Part shown: piece after piece, positions 1 through 64,000 of the stretch
Layout: every line of letters starts with the position of its first letter
Position numbering within the stretch: the first letter of the stretch is position 1
Source: a virus
Lineage: Duplodnaviria; Caudoviricetes
Virus record (IMG/VR): IMGVR_UViG_3300009031_000221
Coordinates: 472,054 to 536,053 of that record
Length of the DNA stretch: 64,000 bases
Direction: 5' to 3' (one strand)
Notes under the pieces: model-generated
The model's input: the letters and a program-made list of their open reading frames with translations, nothing else
The model's database searches: none
Told to the model about the DNA's origin: nothing
Made by a program: the position numbers and the translations under genes

Positions 1-5
1 TTAAC

Positions 6-245
6 ATGAAACCAGTAGCATGTACAGGCGTAAACATCTACAACGGCGGAGTCACCTTTCAAGTCCTCGATGAGGGTGAGTTTGGCCCGTCTTTGGAAAT
101 CACTTCTAGTTCCTTCGGGAACATGAACCACACATTCCAAATCTACTTGACACCGGACTCCCTTCATGACTTGGCAGAGGTATTCAAGAAGGCTGCGGAA
201 CACAAGTTTACGGGACAGTATGTCCATGCCGCCAAATGCGATTGA
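6..245 (+). CDS. hypothetical protein
   Basis: 79-aa ORF, first of a tightly spaced plus-strand cluster; upstream context cut by window edge. Confidence 0.6.
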   Translation: MKPVACTGVNIYNGGVTFQVLDEGEFGPSLEITSSSFGNMNHTFQIYLTPDSLHDLAEVFKKAAEHKFTGQYVHAAKCD

Positions 246-251
246 AAGGAA

Positions 252-878
252 ATGATGCGAAAGCCAAATAACAAGGAACTGAAAGATATCAAACGCTACG
301 CTTATGGCAGGCTTTGTTGGTGGAGCGAGGATATCGCCAAGGCCAAAGCTATCGTTGTAGCGCGGATCAAGGAAGACCGTGCCAATCCCGACAAACGGGA
401 TCCTGAGGTATTGAAGAAAGACCTTCGCAAGGCAGGACGCATTATAGCAAAACGCTATCGGGAAGATGCCCAAACTATTCGTGCTATCTGGAGAAATCCA
501 AGCAATTACCGGAATATCCTAAAGCAGTGCATTATTGGCAGGTATATCAGTACTCCTGAGGGAAGGACAAAGCTTGCCGAATCTATGACACAGCCTCTTC
601 GTTGTGGCGGCAAGGACTACATCAACGGTGTAGGCTATACCAAGTACGGCGGAAAGATGTTGACGGATGCGGAGTGCGAGATTCTACGGAAACGCAACAA
701 TGGGTCGGTAGTAGATTTGGGACATAGCTACCACTGCCCTGAATGCTATGACCCCAGGACGCATCAAATTATTCCTGGATGTGTTCATTGTGCGGGCACG
801 GGCGATTCCGAATGGTATCGTAACCTCCTACGTACGCATGTCCCTAACAAGGGTACATGGAAACCCTCGGAGGCATAG
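252..878 (+). CDS. hypothetical protein with capsid-N-arm-like motif and CxxC Zn ribbon
   Basis: AAGGA RBS; IIGRYISTPEGRTKLAESMTQPLR segment; CPEC...CVHCAGTG. Confidence 0.7.
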   Translation: MMRKPNNKELKDIKRYAYGRLCWWSEDIAKAKAIVVARIKEDRANPDKRDPEVLKKDLRKAGRIIAKRYREDAQTIRAIWRNPSNYRNILKQCIIGRYISTPEGRTKLAESMTQPLRCGGKDYINGVGYTKYGGKMLTDAECEILRKRNNGSVVDLGHSYHCPECYDPRTHQIIPGCVHCAGTGDSEWYRNLLRTHVPNKGTWKPSEA

Positions 879-881
879 CAC

Positions 882-1274
882 ATGAACCTCGATGACGCGA
901 TTCTACATGCCCGGCATCAATCCTGCCAAGGTGGGGAATGCGGAGCGGAACATGACCAGTTAGCTATGTGGCTCGAGGAACTCCGTAACCTACGGGCAGA
1001 GCAAGCACGTCGTCATGGGGAATCGAAGGAAGCAGTCCTTGAGGTTCTGGAGAACGCGGAAGCTTGGACAGCGGATGGATTCGAGGATGCCTTGGTAGGG
1101 TATGCGGACGTGGCGCAACGAACCATTGCGGTCTATGACTACGAATCGTGTGTCGAGATTCTGATGTCCCGGGATGGAATGACCCGCGAAGGGGCTGAGG
1201 AATTCATTGAATTCAACGTTATTGGGGCGGATGTCGGGAAAGGAACTCCAGCATTTGCAACCCTCATCAAATAA
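882..1274 (+). CDS. conserved phage hypothetical protein
   Basis: HDQLAMWLEEL and ADGFEDALVG...AVYDY...EFIEFNV motifs typical of phage hypotheticals. Confidence 0.7.
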   Translation: MNLDDAILHARHQSCQGGECGAEHDQLAMWLEELRNLRAEQARRHGESKEAVLEVLENAEAWTADGFEDALVGYADVAQRTIAVYDYESCVEILMSRDGMTREGAEEFIEFNVIGADVGKGTPAFATLIK

Positions 1275-1284
1275 GGAAACGAAC

Positions 1285-1626
1285 ATGGCTATTCTAGGTG
1301 TAGCGGGAAACAACCCCAATGGAAACGTGGTGATTCTGTCTGCGGATGACGCGGATGATGCGACCACGGCACAAATGTTGGAACAGGCAAAGTTGGCCTT
1401 CATTGATACTGCCAAGTATATCATCGTCGCGAATGTGGATATCTATACGAATACCCTGGATCTCAAGTACCTTGAAGGAAAGGTGCTATTCCTCCATGGG
1501 GAGGATATGAGCATGGACCAAGTCGATACCCTTCAAGGTCTTGTATCAGATGCTGTTGGGGATACCGATGTTGGCGTAATCATCACGAACTTTGAGATCA
1601 ATACGCGGGTGGTTGAATGTCGGTAA
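1285..1626 (+). CDS. hypothetical protein
   Basis: AAGGA RBS before ATG 1285 (MAILGV); stop overlaps next start. Confidence 0.6.
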   Translation: MAILGVAGNNPNGNVVILSADDADDATTAQMLEQAKLAFIDTAKYIIVANVDIYTNTLDLKYLEGKVLFLHGEDMSMDQVDTLQGLVSDAVGDTDVGVIITNFEINTRVVECR

Positions 1627-1940
1627 ACAAGTACACCATGCTCGTGGAGAAGCTCGCTACGGATGGCAAAGGCCAGATGACGTGCTTCGGCCAATCCATG
1701 ATGCCTATCCTCAAGTCCGGTGGAACCGTCACCTTTGAGAAGCGGGACTCCTATGCGGTAGGGGACATGGTATTCGCGAAGGTCAGGGGACGCTACATAG
1801 ATTGTCATTTGATTACAAAGGTTGGTTCGGATGGCAGGTTCATGATTGCCAATAACCATGGATGGGAAAACGGTTGGACGGACACCATTTACGGCAAGGC
1901 AGTTTCTGTGACCTACAAAGGCGAAACCAAGGAGTTGTAA
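1617..1940 (+). CDS. S24/S26 family peptidase-like protein
   Basis: GQSMMPILKSG catalytic-Ser motif, GDMVF, H-x-I-x-K segment. Confidence 0.7.
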   Translation: MSVNKYTMLVEKLATDGKGQMTCFGQSMMPILKSGGTVTFEKRDSYAVGDMVFAKVRGRYIDCHLITKVGSDGRFMIANNHGWENGWTDTIYGKAVSVTYKGETKEL

Positions 1941-1942
1941 CC

Positions 1943-2725
1943 ATGTGTGGAGCTACGTCAGACCTAATCATTTACGAAGGGCGGGCATATTCAGGTATGA
2001 TCCGTGACATGGTTCCACGTCATTCTACGGTGCCGGATTACGAAAACATGAACTGTTTCGGGTCTAGCCACATCTTGATATTTCAGGCAGGGTTAGGCGA
2101 ACCAATTGTAGCCCCATGGTTACTCATTCGTACCCCCACGAAAGAAAATGGCCCTGTCATAGATGAAATGCAGCCTGAGCCAATCCCCAAGTCTATTGAC
2201 GGGGTTGTATTGTCGGGCGTGTTTCGCCACATTGATTCATTCGGGTGCGGTTATCGCCTTGACACAACGTACCAGTATTTGTTTCAAGACGTCATACTGT
2301 TCCTCTATGACAACATAGAGTGCACTGAGCATGAACTAGTGATACGGAATTCCAAAGTCGTAGAACTCCGTAGCCTGGGTCCTGTCGCATATGAACGAGA
2401 TCCGCCTGAAAAGTTGAAAAAAAGGTACAACATCATCGCCCGTATGATGCGTGAACCAAATTGGCGCAACCGCATTTGGCGCACATTCACTGGATCCGAC
2501 GCACTTCGCCTAAGGATGAATTACAGAGGACTGTGGGAAGGCGAATACGAGTTCTTGTCTGAGGATGAGTTTTGGCAAGTCATTGAAAGGCATGCCAGCA
2601 GTTCCGGGCGCCTTAGTCTAGCTAGTGCTGTAATCGATGTGTCCGACACCCCCGTAAGAGGCCTCCATCAATTCCCGCATCCGTTTGTACGTCGAACCAA
2701 AGACATAGTTCAGTTCATACATTGA
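1943..2725 (+). CDS. hypothetical protein
   Basis: GGAG RBS before ATG 1943; operon continuity. Confidence 0.55.
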   Translation: MCGATSDLIIYEGRAYSGMIRDMVPRHSTVPDYENMNCFGSSHILIFQAGLGEPIVAPWLLIRTPTKENGPVIDEMQPEPIPKSIDGVVLSGVFRHIDSFGCGYRLDTTYQYLFQDVILFLYDNIECTEHELVIRNSKVVELRSLGPVAYERDPPEKLKKRYNIIARMMREPNWRNRIWRTFTGSDALRLRMNYRGLWEGEYEFLSEDEFWQVIERHASSSGRLSLASAVIDVSDTPVRGLHQFPHPFVRRTKDIVQFIH

Positions 2726-2735
2726 GAGAAACGAA

Positions 2736-3644
2736 ATGAAAACCAAAGTCCTGTTTGACATGGAAACGGGTGACCCGGATGACGTACTCACCCTGGCCTT
2801 GTTGGCTACGCATCCGAAGGCGGATCTACTTGGCGTGACCATCACTCCGGGTACTCCTGACCAAGTAGGCATCGTTCGTCATGTTCTAGATGCCGTGGGT
2901 CGTGGGGATCTTCCTGTGGGTGCATTCAACCTGGATCATGGGAAATCTTGCGTATCCGAATGGCACTACAAGACGTTCGGCAAAGTCCCACCAAGTAGGA
3001 ACGCCCTCAAGGGCTGGGAAACCCTTTGTGACTTGTGGGACGAAGACGTGACTTTGATCACGGGCGGACCCTTGAAGAACGTTGGGGCATTACTTCACCA
3101 ATTTCAGGCTGCCTGGAACAACGGTATCAAGAATCACCTTTGGCGTTTCGATGTAGGGAACATTGTCGTCCAAGGCGGGTTTGCCGGGGATGGGGTTGTG
3201 CCTTTTGAAATGCAATTGCCCAAGTTCCACGGACGAACCACGTGCCCAACGTACAACTTGAATGGCGATCCCACGTCTGCCAAATCCGTTCTGGCATTTG
3301 AGGAACTACGGGGCAAGCGGCACTTCGTGTCCAAGAACGTTTGTCATGGTGTTGTCTACGACCGGGAGATGCACGATATCGTATGTGCCGTCCCATGTCC
3401 CCATCCAGGCCTCGCCCTCATCAAACGGTCCATGGATGCCTACGTTGCCGGGGACGGCGCTAAGGCCTTGCATGACCCCTTGGCTGCCATGTGTGCCCTA
3501 TACCCTGAGATTGGGGTATGGGCAGAAGTAGAGATCTATCGGGAACGTGGAGAGTGGGGATCCAAGCTATCCCCCGGATCAGGAACATGGATCCTGATTG
3601 GATATGACAGGAAGCGCTTCTTGGAAGCCTTCTGCGAGGTCTAA
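2736..3644 (+). CDS. inosine/uridine-preferring nucleoside hydrolase
   Basis: N-terminal DMETGDPDD Asp-rich motif, TYN, C-terminal LHDPLAA. Confidence 0.85.
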   Translation: MKTKVLFDMETGDPDDVLTLALLATHPKADLLGVTITPGTPDQVGIVRHVLDAVGRGDLPVGAFNLDHGKSCVSEWHYKTFGKVPPSRNALKGWETLCDLWDEDVTLITGGPLKNVGALLHQFQAAWNNGIKNHLWRFDVGNIVVQGGFAGDGVVPFEMQLPKFHGRTTCPTYNLNGDPTSAKSVLAFEELRGKRHFVSKNVCHGVVYDREMHDIVCAVPCPHPGLALIKRSMDAYVAGDGAKALHDPLAAMCALYPEIGVWAEVEIYRERGEWGSKLSPGSGTWILIGYDRKRFLEAFCEV

Positions 3645-3647
3645 TCC

Positions 3648-3836
3648 CTACATGTCAATGATGAACACGCCGCGTTCGGAATCGACGTCATCGTCGGATT
3701 GAGCGCTGGTAGGCCTATCGGTAAATCCTGGGGGCATTGATTCAGGCATCGGCAACCGAAGCATGGGTTGCACAGGTTTTACGGGTTGACGGATCTGCTC
3801 TTGACGCAACTGTTCAAGTTCTTCAAGCCATCCCAT
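3648..3836 (-). CDS. hypothetical protein
   Basis: GGAGG RBS; last gene of minus-strand operon. Confidence 0.55.
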   Translation of the reverse strand: MGWLEELEQLRQEQIRQPVKPVQPMLRLPMPESMPPGFTDRPTSAQSDDDVDSERGVFIIDM

Positions 3837-3838
3837 GG

Positions 3839-4168
3839 TTACACCTCTTCCAAATCCTTGTAGAACTTTGCCAGTTTGTCGGCCTCGAATCCCAAGCTCA
3901 GGTAGATGTCCCGTTCCATTCGCCGCACGTTGCGGTTCTCCTCCTCCGTTTCACTATAACCCCCGCGACGAAAGATGTCGAGGAGGGCGGAGTAGAACTC
4001 GAGTTCCAGGTCGGACTCGGGCTTGAACCCCTCCAGGGCACCCTTCAAGCAACGCATCATCAGGTAGCTCATGTGCGGAGTCGGGTTGAGCACAACTCCA
4101 TCCAGGGATGGGGGAGCCAAAAAACACGAAGCGTTCAACAGAGATTCCAAGTCCTTGCGGATATCCAT
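3839..4168 (-). CDS. hypothetical protein
   Basis: ATG 4168 coupled to upstream stop (TAATG). Confidence 0.6.
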   Translation of the reverse strand: MDIRKDLESLLNASCFLAPPSLDGVVLNPTPHMSYLMMRCLKGALEGFKPESDLELEFYSALLDIFRRGGYSETEEENRNVRRMERDIYLSLGFEADKLAKFYKDLEEV

Positions 4169-4575
4169 TAGCCAGCCCTCCCCGCGATGCCCGTGATCTG
4201 ATCGCCGCCACCGCCACCATGGGTCGGGCTGCTTCCTGGGCCATACCAACGATCATGGGGATTGCTGCTGAACGTGCGGACATCGCGCTGTGGCGTGACA
4301 CCCTTCAGGTTCAACCCGTAGCCTTCCAGCATGATGCGAAGGGTCGTGTTGTAGATGCCCGTGTACAGGTGCAACTTGACCAGTTCCGAGGTCGTGAACG
4401 TGTCCCGGTCGCTATCCATCATGAACTGGACGAAGTCTTCCACGGATGCGAATTCCGGTTCCTCCTCCAGTTCCGGGGGAAGCTCCGGGTTCTCCATGTG
4501 GCGGAAGTCCGCATCACCCTTGCCGAAGCGGGGTTCGGGCTTCTCTTTCTCAGGGACGTAGGAAGTGCGTGCCAT
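4168..4575 (-). CDS. hypothetical acidic protein
   Basis: AAGGA RBS, directly downstream of promoter motif at 4614. Confidence 0.65.
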   Translation of the reverse strand: MARTSYVPEKEKPEPRFGKGDADFRHMENPELPPELEEEPEFASVEDFVQFMMDSDRDTFTTSELVKLHLYTGIYNTTLRIMLEGYGLNLKGVTPQRDVRTFSSNPHDRWYGPGSSPTHGGGGGDQITGIAGRAG

Positions 4576-4613
4576 GTTCGGTTCCTTCAGGCGTCGTTCG
4601 CGCCCTATGTAGG

Positions 4614-4642
4614 ATCTACGCTGGCAGGAGCGAAAGTAAGCC
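4614..4642 (-). promoter_or_regulatory. conserved phage promoter motif copy
   Basis: GGCTTACTTTC-N10-GCGTAGAT. Confidence 0.8.
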
Positions 4643-4842
4643 TAAAGCATGCCCATCATTATCAACGTGCCCCCGAAACATCCGGCGCTGCCGACCAACA
4701 GGATGGCTTTGTAGAACCACGGGACACCTGACCAATTGTCCCCATCATTGACGCTGATGACGTAGAGAAGGGTTCCCGCGGATGGCAGTCCGAAGACAAG
4801 GATAAGCATAAGTCCTTGGATGATGTTCGTAGGGATGTTCAT
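4642..4842 (-). CDS. small two-TM membrane protein
   Basis: two hydrophobic segments; ATGA overlap with upstream gene. Confidence 0.6.
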   Translation of the reverse strand: MNIPTNIIQGLMLILVFGLPSAGTLLYVISVNDGDNWSGVPWFYKAILLVGSAGCFGGTLIMMGML

Positions 4843-5291
4843 GCCTTGTCACCTTGGGCATCCCACCCATAATTGTCCTGCTTCTTCGCAGCCTTGCGGG
4901 ACAATTCCTGGGGCAGGGGCTTGGTGCAAACGAACTGCAACACCGGCCAATGGTTGAGTTCCTCGAACACCGTCCAACCCTGCTCCTCGGCGAAGATCTT
5001 GGCAACACGTGTTGCCTCCGCACCGAAGTAGGCATACGAATGGGATCCGAAGCCTTGCAGTGGCAGGGTCATGTTGTAGGCGTCTTCCACTGCCTGGTAA
5101 TCGACGGTGACCACGAAGGTGTAATCGTAGGTATTTTCCTGAACCTTGAGCTTGCCGCCCCTGACCGTCATTTCCATGGGACGGCTACTGTAGCCACAGG
5201 TGCTACTGCCATGGATGGTGATGGGGTACGTCTTTTCAGCAATGGTGCCGTTGGCCTGTTCAATGCCGTTACGATACATTCCGAGGTTCAT
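4839..5291 (-). CDS. hypothetical protein
   Basis: GGAG RBS before MNLGMY. Confidence 0.6.
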   Translation of the reverse strand: MNLGMYRNGIEQANGTIAEKTYPITIHGSSTCGYSSRPMEMTVRGGKLKVQENTYDYTFVVTVDYQAVEDAYNMTLPLQGFGSHSYAYFGAEATRVAKIFAEEQGWTVFEELNHWPVLQFVCTKPLPQELSRKAAKKQDNYGWDAQGDKA

Positions 5292-5314
5292 TGTGCATTC
5301 TCCAAGTTCAGATG

Positions 5315-5722
5315 TTAGGGTTCCCAACCCTCGAGGGTGCAACCGCCATCCATCGGGTTCGATTCCGGGTTGATGACCCGATCCCCGACGATGAAACGGC
5401 CGCGGGAAATCGGCTCCGCATCCAAGATGGTCGTGCGGTACTTGCCGTTCTTGGCGTACTGCGAAGACAAACGCTTGTTCGCATGGAACTCACGCTCCGC
5501 ACCGTAGGCCAAATCAAGCGTCGAGTACGGGCCAACGATGTGGTTCTCGTCCTGGCAACACGTGCATCCCGTACGGCATTCCACGAAGAAGAGTTCCTGC
5601 GTGACAGGCGCCTCTTCATATTCTCGCCCAGTGCAGGGCGGGGCATCGTCAGTAGTCCCGCCTGCCATGTCCGTACAATAGCCACAACGAGTGCAAGTTC
5701 CAAATGTCCAATCGTGCTGCAT
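5315..5722 (-). CDS. Cys-rich hypothetical protein
   Basis: CTRCGYC, CRTGCTCC; downstream of promoter 5763. Confidence 0.6.
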   Translation of the reverse strand: MQHDWTFGTCTRCGYCTDMAGGTTDDAPPCTGREYEEAPVTQELFFVECRTGCTCCQDENHIVGPYSTLDLAYGAEREFHANKRLSSQYAKNGKYRTTILDAEPISRGRFIVGDRVINPESNPMDGGCTLEGWEP

Positions 5723-5762
5723 CGTTCGTTCGTTCCTTGAAGGACTTCATGCCCTACCATCT

Positions 5763-5791
5763 ATCTACGCTACTAGAAGGGAAAGTAAGTC
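5763..5791 (-). promoter_or_regulatory. conserved phage promoter motif copy (divergent pair, left)
   Basis: GACTTACTTTC-N10-GCGTAGAT. Confidence 0.8.
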
Positions 5792-5802
5792 ATGACCCGT
5801 TG

Positions 5803-5831
5803 GACTTACTTTCTTGGGGAGGAGCGTAGAC
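5803..5831 (+). promoter_or_regulatory. conserved phage promoter motif copy (divergent pair, right)
   Basis: GACTTACTTTC-N10-GCGTAGAC. Confidence 0.8.
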
Positions 5832-5869
5832 AGGCTACCCGGGCGTCAATGCCCTGCTAGGAGGCACAC

Positions 5870-6307
5870 ATGGATCTCAATCAAGCGTCGGAACAGGAAC
5901 TTCAAGAGGAACTCCGGAAACGGATGACCCAGCGTGTGGCAACGGCTCTTCAAGACGTAGAAGCCCAGATGCAGGCCACCATCCTGAAGGAGCGCCTCCG
6001 CCTTGGCGATGACGAAGAAGTCCTTGTGTCGCTGCATTCCCTGCCCGTGGGCAGCCTCTTCGTGACCCGGGAACGCTACACCCCGGAGACGACCTATCAG
6101 CGGACCTACAAGGTTCAGAACTGTCCGACTCGCAATTCCGTGGGTATCCTGGATGTGACCAATGGCGACATTGGCATGGTTTGGACTCGTTCCGGAGGCG
6201 GCAAGTACATCAATTACCTGGTGGTCAATGGGCATCAACTCGTTCTGGCGGCAGGGGATGTCCCCCGGTGGCACGACAAGGTCATCCCTCTCCTGTACAA
6301 GGGCTAG
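5870..6307 (+). CDS. hypothetical protein
   Basis: AGGAGG RBS, downstream of promoter 5803. Confidence 0.7.
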   Translation: MDLNQASEQELQEELRKRMTQRVATALQDVEAQMQATILKERLRLGDDEEVLVSLHSLPVGSLFVTRERYTPETTYQRTYKVQNCPTRNSVGILDVTNGDIGMVWTRSGGGKYINYLVVNGHQLVLAAGDVPRWHDKVIPLLYKG

Positions 6308-6358
6308 GGGTACTGAAAGTTCTCCCAATAGGGTAGAACCAGTCCCGGAGGTTCATTA

Positions 6359-7213
6359 ATGGCAACTGCAGGCAGTATTCCCGAGAAACTCGTCGTTGTT
6401 CTGAAGAATTCTTGCAAACACAAATGGCAAGGAGGAGAATTCGTAGCTCCTGATGCCTATGTCACCGATGCAAAGTCCAAGACTGCATTGGAGACAGCAA
6501 GGAATTGGGCAGTCCGTACCTACGGATACCAAACAGCTCCGGATGCTAATACCACTTCCCCCGCCATCGTCGAAATCGACAATGAACCCTTCAACACCCT
6601 TCGCATTGTCGGAATGGAAGAGCGTGGGGAAGGCGGGCGTGCATGGAAGGTCATCACACCTCAAGGTTGGATCGTTGACCTTCGTGAAGACGTATTCATG
6701 GAGGCACTGTTTGGGCATCGCATCACCAATACTGCGGGGCTTGAAATCAAAGGGCCGTTCCGTTGGGTTGTCAATGGATCACAGATGCGACTTGCCCTGG
6801 TAGACTCCTCCTTGTACCGGGACATTGCCAAGCTCGACGCCATCAAGAAGTTGCCTCAGGCAGGCAAAATCCCGGCTGCATCCTTGGTAGTAGGTGGCCT
6901 CTATACTTCCCTTGGATGGAAGGATCGGCGTTACAACAGATCCCGATACAGCGTTTTCCTGGGCCATGTTCGGCACAAGGGCAAGAAGGCCTTCGCATGG
7001 TATGAATGCTATGCGTCACATCCCATCACAAACGCCGATATTATTTCAGTACAACAGGAAATCAATCGGTGGGCAACGGGGCATATTACCATCACAGGTG
7101 CCTTGTCATGTACCGAATTCGCAGGGACGATCATCGTCCCGCCTCAGAAGCCCGCGAAAATCTACAATGGTTACGGGGACACTGTAGACGTGGGGGACTT
7201 GGACTGGCTGTAA
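6359..7213 (+). CDS. hypothetical protein
   Basis: GGAGG RBS, 284 aa. Confidence 0.7.
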   Translation: MATAGSIPEKLVVVLKNSCKHKWQGGEFVAPDAYVTDAKSKTALETARNWAVRTYGYQTAPDANTTSPAIVEIDNEPFNTLRIVGMEERGEGGRAWKVITPQGWIVDLREDVFMEALFGHRITNTAGLEIKGPFRWVVNGSQMRLALVDSSLYRDIAKLDAIKKLPQAGKIPAASLVVGGLYTSLGWKDRRYNRSRYSVFLGHVRHKGKKAFAWYECYASHPITNADIISVQQEINRWATGHITITGALSCTEFAGTIIVPPQKPAKIYNGYGDTVDVGDLDWL

Positions 7214-7866
7214 CCAGCCTTGTATTCGTGGTTGTCCCACCAAGTCCGTAGGCGTGCCACATTCCGTTCCGCTTCCTTGACCACTTCCTCAGTCACCTGA
7301 TCCCTGCATCCTACTCCTCCCCCACAGCCCCCGTCACACCAAACAACATGCAGTGCCGCCAGTTGCTTGTTCCGATATTCTGCAACCTCTTGTGCAGTAC
7401 GGATTTGCTTTTGCAAGGAACGGATGTGCTTGGTCATCGTCGCAAGGATATCCTTTTCCCGTGGAGCCCAGGGATCGTACTGACGCATCCTGCGGATAGA
7501 ATCATCCACTTCCTTCCGCCGTTCCTCGGGAGTCTCGGCACGGTACAAGCGTAGCTGTGCCTCAAGCTCCTTGATCTTCTTGCGGGATGATAGAAGCGCT
7601 TCCGCCATGAACTCAATGACAATCTTGACACGTTGAATGTCATCCCGCTCCTCCCCCCAGAAGATTTCCTTCCAATAGAACTCCTTGGCGAGGTTGAATC
7701 GGGTCAATACCTCCAATGCCCCGTTCTGGTATTTATCCAGTGCGGTTTTGGCATCTTCCCACTGCCCCCGAAACTTCCGGTAATTCCAGTTCTCCGTTTC
7801 CACCGCCCGTTGAAGGCGTTCAATTTCCTTGTCCATTGGTTTTTCCTTTGTAGCGAACCAACTCAT
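7171..7866 (-). CDS. coiled-coil hypothetical protein
   Basis: ATGA overlap with upstream gene; heptad-rich. Confidence 0.65.
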   Translation of the reverse strand: MSWFATKEKPMDKEIERLQRAVETENWNYRKFRGQWEDAKTALDKYQNGALEVLTRFNLAKEFYWKEIFWGEERDDIQRVKIVIEFMAEALLSSRKKIKELEAQLRLYRAETPEERRKEVDDSIRRMRQYDPWAPREKDILATMTKHIRSLQKQIRTAQEVAEYRNKQLAALHVVWCDGGCGGGVGCRDQVTEEVVKEAERNVARLRTWWDNHEYKAGYSQSKSPTSTVSP

Positions 7867-8360
7867 AGCTTGACCTCATCGGGATACAGAGTCATCAGGT
7901 CGCGGAGCCGTTGCCGGTCATTCGCTTCATTCCGAATACGGGCCTCCTTGATAAGTTCTTCCTTCCGTGCATCATCCTCGGCCTTAATCTTGGCAGCCTC
8001 TTCATTCCGTTTTGCAACCACCACGGAGGCCTCGGCGAGTGCTACCTTGCCGCCATCAGCAAGTTCAGACAGGGAAATATACTTCTCATGTGTCCAACCC
8101 CCATCACCACGGTAAGCCGCATACTCGTGAAGATGGACCGTGACACCACCCCAATCTTCGATCTCGATGCTATCAATCTCAGGGCGCTTCATGAATATTG
8201 GGGTCTTTCCATCCCGGCTAATCCACCAGGGATCCAGGTCGTAATGTGCCCAGAAGTATTCCTCCGCAAGGCTACGGAGAATATTGGTGCAACGCATGAG
8301 GTTTTCAAGTTGTTTGGCCGAATAGGTCTTATTCGGGTCTCGATCCATCTCGTACATCAT
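7863..8360 (-). CDS. hypothetical protein, paralog of 8357..8929
   Basis: LAEEYFWAHY and RLRDLMTLYPD match the neighbouring gene. Confidence 0.7.
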   Translation of the reverse strand: MMYEMDRDPNKTYSAKQLENLMRCTNILRSLAEEYFWAHYDLDPWWISRDGKTPIFMKRPEIDSIEIEDWGGVTVHLHEYAAYRGDGGWTHEKYISLSELADGGKVALAEASVVVAKRNEEAAKIKAEDDARKEELIKEARIRNEANDRQRLRDLMTLYPDEVKL

Positions 8361-8929
8361 TTGGCAATGACCTCCGGGTATTTCTCCGCCAGTTCCTTCA
8401 ACCGCTTCTTGTCCGCCGCTACCTGCTGCCGACGTTCCTTCTCCTCGGCCTTGACCTTTGCCGCTGCTTCCGCTGCCTTCTTCGCCTCATGCGTGGCCTT
8501 CAAATCCGCCAAGATAGCGGTTTGATCCATCCACAGGTAGGACAACGGGAAAGTGTAGGTATGTGAATCATCCCCACAGCACCCACGCCCACAAGCACGA
8601 GCACGGGCATCAACCTCAATCATCGCCGGGATCTCCGTGATGGTGGTCAGTTTACCCGTCCAATTGCACTTGTCACAACCCGCACCGGACTTGTACTTGG
8701 GGTCGTCCCCGCTGAAACAAGGGCACGTTTCCGTAACCTTGTTCGTTCGGGCATCCAGGAAGGATACTTCAATCCAGGGGTCATGACGGAAACCGGTGAA
8801 CCAATCTCCGTCCTCATCCCACTCTGGTTCCGCCCTATAGCGTGCCCAGAAGTAATTCGCTGCCAACTGTGTCACGATCTCTCGACCGCGAAGCATATCC
8901 ACGACTTGTTCTTCGGTGTAAGTTTTCAT
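8357..8929 (-). CDS. hypothetical protein with Zn-ribbon insert, paralog of 7863..8360
   Basis: LAANYFWARY, CPC...CDKC, RLKELAEKYPE. Confidence 0.7.
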   Translation of the reverse strand: MKTYTEEQVVDMLRGREIVTQLAANYFWARYRAEPEWDEDGDWFTGFRHDPWIEVSFLDARTNKVTETCPCFSGDDPKYKSGAGCDKCNWTGKLTTITEIPAMIEVDARARACGRGCCGDDSHTYTFPLSYLWMDQTAILADLKATHEAKKAAEAAAKVKAEEKERRQQVAADKKRLKELAEKYPEVIAK

Positions 8930-8998
8930 GTTGTTTCAGCCCAGGGGGACGAGGACAGCAGGACGAGTATCGAACCCGCCCTGCTGTCCTCATTCCGA

Positions 8999-9655
8999 TC
9001 AGGCTGCCTCCTGCTTCGGGGCCTTGGCGGCATCCAAAGCAGCCTGAGCCGCTTCCAACTTGACGATAGCCTTATCCCGATTGGTTACGATGTACGCCAA
9101 ATCCAGTTCATAGCGGGTGGTAGCCATACCCTTGGACTTCGCATGTGCCATGTCCCGGGCAATGCGATCCATCTTGACAACCCACTCCTTGACCTGAACC
9201 TGGGCGGCGCCCACGGCAGTCATCTTGGAATGGAGCGCCTCAATGGTTGCCTTGTCCGTGACGATCTGGTCACGGGTGACGGCACCCACATCCAGCCACA
9301 TCTGAACGTGGCTCAACGTGTTGTACTTGGTCTCGGTTTCCTTGTATCCCGCCTTACCCTCACCCAGGTCATTCGGGATGAAGGAAGCGATCTTCGTAGC
9401 CAACCGCTCCTTCTCATACCGCAAGGATGAATCGTAGCCGTAGAACCCGGCACGCAAATACCGGGGATTGGACTCGATCTGAAGGTAGGTACGGCCACGC
9501 AAGAAGCAGTAGGCCAACAAACGGCAACGGCGATCATCCGAAGAGGTCTTGAAAGGCCCCTTCTTCGCATCTTCCGTGTCGGACTTGATGGAGTCCTTCA
9601 AATTGGCCAGAGCCGACTGGTACTGAGGATTAACGATGTAGGTCTTGGTATTCAT
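8999..9655 (-). CDS. conserved phage hypothetical protein
   Basis: RLLAYCFLRGRTYLQIE motif; start placed at MNTKTY. Confidence 0.65.
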   Translation of the reverse strand: MNTKTYIVNPQYQSALANLKDSIKSDTEDAKKGPFKTSSDDRRCRLLAYCFLRGRTYLQIESNPRYLRAGFYGYDSSLRYEKERLATKIASFIPNDLGEGKAGYKETETKYNTLSHVQMWLDVGAVTRDQIVTDKATIEALHSKMTAVGAAQVQVKEWVVKMDRIARDMAHAKSKGMATTRYELDLAYIVTNRDKAIVKLEAAQAALDAAKAPKQEAA

Positions 9656-9838
9656 TGCTGCGTATCCCTTTGCCCCCGAGTCCCGCCTGTGGCGTGGATG
9701 GTAGTGGGGGCGTTTGATTGTTTGTTCAGACACTAGAATCTAGCTGAACAAACAACCGGGGGGGCCGCGGCAATGATGTACTTACGTGTGGGGCAAACGA
9801 GTCATGGTTTTCATCTCCAATGGCACAATAAGCAATTC

Positions 9839-10141
9839 TCAGTGCCCTGTCAAGTGCCTTACAGGCAATTCGTACAGGACGAACATCGTGGTCACAACAC
9901 TACCCGATAGAATGACTCTGTATTCAAGGTTACCCGGCTTTTCATGAACCCACCATACAGTAGGGACTCCCGTCATGATTCCAAGTCCCGCCATTACCCA
10001 TCGAACAACTTCCGGCATCGGTCCAATCAATCGAAGGACTTCCGGCATCGACCCAATCAAGATATTGAAGCAACCTATGATGATGCATGCGGCACACATC
10101 TTGGCTACGTCATTCTTGACTTGGGCCGATACCGTCGTCAT
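9839..10141 (-). CDS. small multi-TM membrane protein
   Basis: three hydrophobic segments; 5 nt downstream of pspA-like gene. Confidence 0.65.
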   Translation of the reverse strand: MTTVSAQVKNDVAKMCAACIIIGCFNILIGSMPEVLRLIGPMPEVVRWVMAGLGIMTGVPTVWWVHEKPGNLEYRVILSGSVVTTMFVLYELPVRHLTGH

Positions 10142-10146
10142 TTCGA

Positions 10147-10926
10147 TTACGCCTGCACGCTGGTGGTGTTCGGCGTCAGCAGGGCGCTGAGGTCAGCGTT
10201 GCTCGCAGCCGGTGCCGCCAAGGCGGGGGTTGCGGGCTGAACGATGTGGGCTTCCACGGGCAAACCCAGCATCTCCGCCAGGGTCGCCTGCTCGAGAGCC
10301 TTCTGCTCTGCCTCGGTCGTCAGGAACGTAGACGAAGCAAGGGCATCCGTCGCGACGCGGGTGATGCCTTCCGCATTCGCCGCACGCTCGTCAAGCGAAG
10401 CCTCGATCTTGCTGAGGCCACTGCCGGAGGTGTCGAACACCTGAACCGAAATCATCTTGGCGAGATCCGCCTGCGACTCCAGCATCTCGGCCTTGGAGAT
10501 CTTGCCCTTCACACGCTCGATGCGCTCGCGGGCTTCCTTGACGAAGACATCACGCTGGCGGGTCTGGAGCTTGTAGGCCTCCTCCGAATGATCCCACTGC
10601 GACTGGTTCTCCGTAATCTCCGACTGCAGACGCTTGACCGTCATGGCGTACTGGCCCGCACGATCCGTCAGGCCGGCAGCATTCGCCGAAAGCATTGCCG
10701 CCTTCGCCTTGGCAAGCTCCGCCGTGGCGGTCGCGATCTGCATCTTCAGGCGGTTGCTCAACCCCTGGGACTTGCCGAGGGACTGGTTGTAGTTCGCCAC
10801 CGCCAAGTTGTACTTGTCAACCTCGTTGGCCAACATCGCCTTGGGATTGGCGTCCTCCGAATTGCTCACGAACAAGCTGAAGAAGCCCCTGAAGAGGTTC
10901 CCGATACGCCGAAACAAATTGAACAT
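10147..10926 (-). CDS. pspA: PspA/IM30 (ESCRT-III-like) family protein
   Basis: MFNLFRRIGNLFRG amphipathic helix 0, E-D-A-N-P-K-A-M-L, long coiled coil; very high GC3. Confidence 0.8.
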   Translation of the reverse strand: MFNLFRRIGNLFRGFFSLFVSNSEDANPKAMLANEVDKYNLAVANYNQSLGKSQGLSNRLKMQIATATAELAKAKAAMLSANAAGLTDRAGQYAMTVKRLQSEITENQSQWDHSEEAYKLQTRQRDVFVKEARERIERVKGKISKAEMLESQADLAKMISVQVFDTSGSGLSKIEASLDERAANAEGITRVATDALASSTFLTTEAEQKALEQATLAEMLGLPVEAHIVQPATPALAAPAASNADLSALLTPNTTSVQA

Positions 10927-10975
10927 GAATGTATTCCTCGCTATTTGTGGGGCGTTGGTTAGCCCTGGTTTCGTA

Positions 10976-11004
10976 ATCTACGCACTATGATCTAGAAGTA
11001 AGTC
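10976..11004 (-). promoter_or_regulatory. conserved phage promoter motif copy
   Basis: GACTTACTTCT-N10-GCGTAGAT. Confidence 0.75.
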
Positions 11005-11020
11005 TACTGGAGTTGGAAAA

Positions 11021-11413
11021 TTAGGATTTCGGGGTGGCACCACATGGAATGACATGGACCATCTTGCATTGGATAACCGAAGGCTCCCAAAGCCGATGGT
11101 CAATCCGGCAATCGAAATCGGCACATGTCCCCTTGTTCAGGATGGCACACCGGGTAGACAAACATTCGATCGCCAAGCTGCCGTCCCCGCCACCCACGTT
11201 CGTTACTTCATCCGAAGCCGTGTAGGGGCTCAACAGGATGGCAAACTTCTGCCCGCTTGCCATCGGTACACCGGAATACCGGGAACCCTCCGTGACCACC
11301 ATGCCATTGACGGCACGGACGTACATGGGATCCTTCCATTTGATGAGCCCGTAAACAAGGAGGAGAAGAACAGCAACAACCGCAGCAATGATAAGTTTCG
11401 TTTTCATATTCAT
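11021..11413 (-). CDS. membrane-anchored Cys-rich protein
   Basis: N-terminal TM, several Cys in C-terminal half. Confidence 0.65.
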   Translation of the reverse strand: MNMKTKLIIAAVVAVLLLLVYGLIKWKDPMYVRAVNGMVVTEGSRYSGVPMASGQKFAILLSPYTASDEVTNVGGGDGSLAIECLSTRCAILNKGTCADFDCRIDHRLWEPSVIQCKMVHVIPCGATPKS

Positions 11414-11422
11414 CCTTTAGGG

Positions 11423-11508
11423 CGCCTCTAGTAGGATTCGAACCCACGTTGTATCTTACGACAAGCCGGGTTAAAGTCGGCTCCCATCGTCCACTCGGGC
11501 ATAGAGGC
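11423..11508 (-). tRNA. type II tRNA with UUA anticodon (ochre-suppressor-like)
   Basis: GCCTCTA/TAGAGGC acceptor stem, D arm CCC..GGG, anticodon loop CT-TTA-AC, long variable arm, GTGGG-TTCGAAT-CCTAC T arm, G73; CCA not encoded. Confidence 0.85.
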
Positions 11509-11515
11509 GACGCTT

Positions 11516-11779
11516 CTAATTGATCCCTGACACACTCTCAATGGATTCCTGACGAATCATGGCATTCGCAGGATTCTCATCCTCAAGCACCCGCAGTCTC
11601 GAGTACAACTCGAGGGTGAGTTCCTGAGGCATTTCACAGATGGAATCCAGCTTCGCTGCCATCTTGACGATGGACAACAGGCACAACTTATTTGAAACAC
11701 CGGACATAGATGCGGATGCGATTACCTCGCATAGACGCCCTTCTAGTTCCTGCAACTGCAATGCTTCCGGACTCGCCAT
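11516..11779 (-). CDS. hypothetical protein
   Basis: AGGAG RBS, downstream of promoter 11803. Confidence 0.6.
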   Translation of the reverse strand: MASPEALQLQELEGRLCEVIASASMSGVSNKLCLLSIVKMAAKLDSICEMPQELTLELYSRLRVLEDENPANAMIRQESIESVSGIN

Positions 11780-11802
11780 GTGAATTCTCCTGTTGACGAC
11801 CT

Positions 11803-11831
11803 ATCTACGCATACTAGATCGAAAGTAAGTC
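11803..11831 (-). promoter_or_regulatory. conserved phage promoter motif copy (divergent pair, left)
   Basis: GACTTACTTTC-N10-GCGTAGAT. Confidence 0.8.
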
Positions 11832-11843
11832 TCCATCAAGCCG

Positions 11844-11872
11844 GACTTACTTTCAGGCCTAACTGCGTAGAT
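11844..11872 (+). promoter_or_regulatory. conserved phage promoter motif copy (divergent pair, right)
   Basis: GACTTACTTTC-N10-GCGTAGAT. Confidence 0.8.
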
Positions 11873-11911
11873 GTGGCGCATACCCGTGCATCAACGGGAA
11901 CAAGGAGCCCT

Positions 11912-14623
11912 ATGTATCGTTTGATTCTCGCAGCTTTCCTACTGATCATGGCACCCGGGACGACATTCGCCCTGGGCATGACCGTTGGCGGATCCCCGGA
12001 AGATCGATTCTTGGCGGGTCCAGTCCAGGCGCCCAAGCGTGTGGATGGCCAGTTTGTCTATACGGTGCCGGCGGACTTCAATCCCCCGGGCATCCACCAG
12101 AACGGGCTGCAGGAAATCCAGGCGGCGGCAAAGGCACTCCACTTCCCCTTCTACGTCGTGATCGTCGATAGCATTCCCGATCTCACCGATGTTCAAGTAG
12201 CGGAAGCCCGGCACCGGGAATACACGGAAAACGGAATCGAACTGCAGATGGCATACGCGGTTGACAAGATCGTTGAGGAATGGGCAAGCTACGGGAGCTA
12301 CGATGCTAGCCGTACCTCCGCATTCCTGTTGTCCTACCATCCCCGCCAGTACCGCATGTTGGCTGGCGCCAAGTGGAAGCTGGACTTGGGAATCCGAAGG
12401 GACAAGCTTGATCCCTACCTGAACCTATTCAAGCGCTCCGCAATGGGTTCATCCAAAGATCCCAAGGCGGGCATCATCAATCTCATGGGCACCTTCGATG
12501 AGTTCGTGTTCGATCAAACCGACCCAGGTCGAATCAAAGCCCGTGCCGAAGCCGCTGCGAAGGCCTTGGAAGCGGAACGCGCCCAAGCAATCGCCATCGC
12601 ACTGGCTACGGCAAAGGGACGCCTAGGCAACCTCCAGCTCCAGTCCAAGGAACTCCTGAAGGGCGATAAATCCCACCTTCCCGATACCAAGGCACTTGAA
12701 GCGGCGCTTCGCCATGTAGACACTCTATCAGATGCCGATTACCAAAGGGCTGGCCCAGTGAATGCCGAAGCGGATTCCCTGTTGGCGGCATACACCCCTG
12801 TCAAGGTATATTATGATGCCAAGGAACAAAAAGCCCTCGTGGATGCCTTCTGGTACTACTTCTCATGGTTCATGTTCTTGTGTGGCATTTGTTTCCTCAT
12901 CGGAATGTACCTGATGCGTCGTTCCCGCTACTTGAGCCTCATCCAGGAGTTCGCACAGGATTACAAGGATTGGGATGACAAGGTCAAGGCAGCTGCGGGG
13001 CGCTACGTTGACGCCTACTCGAATCGGGACAACATCATCGGATTGCATGACACGGAAGGAAAAACCAAGACCCTGTGGGATGCCCTGTCCTTTGAGATCG
13101 ATGACATCTGGGTCGGCGTCAAGGCCATCGAGAGCCACATTGCAGAGTGCAAGACATTGGCAGCAAAGGCCAACGTGTTCTACATCACCCCACTCCTTGA
13201 CGCCATCAGCAACCTGGATCGTGCCTTCACCTTCGATACCGGTCAGGTCAACGTGGATGAACTGTTCGGGCGGGACACGAAAACCATTCGTGTTGTCCCG
13301 AGTTCCTTCGCCCAGACATTGCAGCAGCGATTCAAGAACAACCAGGAATCCTGGGACCGAATCAAGCGGGCTGCGGATATTCGTATGCCTGACCAGTGTG
13401 CATCCAATTTGTTCCCGCATCTACCCCTGACCAATCTCATGAGGGCGGCGGCAAAGTTGGGCATCCCGGATGCATGGTACAACGACCACCCGCTCGCCGG
13501 GGATGACGCTTCGGATGCCGCGGTGTGGGAAGCGGCGGATAGCCTTCGTGTGAAGGATCCGATTGCCTACCTGGATGCAATTGAGGCACTGAAGGCTCAG
13601 GAACGCAAGGTTATTGCCCGCCACGATCGCTTGGTCAATGCGCTGAGCCTGATCAAGCCAGTGAAGGTGGATAGCCTTCCCGCGTTCGAGTCCGCCTTCG
13701 ACGCATCGGATGACCCCGCCATCACCCTGTCCAATGCCCGTGATACGGAACATCGGCTTGCCGGCCTCCTGGAATCCAAAGCGGAAACCAAGGCTGTGGA
13801 TGCTATTGATGCATACGTCGCGGATATCGTGGCGCTCTACACGAAGGTCAAGGCACAAGTCGGCACCATCACAGCGGCCGTCAAGGATGCCAATGATGCT
13901 GTCAGGGCTGCAGATGCAGCATACCCCAAGAAGTTGGGTGTGGATGCCGCCATCTGCGTCAAATCCGCAGCCCGGATTCACCTCAACATCGAGGTTGCCA
14001 ATACGAACCTCAAGTCGGGGGATGATCTCACCGCTCAAGGTCGCATCGCATTCCTCAGGGCCAACGAAGCCCTGAAGTCGGGACGGCACTTGGAAGCCCT
14101 GCGGAAGGCATCATCTGCATCTACGTTGTACGCCAACGCCCGCAAGGCCTATGAGAAGGCAGTTAGCTACTGCGGTGAATTGGATCGCTCCAGGGCGGCA
14201 TTTGAGGCCAAGGTTGGCAAGATGGCATCCATCCGCGAAGAACACATGCGGCGTGTCAAGCAGTACCATGGGGCGCCCATCCGCCTCAAGTCCTACTCGG
14301 CACCCTCTGTGTCCAACGTGATGGACTATAGCATCGCCCTGAGCGCCCTCAGTGCCCAGGAATCGGCGTGGGAACGTGAATCCCGCCAAGTCCAGTCCGC
14401 CTATGAGGCAGAGCAAGCTCGGCAACGTGCTGAACGGGATGAGCAGGATCGCCGTGAACGTCAAGCCATTGCTGCGGCGGCAGAAGCGGCCGCTTCCGCC
14501 CGCCGTGCCGCATCCTACAGCAGCTACAGCAGCGGTTACACCAGCTACAGCAGTGGGGGATCGGATTCCGGGGGCGGAAGCTGTGGCGGTGGGGGATCGG
14601 ATTCCGGTGGTGGCGGCTGGTAG
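11912..14623 (+). CDS. large membrane protein, TPM-domain-like with coiled coil and Gly/Ser tail
   Basis: AAGGAG RBS, signal peptide MYRLILAAFLL, internal TM (YYFSWFMFLCGICFLIGMYLM), SGGSDSGGGSCGGGGSDSGGGGW tail. Confidence 0.7.
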   Translation: MYRLILAAFLLIMAPGTTFALGMTVGGSPEDRFLAGPVQAPKRVDGQFVYTVPADFNPPGIHQNGLQEIQAAAKALHFPFYVVIVDSIPDLTDVQVAEARHREYTENGIELQMAYAVDKIVEEWASYGSYDASRTSAFLLSYHPRQYRMLAGAKWKLDLGIRRDKLDPYLNLFKRSAMGSSKDPKAGIINLMGTFDEFVFDQTDPGRIKARAEAAAKALEAERAQAIAIALATAKGRLGNLQLQSKELLKGDKSHLPDTKALEAALRHVDTLSDADYQRAGPVNAEADSLLAAYTPVKVYYDAKEQKALVDAFWYYFSWFMFLCGICFLIGMYLMRRSRYLSLIQEFAQDYKDWDDKVKAAAGRYVDAYSNRDNIIGLHDTEGKTKTLWDALSFEIDDIWVGVKAIESHIAECKTLAAKANVFYITPLLDAISNLDRAFTFDTGQVNVDELFGRDTKTIRVVPSSFAQTLQQRFKNNQESWDRIKRAADIRMPDQCASNLFPHLPLTNLMRAAAKLGIPDAWYNDHPLAGDDASDAAVWEAADSLRVKDPIAYLDAIEALKAQERKVIARHDRLVNALSLIKPVKVDSLPAFESAFDASDDPAITLSNARDTEHRLAGLLESKAETKAVDAIDAYVADIVALYTKVKAQVGTITAAVKDANDAVRAADAAYPKKLGVDAAICVKSAARIHLNIEVANTNLKSGDDLTAQGRIAFLRANEALKSGRHLEALRKASSASTLYANARKAYEKAVSYCGELDRSRAAFEAKVGKMASIREEHMRRVKQYHGAPIRLKSYSAPSVSNVMDYSIALSALSAQESAWERESRQVQSAYEAEQARQRAERDEQDRRERQAIAAAAEAAASARRAASYSSYSSGYTSYSSGGSDSGGGSCGGGGSDSGGGGW

Positions 14624-14805
14624 TCACACAAAGCCGTAGGGATTAGGGCGAGAGTTCTAAGGCCCAAGAGCGTGTCTACCGGACTCCTTGACTATCCGGT
14701 ATGACGTGCGAATTCTTGTCAATCCTTAGACCGATTGTGAATTTGACGAGCGGAAGTATTGCAGATTTGTGACTTCACAAGGATTCCGCTACGGCTTTGC
14801 GTGAC
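14623..14805. ncRNA. candidate structured RNA or IR-bounded element
   Basis: 17-bp terminal inverted repeat (1 mismatch) enclosing internal hairpins, between convergent genes. Confidence 0.35.
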
Positions 14806-14823
14806 ACACTATCATACCCGCAT

Positions 14824-15297
14824 TCACGGAATATCGAATCGGACATTCTCACCGTCCCACCACCCAACACGTCCTCGAACTGTGGGCATCCCTGATCGGG
14901 CTTCTGCACTCCGCACTAGGAACTTGGCATAAGCAGGGGGAACCCCTGCCGCAGTGGATATGGTGATATGTGGAATTCGCCCTCGGGGTGCTAAAATGCT
15001 AGGCGGGTCTACTACCACGGCCTGCCCTTTAGCATCCTCCGCATAGCCTACAATCTTCAACGCTATGAACTTCCCTAATGGAAGTTCCTCAAGGCGGGGA
15101 TCCCCACCGTCATGGTGCGTCCATATAGTCATATGATGGGCAAACAGTTCTGAATGAACCTGTCCAAACCGATCGACTAATCGACGTTGATCCATGGGAG
15201 ACAGAAACACTGCCGTATAAAGGGGAGTGCCTATGAATTCGGCAACAACATGCCGTATCCACCGGGATGCCACACGATGTTTAGGGCTTTGTTGCAT
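14824..15297 (-). CDS. 2H phosphoesterase
   Basis: two HxT motifs (HMT, HIT); N-terminal HRVASRW. Confidence 0.75.
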   Translation of the reverse strand: MQQSPKHRVASRWIRHVVAEFIGTPLYTAVFLSPMDQRRLVDRFGQVHSELFAHHMTIWTHHDGGDPRLEELPLGKFIALKIVGYAEDAKGQAVVVDPPSILAPRGRIPHITISTAAGVPPAYAKFLVRSAEARSGMPTVRGRVGWWDGENVRFDIP

Positions 15298-15745
15298 GCG
15301 ATGCAGAATTAGGGCTAGCCAATGCAGATGATCCAGCAGCCACGCTCTTCAGCTTTTCTGTTAGAACCGTTCCCATGATACTGCCTCCAACACCAAGTGC
15401 CGCTACAGCAACGGCAGCAATAATCTTGTGCCGAGTGGTCTTGAACCATTCATGCACAGCCAATTGCTGTTGGATGCGTGGCAACTCCGTCATCAATATG
15501 GAGTCTACCTTGGTATCCAAATGGTCAACTCGGGTTCCAAGTTGACGCATCTCAGACACATGTGCAGGACATTGTGCATTCAGCACGTTCCAATGTTCTC
15601 GAATATCGGAAAGGCTAGTCGTGAGGTCATCCACGTTAGCCTTTACCTCCGCCACATCAGCTTTGATGGACTTCAGTTCCCCAATATCACCCTTGATTTC
15701 CATCAAGGTATCCACAACCCATTTATCTTCGGCAGTCAATGGCAT
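15281..15745 (-). CDS. coiled-coil protein with C-terminal TM helix
   Basis: heptads then IIAAVAVAALGVGGSIMGTVL. Confidence 0.65.
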   Translation of the reverse strand: MPLTAEDKWVVDTLMEIKGDIGELKSIKADVAEVKANVDDLTTSLSDIREHWNVLNAQCPAHVSEMRQLGTRVDHLDTKVDSILMTELPRIQQQLAVHEWFKTTRHKIIAAVAVAALGVGGSIMGTVLTEKLKSVAAGSSALASPNSASHATKP

Positions 15746-15758
15746 CTTTCCCTCACAA

Positions 15759-16829
15759 TTAATCGTTACATAGGGACAGTTGCTTGGTGATGTAAGTCTT
15801 TGCCGTAGCCAACTCTTTGGCTAGGTTTCTTCCATCTACGTCAGGCAAGAACCTTGGGCTCCCGCTCAACCTTCGCAATGATTTCCCAAAGAATCCAAGG
15901 ATCTTTTGTGCCATAGTTGAATCCACAAGGGCGACTGTATCCAGAAGCCTCACTGCTTGATTCAACTCCGATTCAATGACTGCCGATTTGCCTGTTCCTG
16001 CAATTTCCAATAGGGCTTGGCTAATTGCATCATGTACCATTCGCAGCGCTGGAATGCATCGTGTTACAGACTGTGAACCCCATCCAAAGCCCGTACTCCT
16101 AGTCAGGCCTACTGGGTATTCACCCATCGGAAGCTTGTGTCCATCCGGTGTCACATGCTTCGGTCCAAACGCATCTACATAACCATGTGCTATTCGTTTG
16201 GCATAGTGAGTTTGCAACTCACGCCTTGCCGCGGCCTCTGTCGGAAATAAACCACGGGGATCTTCATCGAACTGGGTTCCATCGATGCGTCCCGTCTGCC
16301 CCGAGTCTGTCAAAGCACCCCAACGGCGGATGACCCGGTATCCACCATCAGCAGGGATAACCAATCCCTCATAGAATTTCGAGTTGTTATTTTTCGGATT
16401 GACCTGATAGACCATGAATGCGTTATCGTCATTCACGGCAGCCTTGGTCAATCCCTGAGCCAACAGAATCGGCTTGTGTGCCACGCGATGCAGGATTGCC
16501 ATCTTCTCGAAGTTCGTTAGTGACGCCCAACGGGTACTGGCACGAGGAAAACATAGGGAAGCAACTCGCATCTCCTCCCATGCAATCTTCTGATCCGCGG
16601 CATAAACAACCATTGCACGCTTGGCAACCTTCGCAGCCAGAGCCGTTTCTCCACGTTGATACTTCTGGGACAATTCCGACCATGTACGCTGGTTGAAATC
16701 CTGAAGGTAAGGGCTATCTGGATCAACCATAGCCGGGGCTTTTACCTTGCCGATATCTTTGGGATCCATGTTATTCTGTGCCATTGATATCATCCCCGTG
16801 AATTCGTGTTCGTATGATCCTTCATACAC
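15759..16829 (-). CDS. WGR-domain protein
   Basis: NPKNNNSKFYEGLV...YRVIRRWGALTDSGQ...ARRELQTHYAKRIAHGY. Confidence 0.7.
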   Translation of the reverse strand: MYEGSYEHEFTGMISMAQNNMDPKDIGKVKAPAMVDPDSPYLQDFNQRTWSELSQKYQRGETALAAKVAKRAMVVYAADQKIAWEEMRVASLCFPRASTRWASLTNFEKMAILHRVAHKPILLAQGLTKAAVNDDNAFMVYQVNPKNNNSKFYEGLVIPADGGYRVIRRWGALTDSGQTGRIDGTQFDEDPRGLFPTEAAARRELQTHYAKRIAHGYVDAFGPKHVTPDGHKLPMGEYPVGLTRSTGFGWGSQSVTRCIPALRMVHDAISQALLEIAGTGKSAVIESELNQAVRLLDTVALVDSTMAQKILGFFGKSLRRLSGSPRFLPDVDGRNLAKELATAKTYITKQLSLCND

Positions 16830-16963
16830 CTACAGTGACTTATTGAATGCCTACCGAGCCCCCGACGATCTAAATGTGATCACGGAGCCTATTTCATCCC
16901 TAGATAGGTTGAGTTCTGCTTCGTTAAGGGTAGAAACATAAGGGCATAAGGAGGCCCATACGA

Positions 16964-19402
16964 ATGAGTTTGTCTAAATTCGCACTTCGCAACTTTGCAG
17001 GAAAGCCTGTCAAATACTTCACCGTTGAGTCCGAAGACCTGGGTTCTACCCAGGCCCCCGCTGCGGTCAAGAAGCCCTCGCACCACATTCTGGTCATTGA
17101 CCGATCAGGTTCAATGTATGGGGACATGGCAGCAATGACTGCCACCGTTGAGAAGCTATTGACATTGGCAGAGTTCAATGATGACAGCCAACGTGTCAGC
17201 TTGATTTCCTACTCGTCCATGGGCGATGTGAAGTTGCACTTCAACAAGGTCACTGTTGGGGATGTCATGCAGCCGGGTTCGCCCTACCTGCAGGCCATTC
17301 GTTCCATTCGGGTTACGGGTTTGACGTGCATTTCGCAGTCCCTGTCCTTGGCAGAGGGTCTGGTAGACGACAACGAAACAACCTGCATTTCGTTGCATAC
17401 TGATGGTTACGCCAATGACCGTAGCCCTTCCCAGGAAACTCGGGACATTCAGACGGCACTTGACAAGCTGAAGAAGCACCCTGCCCTGTTCGTCAATACG
17501 GTAGCACACCGCGATTGGTGCGACTTCAACCTGATGTCAAGCATCGCCAATCAGATGTCTGGCGTATGCATCCAGGCAAAGGGTATCAAGGGTGTCTACG
17601 ATGCCCTGTACAACACGCAAGGCCTGTTGAACAAGGGTGTGGAAACCGCCATTGGGGCTTCCATCGGGGACGCATCCTACGTTGGATTTGTATCCCTGTC
17701 TGCCAAGAAGGTTCTGGGTTCCAATGCCTCGATTATGGTCAAGGGATTGTTGGACTCGGATGACAAGACCGTCTATCGGTACACCGAGGTAGACGAGGCA
17801 TCCTACAACGCATCCACGGCTACTGAGAATCCCTACAAGGCAATTCAGGTCTACGCCCGTTGCCAGTTGGCGGAAGGGAATTTGAACGCAGCCAAGTATG
17901 CCTTGGTGTCCTTGCGGAACTTGGATTTGCTGAAGAAGCACTATCGGGCATTGGTAGGAACTGAGGTAGCCGCCCTGGTTGCGGATCTCGAACAGTCCCT
18001 GTTCAGCCAGGAGAAGTGGGCATCCTCAGCGGATTACGGCTTGGGCGCCTCATCGGCTACCGTACTCCAGGTTCTGTCTGTCCTGGGTCAGTATCCCAAG
18101 GCGGTCATGGTCAATGTCAAGCGCCTGTCGGCAAACTACAAGCGTCGCGGCCTCAAGAAGGTTGCCGGTGTCCGTAAGGAAGACGGAACCTTGGAAGCCC
18201 CCACCACGATCTCAATGGATCGTTTCCCCGGTGATTACCTTCCCCTGGGTTCTGTAGACGCCAACCGCAACACGGCAACGATCAACATCCTCGTGTCCAA
18301 GCACATTCAGTTGGTCACCGCGGGTGTCATTGTCGAAGAAGTAGCGGGTATCAAGCTGGACAACCTGAAGGACTTCCGCAACTTCACCATCGTTGGTGAC
18401 GGTCAGGTTTGCACGCCCATTCTGCCCATCAAGGTGTCCGATAAGCGTTGCTTCAAGGCATTGGCGGACTTGGGCGTTGTGTCGGGAGACTTCGATCCCA
18501 ACACGGAGTATGACATCGCATTGGGCGATCTTCCCCTGGTAGATTTCGATGCTTCGTTCGCTGTACCGGCGGATACCTTTGGAACCTTGGCACGCTTGAC
18601 GGCTGTGTCCAAGATTCTGTCTGCGGTATCCAAGGAATCGTCGGAAGCATATACGGCAGAGCAGATCGCGGCATTGAAGGGTCATTACTTGACTTCATCG
18701 TTGTACTTCTCGCCCCCGACCACCAACTCGTACACGGATTTGACGGAGGCCTTGAACAAGGGTGAAGTGGATTCACGGTTGAGCTACAAGGTGGAAATCG
18801 GAACGGCAGATATCACGGCCTTGTCGAAGTTGCCTTCCGCCAATGCGTTCCTTGAGCGTCGGTTCACCCTGACGGTTGATGGTGCGGATGTGCCCAAGCC
18901 AAAGATGACGGAGTTCCTGAATCCTGATGCAGTGTGGGGAGTCAAGGCCTTGGGTCCGAAGATCAAGTTGACCCCGGTCGATGAACTTCTGTTCCCGTTG
19001 TTCTCCGAATTCCTGGGGTTGACTACGTATTCGACCTTCTCCAAGACTCTGCATGACCTGGATGCATCCTTGGACGTAGATGTATCCGCCGTGCTGGCAC
19101 ATTGCATGACTCCGGACGGATTGGTAGAATTCCTGTCCAAGGCACGCAAGATGGTAGATTCTGCGATCGATGACATCTACACCAAGACGGTTTCCCCGTT
19201 GGTATTCTTTGTCGGCTCTACCGGTATCGTACCGGATGAGTTCGGTTGCAAGGCAATGTCGGCAGAGCAGATCGAGGCGAAGTTCCCCACGATCACTTTG
19301 TCCAAGGATGAGAAGGATGGGACGTTCTTCGTTCTGCCCAACGATGTCCTGCTGACGGTATTCACCAAGGGTGAGTACTTCACCGTGGCGGAAGCCGCGT
19401 AA
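16964..19402 (+). CDS. large vWA-domain protein
   Basis: HHILVIDRSGSM MIDAS, GLT, LHTDGYAN; 812 aa. Confidence 0.85.
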   Translation: MSLSKFALRNFAGKPVKYFTVESEDLGSTQAPAAVKKPSHHILVIDRSGSMYGDMAAMTATVEKLLTLAEFNDDSQRVSLISYSSMGDVKLHFNKVTVGDVMQPGSPYLQAIRSIRVTGLTCISQSLSLAEGLVDDNETTCISLHTDGYANDRSPSQETRDIQTALDKLKKHPALFVNTVAHRDWCDFNLMSSIANQMSGVCIQAKGIKGVYDALYNTQGLLNKGVETAIGASIGDASYVGFVSLSAKKVLGSNASIMVKGLLDSDDKTVYRYTEVDEASYNASTATENPYKAIQVYARCQLAEGNLNAAKYALVSLRNLDLLKKHYRALVGTEVAALVADLEQSLFSQEKWASSADYGLGASSATVLQVLSVLGQYPKAVMVNVKRLSANYKRRGLKKVAGVRKEDGTLEAPTTISMDRFPGDYLPLGSVDANRNTATINILVSKHIQLVTAGVIVEEVAGIKLDNLKDFRNFTIVGDGQVCTPILPIKVSDKRCFKALADLGVVSGDFDPNTEYDIALGDLPLVDFDASFAVPADTFGTLARLTAVSKILSAVSKESSEAYTAEQIAALKGHYLTSSLYFSPPTTNSYTDLTEALNKGEVDSRLSYKVEIGTADITALSKLPSANAFLERRFTLTVDGADVPKPKMTEFLNPDAVWGVKALGPKIKLTPVDELLFPLFSEFLGLTTYSTFSKTLHDLDASLDVDVSAVLAHCMTPDGLVEFLSKARKMVDSAIDDIYTKTVSPLVFFVGSTGIVPDEFGCKAMSAEQIEAKFPTITLSKDEKDGTFFVLPNDVLLTVFTKGEYFTVAEAA

Positions 19403-19410
19403 GGAGACCT

Positions 19411-19614
19411 ATGAGGAATGACTTGAGGACGGCACAGGTACTTCAGAAAGACGGGAATTGGATGAATGTTCAGTTCATGTCATTGCGGAAGGGTGACCGG
19501 TTCCGGCTGGTAGAACCTGAAGGGGAACTCGTGGATGATGGGGAAGAAGCGATTGCTTCGGCGGATCCCTATGTGGCCAATGGGACTCATATCATTCGGT
19601 GTGATGTCGTCTAA
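19411..19614 (+). CDS. hypothetical protein
   Basis: AAGGAG RBS after vWA stop. Confidence 0.6.
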   Translation: MRNDLRTAQVLQKDGNWMNVQFMSLRKGDRFRLVEPEGELVDDGEEAIASADPYVANGTHIIRCDVV

Positions 19615-19624
19615 GGGATCCTCC

Positions 19625-19667
19625 AAAAACGCGAACGCCCCGGTTGACCTTCAACCGGGGCGTTCGT
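19625..19667 (-). terminator. intrinsic terminator
   Basis: 15-16 bp stem CGAACGCCCCGGTTG(A)/(T)CAACCGGGGCGTTCG followed by T5 on minus strand. Confidence 0.85.
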
Positions 19668-19684
19668 GCAACTAAGGAGGTAAC
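19625..19684 (-). ncRNA. candidate ~60-nt sRNA with anti-Shine-Dalgarno seed
   Basis: promoter copy immediately upstream, ACCTCCTTA in single-stranded 5' part, terminator at 3' end, no ORF. Confidence 0.6.
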
Positions 19685-19689
19685 ACTCT

Positions 19690-19718
19690 ATCTACGCACT
19701 CCAGATAGAAAGTAAGTC
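19690..19718 (-). promoter_or_regulatory. conserved phage promoter motif copy
   Basis: GACTTACTTTC-N10-GCGTAGAT. Confidence 0.8.
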
Positions 19719-20363
19719 TTAGGCCTTGCCGTTCGGAACAACTTCCTGCTGCATCCAGTGCTTGTCCGTCTGAACGTGGGATTCCCGAACAAACTTCGCC
19801 GTGGCGCTCCAGAAATCCTCATAGCGGAACCTCGCCGCATCCCGGACAACGTAGCCTTCCTGCACGCCTCCGAAGCGGGAAACGCCCGTGTAGCACGCCT
19901 TGACATCCTCCACGTTCCACGGCCCCCGATACAATACCGGGACATGCTCGAGGCCAAGCAGGCCACACCACTCAACGGTGTCGTCCCAGGACAGGCACAC
20001 GTTGTTCTCGTCATAGATGCCGAAGACGAGGAAGTAGGACGGCAACGCCGTGTAACCGATGCTGTGCCGTGCGTAGACGTTCTCGCCGCACACACGCCAA
20101 TTCTCCGGGATGTCATGTCCAACCTGAGCCGCGAAGGCACGGAGCCAGTCACGGGACGGGTGGGACTTCGAGTCCAGGGAACGGGCATGCGTCCGTCCGC
20201 CATGATAGATGGTGGTATTCTCGCCGTCAGCCTTCTCAGTCACGATGACTTCGCGGCAACGCTCAAATGCCCAGTTGATCATCTTGAGGGTATGCGTCTT
20301 GTCGTCATCGGTGCGACCCAATGACCAAGGGCAATGAAATGTGCGGGGGTGCTTGGCTTCCAT
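19719..20363 (-). CDS. ATP-dependent RNA ligase
   Basis: motif I TEKADGEN, GENVYARHSI, YFLVFGI, motif IV EGYVVR, AKFVR. Confidence 0.85.
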   Translation of the reverse strand: MEAKHPRTFHCPWSLGRTDDDKTHTLKMINWAFERCREVIVTEKADGENTTIYHGGRTHARSLDSKSHPSRDWLRAFAAQVGHDIPENWRVCGENVYARHSIGYTALPSYFLVFGIYDENNVCLSWDDTVEWCGLLGLEHVPVLYRGPWNVEDVKACYTGVSRFGGVQEGYVVRDAARFRYEDFWSATAKFVRESHVQTDKHWMQQEVVPNGKA

Positions 20364-20403
20364 GACACGTTCCTAAGGGTCGTCGTTTGCGCCCCTATGT
20401 ATC

Positions 20404-20432
20404 ATCTACGCTGTCGATGGGAAAAGTAAGTC
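20404..20432 (-). promoter_or_regulatory. conserved phage promoter motif copy
   Basis: GACTTACTTTT-N10-GCGTAGAT. Confidence 0.8.
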
Positions 20433-20476
20433 AAAAACGCGAAAGGCTCAGGCGGCTTATTTGGTCCGCCTGAGCC
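20433..20476 (-). terminator. intrinsic terminator
   Basis: GGCTCAGGCGG/CCGCCTGAGCC stem followed by TTTCGCGTTTTT on minus strand. Confidence 0.8.
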
Positions 20477-20672
20477 CCTCGTTTTGTGCCAATTGCCGAA
20501 CCTTATGGCTTCTTCTAATCACTCTGGCAAGATCCTAGTGGCTTGCTTTCCGATTCGGCATCTCTCCTTCTCTCTACTCTGCCAGGAGTAGCTTTTAGGG
20601 CGGACTCACGCATCCCATTAATCCAGGGCCCTTCCGGGTAGGGGAATCGAACGCCCCGTGCATCATCCGGCA
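20433..20672 (-). ncRNA. candidate ~240-nt structured ncRNA with T-loop-like hairpin
   Basis: promoter-to-terminator unit with no convincing ORF; GGGG-CGTTCGATT-CCCC and TGCCGAA/TTCGGCA stems. Confidence 0.4.
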
Positions 20673-20678
20673 CACTGT

Positions 20679-20707
20679 ATCTACGCTGAACGAGTGGAAA
20701 GTAAGTC
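20679..20707 (-). promoter_or_regulatory. conserved phage promoter motif copy
   Basis: GACTTACTTTC-N10-GCGTAGAT. Confidence 0.8.
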
Positions 20708-20961
20708 TACGCGGCCTCCACAACAACGACCAAACCCAAGTTAGGGCCTCGGACTTCATGCACATCGATATGCCCATCCATGTAGGAAACGATGTGCCGT
20801 TCAGGGCTCGATGCGGTTCCCTGGGTGCTCTTCCTCCCGCATACCGTGCGAAGGACGTTATTGTCCAACACTTGCATGCCCCGTTCCAAGGCGGACTTGG
20901 AGTAGATGTGGAACTTCATATGAGGCTGCAGCGCCTTGAATTGATCGAAACGGTCATTCAT
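20707..20961 (-). CDS. hypothetical protein
   Basis: GGAGG RBS; operon continuity. Confidence 0.6.
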   Translation of the reverse strand: MNDRFDQFKALQPHMKFHIYSKSALERGMQVLDNNVLRTVCGRKSTQGTASSPERHIVSYMDGHIDVHEVRGPNLGLVVVVEAA

Positions 20962-20963
20962 GA

Positions 20964-21623
20964 TTACGCCTCCACCGCATTGAATTCATCCACAATCAAC
21001 TGACGCCAAGCGATTTCCCGATCGAGGATGTGCAAGGTGCTTTCGGCATCCAGACACAGGCACAGGCGCTCGATCAGGCAGGTCGGGTTCGGAACCAGGG
21101 GGAAGTCCCCGCCGTACGTGATCCCGGTGACGCGGGACAAAGCCGCCGACACCGTGAATGCCTTGGCAAAGGGGAACCAGAACACCGTAGGCTTGACCTC
21201 ATCCCCCTCCTGAACCATGGCCACATTGGCGTAGGGGTTGCCGTGGTGCAGGAAGAACCCCGGACGAACCATCCCCTCCACAGGGCTATCCTTGGGGAAC
21301 AGCAAGGCCTTCGCCCGCTTCAGGACTTCGACTTCCTGGATCTTCGTATCCATTTGTTCCGCACCCGCCTGAACCGCACCCTCGCGAATGGCCTCTCGGG
21401 TCGGACCATAGTGCGGCTGGTCAAATGCCATCTCGCCATTGCCGTTGAAAAACTGGACGTTGAATTGGCCGCAAGGGCAAAACCAACCAGAGCCGGGAGC
21501 GGCGACGTTGGAAGTCTTGCGGCACTGGCTGCAACGGGCGCCGATGAAGTGGTGATGGTGGCGGAAGATGTCAACGATCTGATCGTGGTTGTACATCATC
21601 TGCTTGGGGGTCGGGGTATGCAT
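20964..21623 (-). CDS. hypothetical protein with Zn ribbon
   Basis: GAGGA RBS; CSQC...CPC. Confidence 0.65.
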   Translation of the reverse strand: MHTPTPKQMMYNHDQIVDIFRHHHHFIGARCSQCRKTSNVAAPGSGWFCPCGQFNVQFFNGNGEMAFDQPHYGPTREAIREGAVQAGAEQMDTKIQEVEVLKRAKALLFPKDSPVEGMVRPGFFLHHGNPYANVAMVQEGDEVKPTVFWFPFAKAFTVSAALSRVTGITYGGDFPLVPNPTCLIERLCLCLDAESTLHILDREIAWRQLIVDEFNAVEA

Positions 21624-21661
21624 GATTCCTCGTTCGTTGGGGGCGTCGATGCCCACGTATC

Positions 21662-21690
21662 ATCTACGCTGAACTTCGGAAAAGTAAGTT
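21662..21690 (-). promoter_or_regulatory. conserved phage promoter motif copy
   Basis: AACTTACTTTT-N10-GCGTAGAT. Confidence 0.8.
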
Positions 21691-22116
21691 CTAAATCTGC
21701 TTGCCCACATCAGGGCCAACCGCATCCAATAGCCGTTGGTTGTAGCCCTTGAAGGCTGCGTCATCATGGGTCAATGCCTCGGACTTGACCCATGCAACGG
21801 TGATCCCCTTTTCGATCTCGTAGGGTTCCGTGGGGATTGAACCCTGTACCTTGCCAACGAAGATCTCGTTCCAGTGGGTATTGGGGCCTTCGCACCAATC
21901 GGCAAATACGGGCTCGAGATCCGTAATCCGAATGCCCGTTTCTTCCAGTAGTTCTCGGGCTGCGGCATCCCTCAGGGATTCGCAACCATCGGCCTTCCCG
22001 CCGGGCAGCCCGTATGTATTGGGGATGCCTCGGCGGGTCGTAGCCAGGATGAGTCCATCAGCGTTCCGAATCAGAACGCAAGCGCAGGGGATAGGGGAGC
22101 GGGGGCCGGCAGTCAT
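21691..22116 (-). CDS. Nudix hydrolase
   Basis: Nudix box GGKADGCESLRDAAARELLEETGI. Confidence 0.9.
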   Translation of the reverse strand: MTAGPRSPIPCACVLIRNADGLILATTRRGIPNTYGLPGGKADGCESLRDAAARELLEETGIRITDLEPVFADWCEGPNTHWNEIFVGKVQGSIPTEPYEIEKGITVAWVKSEALTHDDAAFKGYNQRLLDAVGPDVGKQI

Positions 22117-22121
22117 GGCAA

Positions 22122-22571
22122 TTACTCCGTAACGGGCGGGGCGGGCAGTTCCGTGAACCAGGCCTTGTCGAAGGCGATGTAGGCATCACGGGGAGACTGA
22201 CCCTCGCCGATGACGCCGCCGTAGATGGCAACCCAGACGTACGTGATCTCGCTGCTGTTGGCGCCGTAGCAACGGGCCTCCTTGGACAGCACCGGGCGGA
22301 AGATCATGCACGGACGGGCATCGCGGGCACGCTTTTCCTCGAGGACTGCGACGTGCTTATTCTTGACCTCCCGAAGGGCATCCTCCGCGGAGTTCTGGAC
22401 GGCGCGGATGGAGTTGTTGGTGGTGTCCTTCACGCTGCCGACATCCGCGGCAAATCCCCTGCGGAAGCTATTGCAGACACTCGAGAATTCTCCCATAGCC
22501 GTCAGGAAGGCATCGCGAATGTCGCGACGCAGGAGATCCTGCTGGGTTTCGTTGAGCAAATTGGCGGTCAT
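22122..22571 (-). CDS. hypothetical protein
   Basis: GGAGG RBS downstream of promoter 22615. Confidence 0.65.
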   Translation of the reverse strand: MTANLLNETQQDLLRRDIRDAFLTAMGEFSSVCNSFRRGFAADVGSVKDTTNNSIRAVQNSAEDALREVKNKHVAVLEEKRARDARPCMIFRPVLSKEARCYGANSSEITYVWVAIYGGVIGEGQSPRDAYIAFDKAWFTELPAPPVTE

Positions 22572-22614
22572 GATAGGTTCCTCCGTGTGTGTTAGGCGTC
22601 ATCGCCTACATACC

Positions 22615-22643
22615 ATCTACGCTGTCGATGGGAAAAGTAAGTC
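22615..22643 (-). promoter_or_regulatory. conserved phage promoter motif copy
   Basis: GACTTACTTTT-N10-GCGTAGAT; core identical to copy at 20404. Confidence 0.8.
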
Positions 22644-22857
22644 ACGTCAATGGAACAATAGCCTCAGCCGCCGCTTGCCGTGTCTTGTAAACCGGTGCCC
22701 TGGGATTCCGCGAGGCTACAAGGTCGGCTTGATTGAGCCAACGCTTGTCCCCGCCTACCACGGAACCGATGAACTTGGTTCCGTCAAATACAGAGTACAT
22801 GCTTCGACCGGTACCCCAGCCATCCTCGGATTTCTTGAATGTAAACTTCATGTTCAA
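22642..22857 (-). CDS. hypothetical protein
   Basis: operon continuity; start may be MKFTF at 22851. Confidence 0.55.
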   Translation of the reverse strand: MNMKFTFKKSEDGWGTGRSMYSVFDGTKFIGSVVGGDKRWLNQADLVASRNPRAPVYKTRQAAAEAIVPLT

Positions 22858-23564
22858 CCTTGCTGAGGGGATTCCCCCATGGAATAGGGATTCGTCTCTT
22901 TCCGTTGTGCATCCCAGATGCGATGCAGCGGGGTGATCCGAATCCCGTTCACGTTGACGCCACCATCAACATTTTGGATAGGCCCATAGATCATGTCATC
23001 GAGGTTATCGAGGCCGGTGATACCTGGGAGGCTGACAAGCACCAGGAACCCATCGGGTTTGTTGCCGATGTAGGTCATTGTTGCACGCCGAGTGACCAGA
23101 GCACGCCAGTAGACGAGACATGCCTGTGCCCGTTGTTCCGCCGTCACCCGCTGCATGTTGTGGTAATGCAACACGTCAGGAGTGGAAATCGATGGATCCA
23201 ACTCACATTGTGCCGCCATCATACTTGCGATGCGTTCCGCCGACCAGCCCCGGTTATGAGGGCAAGCGCAGGTATGCATGTGCTGAAGGATCTCCCGGGC
23301 AACTGCAAGAGCGTTCATACGAGGGGGCACGCTTTCACGGGGAAGTTCTCCCTCAGGTTGATAATTCCAGGGTTCCCGCTTGAAGCCCCCGCAGCCAGAC
23401 CAAGGGGATCCATCAGCCGTGAATACAACGCGCTTGCCTTTGACATGTACGACCACTTCACCGTTTGCCACACCCTGAATCAGGCCGTAGGGTTCCACAG
23501 TGCCCTTCCACATGTACGCCGGGGCTTCCGAAAAGTACACGCGATTTCCAATCTGAGCGTTCAT
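22854..23564 (-). CDS. hypothetical protein
   Basis: ATGA overlap with upstream gene. Confidence 0.6.
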   Translation of the reverse strand: MNAQIGNRVYFSEAPAYMWKGTVEPYGLIQGVANGEVVVHVKGKRVVFTADGSPWSGCGGFKREPWNYQPEGELPRESVPPRMNALAVAREILQHMHTCACPHNRGWSAERIASMMAAQCELDPSISTPDVLHYHNMQRVTAEQRAQACLVYWRALVTRRATMTYIGNKPDGFLVLVSLPGITGLDNLDDMIYGPIQNVDGGVNVNGIRITPLHRIWDAQRKETNPYSMGESPQQG

Positions 23565-23755
23565 GACTTCCTCGCTTTGTAGGCTTCTTCATCCCGACGT
23601 TCGTACACATGACGGGTCATAGGGGTTTTCACTTCAGGCGGCTGAATGACCGTGCCATCCAACCGCAAGGTGAACGTAGAAAGTTCAACGGAAGGCTTTC
23701 CATCCTCCAGGACTTCCACGCGGCCATCCTTGATGATGATGGTCATGTTCTTCAT
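23561..23755 (-). CDS. hypothetical protein
   Basis: ATGA overlap at 23752-23755. Confidence 0.55.
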   Translation of the reverse strand: MKNMTIIIKDGRVEVLEDGKPSVELSTFTLRLDGTVIQPPEVKTPMTRHVYERRDEEAYKARKS

Positions 23756-24009
23756 TCCGTTACCCCATTCTTCTTGGGCCAAGTGATAGTGTAGCCCCCA
23801 AAATCATCCTTCGAACCCCAGGTCACCTTGTACCCGGCTTCCACCAGGGCATTCTCCACACCCGGGAAGTATTCCCCCCGGACGATGACCGTGAACTTCC
23901 CGTCTCGGGCTTCCTTGAGGATGTAGTCCTCAATGCCACGCAGGACGGCCTTCTGCTTCTCCGAACCCAAGGAATTCGACAAGGTAGATGCTTCCGCAGC
24001 GGTCATCAT
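23752..24009 (-). CDS. hypothetical protein
   Basis: AGGAG RBS downstream of promoter 24051. Confidence 0.6.
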   Translation of the reverse strand: MMTAAEASTLSNSLGSEKQKAVLRGIEDYILKEARDGKFTVIVRGEYFPGVENALVEAGYKVTWGSKDDFGGYTITWPKKNGVTE

Positions 24010-24050
24010 GGATCGCTCCTACAGGTTGGGGGCATATGCGCCCACAGTCT

Positions 24051-24079
24051 ATCTACGCTGATTGCTTGGAAAGTAAGCC
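24051..24079 (-). promoter_or_regulatory. conserved phage promoter motif copy
   Basis: GGCTTACTTTC-N10-GCGTAGAT. Confidence 0.8.
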
Positions 24080-24084
24080 TCGTA

Positions 24085-24849
24085 TCACAACTTTTTGCTC
24101 AAATGAGTGCGGCAAGATTTAGGCAAGTTGCACGTTGTCCTATCAGGGCTATACCGGAATCTAGGCCTTGTAACAGGATCTCCACAAACAACGCATGTCC
24201 GCACTTCAGCATGTCTACGTGGGGGATGATTACTAGTCCTTTTCCGATAGGCATTTACATCTAAAATCTCAAGATTCAACGGATCATCATTAGTTTTTAC
24301 CATGTCGACATGGAACACTCGTTCATTCGGCAATAATGAACGCCCCAACTTTTCCTCCGCAACTATAATAGCACGTTTCACGTAACCCTTATGTGACAAT
24401 GGATGTTCCGAATTCCGGATATAGACAAATTTGCCTTGGACAATCTGGCCCCCATTCCAGTTGCCATGATTTGATCCTGTAGCATGATGAACAGTGTTCC
24501 CTTTTCCACCTATAACGGCAGCGCTGATCTTCCTCTTGGTTTCATCGGAACATTTTCCCCCCAAACCTCCATACTTGCAGTTGTAACCGTCATGAACACA
24601 ATTCAACTTGGCAATCCAGGCAATTTCGAGAGCGTTCAAATCATCTTGCGTACCGTAGGGAGGTAATTCTTCAAGGATGTCAAATTGGAATGCCCCCGAT
24701 CCATATTTGGCAAATGCTTTGTATAGCTTCACTTGAGCTTTGTGAGGCATATTCCCGTAGCTTTTCCATCGTTTTTCGATGTCCCAACTTTGCCCTACGT
24801 ATGCTTTGCTATTTATGGTATTGGTGATTCTGTATATGCCAATGGTCAT
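24085..24849 (-). CDS. GIY-YIG homing endonuclease
   Basis: GIYRITNTINSKAYVGQS, E...GYN, NUMOD-like SDETKRKIS; AT-rich. Confidence 0.85.
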   Translation of the reverse strand: MTIGIYRITNTINSKAYVGQSWDIEKRWKSYGNMPHKAQVKLYKAFAKYGSGAFQFDILEELPPYGTQDDLNALEIAWIAKLNCVHDGYNCKYGGLGGKCSDETKRKISAAVIGGKGNTVHHATGSNHGNWNGGQIVQGKFVYIRNSEHPLSHKGYVKRAIIVAEEKLGRSLLPNERVFHVDMVKTNDDPLNLEILDVNAYRKRTSNHPPRRHAEVRTCVVCGDPVTRPRFRYSPDRTTCNLPKSCRTHLSKKL

Positions 24850-25367
24850 GGGTTACCACCATAATTGGGAAGTACCCACACTTGTTCGGTATCATACAGG
24901 ACTTTTTCTGTTCTTGGTGGATGTACGGGAAGAAGCACAACCTTTGTGATCGTTTTTGAAGGTTTTACTTCCCCTGACCCTGCACAAAATTCGCATTGAC
25001 GATGTTCCATCACATGATACAGAATCCGAGGATCATACCCTTTATCAATACCGCTATCATCAGGGCATAGGCGGACAATGGCGCCTATAGGCGCCATTAA
25101 TGCCCCCACAGGGGGAGGATATATGGCATAGTAATGCTGGATTGATCCTTGGATTTTTCGGAACTTGTCCGATCTTAGCTGAGCCGTATTATGTAACCAT
25201 GTTTCGGCGTCCTTCAGGCGGACGACATGCCAACTCCCCCATTTTCTACATGGCAACTCACCGGACTTCAAAGCCCTGCGAACCATATTCTCGGACACAC
25301 CCAGATGTTTGGCAACTTCAACGGGGGTCATCCCCGGAACTTCATAGCTTGACATTAGCAATACCAT
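24846..25367 (-). CDS. winged-HTH (excisionase/MerR-like) DNA-binding protein with Zn ribbon
   Basis: MTPVEVAKHLGVSENMVRRALKSGELPCRKWG; CEFCAGSG. Confidence 0.7.
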   Translation of the reverse strand: MVLLMSSYEVPGMTPVEVAKHLGVSENMVRRALKSGELPCRKWGSWHVVRLKDAETWLHNTAQLRSDKFRKIQGSIQHYYAIYPPPVGALMAPIGAIVRLCPDDSGIDKGYDPRILYHVMEHRQCEFCAGSGEVKPSKTITKVVLLPVHPPRTEKVLYDTEQVWVLPNYGGNP

Positions 25368-25393
25368 CCGCCGCAGATGTGCGACTCAATATG

Positions 25394-25422
25394 ATGGTAG
25401 GTAATACCTAGCTTCCTGTCAA
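25394..25422 (-). promoter_or_regulatory. sigma70-like promoter
   Basis: TTGACA-N17-TACCAT upstream of HTH and GIY-YIG genes. Confidence 0.6.
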
Positions 25423-25441
25423 GAGTAAGCTGCGCTATTTC

Positions 25442-25753
25442 CTACACGCACAGATTTTCGCTGGCGGCTAAAGCTTTGTCCAAGTCCGATCCAATCAGGG
25501 CGTACAGTTCATCAGGGCTATAGCCCGGAAGTGCCGTTCCCGTGGAGTGCCAGTGTTCCGCTTTCACGTGGCACACCGGACACAAGGAAATGCCGTTTTC
25601 CGGCACGTAACCGCCATTAGGCATGTCATGGCGATCTAGGATATGATGAGCGTCTAGAGGGCCATCTTGACGGCATACACGGCATTTGTAGCCGTCCCGT
25701 GCAAAGGTTCTATCCCTGAACTGCTGCCGAACCTGTTTCTTGTCCAGCTTCAT
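25442..25753 (-). CDS. HNH endonuclease
   Basis: CRVC...LDAHHI...NGISLCPVCH. Confidence 0.85.
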   Translation of the reverse strand: MKLDKKQVRQQFRDRTFARDGYKCRVCRQDGPLDAHHILDRHDMPNGGYVPENGISLCPVCHVKAEHWHSTGTALPGYSPDELYALIGSDLDKALAASENLCV

Positions 25754-25759
25754 GTGAAC

Positions 25760-26242
25760 CTACAAAGGGCGGACATCCGCATCGGGGAGACGCGCCTCAA
25801 GATATGGGATGATTTCAGACAAAGGAGTCCCCCCACTGTCATATACGTCAATGCACAGATCCAGGATCATCGGGGATACCGTGTATGGGCCATCCCGGTA
25901 ATCGGGCATCCCATCCGTCAATACCACAACCCGACCTTCCTGACGGGTGATCCACAGCAGTTCCGCCGCTTTGTCCAGTGCCTCGTAGAGCGGAGTTCCA
26001 CCCGCTCCGAACCGGGGGAACGTATCGACTGGAACCTCAGGGTTCCGAGTCCAAGGTACTACAACCTCGATTTTGTGGCCGAACAATACGATTGCGTACT
26101 CCGTGCAAGGGCACAATCTAGCAACGTATCCTTGGGCAACCTCGGAGAGGTGTTGTAAAATCGTGGTGTTGCCTTTGTGACAAGTGCCTGTAGAACCTGA
26201 AGCATCAATCAGAAATACCGTACGCATGTTCACTCCTGCCAA
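25760..26242 (-). CDS. small vWA-domain protein
   Basis: FLIDASGST, GGTPLYEAL, VVLTDG. Confidence 0.8.
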   Translation of the reverse strand: MAGVNMRTVFLIDASGSTGTCHKGNTTILQHLSEVAQGYVARLCPCTEYAIVLFGHKIEVVVPWTRNPEVPVDTFPRFGAGGTPLYEALDKAAELLWITRQEGRVVVLTDGMPDYRDGPYTVSPMILDLCIDVYDSGGTPLSEIIPYLEARLPDADVRPL

Positions 26243-26251
26243 TCGTATTTG

Positions 26252-26683
26252 TTATCCCGCCGAAGCATCGTCCCCGTCCATGTCTCCATCATCCACTGGA
26301 TTGTCATCATCCAAAGTGTGGAGGAGCGCATCGTCCGAAAGGTCACATGATGCCAGCAAAGCCCGCAAAGAGTCATTCACGACGGGGCAATAGGTCTCGG
26401 TAACATCGATGTCGATAGCATCCAATGCCGCATCCGCGGCCTTCATGGCGGCATCATGGTCTAGGGCGGATCCAACCGCGTAGATATACGTGGGTTCTAC
26501 ATCCAAAGAGGACACGCACCACACAACGTTGGGTGCCCTGCCGCGAACGACCATTAGGCAATCGTCCGTATCATCCAAAGCCCGTACGTGTGTACGCTTG
26601 CCAAAAAGCCCCTTGTCCAATTCTTGCCACGGGGACAAACGACCGGCATTCCTTACCGCAATGAATTCATGGATATTGCTCAT
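26252..26683 (-). CDS. hypothetical protein with acidic tail
   Basis: ATGA overlap with upstream gene. Confidence 0.55.
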   Translation of the reverse strand: MSNIHEFIAVRNAGRLSPWQELDKGLFGKRTHVRALDDTDDCLMVVRGRAPNVVWCVSSLDVEPTYIYAVGSALDHDAAMKAADAALDAIDIDVTETYCPVVNDSLRALLASCDLSDDALLHTLDDDNPVDDGDMDGDDASAG

Positions 26684-27147
26684 CTGGACCCGTTCCTTTT
26701 GGACTTCTTGGTGTTCTTGGACTTGGAAGATTCCTCGGCATACCGAGTGTTGTAATCCCGGATGGTTTGGGGATTCCGCAAATCAATGCCATAGTTGTTG
26801 CACATGATGCGGACATCCGGGTCTTCCAGGCAGTCTTCAAATGAATTGTATTCGCTGATCAACTGGGACAACGTATGGACATCCCACACAAGGTCGAATT
26901 CGTAGGGAAGTTGGGGATCTTCGGCATTGGGGAAGTCCCGAAGGTACGGAAGGTATTCCCACGTGTCCATTTCTTCCCGGGTCGCTTGGCCGTGCTTGTG
27001 TTCGGTTCGCCAAGACACCAACGGAACCGCATTACCACCGCCGCCATAGGTGTAAACAATGTCCCCTTGCTTGGGACGACGGTAGTACCCACCGATGACT
27101 ACGGTGTTCTTGTGCTTGTCCCCTTGAACTGTGCATTTGATGGACAT
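26680..27147 (-). CDS. hypothetical protein
   Basis: AAGGA RBS downstream of promoter 27185. Confidence 0.6.
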   Translation of the reverse strand: MSIKCTVQGDKHKNTVVIGGYYRRPKQGDIVYTYGGGGNAVPLVSWRTEHKHGQATREEMDTWEYLPYLRDFPNAEDPQLPYEFDLVWDVHTLSQLISEYNSFEDCLEDPDVRIMCNNYGIDLRNPQTIRDYNTRYAEESSKSKNTKKSKRNGSR

Positions 27148-27184
27148 GATCAGTTCCTTCGGGGGATCGTATGACCCGCATCCT

Positions 27185-27213
27185 ATCTACGCATGCGGGG
27201 ACGAAAGTAAGCC
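27185..27213 (-). promoter_or_regulatory. conserved phage promoter motif copy
   Basis: GGCTTACTTTC-N10-GCGTAGAT. Confidence 0.8.
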
Positions 27214-27954
27214 CTACCAGCAGATGTTAAATCCTGGGTGCTCTTTGCCGATTAGCAATTTGGTTGCCACGGCAAGGGTTGGATTGATCAAGGGGCCGGA
27301 ACCAAACGACACGGTTTGATTCCGTACGTACACCTTGCTCAGGGTGTCCTCCCATCCTTCAAACATGACACGCCCGCCGTTCCCGTTGATGTAGCGGCAA
27401 ACCAGAGCGGATGCCGCATTCAGATCGGCAGTGACAGACTTGGCACACCCGATGCCAGAACACCAAGCGTATCCAATGAATTCACGCACAGTGTGGGCAT
27501 CTTCGTAGACAAACAGGCAGTCGCAATCCACGTAGCCCATATACGTGTCATCCAAGTCCAACCGTACATCGGTAATGCAACTTGCCTGCCAACCCTGCTC
27601 CGTCAGAGCCTTTGCTCCGGGGGTATATGGAAAGTTCTTGGCATCCACGATGAGATTAGACAACAAACCCGGTTCCGATTCCAACCAGATTTCTGCCGTG
27701 ACACGGGTAAATTCCTGGCACTCCATGACTTCCATGTCAGATGAGGCCTCTACCTCGGCCACGGTCTTCGTGACTCGCATGCCTTCATCGTCAAACCAAG
27801 TCCAGCACCGTTCGCCCTGGGTGAATCGAAGGCGCAACCTGACCAAGGGATCAGGCAAATCGTAATGGGCAAGGTTCGCAGCGATAGATTCCTTCATCGC
27901 GAGGAGCCGGTCACATTCTCGTTCCAACTCTGTTGCCAAGTCAGGTGCTGTCAT
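27214..27954 (-). CDS. hypothetical protein
   Basis: GAGGGG RBS; 246 aa. Confidence 0.6.
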   Translation of the reverse strand: MTAPDLATELERECDRLLAMKESIAANLAHYDLPDPLVRLRLRFTQGERCWTWFDDEGMRVTKTVAEVEASSDMEVMECQEFTRVTAEIWLESEPGLLSNLIVDAKNFPYTPGAKALTEQGWQASCITDVRLDLDDTYMGYVDCDCLFVYEDAHTVREFIGYAWCSGIGCAKSVTADLNAASALVCRYINGNGGRVMFEGWEDTLSKVYVRNQTVSFGSGPLINPTLAVATKLLIGKEHPGFNICW

Positions 27955-28070
27955 TTGTCCCCCTCAGTGTGATTTGCCCTGTAGACGCAGCATTCGATCG
28001 ATGTATGACAAGCCGTCTACGCAAACGGGGAGCGGAGTACTCCACATACTCCGCTCCCCGTTGTTTGGTG

Positions 28071-28877
28071 CTACGCCGCCTTGGCGATGACGTTCATGAT
28101 GTCGTCAGTGACCAGGAAGCCCGCCTTCGAGGCAGCAACGGCAGCCGTGCCGCCGGCGTTGAGGATGAAGTCCGCACCCGGCTCGAGGGGGTACGAAACG
28201 TACTTGCCGACCGGCAGCTTGTACTTGAGCGCATCCTTCGCACGGGTCTTCGGGGCGCTGTTCGGCTCCGGGGCATCGCCGTTCGGCGCCGGGGTCAGGA
28301 CGGTCTTGTAGATCTGGAGGCCCTGCAGGTACACGGTGCCCGGCAGCGGCGCCTTCTCATCGCCCGTGCAGTTGCGGCACTTGCAATCGTAGGACGTGCC
28401 CTCCGAATCCGACTCGCCCTTCACGCACTTGTAGACCTTGCTGCCACGAACCGTCTCGCCGTTCACGACCAGCGGGGTGTAGACGTGCGCCGTGGTGCTT
28501 TCGTTCTCGCCCGCCAAGGACTTCTCGAAAGACGCCTTGAGTTCCGCACGGGCTTCCTCCACGTCCGCAACCGTGACCTTGTGACCCTTCTCGGCGAGGT
28601 CGGCAACGATCACATCCGCGGCGATGCCCGGCAGGGCGTCCAAGGAACGCTGCACAAGGCGGTCGTACCGGAAGCCGGTGACAACAACCACATGCACCTG
28701 TTCATCACCGTAGAGCTTGCGGTCGGCACCCTTGCCGACCATCTTGCCCTTCTTCTTCGTGATGAGGCCGGTGAACGTGCCAACGCGAGCATCCGCCAAG
28801 AGAGCGGCCAAGAGGGGGCTATTCGAGTTCGTATTCATGGTTTCCATCCTTCGTCTGAGGTTGTCAGGGTTGGTCAT
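28071..28877 (-). CDS. hypothetical protein, paralog of 33382..34146
   Basis: YGDEQVHVVVVTGFRY, PKTRAKDALKYKLPVGKYVSY; very high GC3; start may be 28847. Confidence 0.75.
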   Translation of the reverse strand: MTNPDNLRRRMETMNTNSNSPLLAALLADARVGTFTGLITKKKGKMVGKGADRKLYGDEQVHVVVVTGFRYDRLVQRSLDALPGIAADVIVADLAEKGHKVTVADVEEARAELKASFEKSLAGENESTTAHVYTPLVVNGETVRGSKVYKCVKGESDSEGTSYDCKCRNCTGDEKAPLPGTVYLQGLQIYKTVLTPAPNGDAPEPNSAPKTRAKDALKYKLPVGKYVSYPLEPGADFILNAGGTAAVAASKAGFLVTDDIMNVIAKAA

Positions 28878-28895
28878 TCGCCGCCCCTATGTGGT

Positions 28896-28924
28896 ATCTA
28901 CGCTCAACTTCGGAAAAGTAAGTC
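28896..28924 (-). promoter_or_regulatory. conserved phage promoter motif copy
   Basis: GACTTACTTTT-N10-GCGTAGAT. Confidence 0.8.
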
Positions 28925-28958
28925 ACACCAGGTGTGATAAACGCTAGGGCAAAACGCA

Positions 28959-29011
28959 CCGTGCCCCCGTCAACTGGCCCCCGAGGGGCGCTGCTGTTGA
29001 CGGGGGCACGG
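28959..29011 (-). terminator. long hairpin, probable terminator
   Basis: 16-bp perfect IR CCGTGCCCCCGTCAAC/GTTGACGGGGGCACGG followed by TGCGTTTT on minus strand. Confidence 0.7.
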
Positions 29012-29154
29012 CTAGACACTTCACAACAAAATCAAAATAAATAATAATGTGTGGGTTAGGCCATGATACACCTTCCTTTTCATTATTCGTCGGCTATGCC
29101 GGATGGGGTTGTCGTTCCTTGTCCATGGGGCCTTCGCGTTCCCCGCTACATCCT

Positions 29155-29183
29155 ATCTACGCTCGAAGCGGGAAAAGTAAGTC
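29155..29183 (-). promoter_or_regulatory. conserved phage promoter motif copy
   Basis: GACTTACTTTT-N10-GCGTAGAT. Confidence 0.8.
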
Positions 29184-29185
29184 AC

Positions 29186-29758
29186 TCAACCCCAATAATC
29201 GCTCCAAGACGAGTTTTTATCGTAGCAACAGTACGGATCCCAACGACCCCCTGACTTCTTGACCCTTTCGGCATGCTGCGGATGCTTGGAGATTTCATCC
29301 TCCCGGTCAATGTCCCGCATGAAGGCCCGAATGACCTCATAGGTACGGTCATCCTTGTCGATGTTGCATAGACCCTGAATCACCGTCACCTGTGCCATGA
29401 GGTTCCGCTGGTCATCCCCCACGGCATCATCCATGCAGATGCCCGGCTGTTCACGACCATTGAACACCCATTTGTTGTCACTCAACTCATGGAGTGCCAG
29501 GAGGAACCCGGTACACGTCAGGGGATCCTGAGCCAGTACCATCTTGACGAATTCGTCGTGGGCATTCTCCGGCACATCCTTTTGCCCCCACATCGGAGGC
29601 AGTGCCGCCATACGCTTGATCTCGTTGTAGATGCGGGTCATCCTGGAGTGTGTCAGGGACGAAATGCCCTCGCCGGAGTAGTATTCCGGTCGGGTGCTCA
29701 TTCCGCATCCACCCCTCAAATCAGACCGGTAAATGAAATCGATAAGTTCCTGATTCAC
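29186..29758 (-). CDS. hypothetical protein
   Basis: AGGAGG RBS. Confidence 0.65.
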   Translation of the reverse strand: MNQELIDFIYRSDLRGGCGMSTRPEYYSGEGISSLTHSRMTRIYNEIKRMAALPPMWGQKDVPENAHDEFVKMVLAQDPLTCTGFLLALHELSDNKWVFNGREQPGICMDDAVGDDQRNLMAQVTVIQGLCNIDKDDRTYEVIRAFMRDIDREDEISKHPQHAERVKKSGGRWDPYCCYDKNSSWSDYWG

Positions 29759-29767
29759 GATGGCCTC

Positions 29768-30004
29768 CTACCAGTCAATCCAGATGCGACCCAGGGTGAT
29801 TCCCCGAGTAGAAAACCCTAAGTTGCAACTGTATGCACCCCAGGCAACCTTGACCTCCCCGCCATGACACAGCGGATAGATATCGGATGAACGGGGATCC
29901 CGCTTGGCAAGGGAGATGAACAGGTTGCCCGTTCGATCCCGACCCCAGTACAGGAATCCATCTTTGGGCAATCGTTGCCATCCCATGGTCTTGGAATTAC
30001 TCAT
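29768..30004 (-). CDS. hypothetical protein
   Basis: GGAGG RBS; operon continuity. Confidence 0.5.
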   Translation of the reverse strand: MSNSKTMGWQRLPKDGFLYWGRDRTGNLFISLAKRDPRSSDIYPLCHGGEVKVAWGAYSCNLGFSTRGITLGRIWIDW

Positions 30005-30167
30005 TGGAACCCTCCTTTGGAGGCATGACGATAGAAAAATCAGGACATTGGCACACGATGTTCCGCTTGATGTCCGTATTGCTAGCCGCTTGCTTCAGCA
30101 CCCAACCACAGTTCGGGCATATGAAGGGCTTGCCTGATACCAGCCATTTTTTGCCTTCCCTGTCCAT
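29997..30167 (-). CDS. small Zn-finger hypothetical protein
   Basis: CPNC...CQC; start placed at MDREG. Confidence 0.5.
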   Translation of the reverse strand: MDREGKKWLVSGKPFICPNCGWVLKQAASNTDIKRNIVCQCPDFSIVMPPKEGSNE

Positions 30168-30169
30168 GG

Positions 30170-30451
30170 TTACTGCCTCGGGGGACCATCCGGCACCGGC
30201 GGCAAATCCTGCCACCTTTGGGGCATCATTGGCTTGGGCGTGGCGGGCTGTGCCTTTGTCACGCACAGGCATTGGTGTGCCATGAGTTCCGCCGACTGCC
30301 CATCAGGGCACGTCATCTTGGAACATTCCTTGTGGTTGTCGCACACGCATACGGCAACCACAATGACAATCAGGAGTCCGATCAACGTCCCCCAAAAGCC
30401 GCCGCCAAGGCCGGCAAAGATTGCAAAGTCGAGATCACTATCGTCCAACAT
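30170..30451 (-). CDS. small Cys-rich membrane protein
   Basis: TM helix followed by CSKMTC...CLC. Confidence 0.55.
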   Translation of the reverse strand: MLDDSDLDFAIFAGLGGGFWGTLIGLLIVIVVAVCVCDNHKECSKMTCPDGQSAELMAHQCLCVTKAQPATPKPMMPQRWQDLPPVPDGPPRQ

Positions 30452-30461
30452 GATTCACCTT

Positions 30462-30677
30462 CTAGCCCACGTTGATGTGGAAGCAGTTGCAACGGCACGA
30501 GAACATGATGATGTTCGCGGGCTTCGGGGTCTTGCCTTCCCGACGTGCCCGGGAGTTCGCCACGGCAGTTTCCCACCGGATCTCCCCCAGGTGCCCCTGC
30601 GGGATGAACCGATTGTACGGGTCACGGTTTCGAATGGGGCGCCCCCGGTAATCTTTGGGGCCTTGTGCTTTCTTCAT
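30462..30677 (-). CDS. small basic hypothetical protein
   Basis: GAGG RBS before MKKAQ, downstream of promoter 30714. Confidence 0.5.
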   Translation of the reverse strand: MKKAQGPKDYRGRPIRNRDPYNRFIPQGHLGEIRWETAVANSRARREGKTPKPANIIMFSCRCNCFHINVG

Positions 30678-30713
30678 GGGGAACCTCAATGCGAAATCTA
30701 TCCGCATTACCCT

Positions 30714-30742
30714 ATCTACGCCGCACCTTCGGAAAGTAAGTG
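30714..30742 (-). promoter_or_regulatory. conserved phage promoter motif copy (divergent pair, left)
   Basis: CACTTACTTTC-N10-GCGTAGAT. Confidence 0.8.
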
Positions 30743-30760
30743 CTCGATCCTACCATCCAG

Positions 30761-30789
30761 GACTTACTTATTGCTAATCCGGCGTAGAT
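30761..30789 (+). promoter_or_regulatory. conserved phage promoter motif copy (divergent pair, right)
   Basis: GACTTACTTAT-N10-GCGTAGAT. Confidence 0.8.
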
Positions 30790-30829
30790 AGAAGGTAGGC
30801 ACAGACGATGCCACAAGGAACGAAAACGA

Positions 30830-31084
30830 ATGCCGCCCCGTAAACCCAAGTCCAAAGGCCGTGAAGGCTATATCATCACCCTGCGTAAGGGAGACCTGTG
30901 CCAAGCCCTGCCCACTAGCGCAGATGTCATCAATCTCCTGACGGATGAACAAGCACGATCCCTTCCCACCCTTTGTGGGGTATGGGTAACCGAGAAGGAA
31001 GCGGAGAAGGCCCTTATCGGGTTGCCGCCGGAACTCCTCGCCCTCGTCGAGATACTCCCCGTCTGGGTCACCGTCCGGAGATAG
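30830..31084 (+). CDS. hypothetical protein
   Basis: AAGGA RBS downstream of promoter 30761. Confidence 0.55.
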   Translation: MPPRKPKSKGREGYIITLRKGDLCQALPTSADVINLLTDEQARSLPTLCGVWVTEKEAEKALIGLPPELLALVEILPVWVTVRR

Positions 31085-31086
31085 CT

Positions 31087-31749
31087 ATGCATCTTGCCAG
31101 TGTGATTTTGTACATTTACGTCAAGGTTGCACTCGCTGCCTTCGCAGTGTTCATCCTGTCAGAGATTGGAACTTCCCTGATTCGCCCGGAATATCCCGCA
31201 TGGCTCAAGTCACATCATGAGGGATCCAACAAAACCCCCAATGCAGGTAAGTTCATCCTGATGTGGCTGCTCCTATGTATCCCCATCACGATTGACATGT
31301 TCATTGCATTCTCGAAAGGCCAAACGTTCCTCGAACGGTTGACCCTTCGCGGCATCAAAAACGAGGAAGAAAAGAAGGCACAAGAAGCCAAAGTAGCGGA
31401 TGCCCGAAAACTCCTCCTCGCCGTAGTGAAGGACGGCACGTTCACTTGGCACCCAATAGAACAAGACGGCATGCGTGCCCTTGTCCTAGTTCGTCACGTC
31501 CCGGGTTATAACTTGTTGACCCATGTGATTGTCATACATGACCTTCGCACTGGAAAAGTCGATTGCATGCGGGCAATGCCAAACATCCATGATAGTCTTG
31601 TATGGTTCCAAACATTTGCCCTGCAAGAAGCTATGGACAAGTGCATTGAGGACTACGATTGGGCTATCATGTGTTTCCCCGGTATGAATGACTGCCAACG
31701 CAGGGCTTGGAAAGAAGCAAAAAAGGCAATGAATGCTGATATTTCTTGA
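31087..31749 (+). CDS. membrane protein
   Basis: two N-terminal TM helices; GGAG RBS. Confidence 0.6.
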   Translation: MHLASVILYIYVKVALAAFAVFILSEIGTSLIRPEYPAWLKSHHEGSNKTPNAGKFILMWLLLCIPITIDMFIAFSKGQTFLERLTLRGIKNEEEKKAQEAKVADARKLLLAVVKDGTFTWHPIEQDGMRALVLVRHVPGYNLLTHVIVIHDLRTGKVDCMRAMPNIHDSLVWFQTFALQEAMDKCIEDYDWAIMCFPGMNDCQRRAWKEAKKAMNADIS

Positions 31750-32338
31750 TATTGATGGGGTGTTGGTTCTGAATGGACGAAAGTTCGAGCGGAAGCTCGT
31801 CAACCACTTGAACAACCTCATTGCAACCTACTTCTGGAAATCCGGGAAAAACGTTGAAATCGTATTCAACTCTGCATGGAACGTCAACCCCATTGATGAC
31901 ATGAAGAAGTGGCTTGCGGAAGCTGGGTTCCTCTATACGAATTGCATCATCGGAAAGACACCCGGTACAAGCGGCGGCGGCGAATTGATCCGTCGTTGGC
32001 TCACCACCAACAACCGCGTTGGGGAACCCTTTATCCTCCTCGATGACTCGAGCCATGATATTCAGGCCATGTGGTGCCGGATTGCACAGTCCGTAACATC
32101 CAAAGGATTCAATCGCACCGTTGCCCGTAAAGCGGAAACCATCATGTTGCGGAAAATCACTGAGGATGGGGAACGCAAGGCGGCGTGCGAAAACCTATTG
32201 GCACAAGCGCTCCGTGTACAAAAGGCATCATGGTTGACGGCGGATCAGAAGGCAGACCTTGCGGCAGTTGATTGCGCCTTGCTTCAGGAACTGCTATTGA
32301 AGCCCCACTTCCTCGAGCATGCATTCCTGAAACCCTGA
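31733..32338 (+). CDS. HAD-superfamily hydrolase (RNA-repair-associated type)
   Basis: IFLDIDGVL motif I, FNSAW, ILLDD motif IV. Confidence 0.8.
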   Translation: MLIFLDIDGVLVLNGRKFERKLVNHLNNLIATYFWKSGKNVEIVFNSAWNVNPIDDMKKWLAEAGFLYTNCIIGKTPGTSGGGELIRRWLTTNNRVGEPFILLDDSSHDIQAMWCRIAQSVTSKGFNRTVARKAETIMLRKITEDGERKAACENLLAQALRVQKASWLTADQKADLAAVDCALLQELLLKPHFLEHAFLKP

Positions 32339-32381
32339 TTTCGTTAGGCATCCTATACCAACCGGTATATGAGGTGCTTCA

Positions 32382-33035
32382 ATGTCCATACGAACAGAAT
32401 CTGCTGAACGTGTTGCTTCCACTTGGCGTGTAGCATCCGAATTTTGGAATCGGCTAAGCCGTTCCGTTCCAATGTATACGGACGATGCTCTCCGTACTTT
32501 AGGACTATCCTCAGGTGCTAGCCCCGAAGAAATCAAATCCGCCTATCGCAAGATGATGATGCTTCATCATCCTGATCGCGGAGGAGACACAGCCAAGGCA
32601 CAGCAAATTAATGAGGCATACGCACAACTGAAAGAAGGCATCACCATCAATCGCCCCTATGGCTATTCCCGCCCTACTCCTACGCCCCCACCTCGTCCAG
32701 CCCCGCCTCGCCCTACCCCTACGCCACCCCCAAGGCCAACTCCATCAGCAAACCCTCACATAAGGGTAACGTGGAGGATGGCTGAGAATCTAACGGGAAT
32801 GCACGGGGAAAGCCGTCCGGACGCCAAAGACATCAAGCGGATTGATGATATGATCGTGCGAGCCAAGGGCAACCCCGCCAAACTAGCGGCACTGGCTCAA
32901 CAAATGGCCAGTTCTATTGACAGTATTGCAAAGGCTCTTCGCCGAGGTCGTGCAGCAGAAGAACATGCAGATAGCTCTGTGAATTATGCTTCACAGGTAT
33001 TCTACACTCGTGCTCGGACCCTTGCCGGAGTGTAG
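32382..33035 (+). CDS. J-domain (DnaJ-like) protein
   Basis: LRTLGL...EIKSAYRKMMMLHHPDRGGD...INEAYAQL; Pro-rich linker; N-terminal ERVASTW. Confidence 0.85.
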   Translation: MSIRTESAERVASTWRVASEFWNRLSRSVPMYTDDALRTLGLSSGASPEEIKSAYRKMMMLHHPDRGGDTAKAQQINEAYAQLKEGITINRPYGYSRPTPTPPPRPAPPRPTPTPPPRPTPSANPHIRVTWRMAENLTGMHGESRPDAKDIKRIDDMIVRAKGNPAKLAALAQQMASSIDSIAKALRRGRAAEEHADSSVNYASQVFYTRARTLAGV

Positions 33036-33036
33036 G

Positions 33037-33207
33037 CTACTTGGAACTGATTCGGTCGATACCCATGACAGCCATCGCAATGGCAAGGCCTGATAGACCC
33101 ACACAAGTCACCCAGTACTGAGGACTTTGGTGCCAAGCAAAGTCTGCCCCAACAAGGTAGAGGATGCTCATCGCAATCATGATCCATCCGTAGCTAAAGC
33201 GTCCCAT
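33037..33207 (-). CDS. small two-TM membrane protein
   Basis: hydrophobic ORF from MGRFSY. Confidence 0.45.
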   Translation of the reverse strand: MGRFSYGWIMIAMSILYLVGADFAWHQSPQYWVTCVGLSGLAIAMAVMGIDRISSK

Positions 33208-33385
33208 TCGCAAAGTCCTTTTCAAGCTCGGCGAGGTCTTCACACTTGGCATCGTAGCACCCTTGGCAAAGCCCCGCCCATACCGGAGATTCCTTCTGAC
33301 ATTCGTGGCATGTATCAGACGGTGGCAGAGGGCTAATACTCGTATCCCCGTCAAAGAAATCTTTCAAATCCATCCGTTGCCTCAC
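33194..33385 (-). CDS. small Zn-finger protein
   Basis: CHEC...CQGC; ATGA overlap. Confidence 0.5.
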   Translation of the reverse strand: MRQRMDLKDFFDGDTSISPLPPSDTCHECQKESPVWAGLCQGCYDAKCEDLAELEKDFANGTL

Positions 33386-34146
33386 ACTGCGATCTTGAAC
33401 AATGAACGAATGGCATCAGGATCTACCGGAATACCGGCCTTCTTGGAATGCGCTGCTGCTTCCGGGCCAATCTTGATTTCCGTCAACCGATCAGGCGTCA
33501 ACGAATACCGGACATACAACCCAACCGGCAACATCGCCTTCAGGATATCCTTGGCAACGGTCTTGGGCTTATGCTGTGCATGCCAATGTCCATTCACGGA
33601 AGGTTCCAGAACCTTCTCCCCCAGCTTGACGCCATCAATGTAGATCGTTCCCTTGACAAGGTTGTTCGTGCAGTCTCCCGCACCAACGTAGACCTGTGCC
33701 CCTAGGATGATCTGCCCGTCTACCTGAAGAGGTTCCCACGTCCGGGCATATCCCGTATCTATGGTCTTGATGCCCTGGTAAGCCGCCGCGTTCAGGACAT
33801 GTGTGAAATACTCATCTACTTCCTGAACCGCTTCCGCCACATCCTGAAGGGTCACGAGAGGATAACCCGCTTCCTGCGTAGCTTTCATCAAGCTTTTGAA
33901 CAGCGAACCCTGACTCCAAATCTCATGGAGCTTCCTATGACTCCGTTCAATCAACGCCGAATACTGAAATCCCGTCCAGAAAAGGACGTGTACCTTTTCA
34001 TCGCCATAAATAGCGTATTTCCCAAAGGTTCCGTGCCGCTCCCCTTTCTTGTGAAGGATCATCGACACCAGGGTTCCTTGGCCTAGATTGCCAATCCCTG
34101 TCAAGGAAGATGCGGTACGGGTATCATTTGCGTTGGTCGCGAGCAT
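33382..34146 (-). CDS. hypothetical protein, paralog of 28071..28877
   Basis: YGDEKVHVLFWTGFQY, PKTVAKDILKAMLPVGLYVRY. Confidence 0.75.
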   Translation of the reverse strand: MLATNANDTRTASSLTGIGNLGQGTLVSMILHKKGERHGTFGKYAIYGDEKVHVLFWTGFQYSALIERSHRKLHEIWSQGSLFKSLMKATQEAGYPLVTLQDVAEAVQEVDEYFTHVLNAAAYQGIKTIDTGYARTWEPLQVDGQIILGAQVYVGAGDCTNNLVKGTIYIDGVKLGEKVLEPSVNGHWHAQHKPKTVAKDILKAMLPVGLYVRYSLTPDRLTEIKIGPEAAAHSKKAGIPVDPDAIRSLFKIAV

Positions 34147-34194
34147 GGTATGCCTCCAGGGAGATATACCCCAGGGGAACCAAAAGCGATCTAG

Positions 34195-34920
34195 CTAGTC
34201 CCTCTCGGAAGCCGTTAGGGTAGCCTTGCCTTCCCCAATCTCCCAATCCTCAAAATCGTGTGGGGATCTAGGATGAGGAATGCCTATCTTCTCGTAACCC
34301 TCATCGGAGGTGACTCGAAGGGACTTAGGCAACCGTCCGTAGAACGAATTCCAGTCCGGGGATTTCAGGGCAATTACCGCCAGATCTTCTGCAAGTTGCC
34401 GTTTCTCGGCATCCCCATGCGGGGCCTTCCAGGATCCTTCCAATGTGACAGTCAACGTGGCCCATTCATCCACAGGGTAGGCTTCCATATTTGTGATCCT
34501 GACGGACTTAGGATCGATAACTTGATTCGATTCCATGTATCGATAGGCAACACGAGAAGCCAATTTACCAATAGGAGATTCACCTAATTCTTCTGCGGAT
34601 ATGCGATCCGCCTCGGGTTTCACTTTATTTGCCAACTTCACAGCTTCTTGAAGTGTGTCCACTGTCTGGGATGACCACCGATGTGCAGGGTTCCCTGTGT
34701 ACCACACCACTCGAAATAGCTCCTTCTTGGATCCTGTGTGCCGTTGATGAACGAAATTGACAGCGTAGAATGTAACAACCCGTTGTTCATAGGATTGGTC
34801 ATGGGGGTCTAACCGCCACCGCTCAGCCTTAAGCCGTCGCATTACTTCTGCAACAGTAATGGTCAAAACCCGATCATTTGCGATCAAGTATCGAGCAATA
34901 ATCCGTTGTGCCAATCCCAT
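34195..34920 (-). CDS. hypothetical protein with two RVAxR-type motifs
   Basis: LAQRIIARYL, LASRVAYRYM. Confidence 0.65.
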   Translation of the reverse strand: MGLAQRIIARYLIANDRVLTITVAEVMRRLKAERWRLDPHDQSYEQRVVTFYAVNFVHQRHTGSKKELFRVVWYTGNPAHRWSSQTVDTLQEAVKLANKVKPEADRISAEELGESPIGKLASRVAYRYMESNQVIDPKSVRITNMEAYPVDEWATLTVTLEGSWKAPHGDAEKRQLAEDLAVIALKSPDWNSFYGRLPKSLRVTSDEGYEKIGIPHPRSPHDFEDWEIGEGKATLTASERD

Positions 34921-34930
34921 GTTCTAACCC

Positions 34931-35425
34931 CTACTTCATGTACCGGGAAGCAACACGGGATGCAATCTTGCCATCCTTCATCCGTTGCCCCAACAAGTAC
35001 AACGGCGTTTCGTGGCTATCCGCCAACCCGGCAAGGAAGTTATCCATACCAAGAGTGAGTTCCTCAGATTCATCTAGAGCATCAACAGTGTTGGTGATGG
35101 CATCCTGAAGCCCTTCCTCCACCATGTAAGCACGGGCAACAAGGTCAGGTTCCTCAGCCCACTTGGCTGCAAATGCTGCCTGCATACGAGTTTGTTGCAC
35201 GAGGTCTACAGATTCTGTTCCATACATGGCAACCATCTTCTCTGCCAACCCATCGATCTCGCCGGGGAAGCTTCCATAGAGGCGCCCAAACAATTCATGG
35301 TCGGCATAGAAGTTGGAACCCTTGGACTGCCAATGTGCCGTCCAGTGATTCTGATAAGCAGCATGAAGGTATGCCAGCAATGTTTGGCAGGACTCGGTTT
35401 GTGCGGCTCGCTTATTCATGGTCAT
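34931..35425 (-). CDS. Dps/ferritin-like protein
   Basis: HWQSKGSNFYADHELFGRLY...EIDGLAE ferroxidase-type motif; C-terminal IASRVASRY. Confidence 0.8.
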   Translation of the reverse strand: MTMNKRAAQTESCQTLLAYLHAAYQNHWTAHWQSKGSNFYADHELFGRLYGSFPGEIDGLAEKMVAMYGTESVDLVQQTRMQAAFAAKWAEEPDLVARAYMVEEGLQDAITNTVDALDESEELTLGMDNFLAGLADSHETPLYLLGQRMKDGKIASRVASRYMK

Positions 35426-35429
35426 TTCC

Positions 35430-35894
35430 TCAATAGATGGTCACGTTGACGCGAAACGGATGCTTCGCATAAAACTCCGCAATCGCGAAGGATGAAACCC
35501 TCGGATACTTGCGTCCTGACCATACGTCCTCATGAACATGATCAGGTTGTACAGGGCCAAAGTCCTGCAAAGGTGTGGTCACAGAATCTACGACTATCTT
35601 ACCGCCCGATGCTTTCGCCATGCGGCCTACGGTTGCCTTGATTACGGATGCAATTCGTCCCGGTGTGATCTTGTCCGTGCTGTTCATGTCCTCCCGCTTG
35701 GGGACAGCCGCAAATACATGTATTTGACCCGTTACGTTAGGACCGTTCTCATTGTAACTGTCCACTCGTGCCCGATTGACACCCGGCAAGTCATGCAACT
35801 CATCCGCAATACCGTCCAACACAGCAATACGGGCAATATCCCGTCCTATGAATTGACGTGCTACTCGATCAGCCATGAATTTACTAGGCATCAT
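35430..35894 (-). CDS. hypothetical protein with RVAxR motif
   Basis: MADRVARQF. Confidence 0.6.
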   Translation of the reverse strand: MMPSKFMADRVARQFIGRDIARIAVLDGIADELHDLPGVNRARVDSYNENGPNVTGQIHVFAAVPKREDMNSTDKITPGRIASVIKATVGRMAKASGGKIVVDSVTTPLQDFGPVQPDHVHEDVWSGRKYPRVSSFAIAEFYAKHPFRVNVTIY

Positions 35895-35903
35895 ATGTAA
35901 GTC

Positions 35904-36266
35904 CTACATGAAGGCGTCAATTTCATTGAGCAGTTCTCGCACATGACCTAGCGAACCGACGAATCCCCAGTTCTTGGGGTCTCGCTTGAATAGAATTACA
36001 TCTTGCTTCAATTTTCGGCGGATACTGACCAAAAGGGCATCAATTTCAGCCATACGCTTCCGGTAAGCTTCTTCAGCAGTATCTTCGGCCACCCGACGCA
36101 TCCATTGACGGGCTACACGTTCACTTGCGGTCTTGAATTCATAATCGGGCTTCATCTTCTTGTAGATGCCCATGATGTAGGCATAATCTTCGTCCTTGCC
36201 TTGTTCTTTGGCAATAGACTTGGCCTTCTGCCACTTCTTTTCGTCTTCAGGTGTCTTAGTAGGCAT
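35904..36266 (-). CDS. hypothetical protein with RVAxR motif
   Basis: TASERVARQW; start placed at MPTK. Confidence 0.6.
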   Translation of the reverse strand: MPTKTPEDEKKWQKAKSIAKEQGKDEDYAYIMGIYKKMKPDYEFKTASERVARQWMRRVAEDTAEEAYRKRMAEIDALLVSIRRKLKQDVILFKRDPKNWGFVGSLGHVRELLNEIDAFM

Positions 36267-36315
36267 TACACAAACCCTTGGTACAAATCCTACCAAGGGC
36301 TATCGTATAAGGACG

Positions 36316-36630
36316 CTACCGATTCCCAGGAAACTTGCCGTGCATGATGTCACGAATCATCTTGTTCGGATTCCTAGAGTCATTGTTGTGAATCAGAGAT
36401 TCCATACGGCTTGCCATGGCAATCCACAACCGGTATTCCGCCAAGGTGGGGAGCGTACATTCATCCGCCATCTTGCGAAGGGCTTGGGGATCCGGCAGTG
36501 CTCTGCGATCCCGGCCACCGGGCAGGAGGTTACGAAACTCCAGGCAATCCCCGCCGTACCAACCATGGGTGGAAATATGCTGAAAGCGCACAATGCGAAC
36601 AGCCATCCGCTGAAGGTCGAGGGGAGTCAT
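36316..36630 (-). CDS. hypothetical protein
   Basis: operon continuity; MAVRIVRF variant motif. Confidence 0.5.
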   Translation of the reverse strand: MTPLDLQRMAVRIVRFQHISTHGWYGGDCLEFRNLLPGGRDRRALPDPQALRKMADECTLPTLAEYRLWIAMASRMESLIHNNDSRNPNKMIRDIMHGKFPGNR

Positions 36631-36633
36631 GGA

Positions 36634-37158
36634 TTAGCCCGCCTTGTGCGTGACAGCCAACACCACTCGGTGATGCGGACGACCCTCGTCCTGGCTATTT
36701 GCATCCGTGATCTGAACCTGCTGCACGGCGTCGATGTCCGTGAACATGCTGACCTTGGGAACGGTTCGACCTTCATTATGAGGAACCACGTCTTCCCGCA
36801 TGGAGGCGTAACCCTCATCCAGGGTGCGGAAGCCATCGGAGCGCCAGCACGAATCATGATACGAGGTCATCTTCCACTGCTCGGGCTTGACCGCTTCGAA
36901 CCGACTGCCCGTGTACGCCCACACCTTCGTGTAATTGGTCAGGCGGGAAAACAGGAAGTGAAAGTACCGCGTGCTTTCCGCCGGCGTCTCGTTGTCATGA
37001 GGATCGGGGCACACGATGAGGCCCCCCGTACGGGACTTGGTTGCACCGTAATTGGTCATCGTGGCACGCATGCGGATGTACAATCCATGCTGGGTACCAA
37101 CCGGCAGCATGTTTTCGACCAGTACCACAAGGGCATGTTCAGCGCGAAGTTCAAGCAT
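36634..37158 (-). CDS. hypothetical protein
   Basis: AGGAGG RBS. Confidence 0.6.
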   Translation of the reverse strand: MLELRAEHALVVLVENMLPVGTQHGLYIRMRATMTNYGATKSRTGGLIVCPDPHDNETPAESTRYFHFLFSRLTNYTKVWAYTGSRFEAVKPEQWKMTSYHDSCWRSDGFRTLDEGYASMREDVVPHNEGRTVPKVSMFTDIDAVQQVQITDANSQDEGRPHHRVVLAVTHKAG

Positions 37159-37170
37159 GACTGGTTCCTC

Positions 37171-37476
37171 CTACAGGGTAATCATTGCGTCAAGCAATGC
37201 CTTGGCATTCTTGAGCCCGATTCCAGGAATGGCCTCAAGCATGAACTTCATGGCATTGAGGAGGTTGGGGTACTTGTAACCATCCGGATGCACGGAGAAG
37301 TGCCATGCGCTATGGCCAATCGGGGGCGGGGAACTGGATTTCCGACGATCCGTGTAAAGGATTTCGCGTGCCTCCGCAAGCGTGTCATTCGATACAAGAA
37401 CGACCGTGCCATCCTGCAACATGACCCGCTTGAAATTGCTCTGGCACTTCGGGAGAAGGCTGATAAGGGATGTCAT
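37171..37476 (-). CDS. hypothetical protein with L7/L12-CTD-like C-terminus
   Basis: AAGGA RBS; AMKFMLEAIPGIGLKNAKALLD. Confidence 0.55.
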   Translation of the reverse strand: MTSLISLLPKCQSNFKRVMLQDGTVVLVSNDTLAEAREILYTDRRKSSSPPPIGHSAWHFSVHPDGYKYPNLLNAMKFMLEAIPGIGLKNAKALLDAMITL

Positions 37477-37487
37477 CGTCGTTTCCT

Positions 37488-37811
37488 TTAGATTCGTGCG
37501 ACCAGATTTGCCCATGACGCCGCATCCGCCGCCTTGTCTTCCGCCAGGGTGATGCGATCCTCGCCAGCCAACGTGTCAACCGCTTCCGCCAGGAGGGCAC
37601 CGAAGTTGATGCAGTTCCAACCCTCGCCGAAGTCGATCGCGAGGATGTTCCCGCGGTGCGATTCCAGGGTCGTCATGTACCAACCCGCACCAGCACCTTC
37701 CATCCGAAGGATCCAATCCTTCTTGGAAAAGCCCGGGCGATCCGTTTCGGTCAGGGTGACAGGGTAGGAATGCCCGCGGTTGTCAATGGCGCGAATGGTC
37801 AGGGTCTTCAT
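37488..37811 (-). CDS. hypothetical protein
   Basis: GAGGA RBS downstream of promoter 37860. Confidence 0.65.
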   Translation of the reverse strand: MKTLTIRAIDNRGHSYPVTLTETDRPGFSKKDWILRMEGAGAGWYMTTLESHRGNILAIDFGEGWNCINFGALLAEAVDTLAGEDRITLAEDKAADAASWANLVARI

Positions 37812-37859
37812 CGTAAGTTCCTCAGGGATGGTCGTGCCGTAGCAGCCTCCCTATGGATC

Positions 37860-37888
37860 ATCTACGCTGTCGAAGACGAAAGTAAGTC
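37860..37888 (-). promoter_or_regulatory. conserved phage promoter motif copy
   Basis: GACTTACTTTC-N10-GCGTAGAT. Confidence 0.8.
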
Positions 37889-37889
37889 A

Positions 37890-38087
37890 CTACTGGAAAA
37901 GATGATCCCCAGCCCGCAAAATCCTTTGAATGCGGCGCCTTCGTTCGATGACACTTAGCACACCGATCACAACAGGAATGGCAGCAAGGGCAAAGAAGAT
38001 TGCAGCAATCACCCCGGAATTGTGGACATGCCCATCCTCAGGAAGGATGTCCCACCATGTTCCGAAATAGATCCACAGGTTATACAT
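37890..38087 (-). CDS. small membrane protein
   Basis: single TM; overlaps stop of upstream gene. Confidence 0.55.
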   Translation of the reverse strand: MYNLWIYFGTWWDILPEDGHVHNSGVIAAIFFALAAIPVVIGVLSVIERRRRIQRILRAGDHLFQ

Positions 38088-38814
38088 CGATGATCAAGCT
38101 CTGGTTGAAGTCCGTGTCTTCCCGAGGATAGCCCAAAGGATTGCACACGACCCGCGTGGCGTTGCCCGAACCCGTCAAGTAGTCACAGGGGCTATGCGTA
38201 TGCCCGTGAATCCAGATTGCAGGCTCATGACGGTCAATCTCGGCATCCATTTCGCACACGAAGAACGCATTCAAGGCGCTACCCTTGTAGCGGGGATCCA
38301 CCGACTGCTGCGACGGCAAGTGGTGCGTCACCACGATGTCTCCCGCTTCCATCCGCGAATCCAGGAAACGCCGTGAAGCCGAATTCGCATCATAGACCCA
38401 GGGCTTGAACCCCTTGATCAACTTGAAGTCCGCCAACTGATGTTCATGCCAGAACGCCATGGGATTCTCGCGAAACCACAACGTGGCACCCAGGAACCGA
38501 TGCCCCATGTGTTCCCACACTTCGTTCTCCAACCAATGCAGGTTCGGAATCAAAGCGTTGAACGACACTCGCATCGCTTCCACTTGATCAGGCGTGCTGT
38601 AGTACACGTCGTGGTTGCCATTGACCATGACAACCTGCGGATATTTCGCACAAATGCTTCGCAGCATCGTGCCGTATCCTTTATGACAGGCTTCCGCCAA
38701 ATCCCCCGCGATGACCAGCACATCCACGTTCGTAGGATCCAGGCTTGCGATGAATGCAGCACCTTCATCCCTATGGAAGTCCAGGTGAAGGTCTGACAGG
38801 ATTTGCATTCGCAT
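38080..38814 (-). CDS. calcineurin-like metallophosphoesterase
   Basis: SDLH, AGDL, GNHD, THH, HGHTH. Confidence 0.9.
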   Translation of the reverse strand: MRMQILSDLHLDFHRDEGAAFIASLDPTNVDVLVIAGDLAEACHKGYGTMLRSICAKYPQVVMVNGNHDVYYSTPDQVEAMRVSFNALIPNLHWLENEVWEHMGHRFLGATLWFRENPMAFWHEHQLADFKLIKGFKPWVYDANSASRRFLDSRMEAGDIVVTHHLPSQQSVDPRYKGSALNAFFVCEMDAEIDRHEPAIWIHGHTHSPCDYLTGSGNATRVVCNPLGYPREDTDFNQSLIIDV

Positions 38815-38816
38815 GG

Positions 38817-39059
38817 CTACCGGCTCCTCTGATTGCGGTGCAATTGTATCGCCTTCCTACCATCTGTCAACGCTTCTTCACGGGTGTTGAACGGCCCCGT
38901 CCAACCATCATCCGCACCCCACCAGTGCCCAGGAGATGAAGGAACCTTCACCTGGATACCAGAACGCTTCATCGCATCCACGTAGAACTGATCCACATAG
39001 ATGACAGCGGGCTCCCGGCCCGTGAACCATTCAGCGATGCGATATGGTGTGTTCTTCAT
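38817..39059 (-). CDS. hypothetical protein
   Basis: start placed at MKNTPY downstream of promoter 39093. Confidence 0.5.
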   Translation of the reverse strand: MKNTPYRIAEWFTGREPAVIYVDQFYVDAMKRSGIQVKVPSSPGHWWGADDGWTGPFNTREEALTDGRKAIQLHRNQRSR

Positions 39060-39092
39060 TTTCCATGACCCACAGGACATCCTGTGTGGTCT

Positions 39093-39121
39093 ATCTACGC
39101 TACTGAAGGAAGAAGTAAGCC
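39093..39121 (-). promoter_or_regulatory. conserved phage promoter motif copy
   Basis: GGCTTACTTCT-N10-GCGTAGAT. Confidence 0.75.
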
Positions 39122-39126
39122 GAAGC

Positions 39127-39798
39127 CTAATCCATTGCACAATAGGTGTGATACTTGATGCCTTCTTTCTGCATGAGTTCCAAAATCTGATAGAACCGCA
39201 GATTCTGTACCTTCGCCATGTTGTCCTTGATCCAACGGTAGAACGCAGGGACAGATGCCTTCCCACCCTTTGCCGCGGGGATACATACTGGGAGGTTGTT
39301 CTTATCCATGCGATCCCGAATGACAAATGAATCATAGGTCGCTTCAATGAATACATCCCCGGTACGAATCTCAATAGGTTCATATCCAGCGGGCATAACT
39401 GCGATACCCTTTTCCTGATGAACCTCAAGATCCAATCGTTCCCCCAAGGCCTTGGAACGACTTACAAGCTGTTGTGCCATCGCCAAAGCCGCATCATAAC
39501 GCATGTTCTTCAAACGGAAACCGAACCTGATGATGTCATCGCCCAGAGCTTCATCCCGAACATCATCAATGTGGTATAGGGCGAATACATCAACGGTCTT
39601 GCCACGCTTACCGGCATTGGTCAGATCCCATACACGATAGGCTGTACGGAAAGCATGGAACCGAATGTTTGGACCTTCAAAAGTATTCCCCGTCAATGCA
39701 GAATCTGCATGCTTGCGAAGCAATGGCACGAGATGCTTTCGCAATTCAGGGTTGCTATGTGCAAGTTTGGCAACACGATGATAGAGTTGATCAGGCAT
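39127..39798 (-). CDS. hypothetical protein (probable virion-associated)
   Basis: N-terminal LYHRVAKLAHSNPELRKHLVPLLRKHA leader. Confidence 0.65.
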   Translation of the reverse strand: MPDQLYHRVAKLAHSNPELRKHLVPLLRKHADSALTGNTFEGPNIRFHAFRTAYRVWDLTNAGKRGKTVDVFALYHIDDVRDEALGDDIIRFGFRLKNMRYDAALAMAQQLVSRSKALGERLDLEVHQEKGIAVMPAGYEPIEIRTGDVFIEATYDSFVIRDRMDKNNLPVCIPAAKGGKASVPAFYRWIKDNMAKVQNLRFYQILELMQKEGIKYHTYCAMD

Positions 39799-39856
39799 GT
39801 GTAGAGTCCTATGGGCAAAGTCCTATAGGTCATGCGCTATAGGATGGCTACCGCAA

Positions 39857-39885
39857 GGCTTACTTTTCGTCAGTTTAGCGTAGAT
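39857..39885 (+). promoter_or_regulatory. conserved phage promoter motif copy
   Basis: GGCTTACTTTT-N10-GCGTAGAT. Confidence 0.8.
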
Positions 39886-39915
39886 CCCTTGTGCCTCTAT
39901 GAGGCCTTGGGAGTC

Positions 39916-40071
39916 ATGATGTTGCTTGAAATGGGAATCGGGGATGCTTACGGAGCAGGGCGTGAATACGCCGACCCCAAGGATGTTGCTGCAAACAATG
40001 ATGGCAAGTCCTACGTCCAGCATCAAAAGTGGGAGGAACTTGCCCCCGGGCGTTACACGGACGATACTTGA
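39916..40071 (+). pseudogene. stranded 5' fragment of ADP-ribosylglycohydrolase
   Basis: 51 aa, 27/51 identical without gaps to the N-terminus of 40717..41661, stops right after TDDT. Confidence 0.8.
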
Positions 40072-40126
40072 AACCAACATGACAATGGTGTACCATGCTG
40101 GAAGGCATTTATTCACGAGGTTCCGC

Positions 40127-40720
40127 ATGGCTTTCAAATTCCACCAGAAGATTGACACTGATGACATTGTAGGAAAAACGACGGGGATGCTCACAGTTGT
40201 AGCCTTCGCTCGTAAAGAGCCTTACCTGAATAGGTACACCTACATTTATGAGTGCCTTTGTGAATGTGGCAACACAATCTTCCTGCCCCGGACATCGTTG
40301 CTCACGCCGCATACAAAATCATGTGGGTGTATCAAGGAATTGGTGCATCGAAAGGAACATAATCCTTCGTGGAGGGGGGTTGGTGACATCAGCAGCACCA
40401 TGTACCGCTATTTCAAAACGATGGCACGATCCCGTAAATTGGTTTTCGACCTGTCCAAGCAGCAACTATGGGATTTGTTCGTGAAACAGGGGAAATGCTG
40501 TGCTCTGTCCGGGGTGCCTTTGGTTTTCGATCCAGTAACGTCCAACATTTCCCCAAACACATCTGCGTCCTTGGATCGTATTGATAGCTCCAAAGGGTAC
40601 ACCTTGGACAATGTTCAATGGGTGCATAAAGAGATCAACTGGATGAAAAACAGATTTTCTCAGGACACCTTCATTCGTTGGTGTTCCCTTGTTACAAATA
40701 ACGCATCAAAGGACACATGA
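40127..40720 (+). CDS. HNH-type homing endonuclease
   Basis: GMLTVV..YECLCECG..TKSCGC; SLDRIDSSKGYTLDNVQWVHKEIN. Confidence 0.85.
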   Translation: MAFKFHQKIDTDDIVGKTTGMLTVVAFARKEPYLNRYTYIYECLCECGNTIFLPRTSLLTPHTKSCGCIKELVHRKEHNPSWRGVGDISSTMYRYFKTMARSRKLVFDLSKQQLWDLFVKQGKCCALSGVPLVFDPVTSNISPNTSASLDRIDSSKGYTLDNVQWVHKEINWMKNRFSQDTFIRWCSLVTNNASKDT

Positions 40721-41661
40721 TGATCCTCGAAATGGCTATTGCAGACGCCTATGGTTTTTGCTTTGAATTTGCACCCCCTGACTTCGTGGCACAACATAAC
40801 GAAGGCAAAACTTACATTCAGCACCCTGGTCGTTCAGGAAACACCCCAGGAAATTATAGTGATGACACGCAGATGGCGATTGCCCTTGCGGAGTTCCTTC
40901 TGTCGGGCAAGCCTCTGAATACTGCCACCCTGGCCCGGTTCTTTGTCCAAACGTTCAAGCGGGACGAACGGGCGGGATATGCAGGAGGTTTCTACAAGCT
41001 CCTCCAATCCGTCAAGTCCGGTACGGAACTTGTTCAACGGATCCAACCCGATTCCGCCAAGTCAGGCGGAGCAATGCGTGCCGCACCTTGTGGATTGCTG
41101 AGCACTGTTGACGAGGTTTGTGACGTTGCAATGTGGCAGGCCAGCGTGACCCATGCCACCCGCGATGGAATGAATTCCGCCGCAGCCGCCGCCCTATTGG
41201 TCTACGCATGTCGCAACGGTTGTGACCAGAGCTACCTGCCGTCCTTCCTGAACGACACCGTTCCCGGCTACCATTGGGACATTCCGTGGGAAGGCCCCGT
41301 TGGCGCTCCTGGCATTCATGCCGTAAAGGCAGCCCTGACCGCTCTCGTAGATGCCAAGACGCAAACAGACCTCCTCAAGCGTTGCGTGGCGTACACGGGC
41401 GATGTGGACACCGTAGCGGCAATCGCGATGGCAGCAGGATCTTTCATTCCTCCCTGGGTACTGCTGGCGGACTTGCATGGAGATCTGTGCAAGGGATTCG
41501 AGAATGACCCCTACGGTTGGTCGTTCCTGAAGAAGCTGGATGCCGCACTCCTCAAGAAGTTCCCACTCCCCAAAGTCGACGATGAAATCGTTGCCGATGA
41601 AGACCCCGCCATCGTTCCGGCTTCGGATGATGACAGTATCCTAGTTCTATTCGGGCAGTAA
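40717..41661 (+). CDS. ADP-ribosylglycohydrolase (DraG/ARH family)
   Basis: IADAYG, YSDDTQM, SGGAMRAAP, VTH, GDVDTVAAIA. Confidence 0.9.
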   Translation: MMILEMAIADAYGFCFEFAPPDFVAQHNEGKTYIQHPGRSGNTPGNYSDDTQMAIALAEFLLSGKPLNTATLARFFVQTFKRDERAGYAGGFYKLLQSVKSGTELVQRIQPDSAKSGGAMRAAPCGLLSTVDEVCDVAMWQASVTHATRDGMNSAAAAALLVYACRNGCDQSYLPSFLNDTVPGYHWDIPWEGPVGAPGIHAVKAALTALVDAKTQTDLLKRCVAYTGDVDTVAAIAMAAGSFIPPWVLLADLHGDLCKGFENDPYGWSFLKKLDAALLKKFPLPKVDDEIVADEDPAIVPASDDDSILVLFGQ

Positions 41662-41970
41662 GGAAACCAAGAAAGTCTTGCGACCGATGGATTGATAATC
41701 AATTCCCCTCCGTATAGGATTGACCATTCCCCATGGAGGGATCCATGCCGGCGGGGGGAATGGTTCGGCAACCACTTCGGTCGTGTGCATGCAAAGCAGG
41801 GCATATACCCTATCCCGATAATCCTCAGGGCAATCGTACGATCCAGATTCTGCAATGGTGCGAGCGTCCCGCAAACTAATGCCTGGAACGAGGATACGAA
41901 GGGCTCGCATCATAGCCCGCTTGGCATTCAACTCCATTAATGGAGTGAACGTGATCTTCAATGTGTACAT
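41647..41970 (-). CDS. hypothetical protein with L7/L12-CTD-like segment
   Basis: KRAMMRALRILVPGISLRDARTIAE. Confidence 0.5.
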   Translation of the reverse strand: MYTLKITFTPLMELNAKRAMMRALRILVPGISLRDARTIAESGSYDCPEDYRDRVYALLCMHTTEVVAEPFPPPAWIPPWGMVNPIRRGIDYQSIGRKTFLVSLLPE

Positions 41971-41995
41971 GTGCTAGACCTCAAATGTTTACATC

Positions 41996-43102
41996 CTAAC
42001 CGAACATATCAGATATGGGATCTAGGATTCCATCGTGGGAACTCGGGGGGGGCATACCCAACAGACGATTATTCGCCATGTTAATATACGATTCATTCAA
42101 GTCCAATCCAATATAGTCTCGACCCTCAGTGAATGCAACGAGACCTGTTGTGGCGGAACCTGAGAAGGGATCCAAAACTACACACCGTTTCAATGATCCA
42201 TCCGGACATTTGCAATTAGATTGCAATGAATGACTATCACGACGTTCCCAAGGGGTTCCACAAGTTGCACAACACCCGTGTTGACTCGTACCCGCACGAA
42301 TCATGGGCATGACAAGATCTGTAGGCCAAGTGGCAAAGTGCGCTCCCTGATAGGATTGTGTGTTGACGTTCCATATCGTCCGTTTGTTTCGCCCTATTTG
42401 GCCATCAATATTCTGATTGCATGCCGTGCCGTATTCCCTAATGGCATTTGCATCGTAGAAGTACTTTTCGTTCTTCGTCATCAGGAAGATGTATTCATGC
42501 GATTTCGTGCATCGGTCCTTTACTGTCTCCGGCATTGGATTGGGTTTGGCCCAGATGATGTCATTGCGTAAATACCAACCATCTGCCTGAAGGGCGAATG
42601 CCACACGCCAAGGAATCCCTACCAAGTCCTTTGCTTTCATCCCCCCAATACCGACGGTGCTTTTCCTCATATTTTCAATGAATCCGGGTTTATTTGACGG
42701 AGCTTCATCATCGGGGACTTGACTATTGCCATGATAACCTGAATAAGAATCCCCGAAATTCAACCACAATGTTCCGTCATCACGTAGTACACGTTTGACT
42801 TCCCGAAACACTGCCACCATGTGCCCGACAAATGCCCATGGGTCTGCTTCTAACCCCAGGGCAACTGTTTGTGGTGGAATTGTTATTGTGGGCAAACCCA
42901 GTACAGGTGCAAATGTGACTTCGGGCCATGATTGTGGTGGAACACCGTAATCACGCAAACCCCAATACGGAGGAGAAGTTGCCGTCATGTGGACAGATCC
43001 ATTACCCAACAAGGATAACCCATCCAAAACATTCACCCCATAATACAGGGTGGCTGCCGGGGGATCATCCCCTATTGCCTTCAGGATCACTTTCGATTCC
43101 AT
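41996..43102 (-). CDS. DNA amino-methyltransferase (N4C/N6A, beta class)
   Basis: TSPPY, HFATWP, VLDPFSGSATT. Confidence 0.9.
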   Translation of the reverse strand: MESKVILKAIGDDPPAATLYYGVNVLDGLSLLGNGSVHMTATSPPYWGLRDYGVPPQSWPEVTFAPVLGLPTITIPPQTVALGLEADPWAFVGHMVAVFREVKRVLRDDGTLWLNFGDSYSGYHGNSQVPDDEAPSNKPGFIENMRKSTVGIGGMKAKDLVGIPWRVAFALQADGWYLRNDIIWAKPNPMPETVKDRCTKSHEYIFLMTKNEKYFYDANAIREYGTACNQNIDGQIGRNKRTIWNVNTQSYQGAHFATWPTDLVMPMIRAGTSQHGCCATCGTPWERRDSHSLQSNCKCPDGSLKRCVVLDPFSGSATTGLVAFTEGRDYIGLDLNESYINMANNRLLGMPPPSSHDGILDPISDMFG

Positions 43103-43110
43103 GTAATCTG

Positions 43111-43917
43111 CTAGACCTCAAACAGATAGGGCTGATCCTGTCCACTGACATTCATCAAGGTGGAGTTGAGCCGCTTCACGGTCTTTGAACGATGCGTGTG
43201 TCCACAGAACTGATACACCAAGCCGGGCGTATTTGCAATGGGGGAAGCAGACTTGGAATCGTCCCAACCCATCCAAGCGTTCTGGTAATCGTACGCAGGG
43301 GATTCCCCGTACAGAAGGAACTCCGGCCCAGGAACCATGTGCGTTGCGACGACAATCTTGAGATTCCGCGACACCAAGGTTTGAATGTGCCGCCACAAGG
43401 TCATCTGGCACTGCTTGAACAAATCCATGAAGTCGAATCCCATTTCATCCTTGTGGAATTCGGAAACGGTGCGGTACAGGTCTGGGTAATTAACCGGATA
43501 CTCCGACACAATTACCTTCGGGTTTCGCCACAAGGACAAGTCATAGAATCCGAAGTTTCCGGCGAACCCCACATTATCAATCACAACGTATCCCGCATCC
43601 AACAACTGGACACCGTAGGCTTGAGCCTTGAATGCCAAGGGCTGGTGGTATTGCATGATGGATTTGCGTGGGAGAAACTCGATGTCGTTGTTCCCGGCAA
43701 CCCATAGGTGATGCTTGGCAGGAATAGCAGCCAACTTGCGGAGGCCGTCATCCAAAGTCATCGCCTGGTTGGAAGGTTCTACCAGGTCGCCGCAGAACAG
43801 GACAACATCAATCGAATCGGATCGGGCAATCCGATTCGCCGCATCGAAGACATCGTAACCGAAAGTCCCCCACCCAGGATGCCCGAGGTGAGTGTCGCTG
43901 AATACAAGTACTTTCAC
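43111..43917 (-). CDS. calcineurin-like metallophosphoesterase
   Basis: SDTH, CGDL, GNND, THM, CGHTH. Confidence 0.85.
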   Translation of the reverse strand: MKVLVFSDTHLGHPGWGTFGYDVFDAANRIARSDSIDVVLFCGDLVEPSNQAMTLDDGLRKLAAIPAKHHLWVAGNNDIEFLPRKSIMQYHQPLAFKAQAYGVQLLDAGYVVIDNVGFAGNFGFYDLSLWRNPKVIVSEYPVNYPDLYRTVSEFHKDEMGFDFMDLFKQCQMTLWRHIQTLVSRNLKIVVATHMVPGPEFLLYGESPAYDYQNAWMGWDDSKSASPIANTPGLVYQFCGHTHRSKTVKRLNSTLMNVSGQDQPYLFEV

Positions 43918-44156
43918 GCACCCTCCTCTTCCTTGACCTCCGGGATGCGCCCTGCGAACATGACACCCCGTACTTGTGCCTGAGTCAAATCAAGGTCATT
44001 GCACTTGATGCACACCTTACCCCCGAGAACTCTTGCCACCGGCCATCCGCAGATGTGACAGGCCCATTGACGGGAGTTGCAGTTGTAGCAACCATCATCA
44101 AAAGACCCGTCACATCCGCAGGAATCCTTGACCGGAGGATCGCCCTCGAGCTTCAC
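43914..44156 (-). CDS. small Cys-rich protein
   Basis: several CxxC; overlaps both neighbours. Confidence 0.55.
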   Translation of the reverse strand: MKLEGDPPVKDSCGCDGSFDDGCYNCNSRQWACHICGWPVARVLGGKVCIKCNDLDLTQAQVRGVMFAGRIPEVKEEEGA

Positions 44157-45241
44157 TTGTCGTCCCGCAGCAAGGAACGAGTACCGGGCTTGATGGCCTG
44201 CGTTCCCGTCAAGCTCGGAGCCGCAACTCCGGCGTTCAGCAAGGACTGCGTTCCCGCCTTGACCGAAGGAGCCGAAGGGGCGCCCGTGACCATGGAGATC
44301 GACTGCTGCACCGTGGAGATGTTGACGTTGCCGTAGGCAGTTCCGCCCTGGCGCTTGTTCAAGTCCTGGGAGAACTGAGCAAACTGGCCACGAACCTTGG
44401 CAATGACACCAAGCATCACGTCCACAACCCGGCGAGAGTCATCCAGCGGAACGAAGCAATCATCGCCCAAGGCATCCTTCCACTGTGCGTCAATCACCCT
44501 CTCCTGGGTGGGATACTGCGATCCCGTCCGTGCCATGATGACGTACGTGTTCATGCGGGGCTTGAGCGAACGGAACACGCCGGCAGAGTTGATCGCCTCC
44601 TGGGGAGACCGCAGGCCGAGAACCGCATCCACGTCAGCACGGCACACTTCCGGGTAGAAGCCCTCATCCGTGATGGTGAAGAAGAACACCGACTTCGCAT
44701 CCGTCGTGTCGATCTGATTGGCGACATAGTAGGCGGGAAGTTCCGCCGACTCGATGCTATTGCCACCACCATTGGCAGGCGTGTCCAAGGCCGTGATATA
44801 GCCGTCAAGCTCCTGCCCCGAACCCGTAGGCGCCACCTCGAACTTGTCCCCACAGAGCTGGGCATCGCCGTACCCCATGAATACGATCTCAAGGGAATCG
44901 CCAAGGTACTTCTGGGCTTCCTTGTAAAGGAGCGCCAAGCGCTGCACGATCTCAGCGTGCCATGCGTTGAGCGAACCCGTACGATCCAAAGAAACCAACA
45001 GGACATTGTCCTTGGTCGTCTTGATGTGCTTGCGAGGGGACAAGTCCACCGCAACGCCCGGAACCCGCGTCATCCGCAAGCTCGCCTGCCCAAGGCTGGG
45101 ATTCGGTGCTGCCGCCCCACCGTAATTGTGCGATCCGCCGGCGTAAGGCGTGCGTGCCGAGGAGAACCCGCCAACGCTACCGGAAGTGCTGCTGTAGTCA
45201 TCGGAACGGTCACGACCGCCCCATCCATAGTTACCGCTCAT
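44153..45241 (-). CDS. vWA-like protein with Gly/Ser-rich N-terminus
   Basis: SLDRTGS MIDAS, GGGNSIES, TITDE. Confidence 0.75.
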   Translation of the reverse strand: MSGNYGWGGRDRSDDYSSTSGSVGGFSSARTPYAGGSHNYGGAAAPNPSLGQASLRMTRVPGVAVDLSPRKHIKTTKDNVLLVSLDRTGSLNAWHAEIVQRLALLYKEAQKYLGDSLEIVFMGYGDAQLCGDKFEVAPTGSGQELDGYITALDTPANGGGNSIESAELPAYYVANQIDTTDAKSVFFFTITDEGFYPEVCRADVDAVLGLRSPQEAINSAGVFRSLKPRMNTYVIMARTGSQYPTQERVIDAQWKDALGDDCFVPLDDSRRVVDVMLGVIAKVRGQFAQFSQDLNKRQGGTAYGNVNISTVQQSISMVTGAPSAPSVKAGTQSLLNAGVAAPSLTGTQAIKPGTRSLLRDDK

Positions 45242-45247
45242 GGTACC

Positions 45248-46072
45248 TCACTTATGGCCACGCTTGGATGCGTGACGAAATTTGAACTCTTCCAGGCAGG
45301 AAGTTCTGCCATACACCTCATGACGAAGCTTGCCGAGTTCGTAGCGAGCCTTGTCCGTACTATTGGTGCGCTTCGTTGGATCGTGGCGAATCCACGGCTC
45401 AAAGAACGCCCGCAACTTGGGGTTCATGTCCGTAGCAAATGTCCCTGTCATGGGATTGCCACCGGTCATGAAACAAACGATCTTGCCTACTGAGTAGATG
45501 TCGGATTCCGGTACCGGGGGCAAACCAATGTTGAACTCAGGCGGTAGGTACGCCGGAGTTCCACCCTTGGATTTGGTCATGCCATCCGGGTTAATGGATG
45601 CCATACCCATATCTACAACCGTTGCGTTGTGGTCCGGGATATCGATAATCACATTCGCGGGCTTCATGTCGCAGTGCACGATGCTATGCTTGCCATGAAG
45701 GTAGGACAACGCCCCAAGCATCCGATCAACGATCCAGCAAATGTGTTCATCGTCAATAGGCTTTTGAGCAATGCCATCCGCATTTGCTTCGCAGAGCTTG
45801 TCTAAAGGAGTGCCTTCAACGAAGGACAGGATCAGGACTTGGCCAATGGCCCCGCCCATTTCCGCATAATCCATGAAGGTTGGCAGGGACGGATGCCGGA
45901 GCTTGGCGATAACGCCCGCTTCCTCTCGAAACAGTTCTGTGTAGGGCTTGACACCCGTCTTTTCCTGCTTGATGCAAACGGGTACTTTCAGGATGTTGTG
46001 TTCGCCCTTGAAGGTGCGCCCGAAGGAACCCTCCCCGATCAAAGACAACACCTTGTAGTTACCGATTTGCAT
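45248..46072 (-). CDS. Ser/Thr protein kinase (Hanks type)
   Basis: GEGSFG, IKQE, HCDMKPAN, DMG, GTPAYLPPE, SDIYSVG. Confidence 0.9.
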   Translation of the reverse strand: MQIGNYKVLSLIGEGSFGRTFKGEHNILKVPVCIKQEKTGVKPYTELFREEAGVIAKLRHPSLPTFMDYAEMGGAIGQVLILSFVEGTPLDKLCEANADGIAQKPIDDEHICWIVDRMLGALSYLHGKHSIVHCDMKPANVIIDIPDHNATVVDMGMASINPDGMTKSKGGTPAYLPPEFNIGLPPVPESDIYSVGKIVCFMTGGNPMTGTFATDMNPKLRAFFEPWIRHDPTKRTNSTDKARYELGKLRHEVYGRTSCLEEFKFRHASKRGHK

Positions 46073-47130
46073 TAGATTACCCCAGTGCGAATGAGTTCAA
46101 CGACCTGCTTGTGGAAGTTCGGGGGGGTATTCAGATCGTAGTCATATTCCACAAGAGTTCCGTAGTGATCTTCCTGCTGCCGCAATTGGGTTTCCGTCAC
46201 CCGATCATAGTAGGTCATTTCCGGGTGCGGAATGCCGTCAGGGGCATCCTTCATCACAGTCGAAACATGGATGACATTGTTGTTGACCCAATGGAGCATC
46301 CCGTCTTCAACAAGATGCGGTGCCACAACTAGAATGATGCCTTGAACCGGCTTGGCGGGCTTGCTAGGCGCAAGTGCCTTCCGATAGACACGGCTCATGT
46401 GCGCCTTCCAAAGGGGATCAACCTCAGTGCATGGAGTTGCCATCACCATGGCACTGAGCACCTTCGCACCGGGGGAATCCTCCGCCGCAAGATCCGCCGC
46501 CAATGTCGTTAGGTCTACGATGGTTGTAGGCAGCTTGTCCGCCTCAAGGGCGAATTTGAGATCAATGGCGACGCTCTCGATAACCTTGTAGCAATCCCCC
46601 GTAATCCCGATGAACTTCTGCTGATGCATCCGACGCCAGAGGCGAGCTTGAGCCGCCATCGGCGCCATGCTGCTGATATCCAAGTGCTTCGCGGCAAAAT
46701 TGCGAACGATGGTAGACCGAATGAATGCCAAAGCGGGATCGGCAGCCAGGACAACGGTCATTGCCGTGATACCGGGCAGGACATGCTCATGGCAAGCGGT
46801 CTGGAGGGACTCGTACTCGACATCCTCATTATCCCGAATCCCACGGAACACAACGTCGCAGTTCTCCCGCAGGATGATGTCAGTCAGGATGTCATCGGAT
46901 TGAATGACCTTGCCATGTGCGTCAGGGCAAAAGTCCTTGATGGCATTGGTCGTCAGCTTGAGCCGGTCTTCGTCCTTCAGGACGTAATCCTTCCCAGGAT
47001 TCACCGTCAAGGCAATGAGTAGCTTGTCGCATCGGGTTGATGCCTGCCGAATCAGATCCAAGTGCCCGAAGGTCAACGGGTCAGCGGACAAGGGCAAGAT
47101 TCCACACTTATAGTTCGCCATTCCATTCAC
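46072..47130 (-). CDS. coaD: phosphopantetheine adenylyltransferase with degenerate CoaE-like C-terminal domain
   Basis: ADPLTFGHLDLI, VNPGK, FRGIRDNEDVEYE, IRSTIVR; C-terminal domain begins FIGITG. Confidence 0.75.
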   Translation of the reverse strand: MNGMANYKCGILPLSADPLTFGHLDLIRQASTRCDKLLIALTVNPGKDYVLKDEDRLKLTTNAIKDFCPDAHGKVIQSDDILTDIILRENCDVVFRGIRDNEDVEYESLQTACHEHVLPGITAMTVVLAADPALAFIRSTIVRNFAAKHLDISSMAPMAAQARLWRRMHQQKFIGITGDCYKVIESVAIDLKFALEADKLPTTIVDLTTLAADLAAEDSPGAKVLSAMVMATPCTEVDPLWKAHMSRVYRKALAPSKPAKPVQGIILVVAPHLVEDGMLHWVNNNVIHVSTVMKDAPDGIPHPEMTYYDRVTETQLRQQEDHYGTLVEYDYDLNTPPNFHKQVVELIRTGVI

Positions 47131-47140
47131 CTCCTGTCCG

Positions 47141-47169
47141 TTCTACGCACTTAGGACAGGAAGTAAGTC
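47141..47169 (-). promoter_or_regulatory. conserved phage promoter motif copy
   Basis: GACTTACTTCC-N10-GCGTAGAA. Confidence 0.75.
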
Positions 47170-47170
47170 C

Positions 47171-47983
47171 TCAACCTTCCTGTGCAGGCGTTTCCACTCC
47201 ATGATTGTTGAATTCGGAGACGGGATGATCTTCCATGAACTTTGCCAAGGCCTCAGGGCTTTCCTTCTCTGCGGCTTCCAACCCTTGCATGTACGGATCC
47301 GCGTTGTTTTCCGCATTGATCTTTGCCTCAATCGGTGCCCACTCGCGATACATCGCCATGAGTTCCTCACTGGGAGGCGAGCAGAAAATATCCTCATAGT
47401 CAGCAACCGCCAATTCCAGCAGCTTATCCGGGTCTTCCTCCCGGCTGCGGCAGGAAATTTCACGGAACGATTGCTGATCCGAGTACCGATCATGATCAAG
47501 GGGGAGGATGTGAGGCCTACATCCATCATTCGAAGCAGGTTCCGCCGCGACTTCATCGGGAGTGCATAGCGGGCAATCTTCAACCTCAACCCCGACTTCT
47601 TCCGGGGCAGCCTTACCGGTCTTCAACCGAACGTCCCTTGCGAAGTCCGTATCGCCATCAATGACGCCCTGGGACATGCACTTCTTGCACCGGAACATGA
47701 CACCGCCGGCGGCTACCGTTTCCGCCATAGATTCGGACTTCACCTGACATTCAGGACAAAGATTGCCCGGGATGCCCTCGCCATCATTCAACGAACGGAT
47801 GAATTGCGTCCTGCCTGAAGGTGCCCTGCAAGTCGGGCATGCCCCTGACCATGCGGCACCTAGAAACTGGTTGTTGCAATCATGGCAATGGTAAATGCGA
47901 GTCCGCACGCCAAGCACGCCTACGCTCCCGTTCAGCTTCCTGCACCAGGGGCAGTAGCACGGATAAAACTTGTCCTTCGCCAT
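47171..47983 (-). CDS. multi-Zn-ribbon hypothetical protein with acidic C-terminus
   Basis: six CxxC pairs. Confidence 0.65.
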   Translation of the reverse strand: MAKDKFYPCYCPWCRKLNGSVGVLGVRTRIYHCHDCNNQFLGAAWSGACPTCRAPSGRTQFIRSLNDGEGIPGNLCPECQVKSESMAETVAAGGVMFRCKKCMSQGVIDGDTDFARDVRLKTGKAAPEEVGVEVEDCPLCTPDEVAAEPASNDGCRPHILPLDHDRYSDQQSFREISCRSREEDPDKLLELAVADYEDIFCSPPSEELMAMYREWAPIEAKINAENNADPYMQGLEAAEKESPEALAKFMEDHPVSEFNNHGVETPAQEG

Positions 47984-48086
47984 TTCACTTGCCTCGCATC
48001 AACAGTGTTTGGAATACCATGCCAAGATTGGCCCAGTCTACCCTAGCATCTACCCTAGTAAGGGTTAAAGGGATCGCCCTAAAAAA

Positions 48087-48115
48087 TTGACAACCCGACA
48101 CAAAAAAAGCATAAT
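48087..48115 (+). promoter_or_regulatory. sigma70-like promoter
   Basis: TTGACA-N17-CATAAT 30 nt upstream of HNH gene. Confidence 0.65.
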
Positions 48116-48145
48116 ATAGTATGCCGGAATGGCAAGAGAGGTAAT

Positions 48146-48601
48146 ATGAAAACATGCCCTTGTGGAAAACCAAAACTTCCAGATCGATCAATTTGTCGGG
48201 AATGCAGAAATGCTAAACTTAATGAACGCTATCGCAAAGATAGAGTTTGGCGCGAAAACCTCCGCCAACAGGTCAATGCCAATTACGATCCTCAAAAGAA
48301 ACGGCTGTGGTATATGGACATGAAACAAAAAGCCTATGATGTTTTAGGAGGGTTCGTTTGTGTGCATTGCGGATTCCTTGACCCAAGGGCATTACAAATT
48401 GATCACATCGATGGGGATGGTTATACGGGTAGAAAAGCTAGAGGCGAAATCGGAATATCCCTATATCGTCAGGTTGTAGCAACACAAGGCAAAGGATTTC
48501 AAGTACTTTGTGCAAACTGCAATTGGATTAAGAAGGCTGAGGAGGGCCATTATGGAGGTGTTAAGCGTACTCGATTAGACAAGTACCCCATTATCCCATA
48601 A
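48146..48601 (+). CDS. HNH endonuclease (antisense insertion)
   Basis: CVHCG...LQIDHIDGDG...QVLCANCN; AT-rich; GAGG RBS. Confidence 0.8.
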   Translation: MKTCPCGKPKLPDRSICRECRNAKLNERYRKDRVWRENLRQQVNANYDPQKKRLWYMDMKQKAYDVLGGFVCVHCGFLDPRALQIDHIDGDGYTGRKARGEIGISLYRQVVATQGKGFQVLCANCNWIKKAEEGHYGGVKRTRLDKYPIIP

Positions 48602-49793
48602 GGGCTGCTAGAATCATCCCAATATTGGACCAGTCAACAAGGTCGCTTTTAAGCATTGTGCCTACAGTAGTAACTTCGACATAGGTTCGTTCTGTGTCTA
48701 CCTCATTCCCATGAACTTTCCCTGCGTCCCATTTCAGGGAAAGCATCTCATTTCGTGTCATTTCTACTGCATAGACATGTGCTTTGTGAGTTGACAAAGT
48801 CGCAGCTATTTGACGGACCCCAATAGGAATAAAACGATCGGCTGCCACCCTAAACCCAGTCTCCTCATACATTTCTTCGGAAGCCGTAACTTCAGGTTCT
48901 ACCCCAGCCTTGGAGGAACTGCCCCCTGGCACTTCGACCACCATCGCTAAACTGTTATTGACAGGCGATCGGAACTCCCGCACCAATACGATCTCAGTTT
49001 CTTTGATGTACAATGGGGTTTTATTACCTTGTTCAGGGCGACAAAATGCAATGATTGTTGACACATCAGGGCGTAGAATCAAGACTTCATTGGTCTTGTG
49101 CCGGTTCTCCGCCTTGATCCATACATCCACATGCAATGCCCACAAGAAGATCCGCTCCTTGTGTTTGCCAACGCGGAATGACCATACAACCTTGGCACCG
49201 TCAATCCGATTGCCGACAGCCTTTTGAGCACTATACCATGATTGAAACTCAGGCTTGACCCACAGATGAAGCGGGACTTCCTGTTCGCCTCCCGTACGAT
49301 CCGCCCCGTTCGCCAACCTATCAACGGCATCCTTCAGCAATGAACCCAAGGTCGAATGGATGGGAACGCCCTCATGTTGACCTTGCCAATCCAGATAGGT
49401 CATGTGAGAAGCACCCTTCGGATACCCCAACAAGGCCTTACCTGACGTAAGCCAAATCCCGAACTCGACATTCGTAGTCAATGCGGGGGCGAACTTCATG
49501 TCCCGGGGAACCCAGAATACAACGAGGTCGCATGCGTTCAGGTACTTCGTCTCCCAGGAAACCTGCCCGTCATAGTCAAACGGCTTGCCATCGGGTTGCT
49601 GCGGAGGCCATTGTCCCGGCTGATTTCTCCAGGTCGGGTCAAACACCACCCCATCAAAACCCAGGTCTTGCAGGATATTGATAGCGTGCGGCCTCCAGTT
49701 GATATCCGAATCCTTCCTTGGCGAGGGGCCAGCAAGAAAGATGGACTTGGTGATAACGGAGGGGGCGACTTCCCCGGTATAGACAACTTGCAT
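48591..49793 (-). CDS. nucleoside 2-deoxyribosyltransferase-like / Nudix fusion
   Basis: N-term SIFLAGP...WET..L..CD.VVFW....TTNVEFG; C-term EVPGGS...ASEEMYEETG. Confidence 0.8.
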   Translation of the reverse strand: MQVVYTGEVAPSVITKSIFLAGPSPRKDSDINWRPHAINILQDLGFDGVVFDPTWRNQPGQWPPQQPDGKPFDYDGQVSWETKYLNACDLVVFWVPRDMKFAPALTTNVEFGIWLTSGKALLGYPKGASHMTYLDWQGQHEGVPIHSTLGSLLKDAVDRLANGADRTGGEQEVPLHLWVKPEFQSWYSAQKAVGNRIDGAKVVWSFRVGKHKERIFLWALHVDVWIKAENRHKTNEVLILRPDVSTIIAFCRPEQGNKTPLYIKETEIVLVREFRSPVNNSLAMVVEVPGGSSSKAGVEPEVTASEEMYEETGFRVAADRFIPIGVRQIAATLSTHKAHVYAVEMTRNEMLSLKWDAGKVHGNEVDTERTYVEVTTVGTMLKSDLVDWSNIGMILAALMG

Positions 49794-49823
49794 CGGTAGC
49801 CTCGTAGGATTGTCCTGCGTTGG

Positions 49824-49852
49824 ATCTACGCTTTCTCATGAACTAGTAAGTC
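49824..49852 (-). promoter_or_regulatory. conserved phage promoter motif copy
   Basis: GACTTACTAGT-N10-GCGTAGAT. Confidence 0.75.
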
Positions 49853-50102
49853 TAGGCGCGGATCAAAAGATACCCGCTTGAACCCCCCTTTGAACTACCG
49901 ATATAGGGCAAACAACTATCAACCCCCGTGAAAACCGGAAGTTCTAAGTCGAAGGAACGGCATATTTCTGGGGTTTGGAGTTATCTACCCCGATAATAGC
50001 CGATAACGCCAGGCGCCAATTTTGAGCGTTGCAAATTTGTCCTCTAACTGTCCTTCGGGGTTCTGCAAGGTGTTGCATCCGATGGAAAGTGTTAGTCTTT
50101 AG

Positions 50103-50172
50103 CGTTAGAGGATCTCGCCTCCAAAAGTCCTCTAACGAGCGTTTGATCACTCATCAGAGGACATTTTGGAGG
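50103..50172. other. two mutually exclusive hairpins in a 350-bp intergenic region
   Basis: 50118..50172 long hairpin versus 50103..50137 10-bp hairpin. Confidence 0.5.
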
Positions 50173-50207
50173 ATTCTTGCTGGGGGAGATATGTCCGTAA
50201 ACTACCC

Positions 50208-51887
50208 TTATCCCTTGGGATTAGGATTGCCAAAGGTAATATGGACTTCCGCGCCACGGGCTGCCAAGATGGACTGACCGAGATTCATCGCCTTCGTATC
50301 CAATGCGACGGCAGCAGGAGCAACAGGCACCTTCAGGCCGGCAACGATGGTCTTGAATCCGGCGATCTCGGCCTTCAGATCCTCGAGTGCCTTAGCCATA
50401 CCCTCAGCGCCAGAGGCAACGTTGGTATTGAGACCTTCGAACTCCTGGTCAATCGTAGCCCGCATGTTCTGGACATCGGACACCCGAGTAGCTACTGCCA
50501 ATTCCGAAGCGGCAACCCGATCCAGGATCAACTTGACAGATGCCGCCAGCATGTCCGCCATCTTGGCTTCCAAGTGCGCCTGAATGGCATCGATAGCCTT
50601 GTTGATCTTGATGCCGATCCCCGCCTCGATGAGTTCCGCCGCAGCCAAGATGTCACTGCTATCCGAACTTGCCTTCACGGGCTTGTCAACCAACTTGGGC
50701 TTGCCCAAGTTGTCAACCACTTCGGACACGGCAGCCAACATTTCCAATTCTGCGGGACTCGCCTCGGCAGCCTTGATACCCGCCGTATTCAAAGCCGCCG
50801 CCACGTTGTCATCATTCGGCACCTTGACAAGCGGGTAGCGCTTCTCGGCGAACTCCTGAATAGCCAACTCCGAAGTGTACCGGCGGAACCTATCTGCGGT
50901 CGGCACAGAGATGTACTTGAGGTTCCCCTTGTCCATTTCCATGCCGATATCTACCGAAACACCGGGACGGAGCTTCGCGAAGAATTCCGCAGCCGGGGTC
51001 ATCCCAATGAGAAGCCGTGCCCAGGAACCGTAAACATGAGCGCGAGCCTCTCCCGCCAGTACCCAAGGGATTGACCGACCGAAGATCGGCTTGCCCACGT
51101 CATTGGAAAAGCTAAGCCATCCCGTTCCCGTATCCTTGTACTGTTGGAAGCGCTTCTTCATCCAGTTGAGGCCGTCAAGGTTGCACCGGTCGAGGTCATT
51201 CTTCCAGATATCCCGAACTTCAGCGATAACCGAATGTGCCATCAGATCCGTGAATGCTGGGGCCAAGTCCGGGAATCGTGCCTGAAAAGCCTTGCGAAAT
51301 TCCGGGATTGCCAGGATCAACTCCGGGTTGTCCTCCAACAAAATCAATGCACCAGTGCGAGCATCACCCACGATATCCTCCTTCTTCACGACCACAAGGG
51401 GTTGATTTGCTGCAGCCTTCGCCCGTGCTTGACTGCAAATGTTCATGGTAAACGGAACATTTCCGAAGCGGCCCTTCACGTAAGAAGCCACTTCCTCGTA
51501 GCTTGAATCACGCCCTTCAGATCGGGCCTGAACCAAGTACTTGATTGCTGCCGCCTTGACATCCGTTTCCGAAGGCCCCGCATTTACATCGGGATCCTTG
51601 ATCGGAAAACCCGCCATCTTCAGCAACCGTACGGATTGTTCCCACTTTCTCTCAATAAGGACGCACGGAATCCCTCGTGACTTGGCATCCATCACAATTC
51701 GACCGCTCAACGAGTGCGACATCATGTCCCGCACACCGATGACGCCTTCACAGTTCTTCGGTATCCCACTGTATGTGGAAGTCATGTCGGTGATATGCCA
51801 ACCGACTGTGATTCCATGCACCCCAAGTTTCTTGGCAAGGTTGCCATCGACTAGGGATTTCGCACCGCCTGCTACTAGGACATTCAT
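50208..51887 (-). CDS. hypothetical protein with DUF2325-like N-terminus and coiled-coil C-terminus
   Basis: MNVLVAGG...VRDMMSHSL...AKSRGIPCVL. Confidence 0.65.
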   Translation of the reverse strand: MNVLVAGGAKSLVDGNLAKKLGVHGITVGWHITDMTSTYSGIPKNCEGVIGVRDMMSHSLSGRIVMDAKSRGIPCVLIERKWEQSVRLLKMAGFPIKDPDVNAGPSETDVKAAAIKYLVQARSEGRDSSYEEVASYVKGRFGNVPFTMNICSQARAKAAANQPLVVVKKEDIVGDARTGALILLEDNPELILAIPEFRKAFQARFPDLAPAFTDLMAHSVIAEVRDIWKNDLDRCNLDGLNWMKKRFQQYKDTGTGWLSFSNDVGKPIFGRSIPWVLAGEARAHVYGSWARLLIGMTPAAEFFAKLRPGVSVDIGMEMDKGNLKYISVPTADRFRRYTSELAIQEFAEKRYPLVKVPNDDNVAAALNTAGIKAAEASPAELEMLAAVSEVVDNLGKPKLVDKPVKASSDSSDILAAAELIEAGIGIKINKAIDAIQAHLEAKMADMLAASVKLILDRVAASELAVATRVSDVQNMRATIDQEFEGLNTNVASGAEGMAKALEDLKAEIAGFKTIVAGLKVPVAPAAVALDTKAMNLGQSILAARGAEVHITFGNPNPKG

Positions 51888-51926
51888 AACGTAAACCTCC
51901 GCAGGGGGAGATCCCCCTGTCCCGAT

Positions 51927-51955
51927 GTCTACGCATTATCGAATGGAAGTAAGCC
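51927..51955 (-). promoter_or_regulatory. conserved phage promoter motif copy (last in window)
   Basis: GGCTTACTTCC-N10-GCGTAGAC. Confidence 0.75.
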
Positions 51956-51958
51956 CGT

Positions 51959-53281
51959 CTATTCGCCAAACATGGACGATATAGGGTCAACTACTTTGTC
52001 TTCGCTAGGCTTCTTGGGAGCGCTCAGGCCATTGAGACGAGCATAAGCCAAGTCCAGGTAATGACCCTTGTTCAGGTCCAATCCCGTGTAATTCCTACCT
52101 CCTGCCAAGGATACCACACCGGTTGTACCAGAGCCTGAGAACGTGTCCATGACCGTACACCGAATGGGTTCAAAGTCCGGGCATGTGCAGGACTTCTCCC
52201 AGCCCACGGTGATATGAGTGGACAAGGGCATCTCTCCGCCAAGGGATACGCGAGCGGAACTGGATATTCCACGATCGGTTGCCTTCTCGTAGACGCCGTA
52301 CTCCAGGTGCCGCCCTGTTGTATTGCCCACCTTGTCTACGATCCGATTCATCGGGGCAAGGCAGGTCGGGCAACATCCACGTTCACTGGATCCGGCCTTG
52401 ACCATCAAGTCAACCAAATCCGTAGGCCAAGTGGCAAAGTGTGCCCCGGGATACGATTCAGGGGATACGGACCATACGGAGCGCCTATTGCGGAGTGCCT
52501 GCATCAGGTCTTCCAAGGATACGTTCATCCCTCCATCCTGTGCCGCCGCCAACCGAGTTGCCATATGCTTATGTGCATTGGCCTTCATCCCAGGGGATTC
52601 CTCCCGAATGGCTTCCGTGTCAAAGAAGTACCGATCGGACTTCGCCAACAAGAAGATGTATTCATGCATCTTCGTAGGGCGATCCTGAACATTCTCAGGC
52701 AAACACGAGGGTTTGGCCCAGATGATGTCCGAACGCAGAATCCAACCATCCGCCTGAAGGGCAAACGCCACACGCCAAGGAATCCCCGCCAAGTCCTTTG
52801 GCTTGAGCCCATGAGGCGTGTTCGGGCGGAAACGCTGCCGTGCCGCACCACCATCATCCGAAAAGAAATCCCGCTTATCAGGATCCCCCATCGTCCCCGG
52901 TGCTGTGGAACAATAGGTGTCCCCCAAATTCACCCACAAGGTTCCTGACGGATGTAGCACCCGCTTGACCTCATGGAATACCTCAACGATGTGTTGAACG
53001 AACAAACCTGGGGTCGGTTCCTGTCCTAGCTCCCCTTGCCAAGCATTACATTTCGTGCATAGGGATTCCCCAGACCATTCATGGTCACAAGTACTATCCC
53101 CACCCCATACCGCAGGATCCGTACCATAGTCTCGCAAACCCCAATAAGGCGGGCTAGTCGCAACCATATGGATAGAATCTGCCGGGAGATCCCGAAGGCT
53201 ATTACGGCAATCCTGCCCATAATAAAGGTTCGCAACTGGAGGGTTATCCCCCGAAGAAGGGATAATTACAACGGGATCCAT
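51959..53281 (-). CDS. DNA amino-methyltransferase (beta class)
   Basis: TSPPY, HFATWP, MDTFSGSGTT. Confidence 0.9.
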   Translation of the reverse strand: MDPVVIIPSSGDNPPVANLYYGQDCRNSLRDLPADSIHMVATSPPYWGLRDYGTDPAVWGGDSTCDHEWSGESLCTKCNAWQGELGQEPTPGLFVQHIVEVFHEVKRVLHPSGTLWVNLGDTYCSTAPGTMGDPDKRDFFSDDGGAARQRFRPNTPHGLKPKDLAGIPWRVAFALQADGWILRSDIIWAKPSCLPENVQDRPTKMHEYIFLLAKSDRYFFDTEAIREESPGMKANAHKHMATRLAAAQDGGMNVSLEDLMQALRNRRSVWSVSPESYPGAHFATWPTDLVDLMVKAGSSERGCCPTCLAPMNRIVDKVGNTTGRHLEYGVYEKATDRGISSSARVSLGGEMPLSTHITVGWEKSCTCPDFEPIRCTVMDTFSGSGTTGVVSLAGGRNYTGLDLNKGHYLDLAYARLNGLSAPKKPSEDKVVDPISSMFGE

Positions 53282-54280
53282 TCATCCTCCAAACATATCA
53301 AGAAATGAGGTAACTTCAATTTCAGGTTCCGTATTCGCCGGGGGACTATTACCCAGAATACGGGCTTCAGCTAGCGGGAGATATTTGGCGTTCTGATCCA
53401 ATCCTACATAATCCCTACCAAGCTTGAGTGCTACCATACCCGTGGTGGCAGAACCTGAGAAGGGATCCAGAACGACACAGCTGGTATTTCCCGCTTCTTT
53501 GCATTGACATGGCGGCGCCCAGCTATTGCCCTCGATGCGCCCGTAGGGCGCCCCACATGCCCCGCAGCACCCTCGGGCACTCGATCCCGCCAATACCATC
53601 GGTTCTACTAACTTCTCAGGCCACACGGCGAAATGGGCACCAGGGTACGGCTTGGGGTTTACGTCCCATACCGTACGCTTGTTACGGGTTTCCCCTGTTG
53701 GGTTTCCCGTTTTTGCACGCGACCCCTTATCCTGACACATCGGTTCCTGATCCTTGCGACGATCCGTACGAAGATGCCGATTGTCCCCTGGAGTCACCGT
53801 CAACTCTTTGATGGCCTCGATATCGTAGAAGTACTTCTCATTCTTCGTCATCAGGAAGATGTATTCATGCGACCGTGTAGGACGGTCTTGCACACTCTCT
53901 GGCATCGGATTGGCCTTTGACCAGATAATATCTGAACGGAGATACCAACCATCCGCCCGCAACGCGAATGCAACCATCCAAGGGATGCCTACCAAATCCT
54001 TCGGTTTGAGCCCCGTGGTTTTCTTGCCGCGTCCAATTCCGGTGTTGCCATGAAGGTCAACAGCATGCTTTCCGCCTGTCTGCCCACCCCATTTACCATC
54101 ATTGGAATAGGAATCTCCCAGATTTAACCACAAAACCCCGTCGTCCCGAAGTACTCGTTTCACTTCACGAAATACTTCCGTCAAATGGCAAACGTAGCAT
54201 GCCCCGCATCGTTCGGGTATAGGTTTGAAAAACCTTTGAAGGTCTTCAGGGATTTGTTCTTGTGTAAATGTTATTTTCAT
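53282..54280 (-). CDS. C-terminal part of split DNA methyltransferase
   Basis: lacks SPPY; has EVFREVKRVL, HFAVWP, LDPFSGSATT. Confidence 0.8.
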   Translation of the reverse strand: MKITFTQEQIPEDLQRFFKPIPERCGACYVCHLTEVFREVKRVLRDDGVLWLNLGDSYSNDGKWGGQTGGKHAVDLHGNTGIGRGKKTTGLKPKDLVGIPWMVAFALRADGWYLRSDIIWSKANPMPESVQDRPTRSHEYIFLMTKNEKYFYDIEAIKELTVTPGDNRHLRTDRRKDQEPMCQDKGSRAKTGNPTGETRNKRTVWDVNPKPYPGAHFAVWPEKLVEPMVLAGSSARGCCGACGAPYGRIEGNSWAPPCQCKEAGNTSCVVLDPFSGSATTGMVALKLGRDYVGLDQNAKYLPLAEARILGNSPPANTEPEIEVTSFLDMFGG

Positions 54281-54304
54281 GGCACACTAGGGTTAGAGGT
54301 TGCT

Positions 54305-55087
54305 ATGTACAAAATTCGAGTATTTCAATGTTTGCATTGTCACAAAGAAGTCACGAAGCGAACCTATCCTAATGCTATTTTCTGTTCGCATTCATGTAGT
54401 CTTGCCCACCGCAATGATCCTACCCGAAACCCCGCCAAAACGGCTGAGGCCAGGGAAAAAATTGCATCTTCCCGTATAGGAAAACCCACTACTTTGGGTC
54501 GGGTTACCCCAGATGATCAGAAACAGAAAATCAGCGATTCCCTCAAAGGACGTGTGTTTACCGAGGAACATCGACAACACATCAGCGAAGGGGTTATTGC
54601 GGCAGGTATCATCCCGCCAAAACATTTTGGTGCAACCAACCACAAATGGAAAGGTGGGGTAACAGGAGAACGGGCAAAGAGATATGGATCGGAGGAGTAT
54701 CGGGGATTTGTCAAAAATTGTTTGATTCGTGACCAATACACATGCCAGCATTGCGGAGCCAAGAATGGGATGGGCGTTAATGTTGTCCTCCAGGTTCACC
54801 ATATCAAATCCTATGCAGAACATCCGTTATGCCGCTACGACCCAGATAATGGTATCACGCTATGCATCAGTTGCCATTACAAAACCCCGAAAGGATTGCC
54901 CAGGCCCATCAATCATACATGGACAGGACAAGATAAAGTATGTGTCCATTGCGGGGATACCTTTCGAGGACGTAACCCAAGAAAGTTCTGTCCCGCATGT
55001 AGATTGAAAATCTGCTGCCCGCTTTGTGGATCTACAGTTTGCACACATACGGCGCGACGTAATCTATCTAATAATTCCCCGCTTTAG
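54305..55087 (+). CDS. NUMOD3-HNH homing endonuclease (antisense, inside methyltransferase)
   Basis: AGAGG RBS; repeated KISxxxKG helices; RDQYTCQHCG..LQVHHIK..NGITLCISCH. Confidence 0.85.
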   Translation: MYKIRVFQCLHCHKEVTKRTYPNAIFCSHSCSLAHRNDPTRNPAKTAEAREKIASSRIGKPTTLGRVTPDDQKQKISDSLKGRVFTEEHRQHISEGVIAAGIIPPKHFGATNHKWKGGVTGERAKRYGSEEYRGFVKNCLIRDQYTCQHCGAKNGMGVNVVLQVHHIKSYAEHPLCRYDPDNGITLCISCHYKTPKGLPRPINHTWTGQDKVCVHCGDTFRGRNPRKFCPACRLKICCPLCGSTVCTHTARRNLSNNSPL

Positions 55088-55540
55088 GAGTTCCCGAAAC
55101 ACAAATTCTCGTTCAGATTCTGTCAAATCATCTCGAAGTTCTAGAAGCATATTATTCGAGGAAGGATTATGACAAGTTGGCGTTGGTTCCAATCCTAGCT
55201 GTCCCCGCCACGCGCCGCACTTGCAGTATTGCCCCCGCTCCGTTGGGTAGCCTCCAGCAAGTGCTACCGTGCCTTCCTTAGATCCATATTCATCCGTATA
55301 CATATGGCGACTATTCTGAGGGACGGGATCTCCCCACTCATGTTCGCAAGCTTCATCCCCACCCCAAACCGCAGGGTCATTTCCATAATCTCGCAAACCC
55401 CAATAAGGGGGCGACGTTGCGACCATGTGGACGCATTGCGGGGGGAGATCCTTCAAGGAAGCCCTGCAATCTTGGCCGTAGTAAAGATATGCACGTGGAG
55501 GATTGTCCCCACTGTGCCCAGGAATCACGAAGGGTTCCAT
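55064..55540 (-). CDS. N-terminal part of split DNA methyltransferase
   Basis: LYYGQDC, TSPPYWGLRDY, GQLGLEPTP, then stops; no SAM-binding motif. Confidence 0.8.
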   Translation of the reverse strand: MEPFVIPGHSGDNPPRAYLYYGQDCRASLKDLPPQCVHMVATSPPYWGLRDYGNDPAVWGGDEACEHEWGDPVPQNSRHMYTDEYGSKEGTVALAGGYPTERGQYCKCGAWRGQLGLEPTPTCHNPSSNNMLLELRDDLTESEREFVFRELLKRGIIR

Positions 55541-55543
55541 TCG

Positions 55544-56620
55544 CTATACCCCGCCGCACATACTCGAAATCAGATTCTCAGCCACATCATCATCGTCCGC
55601 ATCGGCGGATTTCGGAGCATGATTGAGCAATCGCCTTTGTGCCATTCCCAAGTACTCGGCATTCAGATCCAGGCCGATGTAATTGCAATGATTCTTGAAC
55701 GCTACAACGCCCGTCGTCCCTGATCCCGAGAACGGGTCCAGTACCACCCCGCCCTTCGGGCATCCGGCTTTAACGCATGGTTCAATGAGCCTGATGGGAT
55801 AGGTTGCAAAGTGCGCTTCCTGCGTCCCGCCCGTTGGAATATGCCACACCGTACGCTTGTTCCGTCCCAGGGGATTACCAGGAGGGCCGCCTGCATAAGC
55901 GGCAGCAAGGTTCCCACCCGACCGTGTCCCGGTAGCATGCCCTTCCTTGTGCCCATCTACCGTAAATCCTTCCGTCAAACCATCAGTCCGCAAGTCACCC
56001 TTGCCTCCCCGATAATCCGAGGCTGCAACATCGCTAGGGTTCCACGATTTATGAGGTTCACGGATAGCGTCGATGTTGTAGTAATACTTCGCACTCTTGG
56101 TCATCAAGAAAATGAATTCATGTGCCCGTGTCGGACGATCCATGGAAGGTTCCGGCATTGGATTCGGCTTTGACCACACAATGTCCGACCGAAGATACCA
56201 ACCCTGGGCCTGAAGGGCGAATGCCACACGCCAAGGAATCCCAATCAGGTTCTTTGGAGGGAGCGCCGTAACCAAATCAGGGTTTTCCAGATTCCAAGGG
56301 GAACTAACCGTCATAGGGCGCATCGTGAATGAATCCCCCAGATTCAGCCACATTGTACCTTCATCCTTCAGAACCCGATGGCACCCCATGAGAACTTCCA
56401 CGAGTTCCCGTACGTAATCATCTGGGGATCCCTCCACCCCAATCTGACCATCCTTGCCGCCGTAATCCCGCAACGCCCAGTAAGGCGGGGATGTTACAAT
56501 GGTATCTACGGACTTATCAGGAAGTTGAAGGAGGGACTTCCGACAATCTTGACCGTAATAGAGAGTGGCTTGAATGGGATCGTCTAAATGCTTAGGGGAC
56601 AGAACAATCTCTGGCTGCAT
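55544..56620 (-). CDS. DNA amino-methyltransferase (beta class)
   Basis: TSPPY, HFATYP, LDPFSGSGTT. Confidence 0.9.
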   Translation of the reverse strand: MQPEIVLSPKHLDDPIQATLYYGQDCRKSLLQLPDKSVDTIVTSPPYWALRDYGGKDGQIGVEGSPDDYVRELVEVLMGCHRVLKDEGTMWLNLGDSFTMRPMTVSSPWNLENPDLVTALPPKNLIGIPWRVAFALQAQGWYLRSDIVWSKPNPMPEPSMDRPTRAHEFIFLMTKSAKYYYNIDAIREPHKSWNPSDVAASDYRGGKGDLRTDGLTEGFTVDGHKEGHATGTRSGGNLAAAYAGGPPGNPLGRNKRTVWHIPTGGTQEAHFATYPIRLIEPCVKAGCPKGGVVLDPFSGSGTTGVVAFKNHCNYIGLDLNAEYLGMAQRRLLNHAPKSADADDDDVAENLISSMCGGV

Positions 56621-56656
56621 ATGTTCACCTCGTACTCCACCATACCCGGAATGACC

Positions 56657-57208
56657 TCAAATTGAGGCGGGAATAAAGTGCTGAATACAACGTGCGGCAT
56701 ATTTATCGGCGCCACCGGTTTCTACCAAATCTGTTGAAGATGTTAGCCTTTGGCTACGGATAGCGTCCTCCCCACATACCGTACAAACTGCCGTCAATTT
56801 GTCTACCCGTTCAGCAATTGCCAACAGGAAAGGCATTGGCCCAAATGGTTGCCCCCCAGCATCCATATCCAGACCGTTGATAATCACTCGAATGCCTCTC
56901 AAGGCTAGCGTTTCCGCTACTTTTACAATGCCTGGGGCAAAGAACTGCGCCTCCTCAATGCCCACAACATGGGCATCCCCTACCAAATCCAGCATCATCT
57001 CGGGGCGGCTATTGGGAATGCTAACGGCGGGCCAATCCTTGCATGAGTGCGTTTCCACCTTGTCATTTTCGCATCGGTTGTCAATGTCGGGCTTGAACAC
57101 AATCACAGGACGTTTGGCGATGACGGATCTTTCCACACGTCGAATCAATTCAGAGGTTTTACCAGAAAACATGCAACCCGTGATGACTTCTACCCTTCCT
57201 TTCAGCAT
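56657..57208 (-). CDS. tdk: thymidine kinase (type II)
   Basis: GCMFSGKTSEL, EEAQF, GLDMDAGGQPF, CTVCG, YAARC. Confidence 0.92.
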   Translation of the reverse strand: MLKGRVEVITGCMFSGKTSELIRRVERSVIAKRPVIVFKPDIDNRCENDKVETHSCKDWPAVSIPNSRPEMMLDLVGDAHVVGIEEAQFFAPGIVKVAETLALRGIRVIINGLDMDAGGQPFGPMPFLLAIAERVDKLTAVCTVCGEDAIRSQRLTSSTDLVETGGADKYAARCIQHFIPASI

Positions 57209-57263
57209 GGCAATCCCTAATACGGGTCCAATGCCCGCAGTGAATGATTATATGGTTTGGGGG

Positions 57264-57752
57264 CTAACGGTGACGGCAACGCCCACGTTGGACGTATATG
57301 GATGCTACCCGTACAGCAGCGTCTCGAGGATCGAAAATCAACGGCACGAGGCTTTTACGGATATTCCGAACCTCTATGGATACCTCACGTGGGGGTTTGC
57401 CATCCGCAAGAACTTCCATCCATTGCCGGGACTTCTCGGCAATGGATTCGGCTAGAGCTACGGAATCCCCTTCCTTGTCCATAGCACTCGCCTCTTCAGC
57501 AAGTCCTTCAATGGTCAATAGATGTTTACGGATGCAATCATCACAAAGCTTGTATGGATGGGCTAGATGATCTTCTAGTAGAATCATCTGTTTTGCGATT
57601 TCCCGCAAATTGAATTTGGGATCCGTGATATCTCGACGTGCTGCTTCATGTGCATGAGCTACACGAATAGCTGTAGCCGCTAGCCGTCTATTCAGGATTC
57701 TGGGTTCCATCATGCCCCTCACTACCGTACATATGAGAAGCACCATAGCCAC
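57264..57752 (-). CDS. hypothetical protein
   Basis: AIRVAHAH and AVRVASIY motifs; CDDCIRKH. Confidence 0.6.
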   Translation of the reverse strand: MAMVLLICTVVRGMMEPRILNRRLAATAIRVAHAHEAARRDITDPKFNLREIAKQMILLEDHLAHPYKLCDDCIRKHLLTIEGLAEEASAMDKEGDSVALAESIAEKSRQWMEVLADGKPPREVSIEVRNIRKSLVPLIFDPRDAAVRVASIYVQRGRCRHR

Positions 57753-57767
57753 GCTACCGAGCCAACG

Positions 57768-58436
57768 TTAGATAGGGTCAGGCACTTCAACGCCCTTGGA
57801 AGTCTCCACAACCTGATAACCCTGTTTCTTCGTTGCCCGTGCCGCCGCTGACGCATCATTCCGACGAATAATGTCCGCACCCACGTCCAGATCCTTCGCC
57901 ATACGAAGCTGGTTGTCATCCAGTTTCATGTTCCCCTGCATCGTCCGTTCCTTGGTGTCCTTGTCAAGGCGCCGCGAAGTCAATCCGAACGCTCCAGGCT
58001 TAATGGCACGCACTAGCTCTGGAGACAAATGATCGATAGCGATGTCCCACGCGAGGTCTACAAATACCCCCGCACATACCTGAAGGGGTACACCCCCAAC
58101 GGCAGTAGGATATCGTTGCCGCATTAGGGATTTCTGGCTAGATCGAATGCGAAGCTCGAGGTCAAAGAAGTAGACATCCATTGGAGCCGCGGGGGCGGTG
58201 AAGTCCAACCGGAACAATAGCCCAAGGCGATGGTCCCCAAACGAGGCTTTCACCTTGTTGACGATACCCCATCCATGAACCACAATCTCGATGTCATCCG
58301 TTTCAAATATTCGGGTCAGGACTTCCTGCTCATCCTCTGTCAATGGGACATACAATCCATGAGGGTTTGCCCCGCCAAACATATTCTTATCCGAATCCAT
58401 CATTTGCCCTCGCATACACATACCTTGATATGGCAA
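57768..58436 (-). CDS. hypothetical protein
   Basis: 222-aa ORF in minus-strand operon. Confidence 0.6.
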   Translation of the reverse strand: MPYQGMCMRGQMMDSDKNMFGGANPHGLYVPLTEDEQEVLTRIFETDDIEIVVHGWGIVNKVKASFGDHRLGLLFRLDFTAPAAPMDVYFFDLELRIRSSQKSLMRQRYPTAVGGVPLQVCAGVFVDLAWDIAIDHLSPELVRAIKPGAFGLTSRRLDKDTKERTMQGNMKLDDNQLRMAKDLDVGADIIRRNDASAAARATKKQGYQVVETSKGVEVPDPI

Positions 58437-58894
58437 GCCCGGGGACGGTCCAACCGCGTCCCTACATAGAACACTAATGTATTCCCAGGCATTGGCATGT
58501 GGCCGTCTAACATCTCACTGCGATGAAGGTGATACAATGTTGTATCCCCGCTGATGAAACCATACCCTCGAAGGGGGTCAAAAGCTTGAACCACGCCTAT
58601 TCGCATTTCAGGAACGTCCATTCGTTCTACCCGAAGTGCACGAGGGGCACGCCCAAGAACTATTATATCCGGCAATGTTACCAGGACATTTTCCCCTAGG
58701 ATGGGAGGAGGAGACGCCCAATCCCAGGATATACAATCAGTTCGATGACACTTGTGGCATACCGGTACAACAGGGCCTTTCATCTTGGGGTCGAAAACCC
58801 CAAGATGAAAGAATACCTCCAATCCTGAAGGATCCGCGGCAAACCCATACATACGTTCCGGAATGTACTTGACAATCCGCATCGGGATCGGCAT
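58400..58894 (-). CDS. tandem cold-shock-domain protein
   Basis: RMYGFA...EVFFH and FDPLRGYGFI...YHLH RNP motifs with CHKC insert. Confidence 0.7.
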   Translation of the reverse strand: MPIPMRIVKYIPERMYGFAADPSGLEVFFHLGVFDPKMKGPVVPVCHKCHRTDCISWDWASPPPILGENVLVTLPDIIVLGRAPRALRVERMDVPEMRIGVVQAFDPLRGYGFISGDTTLYHLHRSEMLDGHMPMPGNTLVFYVGTRLDRPRACHIKVCVCEGK

Positions 58895-58905
58895 GAGATC
58901 CGCCC

Positions 58906-59184
58906 TTACCAGATCTTCTTTTTAGACTTCTTGGCAGGTTCCGCTACAACCTCGGGTTCAGCTACAACCTCGGGTTCAGGAACTACAACCTCGGGTTCAA
59001 CTACAACCTCAGGTTCAGGAACTACAACCTCGGGTTCAGCTACAACCTCGGGTTCAGGATCCGGGGGGATTACAACTTCGACCACAACCTCAAGAGGTGT
59101 TTCAGGGATACTTACGATATTTCTACCGTGAATTCCCGCAACAATTTGATTCATACGGGCACATGGGGGTCGGTAACTAGACAT
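58906..59184 (-). CDS. small protein with PEVV(A/V)E repeats and basic tail
   Basis: six EPEVV units, KKSKKKIW. Confidence 0.65.
   Translation of the reverse strand: MSSYRPPCARMNQIVAGIHGRNIVSIPETPLEVVVEVVIPPDPEPEVVAEPEVVVPEPEVVVEPEVVVPEPEVVAEPEVVAEPAKKSKKKIW
58944..59056. repeat. coding tandem repeat, 6 copies of CTACAACCTCRGGTTCA with 18/21-bp period
   Basis: copies at 58944, 58962, 58983, 59001, 59022, 59040. Confidence 0.85.
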
Positions 59185-59193
59185 AGAAACTCC

Positions 59194-59571
59194 TTATAGC
59201 AGGCCTTTGATAATACCCGCCAAAATCACACCGAGAACTTCAGAAACTTCCGCAAGGAATTTGCGGGTTGAATCCTTCTTATCAGCTTCGGCATTCTCCA
59301 TTTGTGCGAGGATGTTACTCGCTACCTCAAGGTCGGCCCAATCAATATTCGGCGCAGAACCATCCAATAGATCTTGGATAGCCTGCGTTGCCATCTTAAT
59401 CCCGGCAGGGCCATGCTTCTCAACAGCATCCGCAACAAGTGCCAAGGCTGCCTTCTTCCATCCAGAATCAGCACCCTCAGATAACCCCTTGAGCTTAGCC
59501 TCAATGGCATCGACGCCCTTCTGGCCAACAACAGGCAATAGCTTCTCTAGGAAATTCGTAAAATCATTCAT
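59194..59571 (-). CDS. hypothetical helical protein
   Basis: AGGAG RBS. Confidence 0.65.
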   Translation of the reverse strand: MNDFTNFLEKLLPVVGQKGVDAIEAKLKGLSEGADSGWKKAALALVADAVEKHGPAGIKMATQAIQDLLDGSAPNIDWADLEVASNILAQMENAEADKKDSTRKFLAEVSEVLGVILAGIIKGLL

Positions 59572-59580
59572 GGTAATCTC

Positions 59581-59919
59581 CTATGGGCAAAGGGTGCTGG
59601 TGGAAGGCACAACAGGCGGGTCTACAGGGGGGCGGACAGTAAGCAGCCGGGCATTGTAAAGCATCATAGCCTTGTGCCAGGGCACGCGAGCGCTAGCGAG
59701 AACAGCCTTCTTTGCCGCCATCTCACAATCAGGAGTTGTGAACTTCTTTTCTGCGTCACACTTGCAATATGTCTTGACAAGGGTCGTCAAGGATTCTGCC
59801 TGCTGAACTGCAGCCTGCTCCATGAAGTTCACTTCCAACTTATAAGTGGCCTCATCTCGGACAACCGTATGGCATCCAAGAATAGGCAATAATGCTAATA
59901 CACAAAGAATGTTTCTCAT
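59581..59919 (-). CDS. lipoprotein
   Basis: signal peptide with lipobox ILGC. Confidence 0.65.
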   Translation of the reverse strand: MRNILCVLALLPILGCHTVVRDEATYKLEVNFMEQAAVQQAESLTTLVKTYCKCDAEKKFTTPDCEMAAKKAVLASARVPWHKAMMLYNARLLTVRPPVDPPVVPSTSTLCP

Positions 59920-59920
59920 T

Positions 59921-60271
59921 TCAATCCTTCTTAGGTTCGGGTTTCATCGGATTCACCGGTACTACTGGATCCACTGGCACTACTGGATCCACTGTGACCC
60001 CCTTTGGGGGAGGCACTGATATCTTGCCGCCTTGTTGGGTAATCATGCTAACCGCTTGAACGTACTTGTCTAAGCTGGCCTGGCCGAGGATGTACCCCGC
60101 CTCAACAAATCCGGCAACCACAACAATGGCCAACATAATCCAGAATACCTGATCCGAAATGCTCGTCCGTCCCCAAAATAGGACCAATACCGCTAGAATC
60201 TTCCAGGTCACTTCGGCTACCAAGAAAGCTATGAACTTCTTGGACTTGAGGTTGTCATCGCCATTAGCCAT
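59921..60271 (-). CDS. two-TM membrane protein (holin-like topology)
   Basis: two TMs and VDPVVP repeats in tail. Confidence 0.6.
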   Translation of the reverse strand: MANGDDNLKSKKFIAFLVAEVTWKILAVLVLFWGRTSISDQVFWIMLAIVVVAGFVEAGYILGQASLDKYVQAVSMITQQGGKISVPPPKGVTVDPVVPVDPVVPVNPMKPEPKKD

Positions 60272-60592
60272 TTAGTTACCCCCGCCGTGAGGCCCAGATG
60301 TTCGTATCCTCTGGGTGTTGAGACGATGTTGGAATGCGTCACTCACTCGATCGTAAACCAAAGCCTTGAGTTGAGGCATCCCTTCCGTAATGTGCATCAA
60401 TCGGGCCTGCTCTTCGGGAAGCATTGTCGGAACAATGCGATTGAAGGAATCCCGCGCAGCGTTAATTTCCATCAGGAATTCCACGATAGCTTCATCCGCC
60501 AATACGATCGGATTATCAAGGCTATCATAAACACCTTTCAACAAATTCACACCACTGCTGTTAATCCACCATTCCATTCCAATACTCCGCAA
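60272..60592 (-). CDS. hypothetical protein
   Basis: abuts next gene; start uncertain. Confidence 0.55.
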   Translation of the reverse strand: MRSIGMEWWINSSGVNLLKGVYDSLDNPIVLADEAIVEFLMEINAARDSFNRIVPTMLPEEQARLMHITEGMPQLKALVYDRVSDAFQHRLNTQRIRTSGPHGGGN

Positions 60593-60677
60593 GACTCCCT
60601 ATGGGGAGGGTATAAGTTCAGAACCGAACCAGATCTAATATCCTGTATTTAGGGTATTGTGCATTGGAGGTGCATTG

Positions 60678-61211
60678 ATGGCATATTTGACGTTGTATCA
60701 GAAACCACAGGTATTTATTGACACGGAAACGTCAGGGCTTGACCCTGTTATGCATGAACTGTTGGACTTCGCTGCCATCAAAGATGGTGTTGAAATGTCC
60801 TTCAAGATCAAGCCACGCCGTATTTTCACGGCTTCCCCAAAGGCCTTGGAAGTCAATGGCTACAATGCTGCCGAATGGGAAGGTGCCCTTGAGATCCACG
60901 AAGCTGCCCCCAAAATTGCGGCATTCCTGAAGGATAGTGTCATCGTCGGGCACAATGTCCGATTCGACATGAGTTTCATCGCGGAGTTCCTGAAGGAAGC
61001 GCAGATGGATGTCCGATTGGACTATCATCTCGTCGATACGGTTACGTTGGCATATGTGCTATTGGTACCCAAGGGATTGATTAGCCTGTCGCTTGAGCCT
61101 GTATGCAATTTCCTGCGTCTTCCGCCTGAACCCAAGCAGCACCGGGCATTGGCAGGGGCACGGGCATGTAAGGCTGTGTACGAAAAGATGACGAGTCAGC
61201 TGCCGTGGTAA
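60678..61211 (+). CDS. DEDDh 3'-5' exonuclease (DnaQ-like), ExoIII Asp missing
   Basis: IDTETSGLD, GHNVRFD, HRALAGA; GGAGG RBS. Confidence 0.8.
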   Translation: MAYLTLYQKPQVFIDTETSGLDPVMHELLDFAAIKDGVEMSFKIKPRRIFTASPKALEVNGYNAAEWEGALEIHEAAPKIAAFLKDSVIVGHNVRFDMSFIAEFLKEAQMDVRLDYHLVDTVTLAYVLLVPKGLISLSLEPVCNFLRLPPEPKQHRALAGARACKAVYEKMTSQLPW

Positions 61212-61492
61212 TTATCGAAGTCTGCCGCCATCTCTTCGGGCCAAACAGCCTTCATCCGGGTTCCTAATAGGTTCAAGCGTTCCTCATATTGATCGGAGGA
61301 TTCCGATTCCGTATACCGGGTTATTGTTGCCCCGAAAGCCTTGAATGCATTCTCAGCTTGTGACGCCAGGGATTCGTCCCCTACCAGCTTCCATATGGTT
61401 CTCCTGCCCTCATGAATCAATATGGGGTTATTCGGGAGCATCATTTGGAATGTTTGCCCGCCGGTAATCAGGAATGTCCACACCTTTTGCAT
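61196..61492 (-). CDS. hypothetical protein
   Basis: operon continuity. Confidence 0.55.
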   Translation of the reverse strand: MQKVWTFLITGGQTFQMMLPNNPILIHEGRRTIWKLVGDESLASQAENAFKAFGATITRYTESESSDQYEERLNLLGTRMKAVWPEEMAADFDNYHGS

Positions 61493-61493
61493 T

Positions 61494-61844
61494 TTATACC
61501 CCTGCTGTAATTACTCGATCCGCACCACTTGCCCAATTTGCCCACGATGCGGCTTGATTCTGTGCCTTCCATCCGGTCAACGCGATGACATACCTTTGAC
61601 CATTGGGTAGAAACATCCCAGAATCAGATGCCGCTACCGAAATCTTTCCACCGCCCTCAAGGAGGGCAGTCCTACCACAAGTCGAGGATCCCGCCGGCAG
61701 AACTGTCGCTAAAGTCTTCGCTACGATTTCTGTAACGGCGGAATCAGGACAAACCACCACAACCCAGGCCTGATGTAAACGGGCATGCCGGATTGCGTTC
61801 AACAGATCAACCATAAACGATAGGTCTAGAGTTGGTGCCGCCAT
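61494..61844 (-). CDS. hypothetical protein
   Basis: operon continuity. Confidence 0.55.
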   Translation of the reverse strand: MAAPTLDLSFMVDLLNAIRHARLHQAWVVVVCPDSAVTEIVAKTLATVLPAGSSTCGRTALLEGGGKISVAASDSGMFLPNGQRYVIALTGWKAQNQAASWANWASGADRVITAGV

Positions 61845-61850
61845 ATTAAC

Positions 61851-62918
61851 CTACCCATACGGCATGAGCCGTGCCATCCATCCCGCCGATCGTTCATCTA
61901 CCTGATCAATCGGAGTGACTTCGAGATATACCATCGCGGGTTTGTCATCCCCAATATCCTTCACCAACCCTATCGCCAATGACTTGGCAGCAATATCCAC
62001 CAGGGCAAATGCAGGTTGAGTCGCCCCAGGTCCAGACAACATAATAGACCAATCCCTATAGGCGAGGGGTTGTTCCCTTGGGGCCCGAGGATCGAAATCG
62101 CGTTCTTCAACGGTAATCCCCTTGGCAAGTAAATGTGTTGCCACCAAGTCTCGAATCACCAACACGGCAGATCGCCGACCCTGAGTTGTGGATAGAAACT
62201 TCCACGCCAACTCATGCCGATCCCCATCTGTCATCTTCGTCAATGCCGATCCTCGAGGCCTCATGACCGTTGCCAACTGAGGAAGCTCCCCTCGACGATA
62301 ACCCTCAGGATCGGATTGTGCCGTGCCCTGTACTATGGCCCCCGCATCTCCCGATGCCGTCATAAGGGCACCGTGCTGCCGTATCAGGGCTATAGCATTA
62401 GTTCCCCCCGCAGCGACCGCATCCGCTAGCTGGCGCCGTTCCTGGGTCCTTGTCGTGAGTTCATCACGCATCTTATCGGAGGCCTTCGTAAGCATTGCCC
62501 CAATAGCTACAGGATTGCGTGCCATAGTCTTGACCGGTACAGCCGGGGCCATACCATTCGGAATATCCCCCGTCCGTAGCTCTGGCATGTCTCCGTCAAA
62601 CTGTGCCCGTTCAATGAGTGCCCCTTCATACAAGGGATTCATTCGGGTCAACCCCTTGCCGTCACGAGGGACAAACACATCGTGAGGTACTTCAACCTTT
62701 TCGCCTTCACGCAATGGCGCCAACGTGTTCATCGCCAGATTCTGGAGCTTCGCCGCAAGTGCCGGATCCCCTTGAACAGTCTCCATGAGACACGTCATTG
62801 CCGTGATCTCATCAATCTCGCCACGCTTGGCCTTATCCAATACGTCCCGCAACTCGGGAGATAGATCCTTCAGGTTGGCAATCAAGGAGGTCAGTGCGGT
62901 AGCTACTTGGGAATCCAT
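61851..62918 (-). CDS. hypothetical protein
   Basis: GGAG RBS before MDSQVA; KFLSTTQGRRSA motif. Confidence 0.7.
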   Translation of the reverse strand: MDSQVATALTSLIANLKDLSPELRDVLDKAKRGEIDEITAMTCLMETVQGDPALAAKLQNLAMNTLAPLREGEKVEVPHDVFVPRDGKGLTRMNPLYEGALIERAQFDGDMPELRTGDIPNGMAPAVPVKTMARNPVAIGAMLTKASDKMRDELTTRTQERRQLADAVAAGGTNAIALIRQHGALMTASGDAGAIVQGTAQSDPEGYRRGELPQLATVMRPRGSALTKMTDGDRHELAWKFLSTTQGRRSAVLVIRDLVATHLLAKGITVEERDFDPRAPREQPLAYRDWSIMLSGPGATQPAFALVDIAAKSLAIGLVKDIGDDKPAMVYLEVTPIDQVDERSAGWMARLMPYG

Positions 62919-62919
62919 A

Positions 62920-63609
62920 TCATTTCTCCAATTTGATGGTAGCGCCCGGTTGTACCTTTTGAGTATTGACCGGTGGCGCCGCCCAAGGATCCGCATAAAC
63001 GGGAACCCGACCCTGGGCTTTATCATCTCCAATCATAACCCCACCCGCAGGCTTTGGGATATTTCCACGACCTACTTGAGCGGCACCCACACTCGGGGAT
63101 GCTACAACTGTCGCAGGTTTGCCTTGTACTGCCGTAGGCACTGGGGCCTCAGGCTCCTCAACCTCGTCTTCAAGGTATTCATCCTCGGGTTCTTCAATAT
63201 CATCATCTACGGACATATCTTCCAATGCGGGATCATCCCCCATAGGGTCTAGGATGATGTTCTTTTGATCCTTGAGCATCGATCCCTGCCCATTGGGGAT
63301 TTTCCCAAAGGTGGATAGATCCGGCACCGACCAATCCCCTCGGCGATCGGCTATCTCCAGCTTCATCGCCTCCTGAAACATACTCGGGAAATCCGTGAGG
63401 TGTTCGTACCTAGAGCTAGTGTTATCTGCCTTGATCGGGCGCAAAAGTCGGGCGGCTTGTGTCGCTACGCGGGAACCGAACTTATCAGTAGACCACTGAG
63501 ATCGCATGCATTCAGGTTGGCGACATCGCTGACAGAACGTTTCGATAAATGCGGACTGATCATTGGTCTGCAAATCCGTCATACAATCATTGATAAGGTC
63601 ATTAGACAT
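62920..63609 (-). CDS. hypothetical protein with N-terminal Cys motif and acidic low-complexity region
   Basis: CQRCRQPEC; EEPEDEYLEDEVEE. Confidence 0.65.
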   Translation of the reverse strand: MSNDLINDCMTDLQTNDQSAFIETFCQRCRQPECMRSQWSTDKFGSRVATQAARLLRPIKADNTSSRYEHLTDFPSMFQEAMKLEIADRRGDWSVPDLSTFGKIPNGQGSMLKDQKNIILDPMGDDPALEDMSVDDDIEEPEDEYLEDEVEEPEAPVPTAVQGKPATVVASPSVGAAQVGRGNIPKPAGGVMIGDDKAQGRVPVYADPWAAPPVNTQKVQPGATIKLEK

Positions 63610-63613
63610 GTTA

Positions 63614-63916
63614 TCATCCTACCCGTTTGAAATAATGGGAATAGACTAATTGATCCGCTAAGCAATAACCCATAACCATGTTAGCCGGCCATCTCCCACC
63701 GGGCTTATACATAGAAGTTTCTTTACCTAATCTGGATTTGGCAAATCTAAACCCTCGATCTGTGCCATCATGCTGACATTGCATAGCACCCATATCGACA
63801 CCATCCTCAAATGCTATGCGACTAGCGTCGATATTGATTCCACCAGTGCCCCACTTGATGGATGTGGACGCCACATTCACATCCAGCGGTTTACGGGCAA
63901 CGGTAATTACAATCAT
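63614..63916 (-). CDS. stand-alone methyltransferase-insert-like protein
   Basis: VARKPL...KWGTGGINIDASRI...GRWPAN, a segment normally internal to phage DNA methylases. Confidence 0.55.
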   Translation of the reverse strand: MIVITVARKPLDVNVASTSIKWGTGGINIDASRIAFEDGVDMGAMQCQHDGTDRGFRFAKSRLGKETSMYKPGGRWPANMVMGYCLADQLVYSHYFKRVG

Positions 63917-64000
63917 CTAGGATACCTTGCCACCTGGATTGGTAGACACCGGATTGGGACGAATTCGGCTATGCGCCTTTTGAATTCCCTGAGGACGAAG

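What the first reader, a model, noticed from the sequence alone, without database searches (positions are those of the whole stretch)
53282..55540. Methyltransferase split into catalytic and SAM-binding halves by an antisense HNH gene
Seen: 55540-55064 has SPPY and ends ...GLEPTPTC plus a 35-aa helical extension. 54280-53282 starts with a 24-aa prefix, then CGACYVCHLTEVFREV and the FSGS motif. An HNH gene on the opposite strand fills the gap, starting 24 nt from the C-part ATG, which has no clear RBS. Both halves are otherwise free of stops. Established precedent: phage Aeh1 nrdA is split by mobE and the fragments assemble into an active enzyme. Inference: a two-chain methylase reassembling through the extensions or Cys ligands, or complemented by the paralogs.
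Basis: partly seen in the sequence, partly recalled or inferred. Interest (0 to 1): 0.68.

Follow-up and report, generated by a model that had tools for sequence, protein, structure and literature searches.

The report
Mobile cassette splits phage DNA methyltransferase
A DNA methyltransferase gene of a 536-kb phage is cut in two by a 975-bp mobile cassette carrying a backwards homing-nuclease gene. The cassette also encodes two short conserved peptides, one on each enzyme half, which probably clip the halves back together, so the enzyme may survive invasion without an intron or an intein.

Summary
A beta-class (SPPY) DNA methyltransferase on the minus strand is interrupted between its LGLEPTP motif and the following helix. 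The N-half is 55064-55540, an HNH gene lies on the plus strand at 54305-55087, and the C-half is 53282-54280.

The two "extensions" are not read-through debris. The tail (LRDDLT..E..YV..EL) and the prefix (IP.HL.KYF) form a conserved peptide pair. It occurs in about 55 fetched loci and 141 protein clusters, at five or more positions in amino-methyltransferases. It was found in no other gene family.

The DNA between tail and prefix varies. It can hold HNH genes (sense or antisense), Vsr-like nucleases, nuclease remnants, or only 14-28 nt. Rare in-frame fusions also exist.

Codon patterns show selection on the peptides themselves. An ortholog with 62-71% amino-acid identity keeps every part intact (dN/dS about 0.1). 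AlphaFold models of two natural fusions give a confident strand-helix / helix-strand unit that is split in its loop.

Best reading: a homing cassette that splits the enzyme and supplies a non-covalent clasp, giving a two-chain methylase. Reassembly itself is inferred, not shown. No intron, intein or recoding signal was found. This scan noted the same cassette before on other DNA; I found no published description.

The parts
55178..55540 (-). N-half, host part (residues 1-121): leader, strand with catalytic SPPY motif IV, Cys/His-rich insert, LGLEPTP
   Evidence: It matches a profile of unsplit relatives at positions 2-123, E 2e-50. 64% identical to the ortholog in L034.
55064..55177 (-). Cassette tail in the methyltransferase frame (residues 122-158 plus TAG stop), containing the LRDDLT..E..(Y/F)V..EL..G motif
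   Evidence: Conserved in stand-alone N-fragments. The profile search found 141 clusters, 108 of them with the motif at the C-terminus. Invariant residues use 2-6 synonymous codons each (4-6 for L, R, T, V). 71% identical to L034.
54305..55087 (+). HNH homing-endonuclease gene (260 aa): N-terminal zinc finger, NUMOD3-like repeats, HNH core, C-terminal Cys cluster. Antisense to the methyltransferase
   Evidence: Pfam PF01844. PHROG HNH families, best 8e-19. 70% identical to the L034 ortholog, dN/dS 0.10-0.12. Homologous antisense HNH genes in L014, L016, L048, L061 and L066.
54281..54304 (.). 24-nt spacer between the divergent start codons. On the + strand it holds the HNH ribosome-binding site (AGAGG); on the - strand it has no Shine-Dalgarno for the C-half
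   Evidence: It is 23/24 identical to L034, although the coding parts share only 62-71% amino-acid identity. A similar 10-nt element (CCTCTAACCC) lies before the C-half ATG in L014, L061 and the nuclease-free L018.
54203..54280 (-). Cassette prefix in the methyltransferase frame (ATG plus residues 2-26), containing the IP..L..(Y/F)F motif
   Evidence: Conserved in front of C-halves at all sites. This region was not used in any search pattern, yet invariant P, L and F use 4, 5 and 2 codons. 70% identical to L034.
53282..54202 (-). C-half, host part: helix after the break, WLNLGD strand, motifs up to DRPT/HEY, variable target-recognition region, AHFA.WP, motif I (FSGS..TTG)
   Evidence: PF01555 at 4e-35. 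The profile of unsplit relatives resumes at position 122/123. 62% identical to L034, dN 0.33 with saturated dS.
54203..55177 (.). The whole inserted cassette (975 bp): tail, antisense HNH, spacer, prefix
   Evidence: Boundaries come from alignment to unsplit relatives and to the in-frame fused forms P0035, P0355 and L017.

Best explanation
A 975-bp homing cassette (54203-55177) sits inside a beta-class, probably N4-cytosine (SPPY), DNA methyltransferase gene. In the host frame it supplies 37 codons and a stop on one side, and a start codon and 25 further codons on the other. Between them, on the opposite strand, it carries its own HNH/NUMOD3-type endonuclease gene. Two polypeptides are therefore made: one of 158 aa with the catalytic motif IV, and one of 332 aa with the rest of the fold, the target-recognition region and the SAM-binding motif I. 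The cassette-encoded tail (strand + long helix) and prefix (short helix + strand) form one small unit that holds the two chains together. The methylase therefore stays active and the selfish nuclease gene costs the phage little. This is the job an intron or intein does elsewhere, done here by non-covalent docking. The nuclease presumably cuts cassette-free alleles and spreads the cassette by recombination in co-infections.

Shown: the anatomy, the recurrence of the module at several sites with exchangeable nuclease cargo, peptide-level selection, and long-term retention of all parts.

Inferred: physical reassembly, enzyme activity, and homing by this particular HNH.
For: (1) The break is clean. 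Unsplit relatives run straight through it.
(2) Tail and prefix are conserved in about 55 fetched loci and in 141 clusters of a 1.84-billion-protein library. In 108 of those clusters the tail lies within 6 residues of the C-terminus.
(3) The same pair occurs after SPPY.GLR.Y, after LGLEPTP, after WLNLG.S, after IP.R.A..., before AHFA/HPT.KP, and in a second methyltransferase subfamily.
(4) Invariant residues are coded by 2-6 synonymous codons (4-6 for L, R, T, V, P). Third positions vary 0.5-0.7 at most of them while first and second positions mostly do not, and this includes the prefix, which no search pattern touched.
(5) The ortholog L034 keeps the N core, tail, HNH, prefix and C core at 62-71% identity. 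dN/dS is 0.10-0.12 for HNH and for tail+prefix. The halves show dN 0.30-0.33 with saturated dS.
(6) The split persists without a nuclease gene (L018 with a 28-nt gap, L022 with 14 nt) and with decayed ones (L015 remnant; L021 is L025 with a 254-nt deletion).
(7) AlphaFold2 models of two natural in-frame fusions predict strand-helix / helix-strand. pLDDT is 88-95 for the module in P0035 and 85-94 for the tail helix in L017. The split point falls in the connecting loop.
(8) The HNH can be more similar than its host gene between loci: L014/L061 share 68% against 41%. HNH and tail+prefix have dS of about 1.6-1.8 where the host halves are saturated. Both fit a cassette that moves between alleles.
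Against: No experiment or transcript or protein data exist. Contacts between tail and prefix were not read from coordinates, and no two-chain model could be run. The C-half ATG has no Shine-Dalgarno and lies 783 nt from the N-half stop, behind an antisense gene, so how it is translated is unexplained. The module was found only in methyltransferases, which is odd for a general-purpose clasp and may point to a methylase-specific role. Three intact paralogs lie in the same genome, so this copy could be dispensable. The dS-based argument for mobility rests on short sequences.
Confidence: 0.7

Rival explanations
1. The conserved tail/prefix module serves another purpose than reassembly. It might be a DNA- or partner-binding element, a signal tied to expression or immunity of the nuclease, or a regulator of the methylase. 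The halves may then not form one enzyme; the C-half might, for instance, work with a paralog's N-terminal part.
For: The module is restricted to amino-methyltransferases. Three intact paralogs share the same N-terminal leader in this window. Structure look-alikes of the module are generic beta-alpha-beta units with no functional label.
Against: The module sits at five or more unrelated surface positions and is always broken in its middle. A fixed binding function would not need that. In fused forms it is a compact unit whose two pieces come from the two chains. Motif IV and motif I are each on one chain only, so neither half can be active alone (established knowledge of beta-class methyltransferases).
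Confidence: 0.13
2. The split gene is a dead or dying copy. The insertion inactivated it, the open halves reflect a recent event, and the paralogs carry the function.
For: Paralogs are present. There is no Shine-Dalgarno before the C-half. Some related loci look damaged; L017, for example, has a disrupted SPPY region.
Against: Window and L034 have diverged to 62-64% in both halves, with saturated dS, no stop and no frameshift. All motifs are kept, and tail+prefix has dN/dS 0.12. Dozens of loci keep both halves.
Confidence: 0.07
3. One continuous protein is restored by RNA splicing (group I/II intron), by protein trans-splicing (split intein), by ribosomal bypass or by stop-codon recoding.
For: The fractured-gene layout with split inteins around a free-standing nuclease gene is known (PMC2677866). 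T4 gene 60 couples a nuclease gene with a bypass element (own knowledge). Cys residues flank this particular junction.
Against: A permissive Rfam scan of 52500-56500 found nothing. The peptides are under protein-level selection. Nuclease-free loci have only 14-28 nt between stop and start. Tail plus prefix is about 60 aa, has no Hint blocks and no Pfam intein hit, and no conserved nucleophile at the junctions of the other sites. All three stop codons are used after the tail; L034 uses TAA. Reading TAG through in the window hits TAG and TAA again and never reaches the C-half frame. A 783-nt gap is far beyond any known bypass.
Confidence: 0.05

Closest known systems
Aeromonas phage Aeh1 nrdA-a / mobE / nrdA-b 'genes in pieces' (Edgell laboratory, cited in PMC2677866; details from own knowledge)
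   Same: [quoted passage not shown] The insertion supplies the new stop and start, and the two chains assemble without splicing.
   Different: Here the insertion brings a conserved tail/prefix peptide pair that recurs at five or more sites of one enzyme family and with different nuclease cargo in either orientation. In the window the nuclease is antisense. No activity data exist.
[quoted passage not shown] 2009, PMC2677866)
   Same: The layout is host N-part + element N-piece, then a nuclease gene (HNH or Vsr-like), then element C-piece + host C-part. Both are known mainly from metagenomes. A Vsr-like cargo also occurs here (L023, L033).
   Different: The flanking pieces total about 60 aa, lack Hint motifs and conserved junction nucleophiles, and cannot splice. 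Joining would be non-covalent.
ShiLan domain / hidden HNH insertions in actinophage DNA methylases (PMC9957025, PMC11855218)
   Same: The host family (phage N4/N6 DNA methylases) is the same, the cargo is an HNH homing gene, and no intron or intein is detectable. The methylase is thought to tolerate the insertion.
   Different: ShiLan keeps the host frame open through the insertion and gives one chain. The window's cassette terminates and restarts translation, giving two chains, and has dedicated end peptides. An open-frame antisense HNH of the ShiLan kind does occur as a second insertion in L015 and L016.
Naturally or artificially two-chain DNA methyltransferases (M.AquI and M.EcoHK31I, own knowledge; M.SssI fragment complementation, PMC3404938, title and abstract only)
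   Same: They show that methyltransferase fragments can associate into an active enzyme.
   Different: Those are C5-cytosine enzymes split in the variable region, without a mobile cassette or docking peptides.
Phage T4 mobA plus gene 60 bypass cassette (own knowledge)
   Same: A homing nuclease gene travels with a short element that rescues expression of the gene it interrupts.
   Different: Rescue there is by ribosomal hopping over 50 nt within one mRNA. Here there are two separate translation products.

Membership tests
Beta-class N4/N6 amino-DNA-methyltransferase (Pfam PF01555) | Catalytic motif IV (S/D/N)PP(Y/F) | tested here: met
   SPPY at residues 43-46 of the N-half.
Beta-class N4/N6 amino-DNA-methyltransferase (Pfam PF01555) | SAM-binding motif I (F.G.G) lying C-terminal to motif IV and the recognition region (beta order) | tested here: met
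   An FSGS..TTG motif lies near the C-half end. The fused relative folds like CcrM, M.RsrI and M.PvuII.
Beta-class N4/N6 amino-DNA-methyltransferase (Pfam PF01555) | Profile match above the curated cut-off | tested here: met
   The C-half scores 122 bits against a cut-off of 26.7. The N-half alone has no Pfam hit, but matches a profile of unsplit relatives at E 2e-50.
Beta-class N4/N6 amino-DNA-methyltransferase (Pfam PF01555) | Methyl transfer to DNA | not testable with these tools
   Needs an enzyme assay.
HNH homing endonuclease gene | HNH catalytic motif | tested here: met
   PF01844 at 25 bits against a cut-off of 21.4. PHROG HNH families, best 8e-19.
HNH homing endonuclease gene | Presence/absence polymorphism at the same site in related genes | tested here: met
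   Occupied: window, L034, L014, L016, L048, L061, L066. Remnant: L015. Empty: L018. Fused: P0035, P0355, L017. Unsplit relatives have no cassette.
HNH homing endonuclease gene | Site-specific cleavage of the cassette-free allele | not testable with these tools
   Needs a cleavage assay.
Genes in pieces (nuclease-split gene with assembling halves, Aeh1 nrdA type) | Host gene divided into two intact ORFs by a free-standing nuclease gene | tested here: met
Genes in pieces (nuclease-split gene with assembling halves, Aeh1 nrdA type) | Both halves kept under purifying selection | tested here: met
   Window against L034: dN 0.30-0.33 with saturated dS, no disruptions.
Genes in pieces (nuclease-split gene with assembling halves, Aeh1 nrdA type) | Halves assemble into an active enzyme | not testable with these tools
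   Only single-chain models of natural fusions could be made.
Split intein / fractured gene | Hint-domain blocks and junction nucleophiles (Cys/Ser/Thr at position 1 and +1, terminal Asn) | tested here: not met
   No intein Pfam hit. Tail plus prefix is about 60 aa. Junction residues vary between sites. The predicted fold is strand-helix / helix-strand.
Group I/II intron carrying a nuclease gene | Ribozyme core detectable, and intron sequence free of peptide-level constraint | tested here: not met
   No Rfam match at E up to 1. There is a synonymous-codon pattern in the host frame. Nuclease-free loci have only 14-28 nt between the ORFs.
ShiLan-type hidden HNH insertion | Host reading frame stays open through the insertion | tested here: not met
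   The host frame stops at the TAG at 55064-55066, with further stops in frame.

The most novel reading that the evidence does not exclude
The tail/prefix pair is a third kind of vehicle for homing endonuclease genes, beside self-splicing introns and inteins. It would be a portable 'split-and-clasp' cassette that cuts its host protein in two and supplies the two halves of a small docking unit. On this reading it has colonised at least five sites in two subfamilies of phage DNA methyltransferases, exchanges its nuclease cargo (HNH sense or antisense, Vsr-like), and survives loss of the nuclease as a stable two-gene enzyme or an in-frame scar.
Probability: 0.55. Interest if true: 0.85.

Novelty: new variant of a known kind. 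Interest (0 to 1): 0.78.

Why it matters
Homing endonuclease genes are thought to persist inside essential or useful genes only when an intron or an intein removes them from the product, with Aeh1 nrdA as a lone exception. This cassette family suggests a general, evolved alternative: the element brings its own docking peptides, so the interrupted enzyme works as two chains.

If confirmed, it would add a class of mobile element and explain many "truncated" methylase ORFs in phage metagenomes. It would also yield a natural, compact (about 60 aa) heterodimerising tag pair that tolerates insertion at several positions of a Rossmann-fold enzyme, which is of interest for split-protein engineering. 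Finally, it would show that gene fission and later re-fusion in phage genes can be driven by selfish nucleases.

Tried and rejected
- **Group I/II intron:** a permissive Rfam scan found nothing, and no clean splice junction restores the family's two-residue spacing (reading).
- **Split intein:** no Hint signal and the pieces are too small.
- **Inteins in relatives:** P0025 and P0034 carry inteins, but at other sites, after DIIW and after AHFA.
- **Stop-codon recoding:** rejected. All three stop codons are used after the tail across loci, and read-through never joins the halves.
- **Read-through debris:** rejected by conservation.
- **Module in other gene families:** not found. The exact-motif hits outside methylases were internal, non-terminal chance matches: 1 of 11 viral, 9 of 54 metagenomic and 13 of 15 genomic. 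One profile hit (P0247) is an artificial His-tagged repeat protein.
- **Close relatives in named phage records:** none; only 6-7% of the query matched, at about 70% identity.
- **The search for related loci with the halves:** gave one distant locus and nothing more.
- **The look-up of encoding contigs:** Contexts were obtained instead by degenerate DNA patterns.
- **Promoter/terminator scan:** uninformative, with fewer hits than in shuffles.
- **Other copies in this genome:** no second copy of the module in the 536-kb genome.
- **Not done:** a two-chain structure prediction and inspection of model coordinates were not possible with these tools.
Full report
**Setting.** The window is the last 64 kb of a 536-kb IMG/VR virus record that CheckV rates as complete. 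Positions 51959-56620 of the minus strand hold three tandem paralogous amino-methyltransferase genes. A fourth lies at about 41999-43099. The middle one of the tandem three is the finding.

**Observation.**
- The N-part is 55064-55540 (158 aa). It carries SPPY and follows the family up to LGLEPTP at residue 121.
- The C-part is 53282-54280 (332 aa). After 26 extra residues it resumes the family at the helix that normally follows EPTP-xx. It carries the remaining motifs and motif I (PF01555, 122 bits).
- Unsplit relatives run straight through this point, so no host residue is missing.
- An HNH gene lies on the plus strand at 54305-55087. It has its own AGAGG ribosome-binding site. It overlaps the N-part end by 24 nt and starts 24 nt from the C-part ATG.
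- The inserted DNA is therefore 54203-55177, 975 bp.

**The extensions are a conserved module.**
- A search for proteins of similar length found many stand-alone N-fragments of 140-160 aa. Their last 25-35 residues resemble the window's "extension", with the core LRDDLT..E..YV..EL..G.
- A regular-expression pass over all hits showed the same tail on fragments cut at other positions of the methyltransferase. It also found one unsplit protein (P0035) in which the tail runs directly into a sequence like the window's prefix.
- I back-translated the tail core into a degenerate DNA pattern and scanned three collections. This gave 10 of 11 true hits in viral contigs, about 45 of 54 in metagenomes, and 2 of 15 in species-representative genomes. 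The remaining hits were internal chance matches.
- A profile of the tail alone was searched against 1.84 billion representative proteins. It found 141 clusters at E of 0.001 or better. In 108 the tail ends within 6 residues of the C-terminus, five are in-frame fusions, and one is an artefact.

**Sites and host range.**
- I mapped fragments onto a profile of unsplit relatives. The N-fragments end and the C-fragments resume at the following positions:

| Profile position | Location | Clusters |
|---|---|---|
| about 59 | after SPPY.GLR.Y | 16 |
| 122/123 | after LGLEPTP (the window's site) | 16 |
| about 162/190 | after WLNLG.S | 48 |
| about 220 | after IP.R.A... | 23 |
| about 313 | before AHFA | 4 |

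- A further group of about 14 clusters belongs to a second methylase subfamily, cut before its HPT.KP motif.
- Wherever the downstream DNA was available, the C-fragment begins with the same prefix: a start codon, a short hydrophobic-alternating stretch, then IP.HL.KYF.
- Every host is an amino-methyltransferase. The 536-kb genome has only this one copy.

**Cargo between tail and prefix**.
- Antisense HNH/NUMOD3 genes: window, L034, L014, L016, L048, L061, L066, L019, L029, L036, L043, L058.
- Sense HNH genes: L020, L026, L037.
- Vsr/DUF559-like genes: L023 (sense), L033 (antisense).
- Small HNH-like genes without a Pfam hit: L025, L039, L059 (sense) and L070 (antisense).
- A 79-aa remnant: L015.
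- A copy with a 254-nt internal deletion: L021 compared with L025, otherwise about 99% identical.
- Nothing at all: a 28-nt gap in L018 and a 14-nt gap in L022.
- A fused frame: P0035, P0355, L017, P0363, P0287.

So the module is the constant and the nuclease is exchangeable. This is the pattern known from the invasion, decay and loss cycle of introns and inteins.

**Selection.**
- In 29 non-identical loci the invariant residues are encoded by 2-6 synonymous codons: 4-6 for L, R, T, V and P, and both available codons for D, E and F. Their first and second codon positions are mostly fixed, while third positions vary by 0.5-0.7 at most of them.
- This also holds for the prefix, which played no part in any search pattern. 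The constraint is therefore on the peptides, not on DNA or RNA.
- L034 (contig Ga0194120_10005086) is an ortholog of the entire locus. Identities are N core 64%, tail 71%, HNH 70%, prefix 70% and C core 62%.
- dN/dS is 0.10-0.12 for HNH and 0.12 for tail+prefix. The halves have dN 0.30-0.33 with saturated dS and no disruption.
- A gene that died at the time of insertion would not look like this.
- HNH and tail+prefix have an unsaturated dS of 1.6-1.8. In the pair L014/L061 the HNH proteins are 68% identical while their host halves are 41% identical. Both observations hint that the cassette moves between alleles, but the sequences are short.

**Structure.**
- AlphaFold2 models were made of two natural in-frame fusions, using an alignment that includes the fragments.
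- The P0035 model has mean pLDDT 80.8; the L017 model has 75.6. Both give the same module: a short strand just before LRDDLT, a 14-17-residue helix, a loop, a 6-residue helix over HL.KY, and a short strand.
- pLDDT is 88-95 for the module in P0035 and 85-94 for the tail helix in L017.
- The natural break lies in the loop. The rest of the model is a beta-class methyltransferase fold, with CcrM, M.RsrI and M.PvuII as best matches.
- Structure look-alikes of the module alone are generic beta-alpha-beta units.
- I could not read coordinates or run a two-chain model. Contact between tail and prefix is therefore inferred from topology.

**Mechanism.**
- Shown: the methylase gene is interrupted by a cassette that terminates and restarts translation in frame and carries an intact, selected nuclease gene. 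The cassette ends encode a conserved peptide pair.
- Inferred, at about 0.7: the pair forms a small clasp that reassembles motif IV (N-chain) with motifs V-VIII, the recognition region and motif I (C-chain). The HNH enzyme spreads the cassette into empty alleles.
Other sites lack these residues, so the clasp cannot depend on them in general.
- Unexplained: how the C-half is translated. The 24-nt spacer has no Shine-Dalgarno on that strand, yet it is 23/24 identical to L034. A related 10-nt element also precedes the ATG in nuclease-free L018.

**Rivals.** An intron, a split intein, ribosomal bypass and recoding were tested and not supported. A pseudogene is unlikely given L034. A different, methylase-specific role for the module cannot be excluded, and its restriction to methylases is the main reason for caution.

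**Comparison with the known.**
- It works like the Aeh1 nrdA/mobE genes-in-pieces case.
- It has the layout of the fractured genes of Dassa et al. (PMC2677866), but the flanking pieces are not inteins.
- The ShiLan "hidden HNH" insertions of actinophage methylases (PMC9957025, PMC11855218) affect the same host family. They keep one open frame; that variant occurs as a second insertion in L015 and L016 but not in the window.
- Four full-text searches found no description of the tail/prefix cassette. The library is incomplete, so this is weak evidence of novelty.
- Earlier notes of this scan report the same cassette on other DNA. I reached it independently and took from those notes only the ShiLan literature lead.

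**Verdict.** I rate it a new variant of a known kind (a nuclease-split gene), and it may amount to a new class of nuclease vehicle. Interest 0.78.

Noticed in passing
L016:2030-2662 (-) inside the C-half ORF 1372-3102 (+); L015:2013-2627 (-) inside 1524-3185 (+): A second, complete HNH gene (PF01844) lies antisense inside the C-half, just before the AHFA motif. The methyltransferase frame stays open through all of it. This is an antisense counterpart of the published ShiLan 'hidden HNH' insertion.
   Followed up: partly
window 54281-54304; also L034, L014, L061, L018 just upstream of the C-half ATG: A 10-nt element (CCTCTAACCC on the methyltransferase strand) is conserved before the C-half start. 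On the other strand it is the HNH ribosome-binding site. It is also present in L018, which has no nuclease gene, and it is 23/24 identical between the window and L034 despite about 35% protein divergence. Its role on the methyltransferase strand is unknown.
   Followed up: partly
P0025, P0034, P0290, P0363, P0365 (relatives, not in the window): The same methyltransferase family carries LAGLIDADG-type inteins after DIIW, after AHFA and near the LGLEPTP site. Some sit in the same protein as a tail/prefix module. The family is a hot spot for several kinds of selfish insertion.
   Followed up: partly
L033:2410-3594 (-) and about 14 clusters such as P0272, P0288, P0337: A second methylase subfamily (motifs ARFF ... 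KAS..ER, then HPT.KP) ends with the same tail just before its HPT.KP motif. In L033 the cargo is a 416-aa antisense ORF with a DUF559/REase-like domain. The matching prefix was not located.
   Followed up: partly
L021 against L025 and L078: Two nearly identical phage contigs (about 99%) differ by a 254-nt deletion. It removes the 5' part of the sense-strand nuclease gene and extends the N-fragment tail by read-through. This catches nuclease decay in progress.
   Followed up: yes
window 41999-43099, 51959-53281, 55544-56620 (all -): Three further intact paralogs of the split methyltransferase are 47-57% identical to one another and to the split gene where aligned, and differ mainly in the central variable region. 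The two that flank the split gene abut it, with gaps of 0 and 3 nt. No restriction enzyme was looked for.
   Followed up: no
window 25559-25717 (-) and about ten other places in the 536-kb genome: Other HNH-motif ORFs are scattered through the genome (PF01844 matches). None of them is associated with a tail/prefix module.
   Followed up: no
window 56657-57208 (-): A thymidine kinase gene (PF00265, 2e-45) lies directly upstream of the methyltransferase cluster.
   Followed up: no
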